DNA from: an uncultured Methanoregulaceae archaeon
GTDB lineage: Archaea; Halobacteriota; Methanomicrobia; Methanomicrobiales; Methanospirillaceae
Assembly: GCA_963737635.1 (NCBI GenBank)
Contig: CAVTTL010000001.1
Span: forward strand, 672,001-736,000
DNA length: 64,000 nt
Reading direction: 5' to 3'
The number at the start of each line of letters is the position of its first letter. Positions within the stretch are counted from its first letter, which is position 1. This document shows, in pieces, positions 1 through 64,000 of this stretch. The translations under genes and the position numbers were made by a program. The notes under the pieces are model-generated. The model saw nothing but the letters and a program-made list of their open reading frames with translations, did no database searches and was not told the DNA's origin.

Positions 1-309
1 CAGGGCAAGCGTGAGGGCACTTGCCGCGTACGAGGCTGTCACCGAATCGATCTTTTCCACCCGGCCTGAAAACGGAAGATCGGTGAAGTACAGGCTGATC
101 TCATCCGAGAACGTATACGCAAAAACCGGCGCAAGACCGCTGTCGGCAACAAGCATTCTGGAGACCTCAACCATCGCCGTGCAGAACCGGTCGTCAAAAG
201 GCTTTGCAAACCCAAACCTGCGGGTCAGGGCGTGGAATGCCCGTCCGTCAATCCGGACAAAAACCGGGGAGATTGTGGCAAGGTTTGCGAAGATCTCATA
301 GTTGTCCAT
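1..309 (-). CDS. thg1: tRNA(His) guanylyltransferase Thg1-like protein (runs off the window edge)
   Basis: Manual translation from ATG 309: MDNYEIF...VFVRIDGRAFH...KPFDDRF...YTFSDEISL...GRVEKIDS; RxDG and SDE are Thg1/TLP motifs. Confidence 0.85.
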   Translation of the reverse strand, partial: MDNYEIFANLATISPVFVRIDGRAFHALTRRFGFAKPFDDRFCTAMVEVSRMLVADSGLAPVFAYTFSDEISLYFTDLPFSGRVEKIDSVTASYAASALTLAL

Positions 310-399
310 GGAACACCCCGTTTTCACGGGAGAAAAATAAAACGGCGGGGGGCCCGCACCACCCGATGATCGCACCAGATTTAAAAAAAATCTGTCTTA

Positions 400-668
400 T
401 TATTCTTCCTCAGTCGCGCCGGACCCGGCAAAAGCACCCGGCAGGTGGCGGATGAGAACGATATCGTCAATGGCGCTGATGATCCGGTAGGGTATCTTGA
501 GCCCTTTGTAGTTCTTGAGCTCGAAAGCTGGTCATTTACCTTGCCCACAACAAGCGCCTCGATCTTCTTTGAATCGACATCGATGACAACATCGTCGACT
601 TCTCCGATGAACATGCCCTTGTCTGTGTAAATCGCAAGCCCGAATAGATCCGTAATCTGGGTTTCCAT
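400..668 (-). CDS. PRC-barrel domain protein (1-bp frameshift near 526)
   Basis: METQITDLFGLAIYTDKGMFIGEVDDVVID...; continues in a shifted frame as ELKNYKGLKIPYRIISAIDDIVLIRH to a stop at 400. Confidence 0.75.
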
Positions 669-722
669 CGTTATCAGATGAAAGTATATACCATATGGGT
701 TAAAAAGATAATCCTTACTTTT

Positions 723-1895
723 ATGGATGGATCCATTCGGATTGGACGTCTTCTCGGTATCCCGATCCTGCTTCACTGGACATTCCTGATCATCGTCCCC
801 TTCTTTGCCTGGGTCATCGGTATCCAGATCTCGGAGACCGCAGTTACCTTCGGGAGCCTGTTTGGGTGGCCGGTGGATGGGCTGGTTACGTGGCTGGGAC
901 TGGCTCAAATCCAGATTGATACCTCCCTGCTGACGGCAGGTTATGTCCCGTGGATTCTCGGCACTATCGTCGCCCTCGGCCTCTTCTTCGGGGTGCTCGT
1001 CCACGAGCTTGCACATTCCCTGGTTGCCAAGTCAAAGGGAATAAAGATCCAGAGCATCACGCTTTTGATGTTCGGCGGCGTCTCACAGATGGAGGAGGGG
1101 ATGCCGGAACCACGGACAGAGCTTCCCATGGCGCTTGCCGGGCCGATAACAAGTCTTCTCTTTGGTCTTCTCTGCTGTGGACTTGTTTACCTCACACCGG
1201 CCATCACACCGGACCCTTCCCTGCAGGGCGTCCTTATCTTTCTCTTCGGGTATATCGGTGTACTCAACATTATCCTCTTTGCGTTCAACCTGATTCCTGC
1301 CTTTCCCATGGACGGGGGACGCGTGCTCCGGGCGGTGCTTGCAGCCCGGATGCCCCTCGATCGTGCAACACGAATCGCAGCAAACATCGGTAAAGGCTTC
1401 GCTATTATTTTCGGTATTGTTGGCCTGTTCTATTCGCCGTTATTGATCCTGATCGCTCTCTTTGTTTTCATCGGGGCGGGATTAGAGTCGACCGCAGTCC
1501 AGTACAACGTCCTGCTGCGGGATGTGACCGTGGGCGATATGATGAGCTCCCCGGTAATCACCGTACCCACAACCATGCCCGTGGTAAAAGTGATCGAAAT
1601 GATGTACGCAAGCAAGCACCTTGGGTTTCCTGTCGTTGAACGCGATACCCTTGTGGGTATGGTGACGCTCGTAGATGTGAATCGTACCTCGCCGATAGAC
1701 CGCGAAGCAATGCAGGTAAAGGATGTTATGAGCCGGAATATTGTCACCCTTCCGCCTACGGCATCGGTCATAGATGCTCTCCGGATCATGTCAATCCACA
1801 ACATCGGCCGGATACCCATCGTGCACGAAGACCGGATCGTCGGGATCGTCACCCGCACCGATATCCTGAAAGTCACTGAGTTGAAAAAGATCTAA
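723..1895 (+). CDS. Site-2 protease (peptidase M50) with C-terminal CBS pair
   Basis: HELAH zinc motif, NLIPAFPMDGGR motif, TM helices, two CBS repeats. Confidence 0.92.
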   Translation: MDGSIRIGRLLGIPILLHWTFLIIVPFFAWVIGIQISETAVTFGSLFGWPVDGLVTWLGLAQIQIDTSLLTAGYVPWILGTIVALGLFFGVLVHELAHSLVAKSKGIKIQSITLLMFGGVSQMEEGMPEPRTELPMALAGPITSLLFGLLCCGLVYLTPAITPDPSLQGVLIFLFGYIGVLNIILFAFNLIPAFPMDGGRVLRAVLAARMPLDRATRIAANIGKGFAIIFGIVGLFYSPLLILIALFVFIGAGLESTAVQYNVLLRDVTVGDMMSSPVITVPTTMPVVKVIEMMYASKHLGFPVVERDTLVGMVTLVDVNRTSPIDREAMQVKDVMSRNIVTLPPTASVIDALRIMSIHNIGRIPIVHEDRIVGIVTRTDILKVTELKKI

Positions 1896-1905
1896 CTACC
1901 GGCTT

Positions 1906-3568
1906 TTACCATTCGAGGAGAAGATCAAGCGGCGAACTTCCCGCGATTTTTTTGAATGCTGCCACATCCGCAAACGGGCGCTTTGCCATGACAGCCGCCA
2001 CCCGTTTCTTCCCGACTCCGGGCATCCACCGGAGGGCAGACGCTGACAGGGTATTGACATTGAGCGGGAGCGAGAGGGCTGTTACGGAACGCATGCCCCA
2101 GTCAACGACAACGGCATCGACGACCGTCCGGACCGGGATCTGCACCGGGATGCCAACGAGAATCGGGTACGAGCCGGGTTGCCGGCCGAACGAGAGGTCC
2201 CCGGATATCTCAATCCGCACGTCACGGAGTACCGTCCCGATCGGGAATACACGCTGGAGCATCGGCAGATCGATCTTCTGGCGGACAAACTCCTTGAACG
2301 CCTTGAAACGCCGGTCGTTTTTTCCGAGGGTGTTGTTGGTATATACCGGTGTTCCTTCAAACGGCATCACCTGCCGGATGTTGATGCGCCGGATCATCAG
2401 CCCGGCGTCAAGCACACGGGTCAGGAAATGCTCATTTTTCTCATAGGTCGCCTGCGTTTCCCCGGCAAGTCCACAGACAAAGTTAAGGCCGGGCAGCAGT
2501 TCCGGAATCCCCTCCCGGCGCTTCCCGCCGATCTCGTTAACAATCTCGATGGCCCGGAAGACCTCGTCCGGCTGCGCCTTGAGGTTGTTTGCCGTGATTA
2601 CCGCCGGGTCGGCAGTTTCCATACCGAAAGCGGCGACATCCCCCGGTGTGTGATACCGGATAATTGCGGCGAGCGCCTCCCGGCTTTTTTCTTCGTGCCG
2701 GGCAATGGTTGCCGGATTCGTGTTGTCGATATGGAGCGTTTTGAGCGCTGGTGCCGAGACGCGAATCGCGGAAAAGAGGTCTTCAAGGAGATCCGGGCGT
2801 GGTGTCGGGTATTCACCTTCTCCTGCACCGTATGTCAGAATATCCGGCTGCCGGCCGACCCGGAAGTGCAGCGCTCCGTTCGCGGCGAGAGCGGCAACCT
2901 CGGCGGCGATGCCAGTTACCGATCGGTATCTCGGCCTGCCGTAGAATGATTCGGTGCAGAACGAGCACCCGCCGGTCACCCCGTGGGAGCAGCCCCGGGC
3001 AGTCTCGAGCTCGCACATCACATACGGAAAGTCAGGGTGCTGCGTAATGATACCGGCTCCTGCAACACTCCACGGATCGGTCAGTGAGTAATCGAAGATC
3101 CCGGCGGGCTCATCCCCGTTGAGAAACCGATCGAGTGCAACGGCCGGATCGCCGGTGAGCAGACTATCAAACCCGGTGATCTGTTCCCGGATTGCCTTTT
3201 TTCCTCCTTCACCCGCATACCCGAACCCTATGGGACCGCCGATCAGTTTTTGCGGGCCGCGAATCATATGTCCCACCTGGTGGAGCTCGGTAAGCGTCGC
3301 TGGCGTGCCGCCAAGGTACTTTCCCGGCACCGTTACCCCTGCTATCACGACAACAAGGCCGGCCCGGTCCATAACGGGAAGCAGATCCGGATCGTTCCTG
3401 AGCTGGTCGATGGTGATGTACCTGATGGCAAAACCATGGCTCATGAGGGCCCCGGCGACCGTCCGGATATAGGGTGAAATATACGGCGGGACACCAAGGC
3501 ATGCGGGTTCATCGACATACCCGTCGAGGATGACGGCAGTTTTGCCCTGGTCTGCGTCAGTCTGTCAT
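1906..3568 (-). CDS. Radical SAM protein with C-terminal TRAM-like and HhH regions
   Basis: RGCx7CSFC motif; N-terminal [23 protein letters not shown] is in frame upstream of ORF 1906..3444; one extra base near 3563 separates it from ATG 3568. Confidence 0.8.
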
Positions 3569-4184
3569 GGCCGATCAGGGCAAGAAGTCTCTTTGCCCAC
3601 ATAAGTTTTCCCCGTTTGACCGGGTCAACATTCAAGTCATCAAGATCAAAGCCGACCAAGGTGATCGTTCCTGCGCCAAGAGCGTCTGCAGCGAAGACCG
3701 CCCGGTCACCATCAGAAAAGCCGCCGAAATTATGGACGTGGGCTAACGGCCTGCTTTGCGTTGTGGCAACAACAGGTCCGGGGAGCCGTTTTACCCAGTG
3801 CCGGAGGAGCGGCATATTGTCGCCATGTGCATGCACTACGACGATAGTACCGGCCCGGTTCATTTCGATCAGCAGATCGGTCGCTCCGTCAAGGTCGGTA
3901 AATATTGCATCGGGCCGGATGCCGTGCGTAAAAAGAACATCGGCAGCCGCGTCCGCAGCGAATATCACGCTACCTTTTGGGATACGATCAAGATCCCGTT
4001 CTAAGGACGGCCCATTCCCGCAGATGGTAACAGAGTGACCCTTCACCAGTTTCGAAAGTGCAGGAAGGTCATCGCGATCGACCAAGGTGGCAAGGAGTGC
4101 CGCGGCTTTCTCATCGTCCTCACGGGAAAATCCGAAGTACGCAAGGATCTCGCAATAATGAGGCTCCCATGTGGCAAAATCCAT
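3558..4184 (-). CDS. mptE: 6-hydroxymethyl-7,8-dihydropterin pyrophosphokinase (DUF115)
   Basis: TDLDG, VHAHGDN, NFGGFSDGDRA, LVGFD motifs; the natural stop near 3558 is obscured by the same extra base. Confidence 0.75.
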
Positions 4185-4227
4185 AGTTTACCGGGATCCT
4201 TCCCGGAAATACGGGGCACCAGAAGAG

Positions 4228-5698
4228 TTATTCTTCATTTTTCCTGTCCTCGTTTTCGAGACCGACGAGGTTTTTGAACTTCTGGAGAATAGGTTCGATG
4301 GTGATCTCAAGGAGCGCTACTTTGTCCGAGACATTCCCGAAATAATGGAGTGGCAGGTTTGCTGCTGCCATATTCGGGTGTCCCCCCGCGTCTCCCATGT
4401 CCCCGAACGCCTCGGCAAGAGCGTTCCCTACGTGGAGCCGGATGTCGCGGTTCCGGGCCGAGATGACGATCGAGGTATCGGTGATACCGTATACGAGAGC
4501 TCGTGTTCACCCCTTCGAGCGTAATGAGCAGATCGGCTGCCTGGGGAAGGGCATCGCGGTTCATGACGTAGCCGACATTCGAAAAAAGATACCCGCTCTG
4601 GATCTTCCGGTTCTGGATCGCTTTTCCCATCACGTCGATGGTCTCCTGCGACATGGACGGCGACATGATCTTGTCGAGAAGATCCGAGTCTGTAAGGGGA
4701 AGGAGAAAACCGGCGTTCCCGAGGTCCTGGGGGGTGACGTTCCGCTTGAATTCCTTGGTATCCGTCCTGATGCCGTACAGGAGCGCGGTAGCCACCCTTT
4801 TGTCGACCGGGATATCGAGCTCCTGGAGGTACTGGGTCATGATGCTTGCCGTCGCACCGATACCCGGCCTGATATCCGTGAATGTACCCTGGCCGGCTGC
4901 GTGGCTCCCGTCTTTGTGATGGTCGATGATAATCTGGATTTTCGTCTGGGGGGGAACGTCATTATTCGCTCCCGGGCCCGAACAGTCCACCATAGCAAGG
5001 TACGAACATTTCTGGAGTGCTTCCGGCGTCAGGTGCTCCATCTTGATATCGAGGAGGTTAACGAACGTCCGGTTCTCCTGGTGCCCGATGTTGCCTTCGT
5101 AGAATATCCGGGTCGTAAGGGTCTTTGAGTTCGCGTGGCGTGCGATCTCGGCAAGAGCCATAGCGCTTGCAATGGCATCCGGGTCCGGGTTTTTATGAGT
5201 GATGATCCCGAGGATGCCGTCCCAGCCGGCGAGGAGCGAGAAGAGTCTTTGTGAGATCCGGCTCGCGTGCTGTTTTTTGATCTGGAAGACCGCGGTCTTT
5301 GCAACCACTTCCTGTGGGTAGAGGACGAGATCTGCCCCGGCGGCCGTGAGCTTGCCACCGGTTACCGGGTCAATCGCCCGGGCGATTACCTGAACAGACG
5401 GGTACCGTTTTTTGATGGTGGTGACTGCGGCGAGGTTCGTGTCTGCGTCGCCGGTCATCACAAACGCGATCTCGAATGCCGGGAGCCCGATAAGCATATC
5501 CGGTGATAAAATGTCCCGCGTGTACGCGTCGTACTTCTGGTCGCGGAGGTGACGGACCCTCGTCTCGTCGCGGTCAATGACAATCACGCGTTCGTTTTCC
5601 TTTGCGAGTTCGAGGATGATATTGTACCCGTTGGTCCCGCACCCGAAGATGCAGTACTTTATCGGGGCTGCTGACTCAAGACCGGCAGTGTCAGGCAT
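4228..5698 (-). CDS. TrkA-N (RCK) + DHH/DHHA1 phosphoesterase (frameshift near 4500)
   Basis: IFGCGTNG Rossmann motif, HKNPDPDA, IIDHH; C-terminus ISARNRD...DAGGHPNMAAA lies in a shifted frame. Confidence 0.85.
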
Positions 5699-5806
5699 GT
5701 AAGAAAAAGATGGGCATGCCCACGTATAAAGGGATTCTCCAGGCATCTGGGATTAGGAGTTCCAAAACATTTATTCGGCCGTAACGGCCACATTATTAGG
5801 CTACGT

Positions 5807-5881
5807 GGGTCTGTCAGCTCAGTTCGGCATAGCGGCGGACTCTTAATCCGCAGGTCAAGGGTTCAAATCCCTTCAGGCCCG
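5807..5881 (+). tRNA. tRNA-Lys (CTT)
   Basis: GGGTCTG/CAGGCCC acceptor stem, GCGGA-CTCTTAA-TCCGC anticodon arm, GGTTCAAATCC T-loop; one extra base after position 8 and one D-stem mismatch. Confidence 0.85.
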
Positions 5882-5957
5882 CTTCTTTTGTATTTTGATG
5901 TGCAATATCTTGTAATCGCAGCTGGTGCGTTGCCGTGACTTAAGGTGAATGACTTCA

Positions 5958-6282
5958 TCACAATACTAAGTTAGTATTTAAGGTCACCGATATCGCACTC
6001 GTACCTTTTGTCAGAAACGTGCCGAGCTTATCCAGCTGTTGATTAAAGCCCCCTTGCATTCCTTGTACCGCCATACCGGCTTTTGGTCCGGTTGCGTTTA
6101 TCGTGACTTTCAGTTTCAGTTTGGTCTTGCCATTCTCAGGGATCGGGGTAAGTTCGGTCACCTGATCGATTTCTGTGGCTTCTTTTTGTCCCTCAGTCCA
6201 GGCTTTGGCCGCGTATGACAGCTTCGAATTCGTCTCCACCACCGTAAACGTGCCTTCCATCGGCCATCTCGTTCCTTTGTAG
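5958..6282 (-). pseudogene. 5'-truncated SRPBCC/AHSA1-family gene
   Basis: KGTRWPMEGTFTVVE...GKTKLKL...GMQGGFNQQLDKLGTFL is the C-terminal half of an SRPBCC domain; the 5' half is replaced by the array trailer. Confidence 0.6.
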
Positions 6283-9200
6283 TTTAGTCCGATTCAAACG
6301 TAAGCTGGTGAACGTACCCAATCGAGTATGCACCGTATTTCAATCCTAATTTAGTCCGATTCAAACCACCGGTCCACTTCCTCAACCATATGGTAACGGT
6401 TCTTTGATTTCAATCCTAATTTAGTCCGATTCAAACGATAACAAGATCACCGTCCAGCGTATGCGGATTATTCATTTCAATCCTAATTTAGTCCGATTCA
6501 AACGGGCAAAATCCCACATTGCCGATATTTATCCGGGGATTTCAATCCTAATTTAGTCCGATTCAAACGCCCGAAATCGTCCGAGTAGGACATCTGATTG
6601 TTTATTTCAATCCTAATTTAGTCCGATTCAAACTTTCTCTGAGGCATTGATCTGCAGTGCGGTATTGTTATTTCAATCCTAATTTAGTCCGATTCAAACG
6701 TATCTCGCCGAAGGCGTGCTCGTAGGATGCGATCTCAGATTTCAATCCTAATTTAGTCCGATTCAAACCTTATGACCCGGGTCCTGCCCGGGAGGGCCCT
6801 GTTGATTTCAATCCTAATTTAGTCCGATTCAAACTCCAGGATTCCGCCTCACCTCATGGCGATGATTCCCCATTTCAATCCTAATTTAGTCCGATTCAAA
6901 CCCGTCTACCGGACCGTTTGCTCTGGCACCGGGTTTATTTCAATCCTAATTTAGTCCGATTCAAACACGTACCTCCTCTCGCACACGGCAGTTCCGCCGG
7001 GAAATTTCAATCCTAATTTAGTCCGATTCAAACCGTTGGTCGCTGGGCGTTTCCCCGCTGAACGATGTTATTTCAATCCTAATTTAGTCCGATTCAAACA
7101 CGGCACGGTGAATCAGACCTGCATCGGGCCGTTGTGCATTTCAATCCTAATTTAGTCCGATTCAAACTCAAGGATTCAACGATGCAAACGAAATCCTCCA
7201 CACCATTTCAATCCTAATTTAGTCCGATTCAAACCAGCGATGTGCTTCTTGCGTTGGGGGGTATCATCCTATTTCAATCCTAATTTAGTCCGATTCAAAC
7301 TTGAAAAGACAGATTATAAAAAGGACGGTTAACGAAATTTCAATCCTAATTTAGTCCGATTCAAACTGCTTGAGGCTCGCGGGTTTACCTGTGTTCCTCA
7401 AAATTTCAATCCTAATTTAGTCCGATTCAAACGACCATCACTCACCTCCCACGGCTTTCAGGTACGGCATTTCAATCCTAATTTAGTCCGATTCAAACCG
7501 ACGGTCTGGCTTTCTTCAGGATCCGTGATACCGATTTCAATCCTAATTTAGTCCGATTCAAACTGCCCGAAGGTGCCGGGGAAGTCAGCGAAGATACCAT
7601 TTCAATCCTAATTTAGTCCGATTCAAACATCATGGCGCCACGATCGATGAGATCGTCCAGAAGAATTTCAATCCTAATTTAGTCCGATTCAAACCTCAGC
7701 CAGGCGCAGTCCGCATACTCGTACGCGACATTTCAATCCTAATTTAGTCCGATTCAAACCACGAGCGTTTTCACGTCACTGGTGATGCCCGTCGTATTTC
7801 AATCCTAATTTAGTCCGATTCAAACATTCCCCGGGCTCGGCACGACGACGGTGATATTCTCATTTCAATCCTAATTTAGTCCGATTCAAACGTTATCGTG
7901 GTTTTCTCGGTCGCGGTGAACTGTTTGATTTCAATCCTAATTTAGTCCGATTCAAACCCCCGGCGATGGCATCGTGCGACATCAGGAAATATAATTTCAA
8001 TCCTAATTTAGTCCGATTCAAACCGTTGTCCTTGATCTTCTGGCAGTGGACCATGGCTCATTTCAATCCTAATTTAGTCCGATTCAAACCCTCAGTCATC
8101 TGAAGAGAGGACTTCATGGCTTCCCATTTCAATCCTAATTTAGTCCGATTCAAACCGTGGTGAGTCGGCAGCGTCTCCGACCGGGGGCTCGTATTTCAAT
8201 CCTAATTTAGTCCGATTCAAACTTGATTCAGGTCGATCGGAGTGGTGCAGGATATTGTTATTTCAATCCTAATTTAGTCCGATTCAAACGCCGGGTATAT
8301 GCCGAACAATTCACTAGCTACGGAATTTCAATCCTAATTTAGTCCGATTCAAACACCTCGTCGGGATCTGCCCGAAAACCCAGATATTTTATTTCAATCC
8401 TAATTTAGTCCGATTCAAACCCATCGTTCAGACCCCCATGAGGACTGGACGCATCTCATTTCAATCCTAATTTAGTCCGATTCAAACGATGCCGACCTCA
8501 CGGGTGCCAACCTCAAGCGTGCCGACCTCAATTTCAATCCTAATTTAGTCCGATTCAAACGTGGTGGTATTGCACAGCAGGATCCGACGTTACTAAACCC
8601 ATTTCAATCCTAATTTAGTCCGATTCAAACAGAGCAAGGGCAGCACATTCGCTTCCGCCAACATCTATTTCAATCCTAATTTAGTCCGATTCAAACCCGG
8701 ATCGGTTTGCCTGCGAAGGCCTCTGCGAAGGCATTTCAATCCTAATTTAGTCCGATTCAAACACCATGGGATGTCATACACAAGACGTTCTGTTTCACAG
8801 ATTTCAATCCTAATTTAGTCCGATTCAAACTTTATATGGTCGCACCGAAAAAAGAATCTGTGGCACATTTCAATCCTAATTTAGTCCGATTCAAACTTTA
8901 TATGGTCGCACCGAAAAAAGAATCTGTGGCACATTTCAATCCTAATTTAGTCCGATTCAAACACCCGTCACGGCTCAGGCTGTGGCATCTGATGCGACAT
9001 TTCAATCCTAATTTAGTCCGATTCAAACTGGCGAAACCCCAATTCACATCTTCGAGCTTCTTGATCATTTCAATCCTAATTTAGTCCGATTCAAACAGTA
9101 GGTGCCGCTGCGCAACAGGCCGAACAAGCCATATTTCAATCCTAATTTAGTCCGATTCAAACAATGTCTCGGTAATAGCAAAAGGTGCCCCAGTTGATAT

Positions 9201-9463
9201 TTCAATCCTAATTTAGTCCGATTCAAACCGGAGAGCAATGCATGGCACTCTGATTCGAATTTCAATCCTAATTTAGTCCGATTCAAACCGTGCTGTAAAC
9301 GATTCTGCAGTCCGGATTTCAATCCTAATTTAGTCCGATTCAAACTACTGAGATCTTGTCGTGGCAAGTATTTCAATCCTAATTTAGTCCGATTCAAACC
9401 ATACTCTCGCATCCGACCGGATATGCCATAGTTATTTCAATCCTAATTTAGTCCGATTCAAAC
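6270..9463 (-). CRISPR. CRISPR array: 48 perfect 30-bp repeats GTTTGAATCGGACTAAATTAGGATTGAAAT (6337-9463) plus a degenerate trailer repeat (~6270-6299); 48 spacers, mostly 34-40 bp
   Basis: Repeats counted by hand. Minus orientation inferred from the ATTGAAAT 3' handle, the leader next to cas2 and the degenerate repeat at the far end. Confidence 0.98.
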
Positions 9464-9649
9464 ACGCCCCAAAATTGGGCCTTTTTCCCAGCAAAGTATG
9501 GAACTCTGCAGGTAGCGGGCTGAGAGGATGCTGTCGACGACAGACTTTTTCCCAGCAAAGTATGGAACTCTGGTGGTTCGATCATAGATAATCTGGGATC
9601 GGTAATAACGTTTTCACTATAAGAAGATCCCCGACAATCGAGGGAGAGA
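9464..9649 (-). promoter_or_regulatory. CRISPR leader with a possible BRE/TATA-like element (GAAAACGTTATTAC, ~9601-9614)
   Basis: Non-coding gap between the cas2 stop and the first repeat. Confidence 0.7.
9481..9572. repeat. 28-bp perfect direct repeat CTTTTTCCCAGCAAAGTATGGAACTCTG (9481-9508, 9545-9572) flanking a 36-bp unique insert
   Basis: Seen directly; unrelated to the main repeat. Confidence 0.95.
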
Positions 9650-9913
9650 CTAGATAATAGAACACTGATCGGCCTTTTCAATTCCCATATTGTCGATCTT
9701 CACCAGATCCTGCGATCTGATCACATAAAAACGAACCGAATCCTCATCCTTTTTGATAATTTTTTTCAACCCGTATTCGATATCGGCAAACTGCCGGTCA
9801 GTCAGCTCTCCTTCAAACACCGAGTTCTGTACCCGGACAAGGTACCGGCGGAGATACTTGCAGACTTTTGCAACGCGCTCCACCGAGACATCGTAGACAA
9901 TAATCACGTACAT
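9650..9913 (-). CDS. cas2: CRISPR-associated Cas2
   Basis: MYVIIVYDV...RVQNSVFEGELT. Confidence 0.95.
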   Translation of the reverse strand: MYVIIVYDVSVERVAKVCKYLRRYLVRVQNSVFEGELTDRQFADIEYGLKKIIKKDEDSVRFYVIRSQDLVKIDNMGIEKADQCSII

Positions 9914-9920
9914 CAGGGAA

Positions 9921-19252: not shown

Positions 19253-19912
19253 ATGGAATTCCTGCGCGTGGAGATATCGGCGATGACTGCGTCATTCCGG
19301 TATCCCATGTTCGTTGTTTCCTACCAGCCGACCTATCCGGTTCCACCGGTCTCTACACTCTACGGCCTTTTGTCTGCGGCCAAAGGATCAAAGGTTGCTC
19401 TTGATGAAGTCAACATCGGGTATTCGTTCACATCAGAAGGGAAAGGAATCGATCTTGAACGAATCTATGAATATGGCGATGAGAGCGAGAAAAAACCCGT
19501 GCACAGTCTCGGGACAAACATTGTCCAGAGAGAGTTTCTGTATAACTGTTATCTGACGCTTTACCTGTCGGATACCCGGTTTGCAGAATATTTCCAGAAC
19601 CCGGCGTACACCCTGCTCATGGGGAGGCAGACCGATCTGGCATACATAAAATGCATCAGGACCGTGGAACTTGATAAGAGACCGGATGTCGAAATCAATC
19701 ACACCATGGTTCCCTTCACCGGAGAAATTCCCGGTCAGATCATTTCCCTCCCATCCGATTTCACGGATACCGCACAGAGAAAACCCCTGAATGTAAAGAG
19801 TTATGCGATAATCACATCGCCACAACACATTCATGACGGTTTTTTCGATGCGGAAAAAGAGTGTGGGGTATTTATTCATGATTTCACCGGTGCTGGCAAA
19901 GAAAAACGGTGA
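19253..19912 (+). CDS. cas5: Type I-B Cas5
   Basis: TASFRYP...PTYPVPPVSTLYGLLSAA, REFL, LLMGRQTDL. Confidence 0.92.
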   Translation: MEFLRVEISAMTASFRYPMFVVSYQPTYPVPPVSTLYGLLSAAKGSKVALDEVNIGYSFTSEGKGIDLERIYEYGDESEKKPVHSLGTNIVQREFLYNCYLTLYLSDTRFAEYFQNPAYTLLMGRQTDLAYIKCIRTVELDKRPDVEINHTMVPFTGEIPGQIISLPSDFTDTAQRKPLNVKSYAIITSPQHIHDGFFDAEKECGVFIHDFTGAGKEKR

Positions 19913-22082
19913 GACGCTCCGCGATCATACCCAGAACTGTCTTGAACTTTTTGTCTTTTTCAAAGATTTGTTTCCCGGGCTGGATCAGAAATGCGGATAC
20001 CCTGAATTTTATGATGATATCGCCACAGCATTGTTCTTTCATGATTTCGGGAAAGCCTCAACCGGATTTCAGCGCCAGTTCCAGCCAAATAATCCCCAAT
20101 ATCATTATCGTCATGAAATCCTTTCAGTGCCGTTTGTTGAATCACTCCATTGGGGCGATACGGAATTTATTAAAGAACTGGTGCTGACTCATCACAAAAC
20201 CTTGGATCAGCTCAGCGATTATGTTGAACAGGAAGATTCACTTGATCCCGGTTTTGCTGATCGTTTATCTGAGATCAAAGAAAACCTCCCATACCTTAAT
20301 GACCTCATTGAGGATTTTCAACAACTCCCTGCTTGCAGTGAACTACCGCATAAGCCGCAAAAAATGGCCAGCCTCGATGTTTCAAAAGAGTGCTGGGAAA
20401 ATGTTTTACGGACAATGTACCGGGAAAACCGGGAGTCGTCCGATAAAAATGCCCGGTTAAGAAGAATTTTTGGCAAGGGCTTTGTCAACAGCTGCGATTA
20501 CATGGCATCTGCCGGGATCCGTACCGTACTAAAGCCGCTTGCCGATATTCACCCGGTATTTCCGTTTCAAAATCTTACAACCGTTCAGGATATCGTCGGC
20601 AGGACAAAAGGCAATGCGATCATTACTGCGCCGACCGGGTCGGGAAAAACCGAGGCTGCGTTGTTCTGGGCTACCTGCAACCTGGACGCAAACCGTGGAA
20701 ACAGGATATTTTACACTCTTCCCTATACAGCAAGCATCAATGCCATGTACGTCCGTTTGAAAAATGCATTATCTCCTAAGTACGCGGGTGAGGAGACCTG
20801 TGTCTCGCTGATGCACGGTAAAGCCTCGTACTATCTCTGGAAATTTTACGAAGAGACGGAACGCTTCGATTTTGTAAAATCCGTTTCAAAAAGGATTTAC
20901 AGTCCGTACAAAGTGATGACCCCTTTCCAGTCGATAAAACATTTTTTCTCGCTCAAAGGATACGAGATGGGGCTGCTGGAAACGTACCGGGGATTATTCA
21001 TCTTTGATGAGATCCATGCATATGATGCAAAAAATACAGCACTTATCCTTGGCATGACCGATTTTCTGGTCAATACACTTGATGCAAAAGTCCTCGTCAT
21101 GTCTGCAACATTGCCCACCTTCATCCGTTCCCGGTTCGCCGAATGTCTCGATGTGTCCGAAGAGATTCGAATGACAGCTCCTGAACTGTCGAAATATCTT
21201 AGGCACCGGTGCACAATCCTCGATGGAGATATTTTTGATCATATCGATCTGATCAAACAAAATCTCCGTGAAAAGAGAAAAGTCCTCATTGTCTGCAATA
21301 CCGTCAAGCGGGCTCAGGACGTTTATGAATTATTAAAAAATGAGACCGGCAACCGTGCACTTCTCCATGGTAAATATACCTTGAATGATAGGGAGAAAAT
21401 CGAAGGAACACTTGGGGAACGGAAATTGCTGGTCGGCACCCAGACCATCGAAGTCTCACTTGATATCGATTACGATATCTGTTTTACCGAGCCCGCCCCG
21501 ATTGATGCCCTCATCCAGCGGTTCGGACGGGTGAACAGGAGAAAGAACGCGGACGGAACCCCGCAGAAAGGGATTTGCCCGGTCTTCGTGTTCACGAAAG
21601 GATCGGAGAATGATCGCTTTATCTATAATGAACAGAAGGTTTCAAAAACTCTCGATCTCCTGTCCGGCCTCGATCTGCTCCATGAAAATCTCCTGCAGGA
21701 TATCACCGACAAAGTCTATGACGACGGCTTCGGCTCGCAGGAAACAGAGTTCAACGAGACCCAAACCCTCTTCCTGCACCTGATTGACGAACAACAACCC
21801 TACTGTAGTTCGAATCGGAGCGAATCAGATTTTTACCGGCTGTTCAGTGCAGTCGAAGCCGTTCCCTTGTGTTACGCTGCTGTATATGATGAGTGCATAC
21901 AGTCCGGAAGAATTTACGACGCAATGAAGTACGTCGTGCCCCTCACGCTCGGGCAGTACCACAAACTGAAATCAGAAAACCGGGTGAGTGAGAATAAAGA
22001 ACGAATTGTTATCGATGCAAAATATGACATGGAAACAGGACTGCTGATCGGCCAGCGGGATCCGTCAGCGATGACCATGTAA
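19878..22082 (+). CDS. cas3: Cas3 HD nuclease-helicase
   Basis: ETLRDH, HDFGK, APTGSGKT, DEIH, MSAT, QRFGRVNR. Confidence 0.96.
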   Translation: MISPVLAKKNGETLRDHTQNCLELFVFFKDLFPGLDQKCGYPEFYDDIATALFFHDFGKASTGFQRQFQPNNPQYHYRHEILSVPFVESLHWGDTEFIKELVLTHHKTLDQLSDYVEQEDSLDPGFADRLSEIKENLPYLNDLIEDFQQLPACSELPHKPQKMASLDVSKECWENVLRTMYRENRESSDKNARLRRIFGKGFVNSCDYMASAGIRTVLKPLADIHPVFPFQNLTTVQDIVGRTKGNAIITAPTGSGKTEAALFWATCNLDANRGNRIFYTLPYTASINAMYVRLKNALSPKYAGEETCVSLMHGKASYYLWKFYEETERFDFVKSVSKRIYSPYKVMTPFQSIKHFFSLKGYEMGLLETYRGLFIFDEIHAYDAKNTALILGMTDFLVNTLDAKVLVMSATLPTFIRSRFAECLDVSEEIRMTAPELSKYLRHRCTILDGDIFDHIDLIKQNLREKRKVLIVCNTVKRAQDVYELLKNETGNRALLHGKYTLNDREKIEGTLGERKLLVGTQTIEVSLDIDYDICFTEPAPIDALIQRFGRVNRRKNADGTPQKGICPVFVFTKGSENDRFIYNEQKVSKTLDLLSGLDLLHENLLQDITDKVYDDGFGSQETEFNETQTLFLHLIDEQQPYCSSNRSESDFYRLFSAVEAVPLCYAAVYDECIQSGRIYDAMKYVVPLTLGQYHKLKSENRVSENKERIVIDAKYDMETGLLIGQRDPSAMTM

Positions 22083-22192
22083 GGCTGGTCTTTTCCGGGA
22101 ATCCGGCACTTATTCACGCATCCGCCGGATACTGCACGAGAATCTTCTCCAGTTCCTGCTTTAAGGGAGGGATATTTACATGGACAACCATG

Positions 22193-22583
22193 TCAGATAT
22201 CTTTTGGATGCATCCGCCCGGCAGGAATACGATCAAAATCGTGGTCAAGGCTGACCAGTTTCAGGTTGTTTGCATCAGCTGCGACATACTGGTACGCGTC
22301 ATCAAAATCCATATCGTATTTTGTGCACACGGCGGGAACCTGCTTCAGTTCATCCGGGGAAAGGGAGAGGATTCCGATATCCCGCTCTTCAAGATCCTCA
22401 AGAAACCGGGTGTACTGTTCAGACTGTTTTTTGTGAATCAGGAATATACCGATTGAATACAGAGAAAAATCAGTCATAAAAAAAAGAAGTGTCGATCTCG
22501 CGGTTCAGGATTTCCCGGATCACCGGAGAATATTCCCTGTTCAGGAGTACTTCAAGAAAAATGTTGGTATCCAGAAGATACAC
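22193..22583 (-). CDS. vapC: PIN-domain VapC toxin (homopolymer frameshift near 22478)
   Basis: MYLLDTNIFLEVLL...DFDDAYQY...SLDHDFD. Confidence 0.8.
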
Positions 22584-22584
22584 T

Positions 22585-22797
22585 TCATTTCCACCAGTCG
22601 AGAATTTTTTTCTGGAGTTGTACAGAAGTGTATTCATTGTTCATATCTGCGCAACAGCCTGCCCATGCAAATTTCATCGTGCCATGACGCTTCTCAGGGG
22701 TCCGTGCTGAAAGGGCCTCGATGTACTTCAGCACCTTGCGCTGCACATCGGGACGCATTTTTTTCAGAACAGGTTCAACAGCATCAATTGACAGCAT
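22585..22797 (-). CDS. Putative antitoxin (DUF2281-like)
   Basis: 70 aa directly upstream of vapC; KFAWAG...YTSVQLQ...W pattern. Confidence 0.65.
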   Translation of the reverse strand: MLSIDAVEPVLKKMRPDVQRKVLKYIEALSARTPEKRHGTMKFAWAGCCADMNNEYTSVQLQKKILDWWK

Positions 22798-22818
22798 GGG
22801 CGCACCTTGTACCCCTCA

Positions 22819-22861
22819 TATTGTTTTTCCGGTTTATTGTTTTTCCGGTTTATTGTTTTTC
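22819..22861. repeat. Tandem repeat TATTGTTTTTCCGGTT x2.7
   Basis: Seen directly. Confidence 0.85.
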
Positions 22862-23248
22862 TCATGGTACTGGCTCATGCAAGGGATTGTACCCGTTTTT
22901 CGTATGGACTCTTGCCCTGTGTCCGGAAAACTCAAAGCATGTCCACTCACATAAGGGAACCGCTTCCGAGACAACCCGCGTACGGATCGATTCCCGCAGC
23001 AGGGGTACGGTACAGACATCCACCGGCCGTCCCAGGAGTTTCTCAAGATCGTACCCAAATCCGCCAAGATCAAAGAGGGTTCTTCCCGGCTCCAACTCGA
23101 CAAGAAAATCGATATCGCTCTTTTCATCGGCGGTGTGATGCGCGACTGAGCCGAAGATCCGGATGTGGGAAGCGCCGTACTTTCCAGCGAGACGAATAAT
23201 TTCTTCTCTCTTCAGATGGATCAGCTGATAAATATCCGATTGCACCAT
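22862..23248 (-). CDS. Minimal nucleotidyltransferase (MNT/MntA-like)
   Basis: IFGSVA...SDIDFLVE, LGRPVDV, EAVPL; the tail beyond EAVPL looks like read-through. Confidence 0.85.
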   Translation of the reverse strand: MVQSDIYQLIHLKREEIIRLAGKYGASHIRIFGSVAHHTADEKSDIDFLVELEPGRTLFDLGGFGYDLEKLLGRPVDVCTVPLLRESIRTRVVSEAVPLCEWTCFEFSGHRARVHTKNGYNPLHEPVP

Positions 23249-23413
23249 ATACCTGAAAAGATAGTGAGGATGTGAGACCTAAAAAGGATTCCCCCATAGT
23301 ATGGGGAGAATAGATCAGGGACATTAATCGTTCTCCCCTCTTTCTCCAGACATTTACACCTAAAGTTATGCCATTCTTCAATCTCGGCAGTCTGTCACAT
23401 CAGCCTTGGGGCA

Positions 23414-23644
23414 TCACACCTCATCAAGCAGCGAGAAATACTCTTCCCTAGAAATCCCGGCAGACTTCAGGTTACTCTTGACAATAAAAACAGGGACATC
23501 ATCCCAGTCCGGAATGACCAGAGGCCGTTTCACACCGGGTTTTGAAAAAACATAATGATCACCTTCAATTCTCCGGCAGGTAAAACCGGCACGCTCGAAT
23601 ACTTTTCGCAACCGCTTTGCCGGTACCGGAACAATCCTCGGCAT
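23414..23644 (-). CDS. hicA: HicA toxin
   Basis: GF...RIEGDH...PLVIP...LKSAGISREEY. Confidence 0.85.
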   Translation of the reverse strand: MPRIVPVPAKRLRKVFERAGFTCRRIEGDHYVFSKPGVKRPLVIPDWDDVPVFIVKSNLKSAGISREEYFSLLDEV

Positions 23645-23647
23645 TGA

Positions 23648-23911
23648 TCAGAGGCTGACTTCTTCTGCCGCGATAATTTTCGGGGGAACATACCGCCCAT
23701 CATGGTTTACGGTATAGTGAACTTCAGAAAGGATTTCCTCAAGGGTTCCCATTTTTTCAGCTTCTTCAAGGAACAATCGGATTGCGGTCCTGAGCATCTC
23801 CTTAGCGTGCTCAATGGAATTTCCGCAGCTCGAAAGGTCCAGCTCCGGACAATACGCCACATAAGTCTTTCCTTCCAAAAAGACGATCATATCGAAATTC
23901 ATTTTAATCAT
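23648..23911 (-). CDS. hicB: HicB antitoxin
   Basis: YVAYCPELDLSSCGNSIEHAKEML. Confidence 0.85.
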   Translation of the reverse strand: MIKMNFDMIVFLEGKTYVAYCPELDLSSCGNSIEHAKEMLRTAIRLFLEEAEKMGTLEEILSEVHYTVNHDGRYVPPKIIAAEEVSL

Positions 23912-24145
23912 AATGTGCCACCGTTCCGGCCATTGCAGGCTATCATTACCTTGTCTTTTGTTGATGATAATTTCTCTCTCATTCGCACGTGGACATGGTC
24001 ATCCTGATCGAAGGGCCGGTATTCCTGCTGACGAACCTTTTCAATCTTTTTTATGGACTTTTTGCCATGTTCCTGAGCTATTATCGGAAGTGACAGATTC
24101 TCATGCACACTCATAACACCCCATCCGGCGAAAAGATCCAATCTA

Positions 24146-24827
24146 TCATCTCCGCGTCCTTTTCCGGGACCGGAGAGAAGAATCCACCGAATCCATCCAT
24201 GCAAGAGCATCCGGGGTCTCCTCCCAGGCCCGGCGGTTGTCAAGGGCATAGACCACCGCCTCGCTCCTGTCTCCCCGGCTCATATACTCCGGGTGACGGG
24301 CAGGGAGCTTCTTTGTTCCCAGCAGGTACTGCGGGACAAACGGGTTCTCATCAACTGCTATCCGGAGGCAGGCATCCGCTGCCGGGCCCCGGCCCTCCTG
24401 CCGGAATTTCAGGAGCGCCCGGGAATACAGCCAGACAGCGGAACCGTCCTCTTCATACTCCTTAAGGAGATTCCCCAGCGCTTCGTTATCATCCTGTTCC
24501 AGCAGGCAGGTCGCCAGTTCGTACCTGGCCCCCTGGTTTGTCGTTCGGGTTGAGCCCGAGGAGATCGGTAAAAACGTCAATTGCCCGTGACCGCTCGCCC
24601 ATGAAGTGAAGCTGGAGCCCGAGCATGAACCGTGCACGCACTCCCTCCTCAAGAAGCCGGAGGGCCTCATTCTTATCAGGCATCGCTTCCTCAGCGAGAA
24701 TGACATATGCATCCGCACAGTCCCTTGAGATCGAAAGAGCCCGGCGGACCAGCTCAACCCGCTTTTTCCCCCGAGCATCAAACGCATCACAGATGATGTC
24801 CTGAGCCTCCGCGAGCGGCAATCTCAT
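24146..24827 (-). CDS. TPR/ST7-like helical protein (frameshift near 24540; possible internal deletion)
   Basis: ALSISRDCADAYVILAEE, LNPND(N)QGARY, NPFVPQYLLG, EAVVY...AW; split over two ORFs. Confidence 0.6.
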
Positions 24828-25595
24828 CGGTCATCCCTCCCTTTTACCACATTCACAAACCCGAACCCGAAACTGTTCCTCTCGCCAAACCCGGCATCGA
24901 GCCCGAACCCGACAATCTTCCGCTGCATGTCGTTCATATGGCTCCAGGAAAATTCCCAGAGGCTTCCTGCCGCCCCGTAACTCTTCCCGTCAATGATGTA
25001 CCGGGTATGCACGGTTTTTTTGAACAGGAATTCCTGGAAGAGCGGGAGCGTGCCAACCGAGGTCCCATACGCATCGTTGTATTTTTTGATCATGTTTTCT
25101 GAAAGCTGCTTAATGAATGCCTCAAACGAGATCTGCGGACGCCAGTACACGTTACCGGGGCCGGCGTTCATCAGCCGGCACCGCATAGAGATCGTAATTG
25201 TACTCCGGGATACGCAGCAGGATCGGCGTCGCGCAGATGATCCGGACCGGACCCTGGCCGAGTGAGGTCTCAACCGCTCTTACTCCATCGAGCGCAAACG
25301 CGCAGTCACCGATATGAATTTCTTTTTCAGCGTGACTCGTGGTAAGGTACTGCGCGAGGTGTTCAATGATCGTGCTGCCCGGCGATGCGATCATGAAGTG
25401 GCGCACGTCTCCCGTTTTCATATCGCCGAACGGGAAAATGTTCGAAAAACAGAACTGCTTGTAGCCGGGCTTGTCGTGCAGCAGGGGAAAACCCGCTTCC
25501 GCGATAAGTGAATAAACAAAACCCTGGAGCTTGTGGTACTCAAGCGAGACATCCTTCTGATCGTTTTTCGATATGAGCCGGAGCAGGAGGCGCAT
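24824..25595 (-). CDS. cas6: Cas6 endoribonuclease (1-bp frameshift near 25152)
   Basis: HKLQGFVY, FCFSNIFP, ATPILLR, C-terminal GFGERNSFGFG loop; split over ORFs 25152..25595 and 24824..25273. Confidence 0.88.
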
Positions 25596-25991
25596 AGTTA
25601 TGGGAATATTCTATTGATACTGGATAATCCCACCGAAATGTGTGTCGAATCTCTCCACCAGACGGTCTTCCTGAAGAGTCCTGTTAACGTGGAGAGGAAT
25701 AGTATATTTTTTTAAGCATGGAATTGATTATCGCCCAACAAGTTAACAAAGCCTTTTTATTGCCTTTCTAGCCCTATCGTGGCGCGGGCATACTAACCGA
25801 CCGGAAACGTTCTCCCTTCCAATTCCCAAAAATCGGAAAAATGATCTCTCGCGGTTTGAAACGAACGATAATGTTGATTACGCTAGACCACTATCGTTCT
25901 CGTAAACGGGCTGATGCAGGAATACCTATGACAGGCCTTTCGTGGTCACGTGGTTCGTTCCTTAAGGCCTTTGACAGAGGATGTGGTGAAC

Positions 25992-26564
25992 ATGGAACTT
26001 AAAGGGAGTAAGACAGAGAAAAATGTCCTTGCGGCATTTGCCGGGGAGTCTCAAGCCCGGAACCGGTACAGCTATTTTGGTAAGGTTGCAAAACAGGAAG
26101 GGTACGAGCAGATCGGAGCAGTCTTTTTACAGACCGCCGAAGAAGAAAAAGAGCATGCGAAATTGTTCTTTTCGCACCTCAAAGGGGGAATGGTTGAGAT
26201 TACTGCAGCGTACCCGGCCGGGGTGATTGGGAATACCAAGGAGAACCTCAAAGCTGCGGCAGACGGTGAGATGCTGGAGTGGGGTACGCTCTACCCGACC
26301 TTTGCCGGGACGGCAAAAGACGAGGGTTTTATCCCGATAGCCAATCTCTTCAAACAAGTAGCGATTGTCGAGAAGTACCATGAACAGAGATACAACCGGC
26401 TCCTGGCAAACCTGGAAAAGGGAACAGTGTTCCGGCGGGAGACACCGGTCAAATGGTACTGCCGGGAATGCGGGTACGTGTATGAAGGGACCAGTGCACC
26501 GCTGAACTGCCCGGCATGCAACAAACCCCAGGCGTATTTTGAGATGTACGCAGAGAATTTCTGA
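25992..26564 (+). CDS. rbr: Rubrerythrin
   Basis: AFAGESQARNRY, EKEHA, EKYHE, CRECG...CPAC. Confidence 0.95.
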   Translation: MELKGSKTEKNVLAAFAGESQARNRYSYFGKVAKQEGYEQIGAVFLQTAEEEKEHAKLFFSHLKGGMVEITAAYPAGVIGNTKENLKAAADGEMLEWGTLYPTFAGTAKDEGFIPIANLFKQVAIVEKYHEQRYNRLLANLEKGTVFRRETPVKWYCRECGYVYEGTSAPLNCPACNKPQAYFEMYAENF

Positions 26565-26591
26565 GATCCACCCTTTTTTCGGGTGAGTGCC

Positions 26592-27260
26592 TTACCGGAT
26601 CCAGCCCATCCGGACCCATCGGTCGTACTCATCCGTCCGCAGATCCCGGTTCTCTTCAACGATAGATCTGAAGGAAGCACGGTTGTCCGCGAAGATCGCT
26701 TCCTGCGCCGGATCAGAGTACCCATGCCAAACCGCGTCCACGAGTTTTTTCCCAAGCGCCAGAGCGGCAGGTCTCGACGTTTCAACGGATTCCGGTACCC
26801 CTCCGGTAGCGATGCCGATACCACCAACAGACATAACACCGAGATAATTGAGGACATGGTTGAGATAGGCAATCACTTCATCGCCGCCGGATTCAGCCGT
26901 CGTCGCGACTGAGCACCCGTGCTTTCCGAAGAGAATCTGGTAATGGATCGCATCCGCCAGCCGGTCAAAAAACACTTTCATCTGTCCGGTCACGTTGTCA
27001 ATATAGACCGGTGAACCAAAGACCAGAGCGTCCGCCTCTCTCATCCGGGCCACGAGTGCCGGGAAATCGTCATCATTGACGCAGATGCCGTTGAGGGTAC
27101 ACGCTTCGCAGGCAGTGCAGGGAATGATATGATAGTCGGCAAGGTCGATCATTTCGGTATCTGCACCGGTGTCCGCAGCGCCTTCGAGAACAAAACCGGC
27201 CAACCGGCGGGTAGTACTCCGGATCGTGCGGGGGCTTCCGTGGATTGCAAGGATCTTCAT
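26592..27260 (-). CDS. Iron-sulfur flavoprotein / multimeric flavodoxin family
   Basis: GSPR, CTACEACTLNGIC, GSPVY. Confidence 0.85.
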   Translation of the reverse strand: MKILAIHGSPRTIRSTTRRLAGFVLEGAADTGADTEMIDLADYHIIPCTACEACTLNGICVNDDDFPALVARMREADALVFGSPVYIDNVTGQMKVFFDRLADAIHYQILFGKHGCSVATTAESGGDEVIAYLNHVLNYLGVMSVGGIGIATGGVPESVETSRPAALALGKKLVDAVWHGYSDPAQEAIFADNRASFRSIVEENRDLRTDEYDRWVRMGWIR

Positions 27261-28009
27261 ATCTGGCATCCCTTCTTTGTCGTGCAAAATTCAAAGACGA
27301 CTTTCCTGTCGCCCGGACCGTGTGCCACATGGTCGCGCCTGACCAGTTCCGGAGGAGTAAAGCCGGCAGTGACCAAGTGCCGGATCAGGTCAGAGCGGGG
27401 TATCACCCGCGGTGGGCCCCGTTGATCAGGGTCACACGTATCACCGTCTTCGATCCCGAGCGTGGATCCAAAGAGGATCCCCCCGGGCCGAAGTACCCGC
27501 CACGCATGTGCCAGGTATTCATCGAGTTCGGCATCGTCAGCGATGACATGGATAACCGAGCCGGAATAGATCGTATCAAAGGTCTCCGACTCAAACGGGA
27601 AGGTATCGTTTACCGTGAAGAGATCGTACAGCTCATCCCGATCCAGGTACAGGTCGAACCCGAGATTGATACTCTCCCATGTGAGATCGAAACCGGTGAT
27701 CTGCACCCGGGGAAAACCATCCCGGAGAAGCTGCCGGATATTGTCACCGGTTCCGCAGCCATAATCAAGAAACGGGCCGGTGCGTTTCAGGGCATGTGCA
27801 TAAAAAAAATGGCCCCAGATCCGCGGTTCGCCAAGGATCGTTAGGATGTGTGGATAGGGAACACTGTCTTTTTCGTACTTCGCGACAAGCGTCTCATAGT
27901 AATGCTCCGGGTACGTAACGCCGAGCGCCCCGACCCGGTGCATCGCGGCAGAAAGTTCACCTTCAAGGGTTTTCCCGTTCTGGAACCTGAGGGAATGTAC
28001 GGCTGGCAT
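27257..28009 (-). CDS. Class I SAM-dependent methyltransferase
   Basis: LDYGCGTG, RVLRPGG. Confidence 0.85.
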   Translation of the reverse strand: MPAVHSLRFQNGKTLEGELSAAMHRVGALGVTYPEHYYETLVAKYEKDSVPYPHILTILGEPRIWGHFFYAHALKRTGPFLDYGCGTGDNIRQLLRDGFPRVQITGFDLTWESINLGFDLYLDRDELYDLFTVNDTFPFESETFDTIYSGSVIHVIADDAELDEYLAHAWRVLRPGGILFGSTLGIEDGDTCDPDQRGPPRVIPRSDLIRHLVTAGFTPPELVRRDHVAHGPGDRKVVFEFCTTKKGCQI

Positions 28010-28074
28010 GCTTCAATGAGATATGATGCGGTACCTTTTCTAGGATGTGGCAGGACCGGGCAGGTGCCCCAGAA

Positions 28075-29118
28075 TCAGCAGAAATCCTCGGTGATGTACA
28101 CCTTGTCATCAGATGAGATGGCAACCCCGATTCCCTCGCTGTCGTAGGTGGATGTCAGGATATTTTTCCGGTGCCCGGCGCTGTTCATCCAACCGGTGAC
28201 CGTGGACTGCGCAATCGCTTCCTGGGTACTCCACGCGTAAGAATACACACCGTTTGTGTACGTTACCGAGGTGTAGAGGTTATTCTGGAAGATGTTCTCA
28301 GCGATCCCATAGGTATAGTAGGAGCCATAGTTCTTGACACAGGTGTACCCGCTCGCGTTTCCCCGGGCAGTCGGGTCTTCTCCCGAGAGATCCGTATGCG
28401 AGAAGTAATGGTTCTGTGCCATGTCCGTGCTGTGGTTGAGCGCAAGCGCAGCAAGCGCCGGGTCTGCAGTGAGCGGAGCAAGGCCGTCTGCCGCCCGATT
28501 ATCGTTTATCAGTTCATGGATCCGGCTGGCGAGCGACAGGGTCGAGATCGGGTAGGGGTCATCCGAGAGTTTACCCGGGATCAAGGGGACGGGTGGCGTG
28601 GCAGTCACGGGTACGGTGGTTTGCTCAAGAACAGTCGGCGTTGAGGAGGGCAGGGGGGTTATCGCGGCGGGGACGGGCGTCACCAGGGTGATGGACACCG
28701 TCGCGGTAGGAATCGGCGTTGCCGTAGCAACGGGAGAAAAAGAAGACGTAATTTGGCTGGAAACCTCCAGTGTCGCATGGGTGCCAGAAGCAGGGTGCCC
28801 GGTCAGTACGATGAAAAGAATGACAAGAAGAATGATGACGACGATCGCCACCGCGATCTTCAGGTACGGGATGCCCCGGCCCGGAAGACGGGGTGGCTTT
28901 TTATCGTGCGGTGCCACTGCATAGCCACCGCCGTAAGCGCTTGCCCCACCCGCGCCATACCGGATGCCCACACCCGGGGCCGGGGTCTTTTTCCATGCTG
29001 CAAGGCCTGCGCACTCGTGGTTTGGCGGCAACCGGTGATCGTCACAGAAATTTTTCCCGCAATACTGGCAATGGAACGGAAGTGAGACCTTTTTCCCGCA
29101 GAAGTCGCAGCGTGGCAT
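28075..29118 (-). CDS. AN1 zinc finger + TM + Thr/Pro linker + CAP (SCP) domain protein
   Basis: CDFCG...CQYCG..FCDDHRLPPNHEC; HSTDMA, AENI, WMNSAGHRKNIL. Confidence 0.85.
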   Translation of the reverse strand: MPRCDFCGKKVSLPFHCQYCGKNFCDDHRLPPNHECAGLAAWKKTPAPGVGIRYGAGGASAYGGGYAVAPHDKKPPRLPGRGIPYLKIAVAIVVIILLVILFIVLTGHPASGTHATLEVSSQITSSFSPVATATPIPTATVSITLVTPVPAAITPLPSSTPTVLEQTTVPVTATPPVPLIPGKLSDDPYPISTLSLASRIHELINDNRAADGLAPLTADPALAALALNHSTDMAQNHYFSHTDLSGEDPTARGNASGYTCVKNYGSYYTYGIAENIFQNNLYTSVTYTNGVYSYAWSTQEAIAQSTVTGWMNSAGHRKNILTSTYDSEGIGVAISSDDKVYITEDFC

Positions 29119-29372
29119 TTCTCTTTCTCACTCTTGCCCGGAAACTCATAAGGGCTCCGGTCAGGATGCTCCGGAGACGCATGGAAACAACTTCTTCCGG
29201 CACTGTTAATGTGTCATGAGATAGAAAATGCCAAATTCAAAAAAACGATTTAAATGACTTAATTGCTCATTCCGACCATTTTTCCTGAAGAATAAAGAGG
29301 CCATATTTTCATCCCACACTCGGATAACAAAACCAGAAAAAGAATGATTCTATTCACGTTGAGTCTCATGAT

Positions 29373-29690
29373 CTAATTCAATTGTCTCCATCGAATATCA
29401 CCGATTATATCCAAATTTGTATTTAAGATAACTTTTGCCTCCCACGCGATAGCACCAATTCTCGTCGCTCGTGATTTTATATTCCGTTGCTCTTCAGCGG
29501 ATAAATCTGAGGGTTCATCCGTAATAGCCGATTTTACCTGGACAAGTATTTTACTCTCTTTACTATGCGCTTCGATGTCCGCTGAACCCGATGCGTGAGT
29601 ATCCCATTTATCAATAGTGAAACCTTTTCCTTTTAAAAATTCGACGGCATATCCCTCTCCGGCATTTCCTATTTCATATGGTGTTGGCAT
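29373..29690 (-). CDS. Small PD-(D/E)xK nuclease-fold protein (YraN/Hjc-like), AT-rich
   Basis: GNAGE...ADIEA...LVQVK. Confidence 0.65.
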   Translation of the reverse strand: MPTPYEIGNAGEGYAVEFLKGKGFTIDKWDTHASGSADIEAHSKESKILVQVKSAITDEPSDLSAEEQRNIKSRATRIGAIAWEAKVILNTNLDIIGDIRWRQLN

Positions 29691-29917
29691 TACGTTCCCT
29701 CCACATTCTGTGATTTACTTAAATGCAATTAAACGGCAATAATCTATAAAGGATTTACGATAATAATGGTTAAAAAAAACGCTATCTCTCTTTTCATGGC
29801 ATCTTACAACCCACGGATCTCTTTTTTATGGATACGGATAATTCGGGAGATTTTCGGTCATAGTATGTCAACTACCGATCAATGGCCTTATTCACTAAAA
29901 CGCCGGATAATCCGGGC

Positions 29918-30298
29918 ATGGGATCGTATACCCGGGGCGATGTGATCCTCGCCACGGTTCCGTTTGACGAGCGACACGGCGCAAAGACCCGGCCTGCCGT
30001 GGTAGTGTCGGTGAGGGAAAACGGGGATCTTTGTGTCTGCCCGGTCAGCAGCAGGCCTCCCTCATATGCTCCGTGCGTCCCCATCGGGCTTGACGATTTT
30101 TCCGAGGGCGGGCTCGATCTTTTCACCGAAAGTTTTGTCCTCACCACGAAGGTCAGCATGATCCGGCCCGGTGACGTCATCGGCCTGAAAGGTCGACTCA
30201 CCCCGGGTGTCATCGCTGAAATTGGCGCACAGGTGCAGTTTGATAGATCCACCTCCCGAACCGGAAAGGATCTCCGAAAACCACCCGCACGACGCTGA
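29918..30298 (+). CDS. PemK/MazF-family protein
   Basis: RGDVIL..VPF...KTRPAVVVS...CPVSS. Confidence 0.75.
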   Translation: MGSYTRGDVILATVPFDERHGAKTRPAVVVSVRENGDLCVCPVSSRPPSYAPCVPIGLDDFSEGGLDLFTESFVLTTKVSMIRPGDVIGLKGRLTPGVIAEIGAQVQFDRSTSRTGKDLRKPPARR

Positions 30299-30368
30299 AT
30301 ACCGTCTCGGGCAGTAATCCCACGATTGAATCCGTAACCTTAAGTCATCGGGAACGGAGGTTGTGTAA

Positions 30369-31895
30369 ATGGATATTGCATACTGTTTCAAAGAGATTGA
30401 GGGCCAGGTGGGCAAGCTCTCCCCGCTCCAGAAGATTCTTCTTGGTACTGACGGATCGGTCACCCAGCTCCTGGAATCAGTCACCGGACATCCGATCTCA
30501 GTCCGGACCCGCACACAGGAACTCGTGAAAGCTGATGCCGATGCCGTTGAACAGCTTAGTATAGCACCTGGTGATTCGGTGAATCACCGGATCGTGGAAC
30601 TTCTTGACGCTGCGACCGGGGAGGTCCTGGTCTACGCGAAATCACTGACACCGGTAGCCCGGCTGGCACCGGCATTCCGGGACGATCTTATGAGAGCCGA
30701 TATTCCCATCGGAAAGATCATTGAGCGCCACCATATCGAGGCCCGTAGGGAGATTCTCACGGCCCGGGTAACTCCCGATGATACCGGCGGGATCTTTCCG
30801 ATCTGCAGGAATGAACCGCTGCTGATGCGGCAGTACCGGATTATTCATGGCGGAAAGCCACTCATCTTCATCCAGGAGCAGTTTCCGTACAACCAGTTTC
30901 TCGATGAACGCAGGGTAATTGTGAGGACACCGTCGCGCATCCATGTGACCCTGCTTGACATGAACGGCGGTCTCGGGAGGGTCGATGGTGGTATCGGAAT
31001 CGCACTCGATGATCCCGCGATCCTCCTCGAGGCAAAAGCAAGCCCTACCCTGGAAGTCTGCGGCTGTGACGGCCGCACCGCCGCACAGATCGGAGAGTGC
31101 GCACAAAAGGTACTCGCTGGCCTCCGGGTCGGTGGCAGTGTCTCCATTACCGTGCGGGAAGAGTTCCCGGCCCATCACGGTCTCGGGAGCGGTTCCCAGC
31201 TTGCGCTTGCCACCGCCCGGGCCTGTGCAGAACTGTATGGTAAAGACCTGCCCACGGCAGAGCTGGCCCGGATAGCGGGACGGGGTGGGACCTCCGGTAT
31301 CGGGACGGCAGCGTTTGACCATGGGGGGTTCATTATAGACGGCGGGCACCGGTTCGGGCCGGGCCGCGAAAAGACCGGTTTTGCTCCTTCATCGGCGTCG
31401 AAAGGTATAAGGCCACCGCCGGTCCTCGTACGGCATGATTTTCCCGGTGACTGGCGCATCCTTCTTGCGACCCCGGCACGTTCAGAGGGAGCAAGCGGGA
31501 CACGGGAGCATGAGATCTTCAGGACCTGCTGCCCCGTACCGGTCGGAGAAGTAAGAATGCTCTGTCACGAGGTCCTTATGCGGATGCTTCCCGGCATTGC
31601 GGAAAAAGACCTCGACCAGTTCGGTACGTCCATCAACGCCATTCAGTCACTGGGGTTCAAGAAGATCGAGCTTTCGTTTCAGCCCCCTGAAGTCACCGGC
31701 CTCCTTGATACTATGCGGGCAGCCGGCGCGGCAGGGGCCGGCATGAGCTCATTTGGCCCGACCCTGTATGCAATCGGCGATACAGGAATGCAGGAAATCG
31801 AGAATGCAGCGCAGTCGTACCTGAAGGAAATCGGGGGAGGGACAACGCTCATTACCGCCGCACGCAATCGTGGTGCAGCGATCAGGACAGCATAG
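30369..31895 (+). CDS. mptG: Chorismate lyase-like (DUF98) fused to beta-RFAP synthase (GHMP kinase fold)
   Basis: N: LLGTDGSVT, DIPIGKI; C: TPSRIH, RVDGGIG, HHGLGSGSQ, GRGGTSGIG, GMSSFGP. Confidence 0.85.
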   Translation: MDIAYCFKEIEGQVGKLSPLQKILLGTDGSVTQLLESVTGHPISVRTRTQELVKADADAVEQLSIAPGDSVNHRIVELLDAATGEVLVYAKSLTPVARLAPAFRDDLMRADIPIGKIIERHHIEARREILTARVTPDDTGGIFPICRNEPLLMRQYRIIHGGKPLIFIQEQFPYNQFLDERRVIVRTPSRIHVTLLDMNGGLGRVDGGIGIALDDPAILLEAKASPTLEVCGCDGRTAAQIGECAQKVLAGLRVGGSVSITVREEFPAHHGLGSGSQLALATARACAELYGKDLPTAELARIAGRGGTSGIGTAAFDHGGFIIDGGHRFGPGREKTGFAPSSASKGIRPPPVLVRHDFPGDWRILLATPARSEGASGTREHEIFRTCCPVPVGEVRMLCHEVLMRMLPGIAEKDLDQFGTSINAIQSLGFKKIELSFQPPEVTGLLDTMRAAGAAGAGMSSFGPTLYAIGDTGMQEIENAAQSYLKEIGGGTTLITAARNRGAAIRTA

Positions 31896-31962
31896 CGGAG
31901 TCGTATATACTGCTGTGAGTCCTGAACTAGAGCGCTTCCTGATCTAAAAATGCTCTATTTTT

Positions 31963-32853
31963 TTACTCCCCGACTGTCATCAGCATCTCTTCCAGGGACG
32001 GGTACCGTGACTCGATCCGCTCCACTCTTCCGCCGAACGCAGCGATGGCTGCAGAGCACGTGTTGAGGCCGGCCATATCCCCGGCTTCGCAGGCGAACCC
32101 CCGGTCGTCCCGCCGGTACGGGAATGTCTTCTGGTCGATGCGGGCTGGATCCGGATGGGAAAACCAGATCGTATACGTGATCGACCCAAACTGCTCCCGG
32201 AGCTCGTCCATCGTCCCCATCGCCACCACTTTCCCGCGCCGGAGTATCATCACCCGGTCGCAGATCGCCTCTATCTGGAACAGGTTATGAGCCGAGAGAA
32301 CGATGGTCCGGCCCTCACTTTTGAGTTTTTTGAGGTATTCTGCAATGAAACGCGAGGTCATGGGATCCAGCCCGCTTGTCGGTTCGTCGTAGACCAGGAA
32401 CGTGGGATCGTGGATAAGCGAACGTGCGATCGCCGTCTTGCGTTTCATCCCTTTACTGAACTCACCTAGTTTTTTGCCCCCTGTTTCAAGAGAGAGCGCG
32501 GTGAAAAGCTGTCGGGTCCTCGCCGCGATCTCTTTTTTCTCGATCCCATAGATCTCGCCGAAGAACATGAGGTAATCTTCCGCGGTCATAGTTTCATAGA
32601 GCCGGGACTCCTCGGGCAGGTAACCGAGTGTTTCTTTGAGCATCATGGGTGAGCGGATGACGTCAATCTCATTGACAGAAAGGTCTCCGGATGATGGAAC
32701 GATCAACCCGGAGATGATCTTCAATAACGTGGTCTTCCCGGCCCCGTTGTGCCCGACGATCCCAAAGATCCCCGAACCCGGAAATGAGAAACTCACGTCA
32801 TCAAGTGCGGTAAATGCCTCGTAGCGCTTGGTCAGGTTTTTTGCGGTGATCAT
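31963..32853 (-). CDS. ABC transporter ATP-binding protein
   Basis: GHNGAGKTT, FSKGM, DEPTSGLD. Confidence 0.92.
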   Translation of the reverse strand: MITAKNLTKRYEAFTALDDVSFSFPGSGIFGIVGHNGAGKTTLLKIISGLIVPSSGDLSVNEIDVIRSPMMLKETLGYLPEESRLYETMTAEDYLMFFGEIYGIEKKEIAARTRQLFTALSLETGGKKLGEFSKGMKRKTAIARSLIHDPTFLVYDEPTSGLDPMTSRFIAEYLKKLKSEGRTIVLSAHNLFQIEAICDRVMILRRGKVVAMGTMDELREQFGSITYTIWFSHPDPARIDQKTFPYRRDDRGFACEAGDMAGLNTCSAAIAAFGGRVERIESRYPSLEEMLMTVGE

Positions 32854-33027
32854 TGCAGGTTCTCTAAAAGACCGGGTATTAGTGTAGACTTGTGGGAAGG
32901 GGGACATATATATTGGGATAGGTGCAGCTGGAAGGCCGCCGCCGTGTCAGCATCGATTAGTATTTGACTCCCGTATCCACATTTACTGATTATCTGCGAT
33001 ATTGTTCGCGGCCCGGGATGTTTGCTT

Positions 33028-34836
33028 ATGAGTGCAGGCAGGGATGTTGCGACCATCGCACGCTGGGAGTTGAAAAAGACCTTCTCCGTGATGTCGCGTA
33101 ACGTCCTGCCGGTTGCTGTTGTCCTCTTCGTCCTCCTCGTCCTTGTCACCGGTTTTGCCGCAGAACGGGGCCTCCATATCCAGGACGGGGTGTACCGGAT
33201 CGGGATCGATGACCCCAAGGTCGCTGCCCTGTTTGCTTCGGATGCCCGTTTCACGGTTTTTCAGGCAGATGACGTCACCCTTAACGAGAATCGCGGGGAG
33301 TACGATCTGGTCATCGTAAAGGGGGTTGAATATGCAAATCCGACGCAAAAAGGGCTATCTGCACAAAATGCTCTCGAACGGGACTACGCGCAATATAAAA
33401 ACGGCGTCTATGCCGGCGAAAGTGACCTCTTCGCTGCGTACCCTCTCTGGATAGATACCCAATCAGTGGAAAGCGAGATCAACTTTTCTGCTACTCAGAA
33501 CGGTCAGTACGTGCAGGTAGCCCCGGGCGCGGGACCACCGGTCCCGGAGGGAGTCGTCCAGAACATTCCCACACCGTCTCCGACGCTCATCGTCACCGAA
33601 GACGAGCTCCGGCAGGAGCTGACCACCTCTTCTCAGGAGAATACGCAGGTCTCCCGGTACACGGATGTGCTCTCCCCGGGACAATCGGTTATGGGTACTT
33701 TTGTAACCCCGGACCAGCTCTCACCTCCCCTCCCCTTCGATTCGATCATCCTCGTTTTTATCTTCATCTTCCCCCTGTACTTCACCTCGCAGTTTTTCAT
33801 GATGAGCATCATGAACGAGCGGATCGGACGACAGGGCGAGGCCCTCCTGTCGCTCCCGGTAAAGACCTCATCCATCATTATCGGAAAGATGCTCCCGTAC
33901 TTCCTCGGGATGCTTGGGATCTGCGCCGTGATCACGCTGTACATCAACGCTTCGCCACTTGTCCTCCTGCCCCTCGTGCCGATTATTGTCTTTTTTCTTG
34001 CAAACGCGCTCATCATCGGGATGCTCGCCCGCAGCTTCAAGGAACTTTCCTTTATCTCCATCTTCTTTTCGACCGTTGCAACATCGTACCTGTTCTTCCC
34101 AAGCATTTTTGCAAACGTCCACGTGATCAGTCTCGTTTCCCCACTTACCCTTATCGTGCTTACCATCCAGGGAACCGCATGGACCGTTTCGGACTATCTC
34201 TATGCCACCGCGCTTTTCTGGCTGACTGCTGTCGTCCTCTTTTATATCGCGGCACAGAACTTCAATGAGGAGCGCCTCTTTTCCGAGAAGAAATTCCTGC
34301 CCCGGATGCGTGAGTTCCTTGCCGGCGTTATGCCACAAAGGCACCCGTACGCGGCGCTCTTTTTACTCGCCGTTTTCTCGATTCCGTTTGTCTTTATGGC
34401 CCAGATGATGGGGCTTGTGGTTTTTTTCAACCTGCCGCTGCCGTACTCACTTATCCTCCTGCTTGTTTTTGCGGCACTCGTGGAGGAGATGGCAAAAGCA
34501 GCCGGCATTTACACGCTCTTTATGCGGGATCCATCGTTCTTTTCGTGGACGCACCTGATCCTTGCCTGTGCGGCCACGGCAATCGGTTTTCTCTTCGGGG
34601 AAAAACTTCTTCTTTTCGCAACACTTTCCCAAATCACGTCATCCATCTTTGGAAGCGTCCTCTTTTTATCGCTGGGAGTGCTCTGGATGCCTCTCCTGCT
34701 TCATTTCGCCTGCGTCCTGATTGTCGCCATTTCACTTAAGGCGGGAGGTAAAAAAGGGTTCCTTGCCGGCCTTTTTATCGCGACTGTGCTTCATTGCTTC
34801 TATAACCTGTACTTCATCCTGGGGTGGATCCGGTGA
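33028..34836 (+). CDS. ABC-2 permease with a PrsW-like C-terminal membrane domain
   Basis: Multi-TM; ER...GEALLSLP; VEEMAK and H...YN motifs. Confidence 0.75.
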   Translation: MSAGRDVATIARWELKKTFSVMSRNVLPVAVVLFVLLVLVTGFAAERGLHIQDGVYRIGIDDPKVAALFASDARFTVFQADDVTLNENRGEYDLVIVKGVEYANPTQKGLSAQNALERDYAQYKNGVYAGESDLFAAYPLWIDTQSVESEINFSATQNGQYVQVAPGAGPPVPEGVVQNIPTPSPTLIVTEDELRQELTTSSQENTQVSRYTDVLSPGQSVMGTFVTPDQLSPPLPFDSIILVFIFIFPLYFTSQFFMMSIMNERIGRQGEALLSLPVKTSSIIIGKMLPYFLGMLGICAVITLYINASPLVLLPLVPIIVFFLANALIIGMLARSFKELSFISIFFSTVATSYLFFPSIFANVHVISLVSPLTLIVLTIQGTAWTVSDYLYATALFWLTAVVLFYIAAQNFNEERLFSEKKFLPRMREFLAGVMPQRHPYAALFLLAVFSIPFVFMAQMMGLVVFFNLPLPYSLILLLVFAALVEEMAKAAGIYTLFMRDPSFFSWTHLILACAATAIGFLFGEKLLLFATLSQITSSIFGSVLFLSLGVLWMPLLLHFACVLIVAISLKAGGKKGFLAGLFIATVLHCFYNLYFILGWIR

Positions 34837-35912
34837 ACACCCGGCGCATTGCGGTTATCGCAAAAAAAGAGTTCCGCGGACTGTATTCCGAAAAGACGAT
34901 CCTTTTAGCCGTGTTACTCCAGGTCTTCATTGCGCTCTTCTCTTCATTTCTCATGGTCGGGCTCACATCCATGTACGATCCGGCATCGCTTTCAGGATAT
35001 TCACACTTCCGGTACAATATCGCGTACGCGGGAAATGAAAGCCCTCTGCTCGGGTACCTGGAGAACAGCCAGGATCTCCGGGTCCAACGCATGGACCTCT
35101 CGACTGCAGTTGAACTGCTCAAGGAACGCAGAATTTCTGCTGTCATCTATGCGCCCGGAACACTTCCCGGCGCAGAAGACCCCATCAAGATCACCCTTTA
35201 CACGCTTTCAAACGACCTGCAGGGAGCGATCGTTGACGTGAGGCTGAAGAATATCTTTCTCCAGTACGAGCAGGACCTGCGGACGGTCCGCGCCGGCCGA
35301 TTGAATGTAACCCCCATTCCGGTGCAGATCCCGGCCTCAGCGGGCAGCGGCGATTTCTACGGGTTCGTATATGGGCTTCTCGTCCCGCTCCTTGTCTTCC
35401 TGCCGGGGATTCTTTCCGCAGCGCTTGTCATCGATCTGATTACTGAAGAGTTCCAGCAGGGTACGCTGGAAACGCTCGTCTCCACACCGGTCACTTCTGC
35501 CGAGATGGTCTGGGGCAAAGTGCTTACCTGCACAATCCTCGTCCCAATTCAGGCCGGGGCATGGATCCTCCTGCTTTCTGCAAACAGGATTGCCATAGAC
35601 AGCCCCGCTCTTATCCTGGTCCATGTAACTCTTGCATCCCTGCTTCTCATCCTCATCGGAGCCGTATGTGCCCTCTACTACCGGGAGCGAACGGCAGCAC
35701 AGTTCGTCTTCTCGACTGCCCTGGTCGTTATCCTGCTTCTGGTACTTGCCTTGCCGTTCAACCCGCTTAATCTGGTCGCCCGGCTTGCCGTCGGGACGGC
35801 GGGTGTAGAACAGTGGATAGTTCTTGGCGCCATCTGCCTTGCCGTGCTTGTCCTTGGATACGGCGTGCAGAAGTATGCCGGCCGGATCGGAGGCATTGAA
35901 GCAGGGAAGTAG
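34824..35912 (+). CDS. ABC-2 permease
   Basis: EEFQQGTLETLVSTPV, multi-TM. Confidence 0.85.
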   Translation: MDPVNTRRIAVIAKKEFRGLYSEKTILLAVLLQVFIALFSSFLMVGLTSMYDPASLSGYSHFRYNIAYAGNESPLLGYLENSQDLRVQRMDLSTAVELLKERRISAVIYAPGTLPGAEDPIKITLYTLSNDLQGAIVDVRLKNIFLQYEQDLRTVRAGRLNVTPIPVQIPASAGSGDFYGFVYGLLVPLLVFLPGILSAALVIDLITEEFQQGTLETLVSTPVTSAEMVWGKVLTCTILVPIQAGAWILLLSANRIAIDSPALILVHVTLASLLLILIGAVCALYYRERTAAQFVFSTALVVILLLVLALPFNPLNLVARLAVGTAGVEQWIVLGAICLAVLVLGYGVQKYAGRIGGIEAGK

Positions 35913-35949
35913 AAGAGAACAGAAAACAGAGAGTTACGCGAAAAAAAGA

Positions 35950-36435
35950 TCACGAGTAGGGGTTTGTGGAATAGACATTCTGGTCGATAACCTTGTAGAC
36001 TTTTCCGGCGGAAGTCACCCAGACCTCGACATGATCGGTACCATCGAGGGTTCCCTGGACGACGATCTCGCTGTTGCCGGTGATCTCGCCTCCGTTATTC
36101 ATGAGCTGGTCGATAACACTCCCATCTGCAAGGGTGACCCTCATCCTGACAGTCTGGGCAACGATCAGGCCTGGCCCTCCGCTGCAGAGCAGGGTGATCT
36201 TGCCGGTAGGCCGGTCTTTGGTCAGCTGGAGATAGATCATCTGGTTTGCAGGCAGCGGAGAGATGGGTTCAACCGTTGTGGCCGTAGTAACAACGGTTTC
36301 CGTAGTCTCCGGTACCTGCGTGGTAACGGTAGTCCCGACCGGCTGGATTTGCGCCTGGCTCGGGCTCGTGCACCCGGCAAACAGTGCACTGATTAAAAGC
36401 GCACAACACGCGGCTGTGATGAACAGATATCTCAT
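35950..36435 (-). CDS. Putative lipoprotein
   Basis: LFAGC lipobox, Thr-rich linker. Confidence 0.6.
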   Translation of the reverse strand: MRYLFITAACCALLISALFAGCTSPSQAQIQPVGTTVTTQVPETTETVVTTATTVEPISPLPANQMIYLQLTKDRPTGKITLLCSGGPGLIVAQTVRMRVTLADGSVIDQLMNNGGEITGNSEIVVQGTLDGTDHVEVWVTSAGKVYKVIDQNVYSTNPYS

Positions 36436-36642
36436 AAATAACCCTTCCATCCGGGAATATTTCTGATTTACGTTTGAACCTTGGAGAAACATCCCGGCAG
36501 TATTTCCCTCTCTCATAGGTCTCATAATTGGAAAGAGGTGTCGTTCTATGCAGATACCGGAAAAAATCCCACATACCCGAATAAGGAACAGTTAAATTAA
36601 AAAGGACACCCGGATTAACTTAACCTATCAGGAGTACGAGGA

Positions 36643-37257
36643 ATGTTCTGTCCAAAATGTGGGAAAGAGACTGATGCTTCCGGACAATTCTGCCAATGGT
36701 GCGGGGCACCGACCGATAACGTTCCCCCGGCACCGGCAGGTATGGCGGCACCCGATCCCGACGAAAACCCCGAGGTCGGGGTATATGCCGGTCTCGGGCG
36801 GAGATTCGTCGCGTTTATCGTTGACTTCATTCTGGTTGCCTTGTTCGGCATTATCGCAGTCGCATTTTTTAACCAGGCAAACGGGATCATGTACCTATAC
36901 TATATTGCGGTCGATCACGCATCGATCTCTTCGCTCACCGAGGCCGGAACACCGATTGCGGCTCTCGGCCCCATTGTTGCCGCTATTGGTATTCTTGTCA
37001 TCGTCGTTCCCTGGCTCTACTACGCGGGCTTTGAATCCTCGCGGGGACAGGCCACACCGGGCAAAGTCCTGATGCGCCTTGAAGTGACCGATCTTGAAGG
37101 CAACCGGATTACCTTTGCCCGGGCAACACTCCGGTTCTTCGGGAAATTCATTTCGACCTTGATCATTTTCATCGGTTTTTTGATGATCGGCCTCACCAAG
37201 AAAAGGCAGGGACTCCACGACAAGATTGCCGGCTGCCTCGTACTTCTTCAGGATTAA
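36643..37257 (+). CDS. Zinc-ribbon + RDD family membrane protein
   Basis: MFCPKCG...CQWCG; RRFVAFIVD, QATPGK, QGLHDKIAG. Confidence 0.9.
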   Translation: MFCPKCGKETDASGQFCQWCGAPTDNVPPAPAGMAAPDPDENPEVGVYAGLGRRFVAFIVDFILVALFGIIAVAFFNQANGIMYLYYIAVDHASISSLTEAGTPIAALGPIVAAIGILVIVVPWLYYAGFESSRGQATPGKVLMRLEVTDLEGNRITFARATLRFFGKFISTLIIFIGFLMIGLTKKRQGLHDKIAGCLVLLQD

Positions 37258-37320
37258 TCTCTTTTTATTATTCAGCTGCCCCGGAAAAGAGGGGCGTGTT
37301 TTGTTTGGTCGGTTGGCGGG

Positions 37321-37590
37321 TCACCGGTATCGAAGCTTGATCCCGAGGAGAATGAGTATCAGGACAAACGAGACGCCGTTTGCCGCGATGATGGGTGCGG
37401 CATTGAGCCAGTACCCGTACACAAACCAGAGAAAGACACCGGATGCGTAGAGCACAAGCATAGAGAGGGATATATCCCGGGTCTCTTTGAGCCGCCAGCT
37501 TCGGACAACCTGCGGGATAAATGCAACTGTGGTGAGCGTACCCGCAATAAAACCGACCAGTGTAATGGTATCCATAGTTCGTATCCTCAT
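37321..37590 (-). CDS. SemiSWEET/PQ-loop transporter
   Basis: TTVAFIPQV, TRDIS, PIIAAN. Confidence 0.88.
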   Translation of the reverse strand: MRIRTMDTITLVGFIAGTLTTVAFIPQVVRSWRLKETRDISLSMLVLYASGVFLWFVYGYWLNAAPIIAANGVSFVLILILLGIKLRYR

Positions 37591-37641
37591 TCAAGTGGAT
37601 TGTCTGCTCATTTATATCGTAGGGTTCCCCGGATAAATGTG

Positions 37642-38061
37642 TCACACCTGTCCAGGTTCCGGGGAGAACTGGTCTGACACTACAAGCCAGCGGCCCCTTT
37701 GCTTAACGAGGGTAACCATATCCCGGCCCCTCATAGTGATTTCCTGCCCGGCCATCGTAAACCGGATCGTAAAAAAGTATGTTACTACGGCGCAGGTGCC
37801 CCGGCAGAAGAAAGTGACCCGGTGGTCGGTTTCATCCCACATATGGATCTTCGCTGCCTCTGCAAACGTCCGCCATCCACTGACATATGCATCACGGCCT
37901 TCGAGCCGGCCAGGAGTTGTGGGGGCAATCGCTACGGCATCCGGGTGAATGAATTTCCCAAACGCTGACTCGTCCCAGGTTTCTGTCCAGCACCTGTTCA
38001 TCTCCCGGATAGTTGCGATCACTTCATGTGATTCTTTCATTTCGTCCATACCAGTCACCAT
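37642..38061 (-). CDS. NTF2-like (DUF4440/SnoaL) protein
   Basis: FIHPDAV...GRD...GRWLVVSDQFS. Confidence 0.7.
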   Translation of the reverse strand: MVTGMDEMKESHEVIATIREMNRCWTETWDESAFGKFIHPDAVAIAPTTPGRLEGRDAYVSGWRTFAEAAKIHMWDETDHRVTFFCRGTCAVVTYFFTIRFTMAGQEITMRGRDMVTLVKQRGRWLVVSDQFSPEPGQV

Positions 38062-38165
38062 CCACTCTACGGAACGATCGGGTAAAAACGAGCAGGTGTG
38101 CGGGGAGTGAAAGTATCAGAAAAAGGATCCCACCATTGCAGTGTCATTTGGGAGAAGCCATATAT

Positions 38166-38759
38166 TCATGAGGGAAAATACCGACGTGTAATTTCATCTG
38201 CTTCTTCAAGCCATGCGGCTCTCTCTGCGGCCGTGCTCGTCACAACAACAGAAAACATACGCCGGTGAAACACTGGAACGCCGCAGAATGAAAAGATGCA
38301 TTGTTTCCAAAGTAGTTCGAGAGGATCGCCAAAGACATCCTGTTCCCTTTGCGCCGGAGTATTTGCGGTGTTGAACACCAGTGCGGTCCTTGCCTTCAGG
38401 AGACCGGCCGGGACCCCTTCCCCATTGTCGCCTTCTGAAAATCGGTACGCAATGCCCGGGCGGATAACCCGGTCGATCCAGCCTTTGAGGATCGCGGGAG
38501 GCTGACCCCACCAGTTGGGATGAATGACGACAATGCCATCTGCTTGTGCAATTTCACGGCAGTGATCCGATATACATTCATCGATCGCCGCATCTCTGGG
38601 GATCTCGCCGGACGTTAGTACCGGATCGAATCGCTCTGCGTAGAGATCGTGGAAATGAACGGTATGACTATAATCCGTAAGCGCTAGCACTACCGTTTCT
38701 GCAATAGCGTGGTTGAAACTTCCCGGCCTGGGGTGGGCAAGAATAACCAGGACATTCAT
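38166..38759 (-). CDS. NAD(P)H dehydrogenase (quinone), flavodoxin-2 family
   Basis: AHPRPGSFN, DLYAERFDP, PNWWGQPPAILKGWIDRV. Confidence 0.88.
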   Translation of the reverse strand: MNVLVILAHPRPGSFNHAIAETVVLALTDYSHTVHFHDLYAERFDPVLTSGEIPRDAAIDECISDHCREIAQADGIVVIHPNWWGQPPAILKGWIDRVIRPGIAYRFSEGDNGEGVPAGLLKARTALVFNTANTPAQREQDVFGDPLELLWKQCIFSFCGVPVFHRRMFSVVVTSTAAERAAWLEEADEITRRYFPS

Positions 38760-39571
38760 TTCTGTAGCCCGGTCCCCTTGAAAAACGTGTAACAGAATGC
38801 GCCGTCCGGTTCGCAGGTGCGGTAAAGATCTGCAAGTGCCCGCTCCCATTCGTCCTCGGTCATCATGTGGCGTTCGAGCACCGTATCCCCGACGCCTTCA
38901 ACCATCGCAGTGAAGGTCTGGCGGGTGAAACCCTCAACAAGTGATGGCCGCGACGCATCGACATACACCATTCTCGGTGACACTTCAACACCGATGTACC
39001 CGGCCTGGACGAGCAGCGGATAAAGTTCCCGACCGATGAGCGCATTGCCTCCTGCCTCACGCTGAAGATCGATCAGGCATTGGATTGCCTTATGCGCCGC
39101 CGCGCTGTCGGGATGGAAATACGTCGAACCATGATCGCCCTCAATCACGGTAATCGTGCCTCCCGGCCGTATAAGTTGGCGGAGCACGCTAAGCGCCTGA
39201 CTCGGATTGGAAAGGTGTTCCAGCACAAAGCAGACGAAAATGTGGTCGAAACGTTGTGGGGCAAACGGTGGGAGAAAGAGATCACCGGCGAGGAAGGTCA
39301 CGTTCGTGATCCCTTCAACCCGCACCCGTGCTTTCGCCCGCTGGATAGATCCAGGGGAAATATCGAGGGATAGTATCTCTGCACCGGGACTGTTCTTTGC
39401 AAGGATGACCGTCTGTGCGCCAATACCGCAGCCAGCCTCAAGTACACGGCTTCCGGCAGGGTACCGGGTGTCGTGGTGGAGAAGGGCCGTCAGGGTGCGG
39501 GCCTGATCATTCAGTCGTTCTGCTTCTCTTTCCGAATACCCATGAACGTAATCTACCTTCTCTATGCACAT
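38756..39571 (-). CDS. SAM-dependent methyltransferase
   Basis: VLEAGCGIG, FDHIFVCFVLEH, RPGG. Confidence 0.88.
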   Translation of the reverse strand: MCIEKVDYVHGYSEREAERLNDQARTLTALLHHDTRYPAGSRVLEAGCGIGAQTVILAKNSPGAEILSLDISPGSIQRAKARVRVEGITNVTFLAGDLFLPPFAPQRFDHIFVCFVLEHLSNPSQALSVLRQLIRPGGTITVIEGDHGSTYFHPDSAAAHKAIQCLIDLQREAGGNALIGRELYPLLVQAGYIGVEVSPRMVYVDASRPSLVEGFTRQTFTAMVEGVGDTVLERHMMTEDEWERALADLYRTCEPDGAFCYTFFKGTGLQK

Positions 39572-39634
39572 ATACCAAATACCGGTGCGCCGCGATCAAT
39601 ATAAAAAACGATGCACTCCTGAAAAAAGGGATTA

Positions 39635-40555
39635 TTACTCATGCACGGCGTCCGACCCGATCGTCTGGTCCCCGGCAGTAATCCTGACCTGCTTAAAGTG
39701 TGGGGGATAAAAGATCCTCCCCGATACCCTGAGGGGATCGGAAAAGATGATGGTATCACCCTCTCTTTCCACAGTCACGATGAATGAGTGGTACTGTAAC
39801 CGTTTTACTTCGGGCAGTCCGAGGTAAGGTGCGACCTCCGGAGCAGTTATTCCTATGAATTTTGGATAGATAACAGGCTCTTCCGGCTTGAACCCGATCC
39901 GGTAATCCCGCACCATCCATGCATCAGGAGTTTCGTTGATCGAAAGCCACCGGAGGGGGTTTGCCTGAGGGATAGCGCACACCGCTCCGCGAAGCGCTGG
40001 ACGGGAAACAAGAAATGCAATGCACCGGACCAGCAGGAACACACCGAAGATCGCCGCGTACCCTTTTATCCCTTCTGCAAACGTGACAACACCAAGCGCC
40101 ATCCAAAGCAGGAAAAAGAGACTTGCCCCCATCAAAAGAAGACTGGGACCCGGGAGAAGAAAAAGCGAGTATTTCCGGTCCGACACCGGGGCAAAAAGGG
40201 GGATGCCGGGAGTTGCGGGCAGATCCATTGCAAGGTGCAGGAACGCGCCCGCCAGTACCGCTGCAAAGCCAGCCAGACCAGTTCCGGATATGAAGAGAGG
40301 GTTAACAAGGCCAAGGAATGCCGCAAGCCCGATACCAGCGTACGCAAGAACCGACATCACGATTGCACCGGCGAGGCTGTGGGAGATTCCACCGTGGATG
40401 AAAAGATAGAACGAGGAGTAATTGCGGGACACGAGCGAAAAGAGAATGTCGGTGTCGATGATGACGACCCCGATTACCGCATAAGGCAGTAACTGCGGGA
40501 GACCAAACGCATAAAAGAGGATCGCAGCAACAAGCGCGTGAGTGATTGAGTCCAC
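39635..40555 (-). CDS. Membrane-bound metal-dependent hydrolase (YdjM-like)
   Basis: MDSITH, HGGISHS, HLAMD. Confidence 0.75.
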   Translation of the reverse strand: MDSITHALVAAILFYAFGLPQLLPYAVIGVVIIDTDILFSLVSRNYSSFYLFIHGGISHSLAGAIVMSVLAYAGIGLAAFLGLVNPLFISGTGLAGFAAVLAGAFLHLAMDLPATPGIPLFAPVSDRKYSLFLLPGPSLLLMGASLFFLLWMALGVVTFAEGIKGYAAIFGVFLLVRCIAFLVSRPALRGAVCAIPQANPLRWLSINETPDAWMVRDYRIGFKPEEPVIYPKFIGITAPEVAPYLGLPEVKRLQYHSFIVTVEREGDTIIFSDPLRVSGRIFYPPHFKQVRITAGDQTIGSDAVHE

Positions 40556-40744
40556 AAGATTTGGTTGCCGGGAGGATTACAAAAGGCTGTCCGTTCCTAC
40601 ACTATCTGTCTGTACTTCGAGAGGGAAGAGGAAGATTAGTACACCCTGCCTGACGGTAAGAGAAATGACCGGGATGATTGATGTAACCTGGAGGTTATAT
40701 CCGGAAAGTACTCAATACCCGGAAGATAACATAGCTCTAAGCTT

Positions 40745-41482
40745 ATGAGGATTAAACCGGGAATGATATCACCCCAAGGGTCCACTATCTGGAAAATCGG
40801 GCCCGCCTGCCTGATAGTTCTCTGCATCTGCAGTATTTTTGCCGCCGGATGCATGGAAACGGGAACTGCGCCCGCCGCGATCCCGCCGGCAACTCCCACG
40901 CCATCCGCGATTACTACGTCACGATCCCTGCCGGCATCACTATCCCTCGATCCTATTGTCGGGACCTGGAGAAGCCCGGGACCTACATACCTGTTCAGCA
41001 TTGCATTCGATGTTTATGGGAAGACGGCGGAAACCTTTGCAAACCAACCCTCGGTTATATACAACGGGACATGGCAGCTCACAGGTGGCAATATGTACCT
41101 TGTCACTCGTGACACCGGGGACAGAACGGTTTGGATCCTATCTCCTGATTACAGCTCCATTTACAAACAGTCCGTTCCCAGCGTAGCCTATTCGTTGTAC
41201 CAAGGCGCAGACAGTGCTTCAGCGGCGACCCTTTCCGGGATTGGGAACATGGTGGTTCCGTTCACCGCAACCGGGACCGGCCTGTGGGCATTTACCCTTG
41301 ACTATTCCGGCCAGGGTAATTATATTGTCTGGCTCACAGATGACGTGGGAAACCGGGTTGCACTCCTCGCAAACAAAATCGATTCCTGCTCTGTGATAAA
41401 AACCCAGAAACTGGAAGAAGGAAAGTATTACCTGGACGTGACCGCAAATGGCCCCTGGACAATTCGGGCAGAATTATCCTGA
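40745..41482 (+). CDS. Putative lipoprotein
   Basis: FAAGC lipobox; DPIVGTW; C-terminal V-x-ANGPWTI beta-domain. Confidence 0.6.
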   Translation: MRIKPGMISPQGSTIWKIGPACLIVLCICSIFAAGCMETGTAPAAIPPATPTPSAITTSRSLPASLSLDPIVGTWRSPGPTYLFSIAFDVYGKTAETFANQPSVIYNGTWQLTGGNMYLVTRDTGDRTVWILSPDYSSIYKQSVPSVAYSLYQGADSASAATLSGIGNMVVPFTATGTGLWAFTLDYSGQGNYIVWLTDDVGNRVALLANKIDSCSVIKTQKLEEGKYYLDVTANGPWTIRAELS

Positions 41483-41572
41483 CATCAGATTTTTTTGCCA
41501 GATCGATACTATGGCAGGTATACATGAAAATGCCGTAGCGGAAGAAGGGGTAAAAGAACAGGCTGCAAAGAG

Positions 41573-41646
41573 GGCCAGGGCCGAGATTTGAACCCGGGTC
41601 GAGGGATCCACAGTCCCTTAGGATAACCAGACTACCCTACCCTGGC
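41573..41646 (-). tRNA. tRNA-His (GTG)
   Basis: GCCAGGG/CCCTGGC acceptor with C73, AGGGA-CTGTGGA-TCCCT anticodon arm, GGTTCAAATC. Confidence 0.93.
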
Positions 41647-41895
41647 AGATGTTCCAGTTAATTTGGGCGTGAACTCTTTTTAATATATCTCCCCTGTCCG
41701 AAAAAATCCCTTCCAAAACACAGGATCGCCAGGTCTTCCGTTGTCAGGGAACGATTTTAATAGGCTGTGGCGTCCATTAAGTTATCAAGTGGCCCTGACA
41801 GGATAGCGTGAATAATAGCGTGCGGCGTCCAGCGATACCGCACTATGGATGATTTTTAATCTATGATCGGGGCACGCGCAAACGGGGGTGAAGAA

Positions 41896-43674
41896 ATGGC
41901 GGAAGACCCTAAAATCAGGACACCGATCGTGTGTGTCATGGGGCATGTAGATCATGGCAAAACCTCACTCCTTGACCGGATACGCGGCTCATCGGTAGTC
42001 GCTTCAGAAGTAGGTGCGATCACCCAGCACATAGGTGCCACCATTGTCCCCATCGAAGCGATCCGTAAGATGAGCGGGTCAATGGAGAAGATCCCCATCA
42101 ACATCCCGGGCCTGCTCTTTATCGATACCCCGGGGCACCATGCGTTCACTACGCTGCGCGCCCGGGGCGGCGCGCTTGCCGACCTGGCGATCCTTGTTGT
42201 CGATATCAGCCAGGGGTTTCAGCCGCAGACCATCGAAGCGCTCCAAATCCTGCGAAACTGCAAGACGCCGTTTGTTATCGCAGCCACAAAGATTGACCGG
42301 ATCCATGGCTGGCGGGTCAACAAGGATGACTCGTTTTTGTCCACATTTGCAAAACAGAACGAGCGGGTGAAAAGCGATATCGAGACAAAAACGTACGAGA
42401 TCGTGGGAAATCTCTCCGATCTCGGGTTCTCAGCTGATCGGTACGACCGGGTCTCAGACTTCCAGCGCAACCTTGCAATCGTGCCCGTAAGCGCCCACAC
42501 CGGTGAAGGGATCGCCGATCTTCTCATGGTCATGATCGGGCTTGCCCAGCGGTACATGGGTGAAGAACTCAAACTCTCGGCCGAGGGACCGGGTGCGGGC
42601 ACGGTTCTTGAAGTCAAGGAAGAACGCGGCCTCGGGACAACCCTTGATGTGATCCTGTATGACGGCACGCTCTCGGTGGGTGACGAGATCGCCATGGCTT
42701 CGCAGGACGATGTGGTGATCGCGAAGGTCCGGTCTCTGTTGAAACCCCGGCCGCTTACGGAAATCCTTATCGAGGACCGGTTCGAGCGTGTCCGATCAGT
42801 AGTCGCGGCGTCCGGTATCAAGGTCTCGGCCCCGGGCCTTGAAAAAGTAATTGCCGGTTCGCCGCTCTTTGTCATCCGGGGCAACAGCGAAGAGCTCGCG
42901 GCCCGGATCAGAAGGGAGATGCAGGAGATCCACGTTGACCTCGCCGACGAAGGCATTGTGATCAAAGCGGACACTATCGGAGCGCTTGAAGCACTTTGCA
43001 AGGAGCTGGACGCAAAAGGGATCAAGGTCATGCGGGCACAGGTCGGCCCGGTGAGCCGCCATGACCTGATCGACACCGAGACCATTAAAAATCCCGCGTT
43101 CCGTGTCCTTTTGTCGTTCAATACACCCATTCTTCCCGATGCAGCTGATATGATCAAGGATCCGCTTTACACGCAGGTCAAGGTCTTTTCCGGCCAGGTT
43201 ATCTATCAGCTTATAGACCAGTACGTTGCGTGGAGGGACGAGCAGAAACGAATTGCGGAGAAAGCCCAGTTCGAACACGTGATGATGCCGGCAAAGATCC
43301 GTCTCCTGCCGGACTGCGTATTCCGGCAGAGCAATCCGGCAGTTGTGGGGGTGCGGGTGCTGGGCGGAAAGCTCAGGAGCGGTGTCGACCTGGTAAAATC
43401 GGATGGGAAGAGGGTAGGGCACCTCAAGACCATGCAGCTCCGACAGGAGGCAATCCGGGAGGCAGACGCCGGCCTCGAAGTGGCGATTTCGATCGAAGGG
43501 GCGACGATCGGCCGGCAACTTAACGTGGGCGACGATTTGCTCGTCGATCTTCCCGAACGGCACGTGAAAGTGCTCGAACGCGAAATGCTCAAGAACCTCA
43601 ACATCAGCACGCAGGAAGTTCTTGCCGAGTTTGTCGCAATCCGGCGTAAAGCCGAGCCGTTTTGGGGTAAGTGA
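41896..43674 (+). CDS. infB: Translation initiation factor aIF5B/IF-2
   Basis: GHVDHGKT, DTPGH, TKID, SAHTG. Confidence 0.97.
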   Translation: MAEDPKIRTPIVCVMGHVDHGKTSLLDRIRGSSVVASEVGAITQHIGATIVPIEAIRKMSGSMEKIPINIPGLLFIDTPGHHAFTTLRARGGALADLAILVVDISQGFQPQTIEALQILRNCKTPFVIAATKIDRIHGWRVNKDDSFLSTFAKQNERVKSDIETKTYEIVGNLSDLGFSADRYDRVSDFQRNLAIVPVSAHTGEGIADLLMVMIGLAQRYMGEELKLSAEGPGAGTVLEVKEERGLGTTLDVILYDGTLSVGDEIAMASQDDVVIAKVRSLLKPRPLTEILIEDRFERVRSVVAASGIKVSAPGLEKVIAGSPLFVIRGNSEELAARIRREMQEIHVDLADEGIVIKADTIGALEALCKELDAKGIKVMRAQVGPVSRHDLIDTETIKNPAFRVLLSFNTPILPDAADMIKDPLYTQVKVFSGQVIYQLIDQYVAWRDEQKRIAEKAQFEHVMMPAKIRLLPDCVFRQSNPAVVGVRVLGGKLRSGVDLVKSDGKRVGHLKTMQLRQEAIREADAGLEVAISIEGATIGRQLNVGDDLLVDLPERHVKVLEREMLKNLNISTQEVLAEFVAIRRKAEPFWGK

Positions 43675-43861
43675 AGGAGTTATTTCGGGTATTGTTTGAG
43701 CTGCCCGACCTGGTTCCAACGGATGAGAGGGTTTAATAGCGTACCAGTAGAATAAGATGGGTACTTCACGTGCACAGGCGTTTTTGGCGCCGGAGAGCCG
43801 GAGAGTGAACGGGATGACCGACAAGGGCGGACCCCGGGATAACAAAGAGGGAGAATCAAGC

Positions 43862-44302
43862 ATGGTTGAGTTAAAGGTTGTTGTATCAGACCCGAAAACC
43901 GGTCGCGCCTACAATGTCGATGCCAGCACAGGTGCGGCAGGAGCGATCGTGGGTAAGAAGATCGGGGATGAAGTGGACGCCGGCCCCCTCGGGCTTGCAG
44001 GCTATAAGATCCTGATCACCGGGGGCTCGGACCAGACCGGGACGCCCGCGAGAAAAAGCCTTCCTGGTGCAGGAAGAAGAAAACTCCTGCTCGCGGAAGG
44101 CGTCGGATTCCACCCGGGCATGGATGGCGAGCGCAGGAGAAAGATGATCCGCTCCCACCAGATCACTCCCGAGTTCGTGCAGGTCAACGCTCGCGTGATC
44201 GCGTACGGCGAAAAGTCCCTCGAGGAAATATTCCCGAAGACGGAAAAAGCTGAGGGCGAGAAGAAGGCTGACAAGCCAAAAGAGAGAAAGGCGCGGAAAT
44301 AA
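43862..44302 (+). CDS. rps6e: 30S ribosomal protein S6e
   Basis: KVVVSDP, GKKIGD, ITGGSD, GERRRK. Confidence 0.93.
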   Translation: MVELKVVVSDPKTGRAYNVDASTGAAGAIVGKKIGDEVDAGPLGLAGYKILITGGSDQTGTPARKSLPGAGRRKLLLAEGVGFHPGMDGERRRKMIRSHQITPEFVQVNARVIAYGEKSLEEIFPKTEKAEGEKKADKPKERKARK

Positions 44303-44339
44303 TTTCGCAGTAAGATACTTTTTTTTTCGCATTGCTGTT

Positions 44340-44668
44340 TTGGCGCATCCGGGTGACGAAAACCACCAACCGGCAGTACCACAGAGTCAAGGACTGGACC
44401 GTGCTCTTCAGCGGGAATTTGTGGGAGGATGTGTTCGGTAGTATGTGGTCCCGGCGCCCCGCAGTAGATGCATGTTTCCGGGTTCTCGTGCTCATGCAGC
44501 CATTCCCGGATTGTCGATGACCAGACAATTGTCCCATCCTTGAGTCTGACAAAACGGTCCATCTGGAATGCCCGGGCGTTTGGGAGCCCGGCAGACTTTG
44601 AGATTAACTTTGCGTACTGTCAGAAGATCTGGTCGCGGATCGTTTTTACAGCGGCTGGCGGCAGGGTT
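44340..44668 (-). pseudogene. HNH endonuclease remnant
   Basis: PPAAVKTIRDQIF*QYAKLISKSAG...CIYCG...TTEHILP, then homology is lost; in-frame TGA. Confidence 0.55.
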
Positions 44669-44756
44669 ATGTTCCTGTCGTGGCGACGAGCCGATAAAGA
44701 TATCTCAAACTTTAATACCAAAAAAGAAGATTAGAAAATAACAAGCACCCGCATAG

Positions 44757-45113
44757 GTGGAACCTGCCTTGGCACTCTGCACACTCCGGGAAAAAAACAA
44801 CTGCTTCATCGTCACCCTCCCGAAGTCAGTGGATCACGTGGAAGCCATGGCCATAGAAAAAGAGCTCCGGGAATATGTCGCACGCGAACCAAAAGCCCTG
44901 CTCTGCGACATGTCCGGCTCAAAGTACATATCGAGCTCGGGGCTTCGGGTGTTTCTTGCCATCGGGAAAAAAGCAAAAGATTCCCACGTCCATTTCGGTG
45001 CCTTTGCGCTCACGAAGTTTGTCGATCACATCATTTCCATGACCGGGTTTACGCAGGTTATCACCATCTACGATACCGAAGAAGCCGCAGTCCGGGCGGT
45101 ATCGAGACTATAA
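44757..45113 (+). CDS. STAS domain protein (anti-anti-sigma fold)
   Basis: LLCDMS...YISSSGLRVFL, MTGF...IYDTEEAA. Confidence 0.85.
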   Translation: MEPALALCTLREKNNCFIVTLPKSVDHVEAMAIEKELREYVAREPKALLCDMSGSKYISSSGLRVFLAIGKKAKDSHVHFGAFALTKFVDHIISMTGFTQVITIYDTEEAAVRAVSRL

Positions 45114-45445
45114 ATCGGGTTTTTCCGGCATCATCTCCATACTGCCGGTGGTTGTCTATGGCTGCCGGCCCCGTTATCTGACAACTGCGTACGTAAAAGC
45201 TAATGGCCGGTAAAGGTTCCAGTCCTTGCTTTTCCCGTGGAAGTACGCGCTGGTACTCATCGCTTGTCACCGTCCTGACCCGGGAAAATCCTCTCGGCAA
45301 GAGGAACGCTTCGGTACCGTCCGGGAGATTATGAGCATTGTTATTTTGTCCGGGCATTTTCCAGCGCACTTGGCCCATTACGGTAAAAAAACAAAATCAT
45401 CCCAGCAGAACCGCATGCGAAAAAAGAAAAACTCCCGGTCACTGG

Positions 45446-45985
45446 TTACACGGGCGCGGTGACGGTGACTTTTCCGTACGACGCGCTCGTGCTATCGGTG
45501 GCGAGCTGCTTGCCGTTCTCATAGATGCTTACGGTCAGCGCGTGGGTTGCGGTGTTGTCGGTCTTCTGGAATGTGGCCGTAACCGTCCCGGTCGCGTTTT
45601 CAACCTGGTACACCTGGCTTCCCGAGTTAGGCGTTATGGTCGTGATAACGCCGCCGGTGCTGTACGAACCGTTGAAACCGCCAATGTAACTTACACTCAC
45701 GGAGACACCGGTCGCCGGGATGCTCGCCGGTGTTGTCGTTATAAAAACGATGGTGGAAGACGGCGACGGTGAGATCGTTGCGCCGGATCCGGCCCCGACG
45801 GGAGCAGCAGTAGTGGGTGATACTACCTTATCGGAAGAGGAATGGCCTGACGACGATCCACCGTAACTACTAAAGTAAATGAATGCGGCCCCTACGACCA
45901 CTATGATACCGACGATCGTAGCGATCAGAAGCCACGGGGTCTCCGGCTTACGGCGCCGCCTTCCCCCACGCATGCGCATTTGCAT
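45446..45985 (-). CDS. Membrane-anchored hypothetical protein
   Basis: Basic N-terminus, one TM, Ser/Thr-rich linker, beta-rich domain. Confidence 0.65.
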   Translation of the reverse strand: MQMRMRGGRRRRKPETPWLLIATIVGIIVVVGAAFIYFSSYGGSSSGHSSSDKVVSPTTAAPVGAGSGATISPSPSSTIVFITTTPASIPATGVSVSVSYIGGFNGSYSTGGVITTITPNSGSQVYQVENATGTVTATFQKTDNTATHALTVSIYENGKQLATDSTSASYGKVTVTAPV

Positions 45986-46097
45986 AACTACCTTTTGATC
46001 TTTAGGTTATATTGATTTTCCGGGAAAAACGGGCGCCGAATGAGAAAAGACCGGTATAAAACCTTGTGAAAAATAAATGAGAGGCATACGGACGTTA

Positions 46098-46557
46098 TTA
46101 TTTCTTTACCGCTGCTGTCAGGGCCTCACGCAGGTCCTCATAGGGTACCTTGTATTTCTTTGCAAGCAGAACGAGAGCTGCCGGAGGGAGCAGGTTTCCA
46201 CCGAACGTGTCCCGGATGATCGTGTTCATCTCAGCAACAACATCTGTTTCCGGAGCGCCACGGGTCTTCATGATCCTTCCAATCAGTTCCTGCACAGGAT
46301 CATTCGCTTCGAAGATGGCCGACGTCGGCCTGAATCCAATGGGAATGGGAACCGTCGCCGGGTCAAAGAGGATCGTAAAAATACCGTTCTCCTGCCTGAG
46401 GAGTCTCCGCTTCTTCTGCCCGCCGGAGCAGAATGGCCGCCTGGTCCGTGCTCATCCATTTGCGGTCGAGCGCGTAATAGTAGACGAGCTCATTCCTGCG
46501 CAGGGCGGTCTTGCGGGTATGCCTGAACGGTGCAGCCACCGCGATCTGGAGCGTCAA
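46098..46557 (-). CDS. DUF2240-family protein (frameshifted)
   Basis: AVAAPF...YALDRKWMS...PIGFRP...AALVLLAK across ORFs 46363..46557 and 46098..46295. Confidence 0.65.
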
Positions 46558-46997
46558 TTCGGTTTTCCCAGAAGGATATTTTTCATATTGAGAGCATCGA
46601 GTCCTTCACCGGCATCCTGCCGTGCGATGTCGACATCGGTGCAGGTGTTCCGGTCCGTAAGCCGTACGAAAAAAACATCGTTTGCGACCGGCACCCTTCC
46701 GCTCCCGCGAAGGGCGAGCGCGAGCACCGAGACTTTCAGATCGGCCGCTTCGGTTATAATCCCGGCGCGCAGGTCATCGGGCGTGATATCACCGAATTCC
46801 GCTCGGTTGGATGCGATCTCAACTTTTACCTTAACCCGGACAAGTTCTTTTCCGGTGGTCTTGGTGGACTCCTGTCCGTTCAGTTCTGCGACATATTTCA
46901 GGGTTTCAGGAAACGTCATCCCCATCGCAAACGAGAGATCCACCCGCTGCGGGTAACGATAATAGATCCTTCGCATGGTTACACTATGGGATAGCAT
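46554..46997 (-). CDS. Hypothetical protein
   Basis: 147-aa ORF, co-oriented and overlapping the downstream gene by 4 bp. Confidence 0.5.
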   Translation of the reverse strand: MLSHSVTMRRIYYRYPQRVDLSFAMGMTFPETLKYVAELNGQESTKTTGKELVRVKVKVEIASNRAEFGDITPDDLRAGIITEAADLKVSVLALALRGSGRVPVANDVFFVRLTDRNTCTDVDIARQDAGEGLDALNMKNILLGKPN

Positions 46998-47080
46998 AAC
47001 CTAAAAAAACAATTGCTGCACCCACGTATAAGGGAACCCTCCTAGGCGCAACGAAAACGAAAAAGGGGGAATATCCCGGT

Positions 47081-47458
47081 TTATTCGAGTAACACCGCAT
47101 TGATGATGCCGGCTTGGCCGGGGCGGCTCATGATCCGGGCGCGTCCGATCTCAGTCCGGACAATTGCACCCTTGGTGAGCAGGTTCCGCCGGACATAGTT
47201 CGGGTTTGCCCCGTTCTCTTCAACGTTCTCAATCTTCACTTTTTTGGTCTGCCCGTTGGAGAGATTGGTGACGTTTGCGTACTGCGCCCGCATAGCCCGG
47301 ACCTTGGTTTTCCCGCCCATAATCCGGACGATCTTCGACCGCTCTTCCCCAATGTGGGTATCCGCGGGTGCAAGCCCGATCTCAAATCTCCGCTTTCCCT
47401 GTGCCGGTCGGCGCCTGCCGCCGGTTACCTTCCGTATTGATTCTCCCTGCCAGAGCAT
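47081..47458 (-). CDS. rps8e: 30S ribosomal protein S8e
   Basis: RKVTGGR, GGKTKVR, NPNYVRRNLLTKGA, SRPGQ. Confidence 0.95.
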   Translation of the reverse strand: MLWQGESIRKVTGGRRRPAQGKRRFEIGLAPADTHIGEERSKIVRIMGGKTKVRAMRAQYANVTNLSNGQTKKVKIENVEENGANPNYVRRNLLTKGAIVRTEIGRARIMSRPGQAGIINAVLLE

Positions 47459-47578
47459 GGTGTCACTCCTTTACGATCTTCCCCCCGGAATCATACTTTT
47501 TTCCGGAGATGGTGCTCTATATATTCCCTCCGGAGTTATTTATAGTATTTCCCGACTCAAAGTATGCATCTTCTTTTG

Positions 47579-48226
47579 TTATGCCAGAATGGCATCGAGA
47601 AGCAGTGCAACGTTCTCGCCTGTCTTCATGTTGGTCTTGAAGACCGGCATCTTCGGATTGTACCGGTGGATGTCGTTCTCCATCCGGGCGAGGTTTGCGC
47701 CTACGAGCGGGGCAAGGTCAACCTTGTTGATGACGCCGATAGTACAATCCCTGAACATCATCGGGTGCTTGTTGACCACATCATCTCCTTCGGTTGAGCT
47801 CACGATTACGATCCGCTTCTCGGCACCGAGCCTGAAGTCGGTCGGGCATACCATGTTGCCCACGTTTTCGATAAAAAGAATGTCGATCTGGTCAAGCGGA
47901 AGATGTTCAATTGCGTGCTCTACGAGATGGGCATCGAGATGGCATTCCTTGCCGGTATTTGCGTTGTAGGCAGGAATGCCCTGAGCAACAATTCTCTGGA
48001 AATCATCGTCACCGTACACATCCCCGGCAATTGCGCCGGCCCGAATCCCTTTAGCCCTGAGCAGTGGAACGAGACGCTCAATAAGTGCGGTCTTACCTGA
48101 GCCAATCGCGCCGAGCAGATCAAAGGCCCGTACACCGTGCGTCTTCAGATGCCGGGCATTTTCATCGGCGATCGCGTTATTGACGTCGTATACATTCTTT
48201 TCCAGCCTGACGTCGATATGATGCAT
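47579..48226 (-). CDS. hypB: Hydrogenase nickel incorporation GTPase HypB
   Basis: GAIGSGKT, ECHLDA, ENVGNMVCP, NKVDL. Confidence 0.95.
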   Translation of the reverse strand: MHHIDVRLEKNVYDVNNAIADENARHLKTHGVRAFDLLGAIGSGKTALIERLVPLLRAKGIRAGAIAGDVYGDDDFQRIVAQGIPAYNANTGKECHLDAHLVEHAIEHLPLDQIDILFIENVGNMVCPTDFRLGAEKRIVIVSSTEGDDVVNKHPMMFRDCTIGVINKVDLAPLVGANLARMENDIHRYNPKMPVFKTNMKTGENVALLLDAILA

Positions 48227-48281
48227 ACCCTTACGTTTTGAGCGGACAGTGTTTATATCTTGACCCCCATACTTTTAGGTA

Positions 48282-48557
48282 ATGGATAAAGGCGAGCGCA
48301 TCCTGTATCCCTGCTATTTCAACGCATCTCTTACTCGTGAAGAGGGACGCAGGATCCCACGGTCATTGGGCGCAAAAGGACCAAATGCGGGCGATATCGA
48401 GCGGGCATTAAAACGTCTCGGCATTTCCTGCCATACCGAGGAGCACCACCACCCGGCCCACTGGACCCGGCATGAAGGAAGGGTAATCGCTGCATGGACC
48501 GGGAAAAAAGAGGCACTCATCAAAAAAGTTGCCCGAGCCATGGAGGTGAAACGGTGA
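48282..48557 (+). CDS. srp19: Signal recognition particle protein SRP19
   Basis: ILYPCYFNASLTREEGRRIP, HPAHW..EGRV. Confidence 0.9.
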   Translation: MDKGERILYPCYFNASLTREEGRRIPRSLGAKGPNAGDIERALKRLGISCHTEEHHHPAHWTRHEGRVIAAWTGKKEALIKKVARAMEVKR

Positions 48558-49207
48558 ACGGCCTGTACGACCTTCATACCCATACTATTCTTTCTGATGG
48601 TGAAATGCTCCCGTCCGAGCTGATCCGGCGCATGTCTGTGATTGGGTATACCACGGTTGCCATCACAGATCACGTCGATACCTCCAATGCAGAATCGGTC
48701 GTACCAATGATTCTTGACGTGCAGGAATCCGCCGAGCTCTTTGGTGTCAGGCTCCTGTGTGGTGTCGAGATCACGCATGTGCCCCCATCTCAGATCGCCG
48801 CAGTTGCTCGGCAGGCCCGCGAGGCGGGAGCGGAGATCATTGTTGTCCACGGGGAAACCACGGTCGAGCCAGTGGCACCAGGTACCAACCACGCTGCCTG
48901 CATCTGCCCGGATGTGGATGTGCTCGCTCACCCGGGACTGATCACGCGCGAAGACGCCCGGCTCGCCCAGGAAAATGGCATTGCTCTTGAGATTACTTCA
49001 CGGGGTGGGCATAACCGTACCAACGGGCACGTCGTGCGTATCGCCCGCGAGGTCTCCTGCCAGTTGGTAGTGGATTCGGACGCGCATGCACCGCATGATT
49101 TGTTAGACAAGATAGGTAAAGAGAATGTGGCGATGGGTGCAGGGCTTACCGCGGCCGAATCTGCTGCCATAATCTCTTTAAATATTGATCGGTTATTCAG
49201 ATCCTGA
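48554..49207 (+). CDS. PHP-domain phosphoesterase
   Basis: DLHTHT..SDG, AITDH, VHGET, LAHPG, DSDAH. Confidence 0.88.
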   Translation: MNGLYDLHTHTILSDGEMLPSELIRRMSVIGYTTVAITDHVDTSNAESVVPMILDVQESAELFGVRLLCGVEITHVPPSQIAAVARQAREAGAEIIVVHGETTVEPVAPGTNHAACICPDVDVLAHPGLITREDARLAQENGIALEITSRGGHNRTNGHVVRIAREVSCQLVVDSDAHAPHDLLDKIGKENVAMGAGLTAAESAAIISLNIDRLFRS

Positions 49208-49309
49208 AATTTCTATTTATATTTTCACGAAATATTTAAATACTGAAAGGACTTACATATATAGATTACTAAACTTCTTTAGTACTTTGTATACCCACCC
49301 GAGGTTGTT

Positions 49310-49588
49310 GTGAAGGTTGTTGGCCGAGCGATGAGCACCTATGGAAGCAGGATGCTTATCATTCAGTTAGATGCCGCCCAGCTCCCCGGGTTGTACAGCG
49401 AAGTAATGGACCGGCGGACAAAACCGGCGGGTAAGATCATGGACGTCTTTGGGAACGTAAAATCGCCTTACGCCCTTGTCCTTTCCCACGGTCCGTGCAG
49501 TGTCAGGCCGGGCGAGAAAGTCTATGCGAGGGAAGCCCACACCTCCACGACTGCCCGACCACGATCGTCGAGAACAATAACAAGATAA
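49310..49588 (+). CDS. gar1: H/ACA RNP component Gar1
   Basis: GKIMDVFGNVKSPY; directly upstream of tfb. Confidence 0.75.
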   Translation: MKVVGRAMSTYGSRMLIIQLDAAQLPGLYSEVMDRRTKPAGKIMDVFGNVKSPYALVLSHGPCSVRPGEKVYAREAHTSTTARPRSSRTITR

Positions 49589-49603
49589 CTTTGGTGAATC
49601 CGG

Positions 49604-50608
49604 ATGCAGGAAGTCGAAAAACTAAAACTTCTCCAGACTGAGAGAGAAGCGCTCAAATCACGTATAAAAGTCAAAGAGCAGGAAAAGAAAGCAGAAAACC
49701 ATACCGAAACGGTCTGCCCGGAATGCGGCAGCAGGCAGCTCGTCCATGATTATGAGCGTGCAGAGCTGGTTTGCCAGAGCTGCGGTCTTGTGATTGATGA
49801 TGATTTCATCGACCGCGGCCCCGAATGGCGTGCGTTCGACCACGACCAGCGGATGAAACGCTCCCGTGTCGGCGCCCCTATGACCTTTACGATCCACGAT
49901 AAGGGTCTCTCCACGATGATCGACTGGCGCAACCGGGACTCATACGGCAGGGCGATCTCTTCGAAGAACCGTGCCCAGCTCTATCGTCTCCGCAAGTGGC
50001 AGCGCCGGATCCGTGTGAGCAACGCGACTGAGAGAAATCTCGCTTTTGCGCTCTCGGAACTGGATCGTATGGCTTCAGCTCTCGGCCTCCCGCGAAACGT
50101 GCGGGAGACTGCCGCTGTAGTCTACCGTGACGCAGTGGATAAGAACCTGATCCGGGGACGGAGTATTGAAGGTGTTGCAGCTGCAGCGCTCTATGCTGCC
50201 TGCCGCCAGTGCAGCGTCCCCCGTACTCTCGATGAGATCGCAGAAGTGTCCAGGGTATCGAGAAAAGAGATCGGCAGAACCTACAGGTTCATCTCCCGGG
50301 AACTGGGGTTGAAGCTCCTCCCGACGTCACCGATCGATTATGTACCCCGATTCTGCTCCGGGCTCACTCTGAAAGGTGAAGTACAGAGCAGGGCGGTCGA
50401 GATCCTTCGGCAGGCAGGAGAACGAGAACTTACCAGTGGCAGGGGACCGACCGGTGTCGCGGCCGCTGCTATCTATATCTCCTCCATTCTTGGGGGCGAG
50501 CGGCGCACACAACGCGAAGTTGCAGAAGTCGCCGGCGTTACAGAAGTCACGATCCGGAACCGGTATAAGGAGCTCGCAGAAAAGCTCGACATCGAGATCA
50601 TCCTCTGA
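49604..50608 (+). CDS. tfb: Transcription initiation factor TFB
   Basis: CPECG Zn ribbon, GPEWRAF, cyclin repeats, [13 protein letters not shown]. Confidence 0.97.
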
Positions 50609-50688
50609 TTTTCTTTTTTTCCCGCAAGGGTGCCTGTTACCGCAATAACTATATTCCATCCGCAGGAGAACAGTATACCACAATCCTT

Positions 50689-50760
50689 GGGCTCGTAGAT
50701 CAGGGGTAGATCGTTACGTTCGCAACGTAAAGGCCGCGGGTTCAATTCCCGCCGGGTCCA
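50689..50760 (+). tRNA. tRNA-Ala (CGC)
   Basis: GGGCTCG acceptor with G3:U70, TTACG-TTCGCAA-CGTAA arm, GGTTCAATTCC. Confidence 0.93.
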
Positions 50761-50885
50761 TCTGGTTTTACGCAATCTAAAAGAAGATCCTGTTTTTTCC
50801 GGTTTGTCTTAAGATCGGTACTACGAGCCGGACAGGGACGAAAATATCAACACGGTGTCCGGCCAACAATGATCCTAGCAGGATC

Positions 50886-52045
50886 ATGGCAACCCTTTAT
50901 CAAATCCAGACCGCATGTGCGGCGGTGCTGTGTGCAGCGCTGTTTTTGGTGATGCCAGGACTCGCGGCCAATACAGCCGTGTACGGTAATACTGCAGGAT
51001 TGAACCTGAGCCTCCACCACGATGAATTCGCAGTGACCTGTCAGCTCGCCGGCCTCGCCGGACCAGAGCTCGACCAGAACCTGTCATGTTTTACCAATGC
51101 ATCCACGGACGTTCTCATTTTGGAAGGCGATGCGGGATTTTCAGAGAATACCCAAACCGCCATTGGAAACGCAACCGCTACCGGTAAGATCCTTATATTA
51201 AGCGAAAACGATCTTGCACGATTTACCGATATCCTGCCGGTGCAGTCTGCGGGCGTTGCTCCGGGCAGTCCCGCTCTGATCGTGAGCACCCCGAATACGA
51301 CGCTCTCTGAAGACATTTTTGCCGGCCTCCCGATGCAATATCCCAATACGACGGTTATTCCAGAGAGGGAATCGTATATCGTTCGCACCGGTGGCACAAC
51401 CCTGTTGTCCTTCGAGAATGGCGATCCAGCGCTCGTATTCTCCCCGTATGGGAATGGCTACGTTGTCGCATGGCTGCCTCCCTCAGATCAGGCATACCTC
51501 AGCAGCACTGATATCGACCTTATAAACGAGCGGCTGATCACCCACTTGCTGGCGTTACGGAGCACAGAATCTGCGACGATAACACCGGCCAGCGCAAATA
51601 TTACAGCCGTAACAGTTTCCGCGACAAGGTCAACAATGCCCCCGACCACAACTGCCACTGTGACAAGTCCGGGAAATATATCCGTTTACTCCTCTCCTTC
51701 AGGAGCAAACGTATTCATCGATGACATCTACGAAGGCATAACTCCGGTGAACCTCAGTGGCATTTCTCCGGGAAACCATGTGCTCAAACTGGAGATGAAT
51801 GGGTATCAGACTACGAGATCACGATTCCGGTATCAAATGCGAGTACAGTCACTGCGTTTGGATCGCTCGCTCAGCGCAACAGGACGGTACCGGTTACTGT
51901 AACCGCAACACCGACCGATACTTCTTCGATCTGGTCAAGCCCATCAGTTGTTGCAGCAGTTCTGGGGAGCATCGCCGCAATCGTCGCCGCAATTGCCACG
52001 ATATTCTCGATCTATCACAAGCATCAGGAAGATAAAAGGACATGA
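50886..52045 (+). CDS. Secreted PEGA-domain surface protein (frameshifts near the 3' end)
   Basis: Signal peptide; SSPSGANVFIDD..GITP...PGNHVLKL; C-terminal TM in a shifted frame. Confidence 0.7.
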
Positions 52046-52122
52046 TCGCAGGCGCTCAGGTTCTCAGGCTGATCAGTAACAACTATATGGAATCGGCTGA
52101 AAAAGTATATGCCGCAATAGAA

Positions 52123-52194
52123 GGGCTCGTAGATCAGGGGTAGATCGTCACGTTTGCAACGTGAAGGCCACGGGTTCGAATCCCGTCGAGTCCA
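52123..52194 (+). tRNA. tRNA-Ala (TGC)
   Basis: GGGCTCG/CGAGTCC acceptor, TCACG-TTTGCAA-CGTGA arm, GGTTCGAATCC. Confidence 0.94.
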
Positions 52195-52294
52195 TCGTTT
52201 TTATAGCATCTTTTGTGAAAAGTTACTTCTCACTTTAAAAAATTGAGAGGGCAAATACAGGCAGAAGTGATTTGAATCCCGATGCCGGAAAAAC

Positions 52295-52747
52295 TCAATC
52301 GATCCACTCAAGCAGCTGGTTCTTTGACGCCTGTTCGCTTTTCTGGATCAGTTTTCGCTTGACCTTCTGCACCGCTTCATCCGCAGGAGACGGCGGGAGC
52401 GGTGCCGGCGAAGTGGATTTCTCGAATTTTCCGTAATCGAAATACTCGTCATCCTTGTCAATCTCGTGGACGGCTGCCTGGGGTTCCGATTCATGCACGG
52501 AGGAGGATGTGGCGGTGGGGGCATAGGTATCCCGGGCTGGCAGCTGTCCCGGGTCTTCTGCCGGGACCGGGTCCGGGGAGATAAGTGGCGGTGCGATTGA
52601 CTTTACCGACGGAGAGGCATCATGAGATGCGAGCTGGACGGTCACCCGGATGCCCTCCGCCCGCTGTATCAAAAAATCGACGAAGTCCTCGACCTCCCGA
52701 CGTTGATCCGTCGAAAGGTGATCCAGTTTGTTCTCCAGCGACTCCAT
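52295..52747 (-). CDS. Hypothetical protein
   Basis: 150-aa ORF; N-terminal QRREVEDFVDFL helix, Pro-rich linker, C-terminal LLEWID. Confidence 0.6.
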   Translation of the reverse strand: MESLENKLDHLSTDQRREVEDFVDFLIQRAEGIRVTVQLASHDASPSVKSIAPPLISPDPVPAEDPGQLPARDTYAPTATSSSVHESEPQAAVHEIDKDDEYFDYGKFEKSTSPAPLPPSPADEAVQKVKRKLIQKSEQASKNQLLEWID

Positions 52748-52831
52748 GATTTGTGGACCAATCCTATCTATCCAGTACTTTTGTTATTTATATTTAAGAG
52801 ATCTGCGCCGGTACGTAAGATGCCTGATGGG

Positions 52832-53695
52832 TCAATCCCATTTGTGCTGGTACCCGTGTTTTTCCACCGGTTTTCCTCCTGCAAGCACTATTTTTTCCGG
52901 AATCGCTTTCCCGATCATGGTGCAGGCCACACCTTCCACCGGGTACCGGTCCGGGGGCAGCGTGAAGATCAGCTCGTAATCGCCACCGCCGTACAACGCC
53001 AGTTCCCGCGCCTGTTTTTCCGGTATGCCTAAAGGCAGAGGCAGTTTTTCCGGATCAAGGGAGAAGCCACAGGAATTGACACTCATGAGATCGTAGAGAG
53101 TGAGTGCAATACCATCACTGTCGTCCATCATCGCAGAAATTCCCGAGCGGGCGAGTTTTTGGCCCTCCTCTACCCGGGGCTGCGGCTCAAAGAGTGCCTT
53201 TTCGAACTGCCGGTACCCATCAAGCCATGCCTGTGCCTGCCCGGGAGTTCCGGTAATACAGACAAGGTCGCCCGGACGGGTGCCGGTGCGTCGCACGAGA
53301 TGTGCCGGATCAACGAGGCCGAGACCCGATGTTACAACCGTGAGCTCGTCATGGTGGTCGATATCTCCCCCGACGATCGCGGCACCGAATTTCCTGCAAC
53401 AGTCCTGCGCTCCCTGCATGATGCCGGCAAGCTGCTCCCACCGGGAAAGTCCGACCGCAATAAGTACATATTTCGGTGAAGCTCCCATGCCCGCGATATC
53501 GCTGATGGTGACTGCAGCGCTCATCCAGCCAATCTGCCAATCGGTCATGCCATCTACAAAATCAGTGGTTTTATGGAGCATATCGGTCGTTGCCACCATC
53601 ATCTGATTCCCGCACGGGAGTACTGCGCAATCATCCCGGCAGTTCTCCTCGCCAACGATCGCCATCACGGTCTTTAAGAGTTCCCGGTCGTCCAT
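52832..53695 (-). CDS. thiL: Thiamine-monophosphate kinase
   Basis: DDCAV, TTDML, SDIAGMG, GGD, DDSDG, GGGDYEL. Confidence 0.92.
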   Translation of the reverse strand: MDDRELLKTVMAIVGEENCRDDCAVLPCGNQMMVATTDMLHKTTDFVDGMTDWQIGWMSAAVTISDIAGMGASPKYVLIAVGLSRWEQLAGIMQGAQDCCRKFGAAIVGGDIDHHDELTVVTSGLGLVDPAHLVRRTGTRPGDLVCITGTPGQAQAWLDGYRQFEKALFEPQPRVEEGQKLARSGISAMMDDSDGIALTLYDLMSVNSCGFSLDPEKLPLPLGIPEKQARELALYGGGDYELIFTLPPDRYPVEGVACTMIGKAIPEKIVLAGGKPVEKHGYQHKWD

Positions 53696-53697
53696 CC

Positions 53698-55662
53698 TCA
53701 GTTCCCCTTCTTTCGTATTTCCTTACCCCGTTCGCTCTTGTACTCCTTGAAAATGTGCTCGATCCGCGTAGATTCCTTATTACGTAAGAATTGTGTTTGT
53801 TCTTCCTGCCAGTGAGCAAGAGCAGATTCGACCCGGTCTTTTGGGGTAAGCCCCTGCTTGCCTCTCACCTGCACCCCGGTATCCGCACCGACAAGCAGGG
53901 GAAGGCCGGCCTCCTGAAACGCCATGTGGATCTGAGGATCACCCTCTCCCGCAGAAGGGGCAATCAGGGCACGGATCTTCGTATCTGCGAGATCCCTGAC
54001 CACGCTTCGCCCCCAGCCACCCGTGCGCTGTACATATACGAGGTCACCTTCACAGATGCCGATATCTTCCATGAGCCGGCGCAGGCCATCTTTCGTAAGG
54101 CTGTCCAGCACCTTAACGGGGAGTACTTCGCCATCTATGGAGAGCTCGGCAAATGTCCTGATCCGTTCCACCCGCTTTGCCAACGTCCGGCCGTGGCGCT
54201 CTTCTTTCCTGAGCCTTTTTTTTAGGCTCTGGATTATCGCGTCGCGTTTTACTACTTCGGCATCCTTTGCAATTTGTTCATCGCGGCGCGCGTGCATACT
54301 GCGGAGCCGGCCCTGAAGCCGGCGGATCTCATACTCTTTTGCCTTGACTTCTTCCTGGAGTTCTGCTACGTACGGTACGCAGGCGTTTCACCATCCCATC
54401 CAGCACCCGGACCCGCTCATCGTGCTTGGGCTCGGTCGGGGCTGCGGGAACTTTTTCCAGCGGGACAGCAGGTACAACAGCGTGCATGTCAATGAGTACC
54501 TGATCGAGCGCCTGGCCCCGGATCACCCGGGCCCGGACTTCATCGAGATCATGGCCAGGGGGCACTCTTTTAATGAGGTTCCTGAACTTGTTCTGGTACT
54601 GGAGATTTGCGTCGAGAGCGGCGGAAAGAGCGTCGCGCTCGTGGACATTTGCGTACGGGTGGCCGGCGGTGAGTGCAATTTTGGTCTCGACACTCGTATC
54701 CTGACGGGGCGTATACGCGACAGCTGAGAAAGCCCGGCGAATCTTCTCTACCGAGTACGGCATCTCCTGTACGTCGGACGCAATGACGAGGGGTTTCCCG
54801 ATCCGATAAAGAGCCTCTATCACTCCTGACATATTCATCTGGCGGGAACTTTCAAGATGGAGGAGGTTGCCATCAAGGTCGAGAGCAGCGATCGCCGTAG
54901 TAGTGCCCGGATCGATGCCAACAATCAGGTACCGGGGTTTTCCAGAAAGTGGTCGGAACCGGATCCGTTCGAGGCGCTTGCCGCTGATCTTGACCTGAAC
55001 ATCGGCGCCCCGGTAGGTGGAGACCGGCACCTGGCCCCGGGCGGCAAAGACCTGGAAGACCACCCGACTGCACCCACCGAATGCCTTGGTCTCCTTCTTT
55101 TCGTACCGCAACCCTGTCGCTGCGAGCTGCATCTCGATCTCCCGGCCCTTCAGCTGGACGGCGCCATGTATCTTCCGCACATACCGGTTCTGGCTCCACC
55201 CGCCCCGGCCCAGGGACCGGTGTCGGCTTACCACCACCTCGCTCTCATTCTCAAACGCGATAACCTCAGCACCGGCACCCAGCGCTGCTACCCGCGCCGT
55301 TGTACGGGCTTCGGCAAATGGGTCGAACCGGTCGAAGCTGATATTGAACCGGGCAGCGACCTTCCCAAGCGTCTCCTTTTTTCCCCACCGGTTACCTGGA
55401 CGAGTTTTGTCTGGGGCGGGAGACCCTGCAAAAAAAAGAAGAGCTCGCGCTGATCGGCCGCAATTTCCTGAATGCTGTCAACAGCAAGGATGTCGGGGTG
55501 TTCTTCGGAGAGCAACCGGAAGAGCCGGAACATTGAGACTGTGCTCTCGCCTAATATCTCCTGCCCTTCCATCCGGACGAGGGCATACATCGGCCGGCGG
55601 GATCTCGACCTCACTGAGCCTTTAACGATATCGATCCCAAAAACACTCAGCCGGTCACGCAT
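53698..55662 (-). CDS. DUF460-family RNase H-fold/coiled-coil protein (split by frameshifts)
   Basis: VFGIDI, GRGGWSQNRY, IVGIDPGTT, HERDAL spread over three consecutive ORFs. Confidence 0.8.
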
Positions 55663-56504
55663 CGCAGGGCTTCCCCGAGCTCGTATGACAATTTGTACTT
55701 CCGTACAAAGAATGACAGAATATTGGTGATATCGCGTTCAAGGATAGCGCCGGCATTCGGATGCGTTGTCTCCATCCACTGGGGCCAGTCGATTAAGACA
55801 CATTTTCCATCCTCCATGAGGATGTTGAACTCAGAAAGATCCGCATGGATCACGCCGGCCTGGTACGCCGCCCGCACATTTGCGAGGATCGAATCAAGCG
55901 TTTCTGCCGGGTCCGGAAGCCGGCACTTGGAGAGACCCGGTCCGGAAATTTTCGCCATCACGACGGCATTCCGGTTCTGGCCGATAGGAAGCGGGACAGA
56001 CACCTTGGGGTGGAGGGTACAGAGAGCAGCGTATTCGCGTTCAGCAGAGAGTCGGGAGGCTAATAACCAGGGGCAGCTGCCGGTTTCGGGAAGATACTCC
56101 CGGTTGACGCGGGCCGTGTTAAAAGAGCGCTGGCCGACCCGGTGAAACTTAATCACCACCGGCCCAAGGCCGAGTGCATCATATACCACTGACTCCTTTC
56201 CCTCGCCGATCTTTGCCCCCAGTGCCGATATGATTCCTTTTTTTGTAAGCGTTGTCAGTGCAAGCGTATCGTACCCACCAAATACGAGCGCGTAGCCATC
56301 ATAGGGCACCGCGTTGAAACGCACCATTCCCCACGCTATCAGACGCGACAGCCGGTAATTGACTTCTGATTCGGAGAGCCCTGTCGCCTGCTGCAGACAA
56401 TCCAGTGGCACCCACTCGTACCGTTTCATATGCCGTTCAAGTGCGGCAAGAATTGTCTTCTCGTATTTGTGGAGGCTGCGGATACGCTCCGGGGACACGA
56501 CCAT
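55647..56504 (-). CDS. rio2: RIO2-type Ser/Thr kinase
   Basis: N-terminal wHTH (YEWVP), GEGKES, KFHR, IHADLSEFN, IDWPQ. Confidence 0.9.
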   Translation of the reverse strand: MVVSPERIRSLHKYEKTILAALERHMKRYEWVPLDCLQQATGLSESEVNYRLSRLIAWGMVRFNAVPYDGYALVFGGYDTLALTTLTKKGIISALGAKIGEGKESVVYDALGLGPVVIKFHRVGQRSFNTARVNREYLPETGSCPWLLASRLSAEREYAALCTLHPKVSVPLPIGQNRNAVVMAKISGPGLSKCRLPDPAETLDSILANVRAAYQAGVIHADLSEFNILMEDGKCVLIDWPQWMETTHPNAGAILERDITNILSFFVRKYKLSYELGEALRCVTG

Positions 56505-56621
56505 GGTTGCTACAGTGGTTATGTGGCAGACTATAAAATCATGGGCTCCGTGCAGGCTGCCGCCGGAGCATCACAACCTTAAACATCTTTGATTATACAG
56601 ATCAGATTGGAATTGTCTCCC

Positions 56622-57521
56622 ATGCAGTGCGATGCGTGCCGGCGCGAAGCTATTGTTTTCCAGCCATATTCAGGAAAATATCTCTGCCCGGTACATTTTA
56701 CCAAGGATTTCGAGACAAAGGCAAAACGCACCATCCGTTCGCATAGCTGGCTGCACCCGGGCGACCATATAGCCGTTACATTGTCTGGCGACGCTTTAGG
56801 CACTGCACTCCTTCTCTTTCTTTCAAAATTAACAGCAAACCGCCGGGACATACAACTTTCCGCGATAACTGTTGACCCCGGGATTCCCGGTTACCCGGTA
56901 ACTGAATATTCCCAAAAAACAGCTGCTGCCTGCGGTGTTGAATTATTCACCGGCTCATTTTCTGACCGGTACGGTATCACGGCAGATGAAATCGCGAGGC
57001 AGGACGGGAAGGAAGCAGCCGGTCGTTCCTGCCGGGTACTCGGGGGAGATCTGATCAGGGAGATTGCACAAGCCCACGGTGTTACCCGCTGTGCCGTTGC
57101 CACTACGGTCGATGAGATCGCGGGTGATTTTTTTTCCGACCTCCTTGCCGGCACGGTTGAACACTCCCTGTTTTCCCGAGAGCCTATAGGGACAAAACCT
57201 GCTCCCTTTATACGACCGTTTATGGCGATCCCGACGCCGGAAGTAATCCGGTACGCGGAGCTGCATGCTCCTGCAGTTAATCCCTCATGCTTCCTGCCGC
57301 GGTGCTCCTTCGCAGTTGCCAGCCCCCTTGTGGCGGATGCACAGGATGCTCTTGACGCTTACGACTCCAAGCACCCGGCGACAAAATTCGCGCTTGCAAA
57401 CCTCGCCGGGACACTTGCCGGCTTTGCAACTAGGTACGAACTGTCGGTATGCCCGGTGTGCAGCGGTCCGCTTACAGGCGGGGAATGTAAGGGGTGCGCC
57501 ACCCGAAGGAGATTGAGATGA
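56622..57521 (+). CDS. TtuA/NcsA/TtcA-family homologue with degenerate catalytic motifs
   Basis: N-terminal CDAC...C..HF and C-terminal CPVC...CKGC fingers, IRPF; PP-loop reads SGDALG. Confidence 0.7.
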   Translation: MQCDACRREAIVFQPYSGKYLCPVHFTKDFETKAKRTIRSHSWLHPGDHIAVTLSGDALGTALLLFLSKLTANRRDIQLSAITVDPGIPGYPVTEYSQKTAAACGVELFTGSFSDRYGITADEIARQDGKEAAGRSCRVLGGDLIREIAQAHGVTRCAVATTVDEIAGDFFSDLLAGTVEHSLFSREPIGTKPAPFIRPFMAIPTPEVIRYAELHAPAVNPSCFLPRCSFAVASPLVADAQDALDAYDSKHPATKFALANLAGTLAGFATRYELSVCPVCSGPLTGGECKGCATRRRLR

Positions 57522-59233
57522 AGGAGCGTATCATGAGATCGAAGAAACATGTTATTTGGCGGATCATCCAGACGTCCGCAGAGATGCGCGTCCTGATTTA
57601 CTTCGTGCTCTTTGCGCTGCTTATCATCGTCTTTACTGTTATCTTCCACTGGTTGTACCCCGAGTTTGAAGGAAAAACAGTCGACTGGGCGCAATCGGTA
57701 CTTTTCGTAATACAGACCATTACGACTACGGGGAGCCTCCTCACGTACCACTCAGATACGATGATCATTCTGTCGACGATCATGATGCTTTCGGGGATCA
57801 TCATGATCTTCATGGTTATCCCTCTTCTCCTCACACCATACCTTGTAGCAGTGCTCCGCTCGGGACCAGCGCGCCGGACACCTCACGCCCTTTTCCATCA
57901 TACGGTGATAATCGGGGACGGGGAACTGTCCCGTGCACTGGTGGAAAGCCTGTCGCTCTCGGATAAAGAGATACTTATTGTTGAAGAGGATGAAAATGCG
58001 GCTCGCGATCTTGCCCTTAAGCATCTCAGACGGGCGTTTGTCCTATGGGGGGATTATGACGACCCGCAGATCTGGGAGCAGGCCTGGATCAGGAACGCGG
58101 ATTTTGTGATTCTTTGCGAGAACGAACGGACCACCGCAAGCATTATCCTTGGTATCAGGGCAATTACATCAGCACGGATCATCTCAATTGTCGACAAGGT
58201 TTCATTTGACCGGTACCTGAGATATGCCGGTGCTGAGTACGTGCTCTCGCCTAAGCAGATTACCGGGAGGATCCTCGCCCGGCATGCCGTACTCAACCCG
58301 GTCGGTGATATAGAGCCTTCCATCCCCGGTCTTGACCGTCTCACCATAAACGGCGAAGGGTTCCCGGAAAAGAATCTCCGGTTGATTCACATCCCTGTCA
58401 TGTCCGACAGTAAGGCTGCGGGGAAACAACTCAGAGGGCTGGACCTGTACGGGCAGTATGGTGTAATCGTGCCATTTCTCTGGAAAGCGGGCAGGTTCAT
58501 CTCCCACCCGGATCCAAATGAGACCATTGAAGTCACAACCTCACTCTTTTTATTCGGGAGTGCCGATGCTATCCGGCGGGCAGTCCGTGACCAATTGGAA
58601 GTGGACAGGGAACAGATCGGCCATGCGGTGATTGCAGGGTTCGGCGATGTGGGGTCTGCTGCATATGCGGAGTTGGTGGCATCGGGGATTTCCTGTGTGG
58701 TGGTCGATGCAAAAAAGTATAATATAAATGAGGTGGTAGGGAATGCCGAGGACGAGGAGATCTTACAAGAGGCCCATATAGGGGAGGCCCAGTTCTGCAT
58801 CGTCGCGCTCAATAATGATGACGTGAACATCTTTACCACTCTGATGGCACGCAACCTCAATCCCGGAATCCGTGTCCTTGCCCGGGCGAACGAGCCATCA
58901 TCTGTGGAGAAGCTGTATCGGGCGGGGGCGGATTATGTTGCATTGCTTCCACGGATCGGCGGGCAGACGGTTGGCAGGATCGTTCTGGCCGCCACGGTTA
59001 CGGTACTCATCGATCTTCCGGACGGCGAGATGGTAGTATTAAAACATATCAGGCACCCAACCGAACAGACGGTTAAGGGTGCTACAGAGAAAAGTGGTGT
59101 GCGGTTCCTTGGAATCGAGAGACCGGATATGGTCATAGTGTCGCCTCCCGGGACAGAAGTGTTGCGTGAAAGGGATGCAGTGATTGTGGTGGGAAACACT
59201 GAACAGTTAAAAAAATTTATCAGTTTATTCTAA
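57518..59233 (+). CDS. Two-TM potassium channel-like protein with tandem TrkA-N/TrkA-C domains
   Basis: TM-pore-TM, IIGDG and IAGFGDVG Rossmann motifs, YRAGADYV. Confidence 0.85.
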   Translation: MKERIMRSKKHVIWRIIQTSAEMRVLIYFVLFALLIIVFTVIFHWLYPEFEGKTVDWAQSVLFVIQTITTTGSLLTYHSDTMIILSTIMMLSGIIMIFMVIPLLLTPYLVAVLRSGPARRTPHALFHHTVIIGDGELSRALVESLSLSDKEILIVEEDENAARDLALKHLRRAFVLWGDYDDPQIWEQAWIRNADFVILCENERTTASIILGIRAITSARIISIVDKVSFDRYLRYAGAEYVLSPKQITGRILARHAVLNPVGDIEPSIPGLDRLTINGEGFPEKNLRLIHIPVMSDSKAAGKQLRGLDLYGQYGVIVPFLWKAGRFISHPDPNETIEVTTSLFLFGSADAIRRAVRDQLEVDREQIGHAVIAGFGDVGSAAYAELVASGISCVVVDAKKYNINEVVGNAEDEEILQEAHIGEAQFCIVALNNDDVNIFTTLMARNLNPGIRVLARANEPSSVEKLYRAGADYVALLPRIGGQTVGRIVLAATVTVLIDLPDGEMVVLKHIRHPTEQTVKGATEKSGVRFLGIERPDMVIVSPPGTEVLRERDAVIVVGNTEQLKKFISLF

Positions 59234-59249
59234 CAACAGGAGAGCAGAG

Positions 59250-59996
59250 ATGGCTGAAGAATTCGAATGCCGGATGGGACAGGTAGAGCAGATGATCCGG
59301 CACACCTACTGGAGCAGCGGATGCACAGGAATAATCGTTGGTGTTTCCGGGGGCGTGGACTCGGCACTTGCGGCTGCCTTCTGCTGCCGGGCGATCGGGC
59401 CGGACAAAGTGCTCGGCCTCTCTCTACCGGCATCGGTGAGCAATCCGCAGGATGTGCAAGATGCAAGGGAACTTTGTACTGGGCTCGGAATCGAGCACCG
59501 CGTAGTCAGCATCGACCCCATGCTTGCAGCTTTTGCGACTCTCCCCGGCTTCGTGGAATCGCCCTACTTGTCCGGGAACCTCATGGCCCGGATCAGAATG
59601 ACGGTGCTGTACTATCACGCCAACCGGGATCACCGGCTTGTCTGCGGCACTTCCAACAGGAGTGAGTTCCTGCTTGGGTACTGCACCAAGTATGGTGATA
59701 ATGCGGCCGATTTCCAACCCATTGTCCATTTGTACAAAACAGACGTCTACGAAATGGCCAAAAAGATGAAGATTCCGGCTTCGATATTAACCAAAACACC
59801 CTCGGCAGGGCTGTGGGCTGGTCAGAGTGACGAAGGCGAGATCGGCCTGTCTTATGATGAAATAGATGCAGCGCTCAAAAACCTTGAGGCTCATGACTGG
59901 AAAGCCGGATCCCCTGCTGAGGAAAAAGTACTGGTCCGCGCACAGAAAAACGCCCACAAGCGCTTTGCAGCACCTAACCTTTTAACAAGCCAGTAA
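59250..59996 (+). CDS. nadE: NH3-dependent NAD+ synthetase
   Basis: GVSGGVDS, GNLMARIRM, TKYGD, PSAGLWAGQSDE. Confidence 0.95.
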   Translation: MAEEFECRMGQVEQMIRHTYWSSGCTGIIVGVSGGVDSALAAAFCCRAIGPDKVLGLSLPASVSNPQDVQDARELCTGLGIEHRVVSIDPMLAAFATLPGFVESPYLSGNLMARIRMTVLYYHANRDHRLVCGTSNRSEFLLGYCTKYGDNAADFQPIVHLYKTDVYEMAKKMKIPASILTKTPSAGLWAGQSDEGEIGLSYDEIDAALKNLEAHDWKAGSPAEEKVLVRAQKNAHKRFAAPNLLTSQ

Positions 59997-60688
59997 ACAT
60001 GTCCGGGTATTTCTACCGGTTCGTTGAGAAAAGCAAGGGCTTCCCGGTCGTTGATAAGGGAATAAATTGTCCCCGTGCAGGATCGAATGGCTGTATCTTT
60101 ACCCCTGATTGCTACAATGCGCCGGACTGGGGGCACCTTTGGGTAGTGCCGGTTTTTCACAATCCCGCCGTTGCTCATAAGGTAATACGCCCCACCGTGG
60201 CGGATTTCGTATTCGCCGTATTCACTCTCAAATGCGGTAGAGACGAGGTTTGCAAGGACGAGCGTGGAATCCGGTGAGGGATTGATGGTAATATGACCGT
60301 ATCCCGGGGGTATGATCACCCGGGTTCCAGTCTCCGCGAAAACGAGGATAACGTCGTCGAGGGTACGTGACTGGAGAAGAAATTGTGCCTTTCCATCAAT
60401 CACCTCGTACAATTCGGGGTAACCAGTGCCTGCCGGATCGTCAGGATGGTAATGTCCCTTGGTCTTGACGTACTCCCCGCAGAGATCCCGGGGAGGGATG
60501 ACAGTGATATCGTAGCGAAGATTGTAATCGACAAGCCAGCGCCGGTCCATCTCTGTTCGTGCAAGATCGCGATACATATAATAGAGGGGATCGCTTGCCG
60601 GACATCCCGGAACAGCTAGTACAGCACGCATATCCCGAATCGTCCGTATCCCTGGCGCTGGTAGCGCCCCGTTCCACCCGCACCTCAC
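59980..60688 (-). CDS. Cupin-type glucose-6-phosphate isomerase (3' end uncertain)
   Basis: YYMYRD, KTKGHYH, YPELYEV, IPPGYGHITIN. Confidence 0.8.
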
Positions 60689-61973
60689 TTCTTCTTCCTC
60701 ACCACAAACACATAGTAGCCAGCGGCGCCAAGTATCACAACGACAACAACGACCAGTTCAAGCAGCTGGATAACAGCTGACGTTGCAGGGCGGGCGTTTA
60801 TCTGTACGTCAGCCGTGAAGGTATCGGAAACCTGGCTGTTATCGAGGTCGTCACGGTACCTGACCTCGGTATTGAGGGGGTACGTGCCGGGAGCAGCCCC
60901 GCTCGCGGCGGAGAGAGCGTAATGGGCGGTCACTTTGCCGCCGGGCGGGATATCCCCGAGGTAGGCGAGCGTATCCGCGCTCGAAAGCGGCCCGTAGGTT
61001 GAAAGCCGGGCTTCGGCATTATTAGCCGTGATCGTGCCCGTATTCTGGTATACTACATCAATCACGCTGTCAGATCCCTCGGTGATAATCGCAGGGGGTG
61101 ATGTAACGATAAAACTGAGTTTACCCGCCACCGGGATGCCGACTGTGTCAATCGCCGAAGTCACCGTATTCCCGTCGGCGTTCGTGTAGGTCACTTCAAC
61201 ATCGATCGGGTAGGTCTGCTGCTGCGCGGCGCTGGAGACGGCGACCTTGTACTGGCAGGTAACAATACCGCCCCGGGGGAAATCCCCGATATAGACGCTG
61301 TCGTCGGTCGGGATGATAGCGCTGTTCCCATGCTGCAGGATTTTGACCGTTGCCTGGGTCCCGTCCTCGTATCCGACATTCTTGATAGTCAGGTTGATGT
61401 AGCCTTCTGTCCCGACCGCAAGGCCGGACGCATTGGCATCGAGCACGTCAGTCTGGACGACCGGTTTTATCATAACCGTGAGCGGGATCGTCAGGGTCAC
61501 GGGAGCGTATACGGCCTGGACCTGGTCGCTCGTAGGCTGGTTGCTCAGGCTGTTGGAGAGATAGGTATACTGGACTGTTAGGGGAAGAGTGTATTCACCG
61601 AGCGTCGCATCTGACGTGATCTTAGCCGAGAACCTCGCGGTAGTGATCCCGGGGCTTTGGATATCGCCCAGGTTCTGGGCATCCGTCGTGATGTTGATAG
61701 GAGCTCCACCCGAGGTGAGTGCTACCGTGACCAGTTTCGCAGTGGTGGGCAGGTCGGCCTGCGGCAGGGTTCCCTGGTTGGTGTAGGTTACCGCGGTCAT
61801 CCCGCTGTTCTGGATGTCGATGGTGATCGTTGCGGTCTGTCCCGGGTAGAACTCATTGGTGCCGGCAATGTAGGCCGTTATCTGGGGCGAGCCCCCGACA
61901 TATTTTTCCTGGCCCAGCGCGGGCATGATGCAGAACGGTACTGCCTAAGATCAGGAGAGCAAATATTGGATGA
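60685..61973 (-). CDS. COG1361-type S-layer-like surface protein
   Basis: Repeated N.G...LGDI.PG Ig-like domains, C-terminal TM + KKK; the signal peptide appears frameshifted. Confidence 0.75.
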
Positions 61974-62063
61974 TATTTCATCGGGAATCACATGCAGTTG
62001 TTATTGGTACACATTTCTATGGTATCATATAAAGCGATGCAACAAGCTAAACTAAACACCGGT

Positions 62064-62810
62064 TTAATAATCCCGGATCTCGACGAATTCCCGGACATCC
62101 ATGAGCCCTTTCATTGCCTGAGTTTTAACCCAGCGGCCCCCTTCACGGATCGCTGCCATAGGGTTTGTGCCTCCCACTGCAACGATTGAAACATATTGCG
62201 GGCTTCCCGGTACACCCAGTAAAGGAATGTTGGGCACCCCTACTTCAAGAATCCCGGTAAAGCTGCTGTCCGCAAGCTCGTCCAGTACGCTCCCTACCAG
62301 CGGCTCAGCTTCCATGTGAAATTCCCGGATATTGGCGAGAATGTTCCCGCTTCCCTTCCGCATGACATCGTTGACCGAAGTGATCTGCTGGGAGATAAGT
62401 ACCTGTAGCGGATCGATGGTGGTGTGCTCGTAAAGGATAATATGAGTGAACCGGATCGGCGCACGGTTCTCGATTTCGACCACCCCACCGCCGATTGGTG
62501 TGATCGGGACACCTCGACGGATCAAAAGACCATCGAACGTGATGCTGCATATCGTGCAGATGGCTGTGCACCCATCAGGTACAACATACCCGGCAACTTT
62601 CTCTCCAGAGGGGCAGAATTTCACGAGGCCGCTTACGGAAACGCCGGTCTTGTAGGCGTCTTTCAGGATTGAAACGGCGTACTCGAGATCTTCGTTTTTC
62701 ACCAGCGAAAGGTTATAGACCACCTTTCCCGTCCCTTTGGCGGGATTGTAGGTCACCTGCATCGCATAGTCGTCAATATTTTGATCGACAAATTTGAGTG
62801 GCCGGGTCAT
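62064..62810 (-). CDS. NrpR regulatory-domain protein (NrpRII-like)
   Basis: TICSITFDG, PIGGG, IDPL, ANIRE, VGGTNP; no HTH. Confidence 0.8.
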   Translation of the reverse strand: MTRPLKFVDQNIDDYAMQVTYNPAKGTGKVVYNLSLVKNEDLEYAVSILKDAYKTGVSVSGLVKFCPSGEKVAGYVVPDGCTAICTICSITFDGLLIRRGVPITPIGGGVVEIENRAPIRFTHIILYEHTTIDPLQVLISQQITSVNDVMRKGSGNILANIREFHMEAEPLVGSVLDELADSSFTGILEVGVPNIPLLGVPGSPQYVSIVAVGGTNPMAAIREGGRWVKTQAMKGLMDVREFVEIRDY

Positions 62811-62870
62811 TGTAGTGATCTCGGCGATTGCAATAGAAAAATTGTTCTATAAGCCAATGGAAATCTCTAT

Positions 62871-63842
62871 ATGATGGAACACGACATGCGGGAAAAAGCC
62901 AGGAATGCGATGAGGCTCATTCTTGAAGCTGCGCGTTTTGAAGTCGAAGAGGTTGACGAACCTCTGGATCTTTCTGCCGTCCGAGACGGAGATTGCGTCC
63001 TTGTTCTCTGTTCAAACGATCCCGAACTAATTGGGCAGTTTGACAAGACCAATTACAGCCTCATGGTGGATGATCACGAGTTGACCTGCAAGAAACTCCT
63101 TTTTACGCTCGAAAAGGATATTGTGACAGAGAACTGCACCCAGTGGGGCATTGATGAGTTTGTGCAGTACGCCGGGGAAGCTGTGCTCGCGGACATCGTT
63201 GAACGTGAACTTACACTTGATCTAACACCTGGCAAGGCAAAGAAGTCGACAGGTGGAGGAGCTGGGACCGGAGCACCGTCAGTGGCCACAGAGGATGAGC
63301 CCTCCGGAATCTCGATCCTCCACTTCCCGGTCAAGCTCTCCGAGCAGGCTGCTATCCGGACTGCAGGAATCCAGGGTGCAGCAAAACTCCGGTTTATACC
63401 TTACTATCTAATCCACTACACAAGTTCGGGGGAGCAGGTCTACAAGGACCGGCGCATTCCCTTCGACGCCGATGGTTGGGGTGCAATCAACGCGATCAAC
63501 GGCATTAAGCTCGACCTTGACGGGACAAAAGTCGAGGACTCCGAGATCCCGGCAAATGCGGAGGTGTCCGACGCGCACATCACCAAGGAGGAGGCCACTG
63601 AACGGATGGTGACCGAGCTCATAGAGAGACTCACCCAGAAAGTCCGGATCAAGCAGGAGAAAGGCGATGCTATATTCTACGAAGAAAAGACGCTTAAGCC
63701 TGATCGCAAGAACATTACGGTTGAGACTAAGCAGGTCTTTATCCCGGTCTGGCAGATCCGGGGCAAGAAGATTGTCGAGGTTAATGCCTTTACCGGGGAA
63801 CTCCTTTCCGAGCCGATGGATGAAGGCGTCGAAGTCTTCTAA
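62871..63842 (+). CDS. Conserved hypothetical protein
   Basis: 323-aa ORF with host-like codon usage. Confidence 0.65.
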   Translation: MMEHDMREKARNAMRLILEAARFEVEEVDEPLDLSAVRDGDCVLVLCSNDPELIGQFDKTNYSLMVDDHELTCKKLLFTLEKDIVTENCTQWGIDEFVQYAGEAVLADIVERELTLDLTPGKAKKSTGGGAGTGAPSVATEDEPSGISILHFPVKLSEQAAIRTAGIQGAAKLRFIPYYLIHYTSSGEQVYKDRRIPFDADGWGAINAINGIKLDLDGTKVEDSEIPANAEVSDAHITKEEATERMVTELIERLTQKVRIKQEKGDAIFYEEKTLKPDRKNITVETKQVFIPVWQIRGKKIVEVNAFTGELLSEPMDEGVEVF

Positions 63843-63854
63843 AAACGTAACCGT

Positions 63855-64000
63855 ATGATCGTCGTTCTTGGCGGAGGTCCTGCTGGGAGAATAGCCTCAA
63901 TCCGGCTTGCAATAGCAGGAAAGAAGGTAACGCTCGTCGAACCCAAGGGAAAATCCCGGGGAATCGGCGGGCAGTGTCTCCATTTTGGCTGCATGCCGGT
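63855..64000 (+). CDS. Pyridine nucleotide-disulfide oxidoreductase (dihydrolipoamide dehydrogenase-like), partial
   Basis: MIVVLGGGPAG...GGQCLHFGCMP. Confidence 0.85.
   Translation, partial: MIVVLGGGPAGRIASIRLAIAGKKVTLVEPKGKSRGIGGQCLHFGCMP

Follow-up and report, generated by a model that had tools for sequence, protein, structure and literature searches.

Organization of the CRISPR-Cas locus

The window, by which we mean the whole 64,000-nt stretch of DNA analyzed here, contains a type I-B CRISPR array with adaptation and interference genes, and a set of type III-F effector genes (Table 1). The degenerate repeat that terminates the array and the end of cas2 at position 9650 together define the leader as positions 9464-9649 and show that the array is read on the minus strand. 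The array spacers are mostly 36 nt long, the modal length, which is found in 22 of the 48. The genes cas2, cas1 and cas4 were recognized through NCBIfam matches (type I-B Cas1b with 415 bits). They adjoin the leader, are full length and show 90-97% identity to those of relatives; 366 of the 378 residues of Cas1 are identical to a protein like that of the related genome G028. Three Cas1 homologues are encoded in the genome, that of the I-B module and two more; a search of the 3.9-kb locus in which the third lies revealed no repeats.

The type III-F genes were searched for, but not found, in the relatives G028 and G084; of the three compared loci, one, that of the genome studied here, was found to carry them. 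In G028 and G084, cas4 is followed directly, or nearly so, by cas8b. The two pieces of cas6 correspond to overlapping open reading frames (25152-25595 and 24824-25273).

Table 1. Features of the CRISPR-Cas locus, in window coordinates.
Feature	Position	Strand	Remarks
Type I-B array	6270-9463	-	48 perfect 30-nt repeats (6337-9463) and a degenerate terminal repeat (6270-6299)
Leader end (17 nt), from the unit to the first repeat	9464-9480	-	Short inverted repeat GCCC-N7-GGGC
Array-proximal 28-nt copy	9481-9508	-	Perfect; adjoins the last 17 nt of the leader, an arrangement shared with relatives
36-nt insert	9509-9544	-	Exact copy of ribonucleotide reductase codons 5-16; missing from related leaders
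Array-distal 28-nt copy (upstream in the reading direction of the array)	9545-9572	-	Perfect; adjoins the conserved upstream leader, an arrangement shared with relatives
Remainder of the leader, as far as the cas2 stop codon	9573-9649	-	86-89% identity to G028 and G084
Adaptation genes	9650-11542	-	cas2 9650-9937, cas1 9921-11057, cas4 11027-11542; presumed integrase module
Type III-F effector genes Cas10f, Cas5, Cas11f, Cas7	12457-16459	-	PADLOC, E=2e-115, 1e-54, 2e-37 and 1e-76
Type I-B interference genes cas8b, cas7, cas5, cas3	16843-22082	+	NCBIfam
cas6, divided between two reading frames in the assembly	24824-25595	-	Matched in two pieces by TIGR01877 and PF01881

A repeat-spacer-repeat unit inside the leader

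Within the leader, two perfect copies of a 28-nt sequence (plus strand, CTTTTTCCCAGCAAAGTATGGAACTCTG) are spaced 64 nt start to start and enclose the 36-nt insert, at a distance of 17 nt from the nearest perfect array repeat. In a repeat search the pair lengthens to 33 nt with 94% identity (28 perfect positions, two mismatches and three matches). Allowing up to three mismatches, the 28-mer matches the 2.46-Mb genome at two places, the two copies of the unit, and a control with the reversed pattern gave no match. The 28-mer has 6-10 of its 28 bases in common with the array repeat, varying with orientation and register, and 3 of 8 with the last 8 nt of that repeat (the 8-nt tag). Its predicted fold is not significant (z = -0.39). 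On the minus strand the 28-mer ends GGGAAAAAG, and the insert translates as SVVDSILSARYL.

An earlier note on this DNA had described the unit in these terms, and its coordinates, the identification of 36 nt as the usual spacer length, the dissimilarity of the 28-mer and the array repeat, and the end of the minus strand all agree with our analysis. Its reading of the insert as coding sequence on the minus strand also holds, the codons being real and copied from a ribonucleotide reductase gene. A simple tandem duplication was rejected as the origin: the insert is unlike its flank, with 11% identity to the next period (16% in the second unit described below), and that of the leader unit derives from a distant gene.

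The insert is copied from the ribonucleotide reductase gene of the same genome

The leader insert is identical in 36 of 36 positions to codons 5-16 of the gene for the large subunit of ribonucleotide reductase of the same genome (E=1.3e-14), whose identity is supported by the Pfam families Ribonuc_red_lgN/lgC. The donor segment (G000:C1:892459-892494) lies at the 5' end of this gene, outside the window and approximately 211 kb away. The stretch shared by leader and reductase gene extends to 37 nt; at the junctions, microhomology with the donor is absent on the left and amounts to 1 nt on the right. In the reading direction of the array, the insert has the sense of the reductase mRNA. In contrast to the leader insert, the 48 array spacers are all without a match below E=0.001 in the own genome. 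The earlier note had proposed a search for a viral or plasmid protospacer; such a search does find a complete donor, which is the cell's own reductase gene and not a virus.

The donor is flanked by CCA in the orientation of the array and by CCG in the opposite one, and no target of an array spacer gives a PAM with which to compare these. When the array was used as query against 108 genomes of the genus, with two candidates scored per genome, repeat and array matches were returned but no protospacer. Against a phage collection there was one match of 31 nt at 90% (E=0.9), taken as noise, and 284 spacers from the arrays of relatives gave no target in the own genome, the best matches being 18-23 nt. 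CCN is described as a PAM for C. difficile only, in its I-B system (PMC8406132).

Related leaders have an uninterrupted site

A homologous leader was found in only two of the 107 other genus genomes. The ancestral state rests on three lineages: G028 (to whose lineage metagenome contig L058 and probably genome contig L060 belong), G084, and metagenome contig L059. In all three the leader holds a single 28-mer and is shorter by exactly 64 nt (28 + 36); G028 and G084 align across the 64-nt indel with one 28-mer, and L058, L059 and L060 have one 28-mer each. This comparison, suggested by the earlier note as a check, refutes conservation of both copies and the insert in all relatives.

The two 28-nt copies are identical and have a base C in common within TTTGCTGGG, where G028, G084 and L059 have T. 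The donor segment itself varies in the genus, with 83-95% identity in approximately 29 other genomes and 89% in G028 (approximately 4 differences in 35 nt). The identity of the copies, the private C that they share, and an insert that is 100% identical to its own donor despite the divergence of this donor among relatives indicate that the insertion is recent.

A second unit elsewhere in the genome

We scanned the genome for near-perfect, non-periodic direct repeats (block of 24-36 nt, insert of 28-46 nt) outside the two CRISPR arrays. Exactly two units were kept, the leader unit and one at C1:1607137-1607232 (30 + 36 + 30). As a chance control (at least 24 of 26 matches, periods 54-79), three Markov-simulated genomes were scanned and gave 0 blocks each; a chance origin of such units is excluded.

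The second unit consists of perfect 30-nt copies, the length of the I-B repeat, around a 36-nt insert, the modal spacer length. It sits in the region encoding the signal peptide of a DUF3821 surface protein, where it introduces a stop codon. At 12 of 12 homologous sites (10 in relatives, two in own paralogues) the sequence is uninterrupted and single-copy, without insert. No donor for this insert was found in the own genome, in the 107 other genus genomes (up to three mismatches), in plasmids or in phages, and an exact-match search of viral contigs found none. Scans with Rfam and for tRNAs around the unit found nothing. A conserved multi-copy sequence near this unit corresponds to the 5' end of DUF3821 genes. 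The exact I-B geometry of a unit inside a surface-protein gene indicates that off-target integration recurs in this organism.

Probable off-target integration by Cas1-Cas2

Taken together, the two units very probably represent off-target integrations by Cas1-Cas2 ("neo-CRISPR" units) that became fixed in an uncultured Methanoregula lineage. For the leader unit, the earlier note had likewise proposed an off-target integration that duplicated leader DNA, a proposal supported by the single 28-mer in three of three related lineages and by the discovery of the donor. The integrase responsible is most likely the adjacent type I-B Cas1-Cas2(-Cas4) module, which we infer from geometry and position; the presence of three Cas1 homologues in the genome weakens this attribution. 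A 36-nt prespacer would have been cut out of the cell's own ribonucleotide reductase gene and joined to the leader through two staggered attacks 28 bp apart (-17/-18 and -45/-46), not at the borders of the first repeat, and subsequent gap filling would have produced the 28-bp duplication. The integration would postdate the split from the known relatives, and the allele is now widespread in soil populations. We infer that the unit in the leader probably does not work as a guide RNA. Since the 28-mer is leader DNA and not a Cas6 substrate, the self-matching insert probably just travels along in the 5' portion of the transcript of the array and yields no working guide, which would explain why the cell tolerates an insert that matches a housekeeping gene perfectly.

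The proximity of 28 bp to the 30-nt repeat length and of the site to the normal target of the integrase, 17 nt away, supports off-target integration. When duplication length was taken as a test, the leader unit gave 28 bp against the 30-nt repeat and the second unit exactly 30 bp. The 2-bp difference of the leader unit from the repeat counts against integration. Compared with the true leader-repeat junction, site 1 has 12-13 of 38 identities, a value equaled by 12-21% of genome positions and not above background, and site 2 has 10-11 of 40, equaled by 40-55% of genome positions.

The GCCC-N7-GGGC arms of the leader end are retained in G028, G084 and L059. It is improbable, though conceivable, that the integration complex docks at this inverted repeat in a mirrored position, which would account for a start of the unit exactly at the far edge of the inverted repeat. 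The geometry lends such docking no support: a constant distance from the inverted repeat predicts a start 2 nt further in and a duplication of 30 bp.

Alternative explanations

A mechanism independent of Cas proteins, for example the copying of 36 nt out of the reductase gene by template switching or by patch repair, or an unknown enzyme of a mobile element, has a low probability in our judgment. Target sites that do not resemble the repeat, a duplication of 28 bp instead of 30, and the lack of PAM support for integration are in its favor. Copying by template switching makes no target duplication of 28-30 bp, however, and is hard to reconcile with a left junction that lacks microhomology and a right one that has a single nucleotide. 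Both units, moreover, carry inserts of 36 nt, one within a 30-bp duplication and the other inside the I-B leader. We know of no transposase that leaves duplications of 28-30 bp around a 36-nt cargo.

We consider it about as improbable that the leader unit marks the beginning of a CRISPR-like locus that is new and already in use, be it through a guide-like RNA, transcribed together with the array, by which the I-B or the newly acquired type III-F complex regulates the reductase, or through a pair of 28-mers that accepts further spacers. The description of the unit as a new repeat being born, given in the earlier note, is apt for its structure, but we saw no sign of expansion or of use.

That the unit is a functional mini-array, or encodes a crRNA-like regulatory RNA with which the III-F or I-B complex regulates or targets the reductase gene, is similarly unlikely. 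The III-F cluster occurs here, and the search for it in G028 and G084, both of which lack the unit too, did not find it; with both missing, the absence of the unit from these genomes does not by itself exclude a link. Regulatory RNAs that resemble crRNAs are described for type I-B haloarchaea (as given in PMC10989794), and the location of the unit downstream of the conserved upstream leader makes it probable that it is transcribed. Against a dedicated function, the 28-mer is native leader DNA that occurs in single copy in relatives without III-F genes, and did not come in as a repeat; where relatives share the I-B locus, they hold a single copy and lack the insert. Its similarity to the repeat and the tag is limited to the 6-10 and 3 shared bases mentioned above, the genome holds no further copies and it lacks a significant fold. 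A transcript with the sense of the reductase mRNA could not pair with that mRNA, for a complex that targets DNA an insert identical in 36 of 36 positions to a housekeeping gene would mean autoimmunity, and cas6 is frame-broken in the assembly. The alternative offered in the earlier note, either a mini-array that serves the type III-like complex or a regulatory RNA, is unlikely in view of the native 28-mer, its dissimilarity from repeat and 8-nt tag, and the sense orientation of the transcript.

We give similarly little credence to a reversed polarity, in which the two-copy unit is ancestral and the relatives lost 64 nt through recombination between the 28-mers. Direct repeats are prone to such deletions and the leader comparison is limited to three lineages, but two or three independent and exact losses would be required, and both copies carry a base where each of the three relatives has another. 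An insert older than the split should also have diverged; it shows 0 differences in 36 from its own donor, while the segment differs by approximately 4 in 35 from G028. Even under reversed polarity, the unit would still have been born by integration.

Junctions in public contigs

The junctions between insert and copies are covered by contigs of four public DNA runs (X1, X4, X6 and X8) from four studies. This evidence consists of assembled contigs and concerns the leader unit; X1 is perhaps the source sample. Record 5 of X1 (9437-9537) runs with zero differences from the first repeat across the 17 nt and copy 1 to include 29 nt of the insert. From inside the insert, long contigs (record 8 of X1, record 17 of X6 and record 13 of X4) run through copy 2 into cas2/cas1, and record 25 of X8, a contig of 166 nt, spans 9527-9692. 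The junction of copy 1 and insert is bridged only in X1. No allele that skips the 64 nt was seen in the contigs of the four runs, which does not show its absence.

Contig graphs do branch at a shared 37-mer, record 13 of X4 joins reductase-like sequence to the leader side, and the assembly has several frame-broken genes, among them cas6, the reductase gene and the DUF3821 gene, but an assembly artefact arising from the 37-nt identity of leader insert and reductase gene is scarcely credible, because X1 bridges copy 1 and insert, contigs of X1, X6, X4 and X8 link insert, copy 2 and leader, and single-base indels are incapable of a structured insertion of 64 nt. With contigs from independent studies over its junctions, the leader unit is no misassembly, a possibility that the earlier note had raised.

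Comparison with known systems

In the type I-E system of E. coli, off-target integration creates new repeat-spacer-repeat units (Nivala, Shipman and Church 2018, as cited in bioRxiv 10.1101/148544, PMC7054753 and PMC9456107). The units found here resemble these in the spacer-sized insert, the duplication of about repeat length at a site that is not a repeat, and the resulting new "repeat". Whereas the E. coli units arose in engineered cells, the leader unit is natural, fixed, located inside a CRISPR leader and part of an archaeal type I-B system; it also differs from them, as far as those sources describe them, in that its donor is an identified self gene and that pre-integration alleles persist in relatives. 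Natural evidence in other species is called "circumstantial" in bioRxiv 10.1101/148544. An open-access keyword search found no report of natural off-target integration inside an archaeal leader, which is weak evidence that none exists.

The Cas1-Cas2 of Pyrococcus furiosus performs full-site integration in vitro at non-CRISPR sites 30 bp apart (PMC6698737), similar to the paired attacks approximately one repeat length apart in non-repeat DNA proposed here. At 12 of the 13 repeat positions given there as enriched, the repeat in the window agrees in base, and the two repeat families are thus close. The P. furiosus sites, as that source presents them, had positionally conserved repeat bases, in contrast to the sites here, which match 1-4 of the 12-13 repeat positions reported enriched at P. 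furiosus off-target sites and of which one has a duplication of 28 bp. In the type I-B system of Haloarcula hispanica, motifs midway along the repeat set the second cut, and their disturbance results in duplications of 29-33 bp (PMC4872114). Such motif-based measuring makes a 28-bp duplication plausible at a site that lacks the motifs. The H. hispanica events concern engineered repeats beside the leader and not leader DNA, however, and 28 bp is not among the sizes given in that account. Ectopic acquisition of spacers inside arrays is described for Streptococcus thermophilus (PMC7999890, PMC5338259). There, too, integration occurs away from the leader-repeat junction, but the target in these descriptions is a genuine internal repeat, whereas that of the leader unit is non-repeat DNA from which a new repeat was created.

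The origin of new CRISPR repeats and arrays is an open question. A single natural archaeal genome here contains two units with a duplicated target, a spacer-sized insert and an untouched target in relatives, one of them with an exact donor. Under the integration reading, this means that the integrase can strike its own leader, take up self DNA and disrupt genes. A duplication of repeat length around an insert of spacer length can serve as a rule in the search for nascent CRISPRs or for mutations caused by the integrase, and the pre-integration leader of the sister strains is a concrete substrate for asking what positions archaeal Cas1-Cas2.

The crRNA-resembling RNAs of haloarchaea are flanked by degenerate CRISPR repeats and match their target partially. 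In the leader unit, by contrast, flanks and repeat are unrelated, the insert matches completely and within a coding region, and relatives lack the unit. The two are alike in forming a solitary unit of the repeat-spacer-repeat type near cas genes, with a spacer that matches a gene of the host.

The CRISPR leader contains a repeat-insert-repeat unit

The cas2, cas1 and cas4 genes lie on the minus strand and face the CRISPR array, indicating that the array is read on the minus strand and that the leader is the stretch between array and cas2. Judged from sequence, the adaptation genes look intact: Cas1 shares 366 of 378 residues with a protein like that of the related genome G028, Cas4 160 of 171 with that of the metagenome contig L059, and Cas2 76–80 over 87–93 aligned residues with its relatives.

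Coordinates of CRISPR-related features (window positions, or G000:C1 for the archaeon's own chromosome)
Feature	Position	Strand
Degenerate terminal repeat	6270-6299	
CRISPR array, 48 perfect 30-nt repeats	6337-9463	-
CRISPR leader	9464-9649	
cas2	9650-9937	-
cas1 (type I-B Cas1b, 415 bits)	9921-11057	-
cas4	11027-11542	-
Type III-F effector set (Cas10f, Cas5, Cas11f, Cas7), between cas4 and cas8b	11623-16459 (block, ~4.6 kb)	
Third Cas1 homologue	G000:C1:1447778-1448662	
Second CRISPR array	G000:C1:1686857-1688480	
cas1 of second array	G000:C1:1689536-1690498	

A single repeat pair was found in the leader (9481-9513 and 9545-9577, 33 nt, 94% identity), the first 28 nt of which are perfect and flank a 36-nt insert (9509-9544); 17 nt separate the array-proximal copy from the first array repeat. 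The 28-mer has no other occurrence in the 2.46-Mb genome (up to three mismatches) and, according to the orientation and register compared, agrees with the array repeat at 6–10 of 28 bases. The insert is as long as the most frequent class of array spacer (36 nt, 22 of 48; range 24–43 nt), and the duplication is 2 bases short of the repeat length. The earlier note had described two perfect 28-bp copies of an unrelated repeat around a 36-bp insert, 17 bp from the first repeat, and is correct in every detail.

The newest four spacers, nearest the leader (9229-9433), measure 34, 24, 27 and 30 nt, and spacers below 33 nt number 0 of 195 in three related arrays; this may be a sign that prespacer trimming has lately been imprecise in this lineage. 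Spacers 9 and 10 (8831-8866 and 8897-8932) are identical 36-mers, a repeat-spacer unit duplicated within the array. At its far end, an AHSA1-like ORF (5958-6260, minus strand) starts 10 nt from the degenerate terminal repeat.

Related leaders show the uninterrupted state

With leader and cas2 as query against an initial 61 and later 108 genus genomes, a homologous leader was identified in 2 of the 107 other genomes, G028 (89% identity) and G084 (86%). In both, the query halves overlap on the subject, so that the 28-mer is single, and the alignments show a clean 64-column gap. An exact-pattern scan found two metagenome contigs with the 28-mer, one copy in each: L058 agrees with G028 in leader and first spacer, and L059 represents a third lineage with slightly different repeat and leader. 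Among the species-representative genomes scanned, one contig, probably G028, holds the 28-mer, again as one copy. The 28-mer is therefore single-copy and the unit absent in all three lineages possessing this leader, as expected if, as had been proposed, the unit arose by ectopic spacer integration. In the minus-strand motif TTTG[C/T]TGGG both own copies carry C, whereas all three related lineages carry T; the duplication thus copied lineage-specific sequence.

The insert derives from the host's own reductase gene

By local blastn the insert matches the archaeon's own chromosome at 36 of 36 positions (E=1.3e-14, C1:892459-892494), ~211 kb away; for the 48 array spacers, no match to the own genome falls below E=0.001. 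The earlier note had looked to viruses and plasmids for a protospacer; one exists, in the archaeon's own ribonucleotide reductase gene. It covers codons 5–16 of an ORF that begins MNQPSVVDSILSARYL and has Pfam domains of ribonucleotide reductase (N-terminal and barrel). About 29 other genomes of the genus match only the donor part of the query, through their reductase gene (83–95% identity; 89% for the G028 segment). Since insert and donor do not differ, against ~4 differences per 35 nt between species, the event took place considerably later than the divergence from G028. In the array reading direction CCA precedes the donor (5') and CGG follows it (3'). The C at the 3' junction also occurs in the 28-mer, which makes this junction ambiguous by 1 nt; no microhomology was found at the other junction.

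The junctions are recovered in assembled contigs

Twenty public sequencing runs were found to hold part of the stretch, and contigs of four runs from four studies (X1, X4, X6, X8) were placed on 8900-10100. X1 record 5 (101 nt) equals 9437-9537 without differences and runs from the first repeat across the 17-nt leader end and copy 1 into 29 nt of the insert. X1 record 8 (6615 nt) and X6 record 17 (6102 nt) run, also without differences, from 9515 in the insert through copy 2 and the leader into the cas genes. X4 record 13 covers 9508-10100 and on one side runs on into reductase-like sequence. X8 record 25 (166 nt; 9527-9692) agrees fully with the window as far as 9637, insert/copy-2 junction included, and has eight differences, all in 9638-9661, seven of which match G028; it may represent a recombinant or intermediate strain that also carries the unit. 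The contig graphs break at a 37-mer common to insert and reductase gene, as expected, and none of the contigs from the four runs showed a joint without the 64 nt. This junction evidence consists of assembled contigs. X1 is possibly the source sample and alone bridges the copy-1 side; the insert/copy-2 junction is present in contigs from four studies. Misassembly, which the earlier note named as grounds for rejecting its reading, is therefore very unlikely, and more than one sample carries the allele.

A second unit interrupts a DUF3821 gene

A genome-wide scan first covered perfect direct repeats (20 nt or longer, periods 44–89) and then allowed mismatches (at least 24/26 matches, periods 54–79, block 24–36 nt, non-periodic insert of 28–46 nt). 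Two units and no more passed outside the two CRISPR arrays, the leader unit and C1:1607137-1607232 (L064 3001-3096), where perfect 30-nt copies flank a 36-nt insert, the exact I-B repeat and modal spacer lengths. The repeat scan gave no blocks in three Markov-simulated genomes. A perfect 56-nt direct repeat of period 60 just upstream of the window (G000:C1:653429-653548) is a plain tandem duplication and unrelated.

The 30-mer lies within the signal-peptide-coding start of a DUF3821 gene. The 66-nt insertion keeps the frame length and introduces an in-frame TGA; the translation reads MRTRLTIALIALVALVLVAVLPLKLWWVNA*, and the remaining protein comes after the duplicated VALVLVAVLP segment. The sequence of this gene start is conserved and occurs in multiple copies, and the query halves overlap by 29–30 nt at 10 relatives' loci and 2 own paralogues, so that 12 of 12 homologous sites are single-copy and uninterrupted. 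The insert has no other match in its own genome, none in the 107 genus genomes (up to 3 mismatches), no exact match in viral contigs and none in plasmids or phages.

Outside the window, the second CRISPR array has a 37-nt repeat and its own adjacent cas1; the genome-wide scan yielded no unit whose duplication measures 37 bp. A third Cas1 homologue scores 137 bits, and its 3.9-kb locus contains no repeats.

Proposed integration mechanism and target choice

Both units are most simply explained by full-site Cas1-Cas2 integration at non-repeat DNA, in which a pair of staggered attacks, spaced by roughly one repeat length, would be followed by gap filling that duplicates the target. The relatives, the donor, the junctions and the second unit strengthen the off-target integration first proposed for the leader. 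They support a natural, fixed event in which a self-derived spacer was integrated into the leader, together with a sister event elsewhere in the genome that disrupted a gene. Such events are already known from experiments; the interest lies in the completeness of the natural record and in the survey rule it suggests. Every step of this account has support in the literature. In E. coli, off-target integration is reported to make new arrays (Nivala et al., 2018, as cited), and passages of PMC6698737 describe full-site integration by P. furiosus Cas1-Cas2 at non-CRISPR sites 30–31 bp apart. The window repeat has the same base at 12 of 13 positions given there. For the type I-B system of Haloarcula, parts of PMC4872114 state that the duplication end is measured from a mid-repeat motif and that moved motifs give duplications of 29–33 bp; a 28-bp duplication at a motif-less site is then unsurprising.

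The two target sites show no resemblance to the true leader-repeat junction; their 10–13 identities over 38–40 positions are equalled at 12–55% of genome positions. The pyrimidine at -3 on which P. furiosus integration depends, according to sections of PMC13748974, occurs only at the leader site in array orientation. Proximity to the place of integrase recruitment is the likelier determinant of the leader site. The unit begins exactly at -18, the far edge of the leader's last 17 nt, which correspond to the region -4 to -19 described in the same sections as needed for histone-mediated integration in P. furiosus. An inverted repeat, GCCC-N7-GGGC, lies in 9464-9480 and is kept in four lineages (own, G028, G084, L059) with a variable centre. 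Mirror-image docking on it has low plausibility, because docking at a fixed distance would shift the start inward by 2 nt and give a 30-bp duplication.

The leader unit and the type III-F module

The earlier note had alternatively suggested a mini-array for a type III-like complex or a regulatory RNA. The complex is indeed there, as a type III-F module (Cas10f, E=2e-115; Cas5, E=1e-54; Cas11f, E=2e-37; Cas7, E=1e-76) whose block also holds two small ORFs lacking a significant family match. A search for its Cas7 gene did not find the module in G028 or G084, and no such block lies at their loci: cas8b directly follows cas4 in G028, and one ORF separates them in G084. These relatives are thus no test of a link between module and unit. 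No feature of the sequence points to a guide function for the unit. In relatives the 28-mer is plain leader DNA; its last 8 nt agree with those of the array repeat at 3 positions, and folding gave no significant structure; the insert, in array reading direction, is sense to the reductase mRNA. Use of the unit as a mini-array or regulatory RNA is rated very improbable. A DNA-targeting guide with a 36/36 match to the reductase gene would be self-destructive, and the self-derived spacer probably survived because its place of integration yields no crRNA.

Split reading frames

Three genes are split across two reading frames: cas6 (window 24824-25595), the DUF3821 gene (L064 3074-5045) and the donor reductase gene (1489-3035 of its locus, L022), where a base seems to have been lost in a CCGG context. 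The breaks reflect assembly indels or else genuine pseudogenes; were cas6 really disrupted, crRNA processing would suffer.
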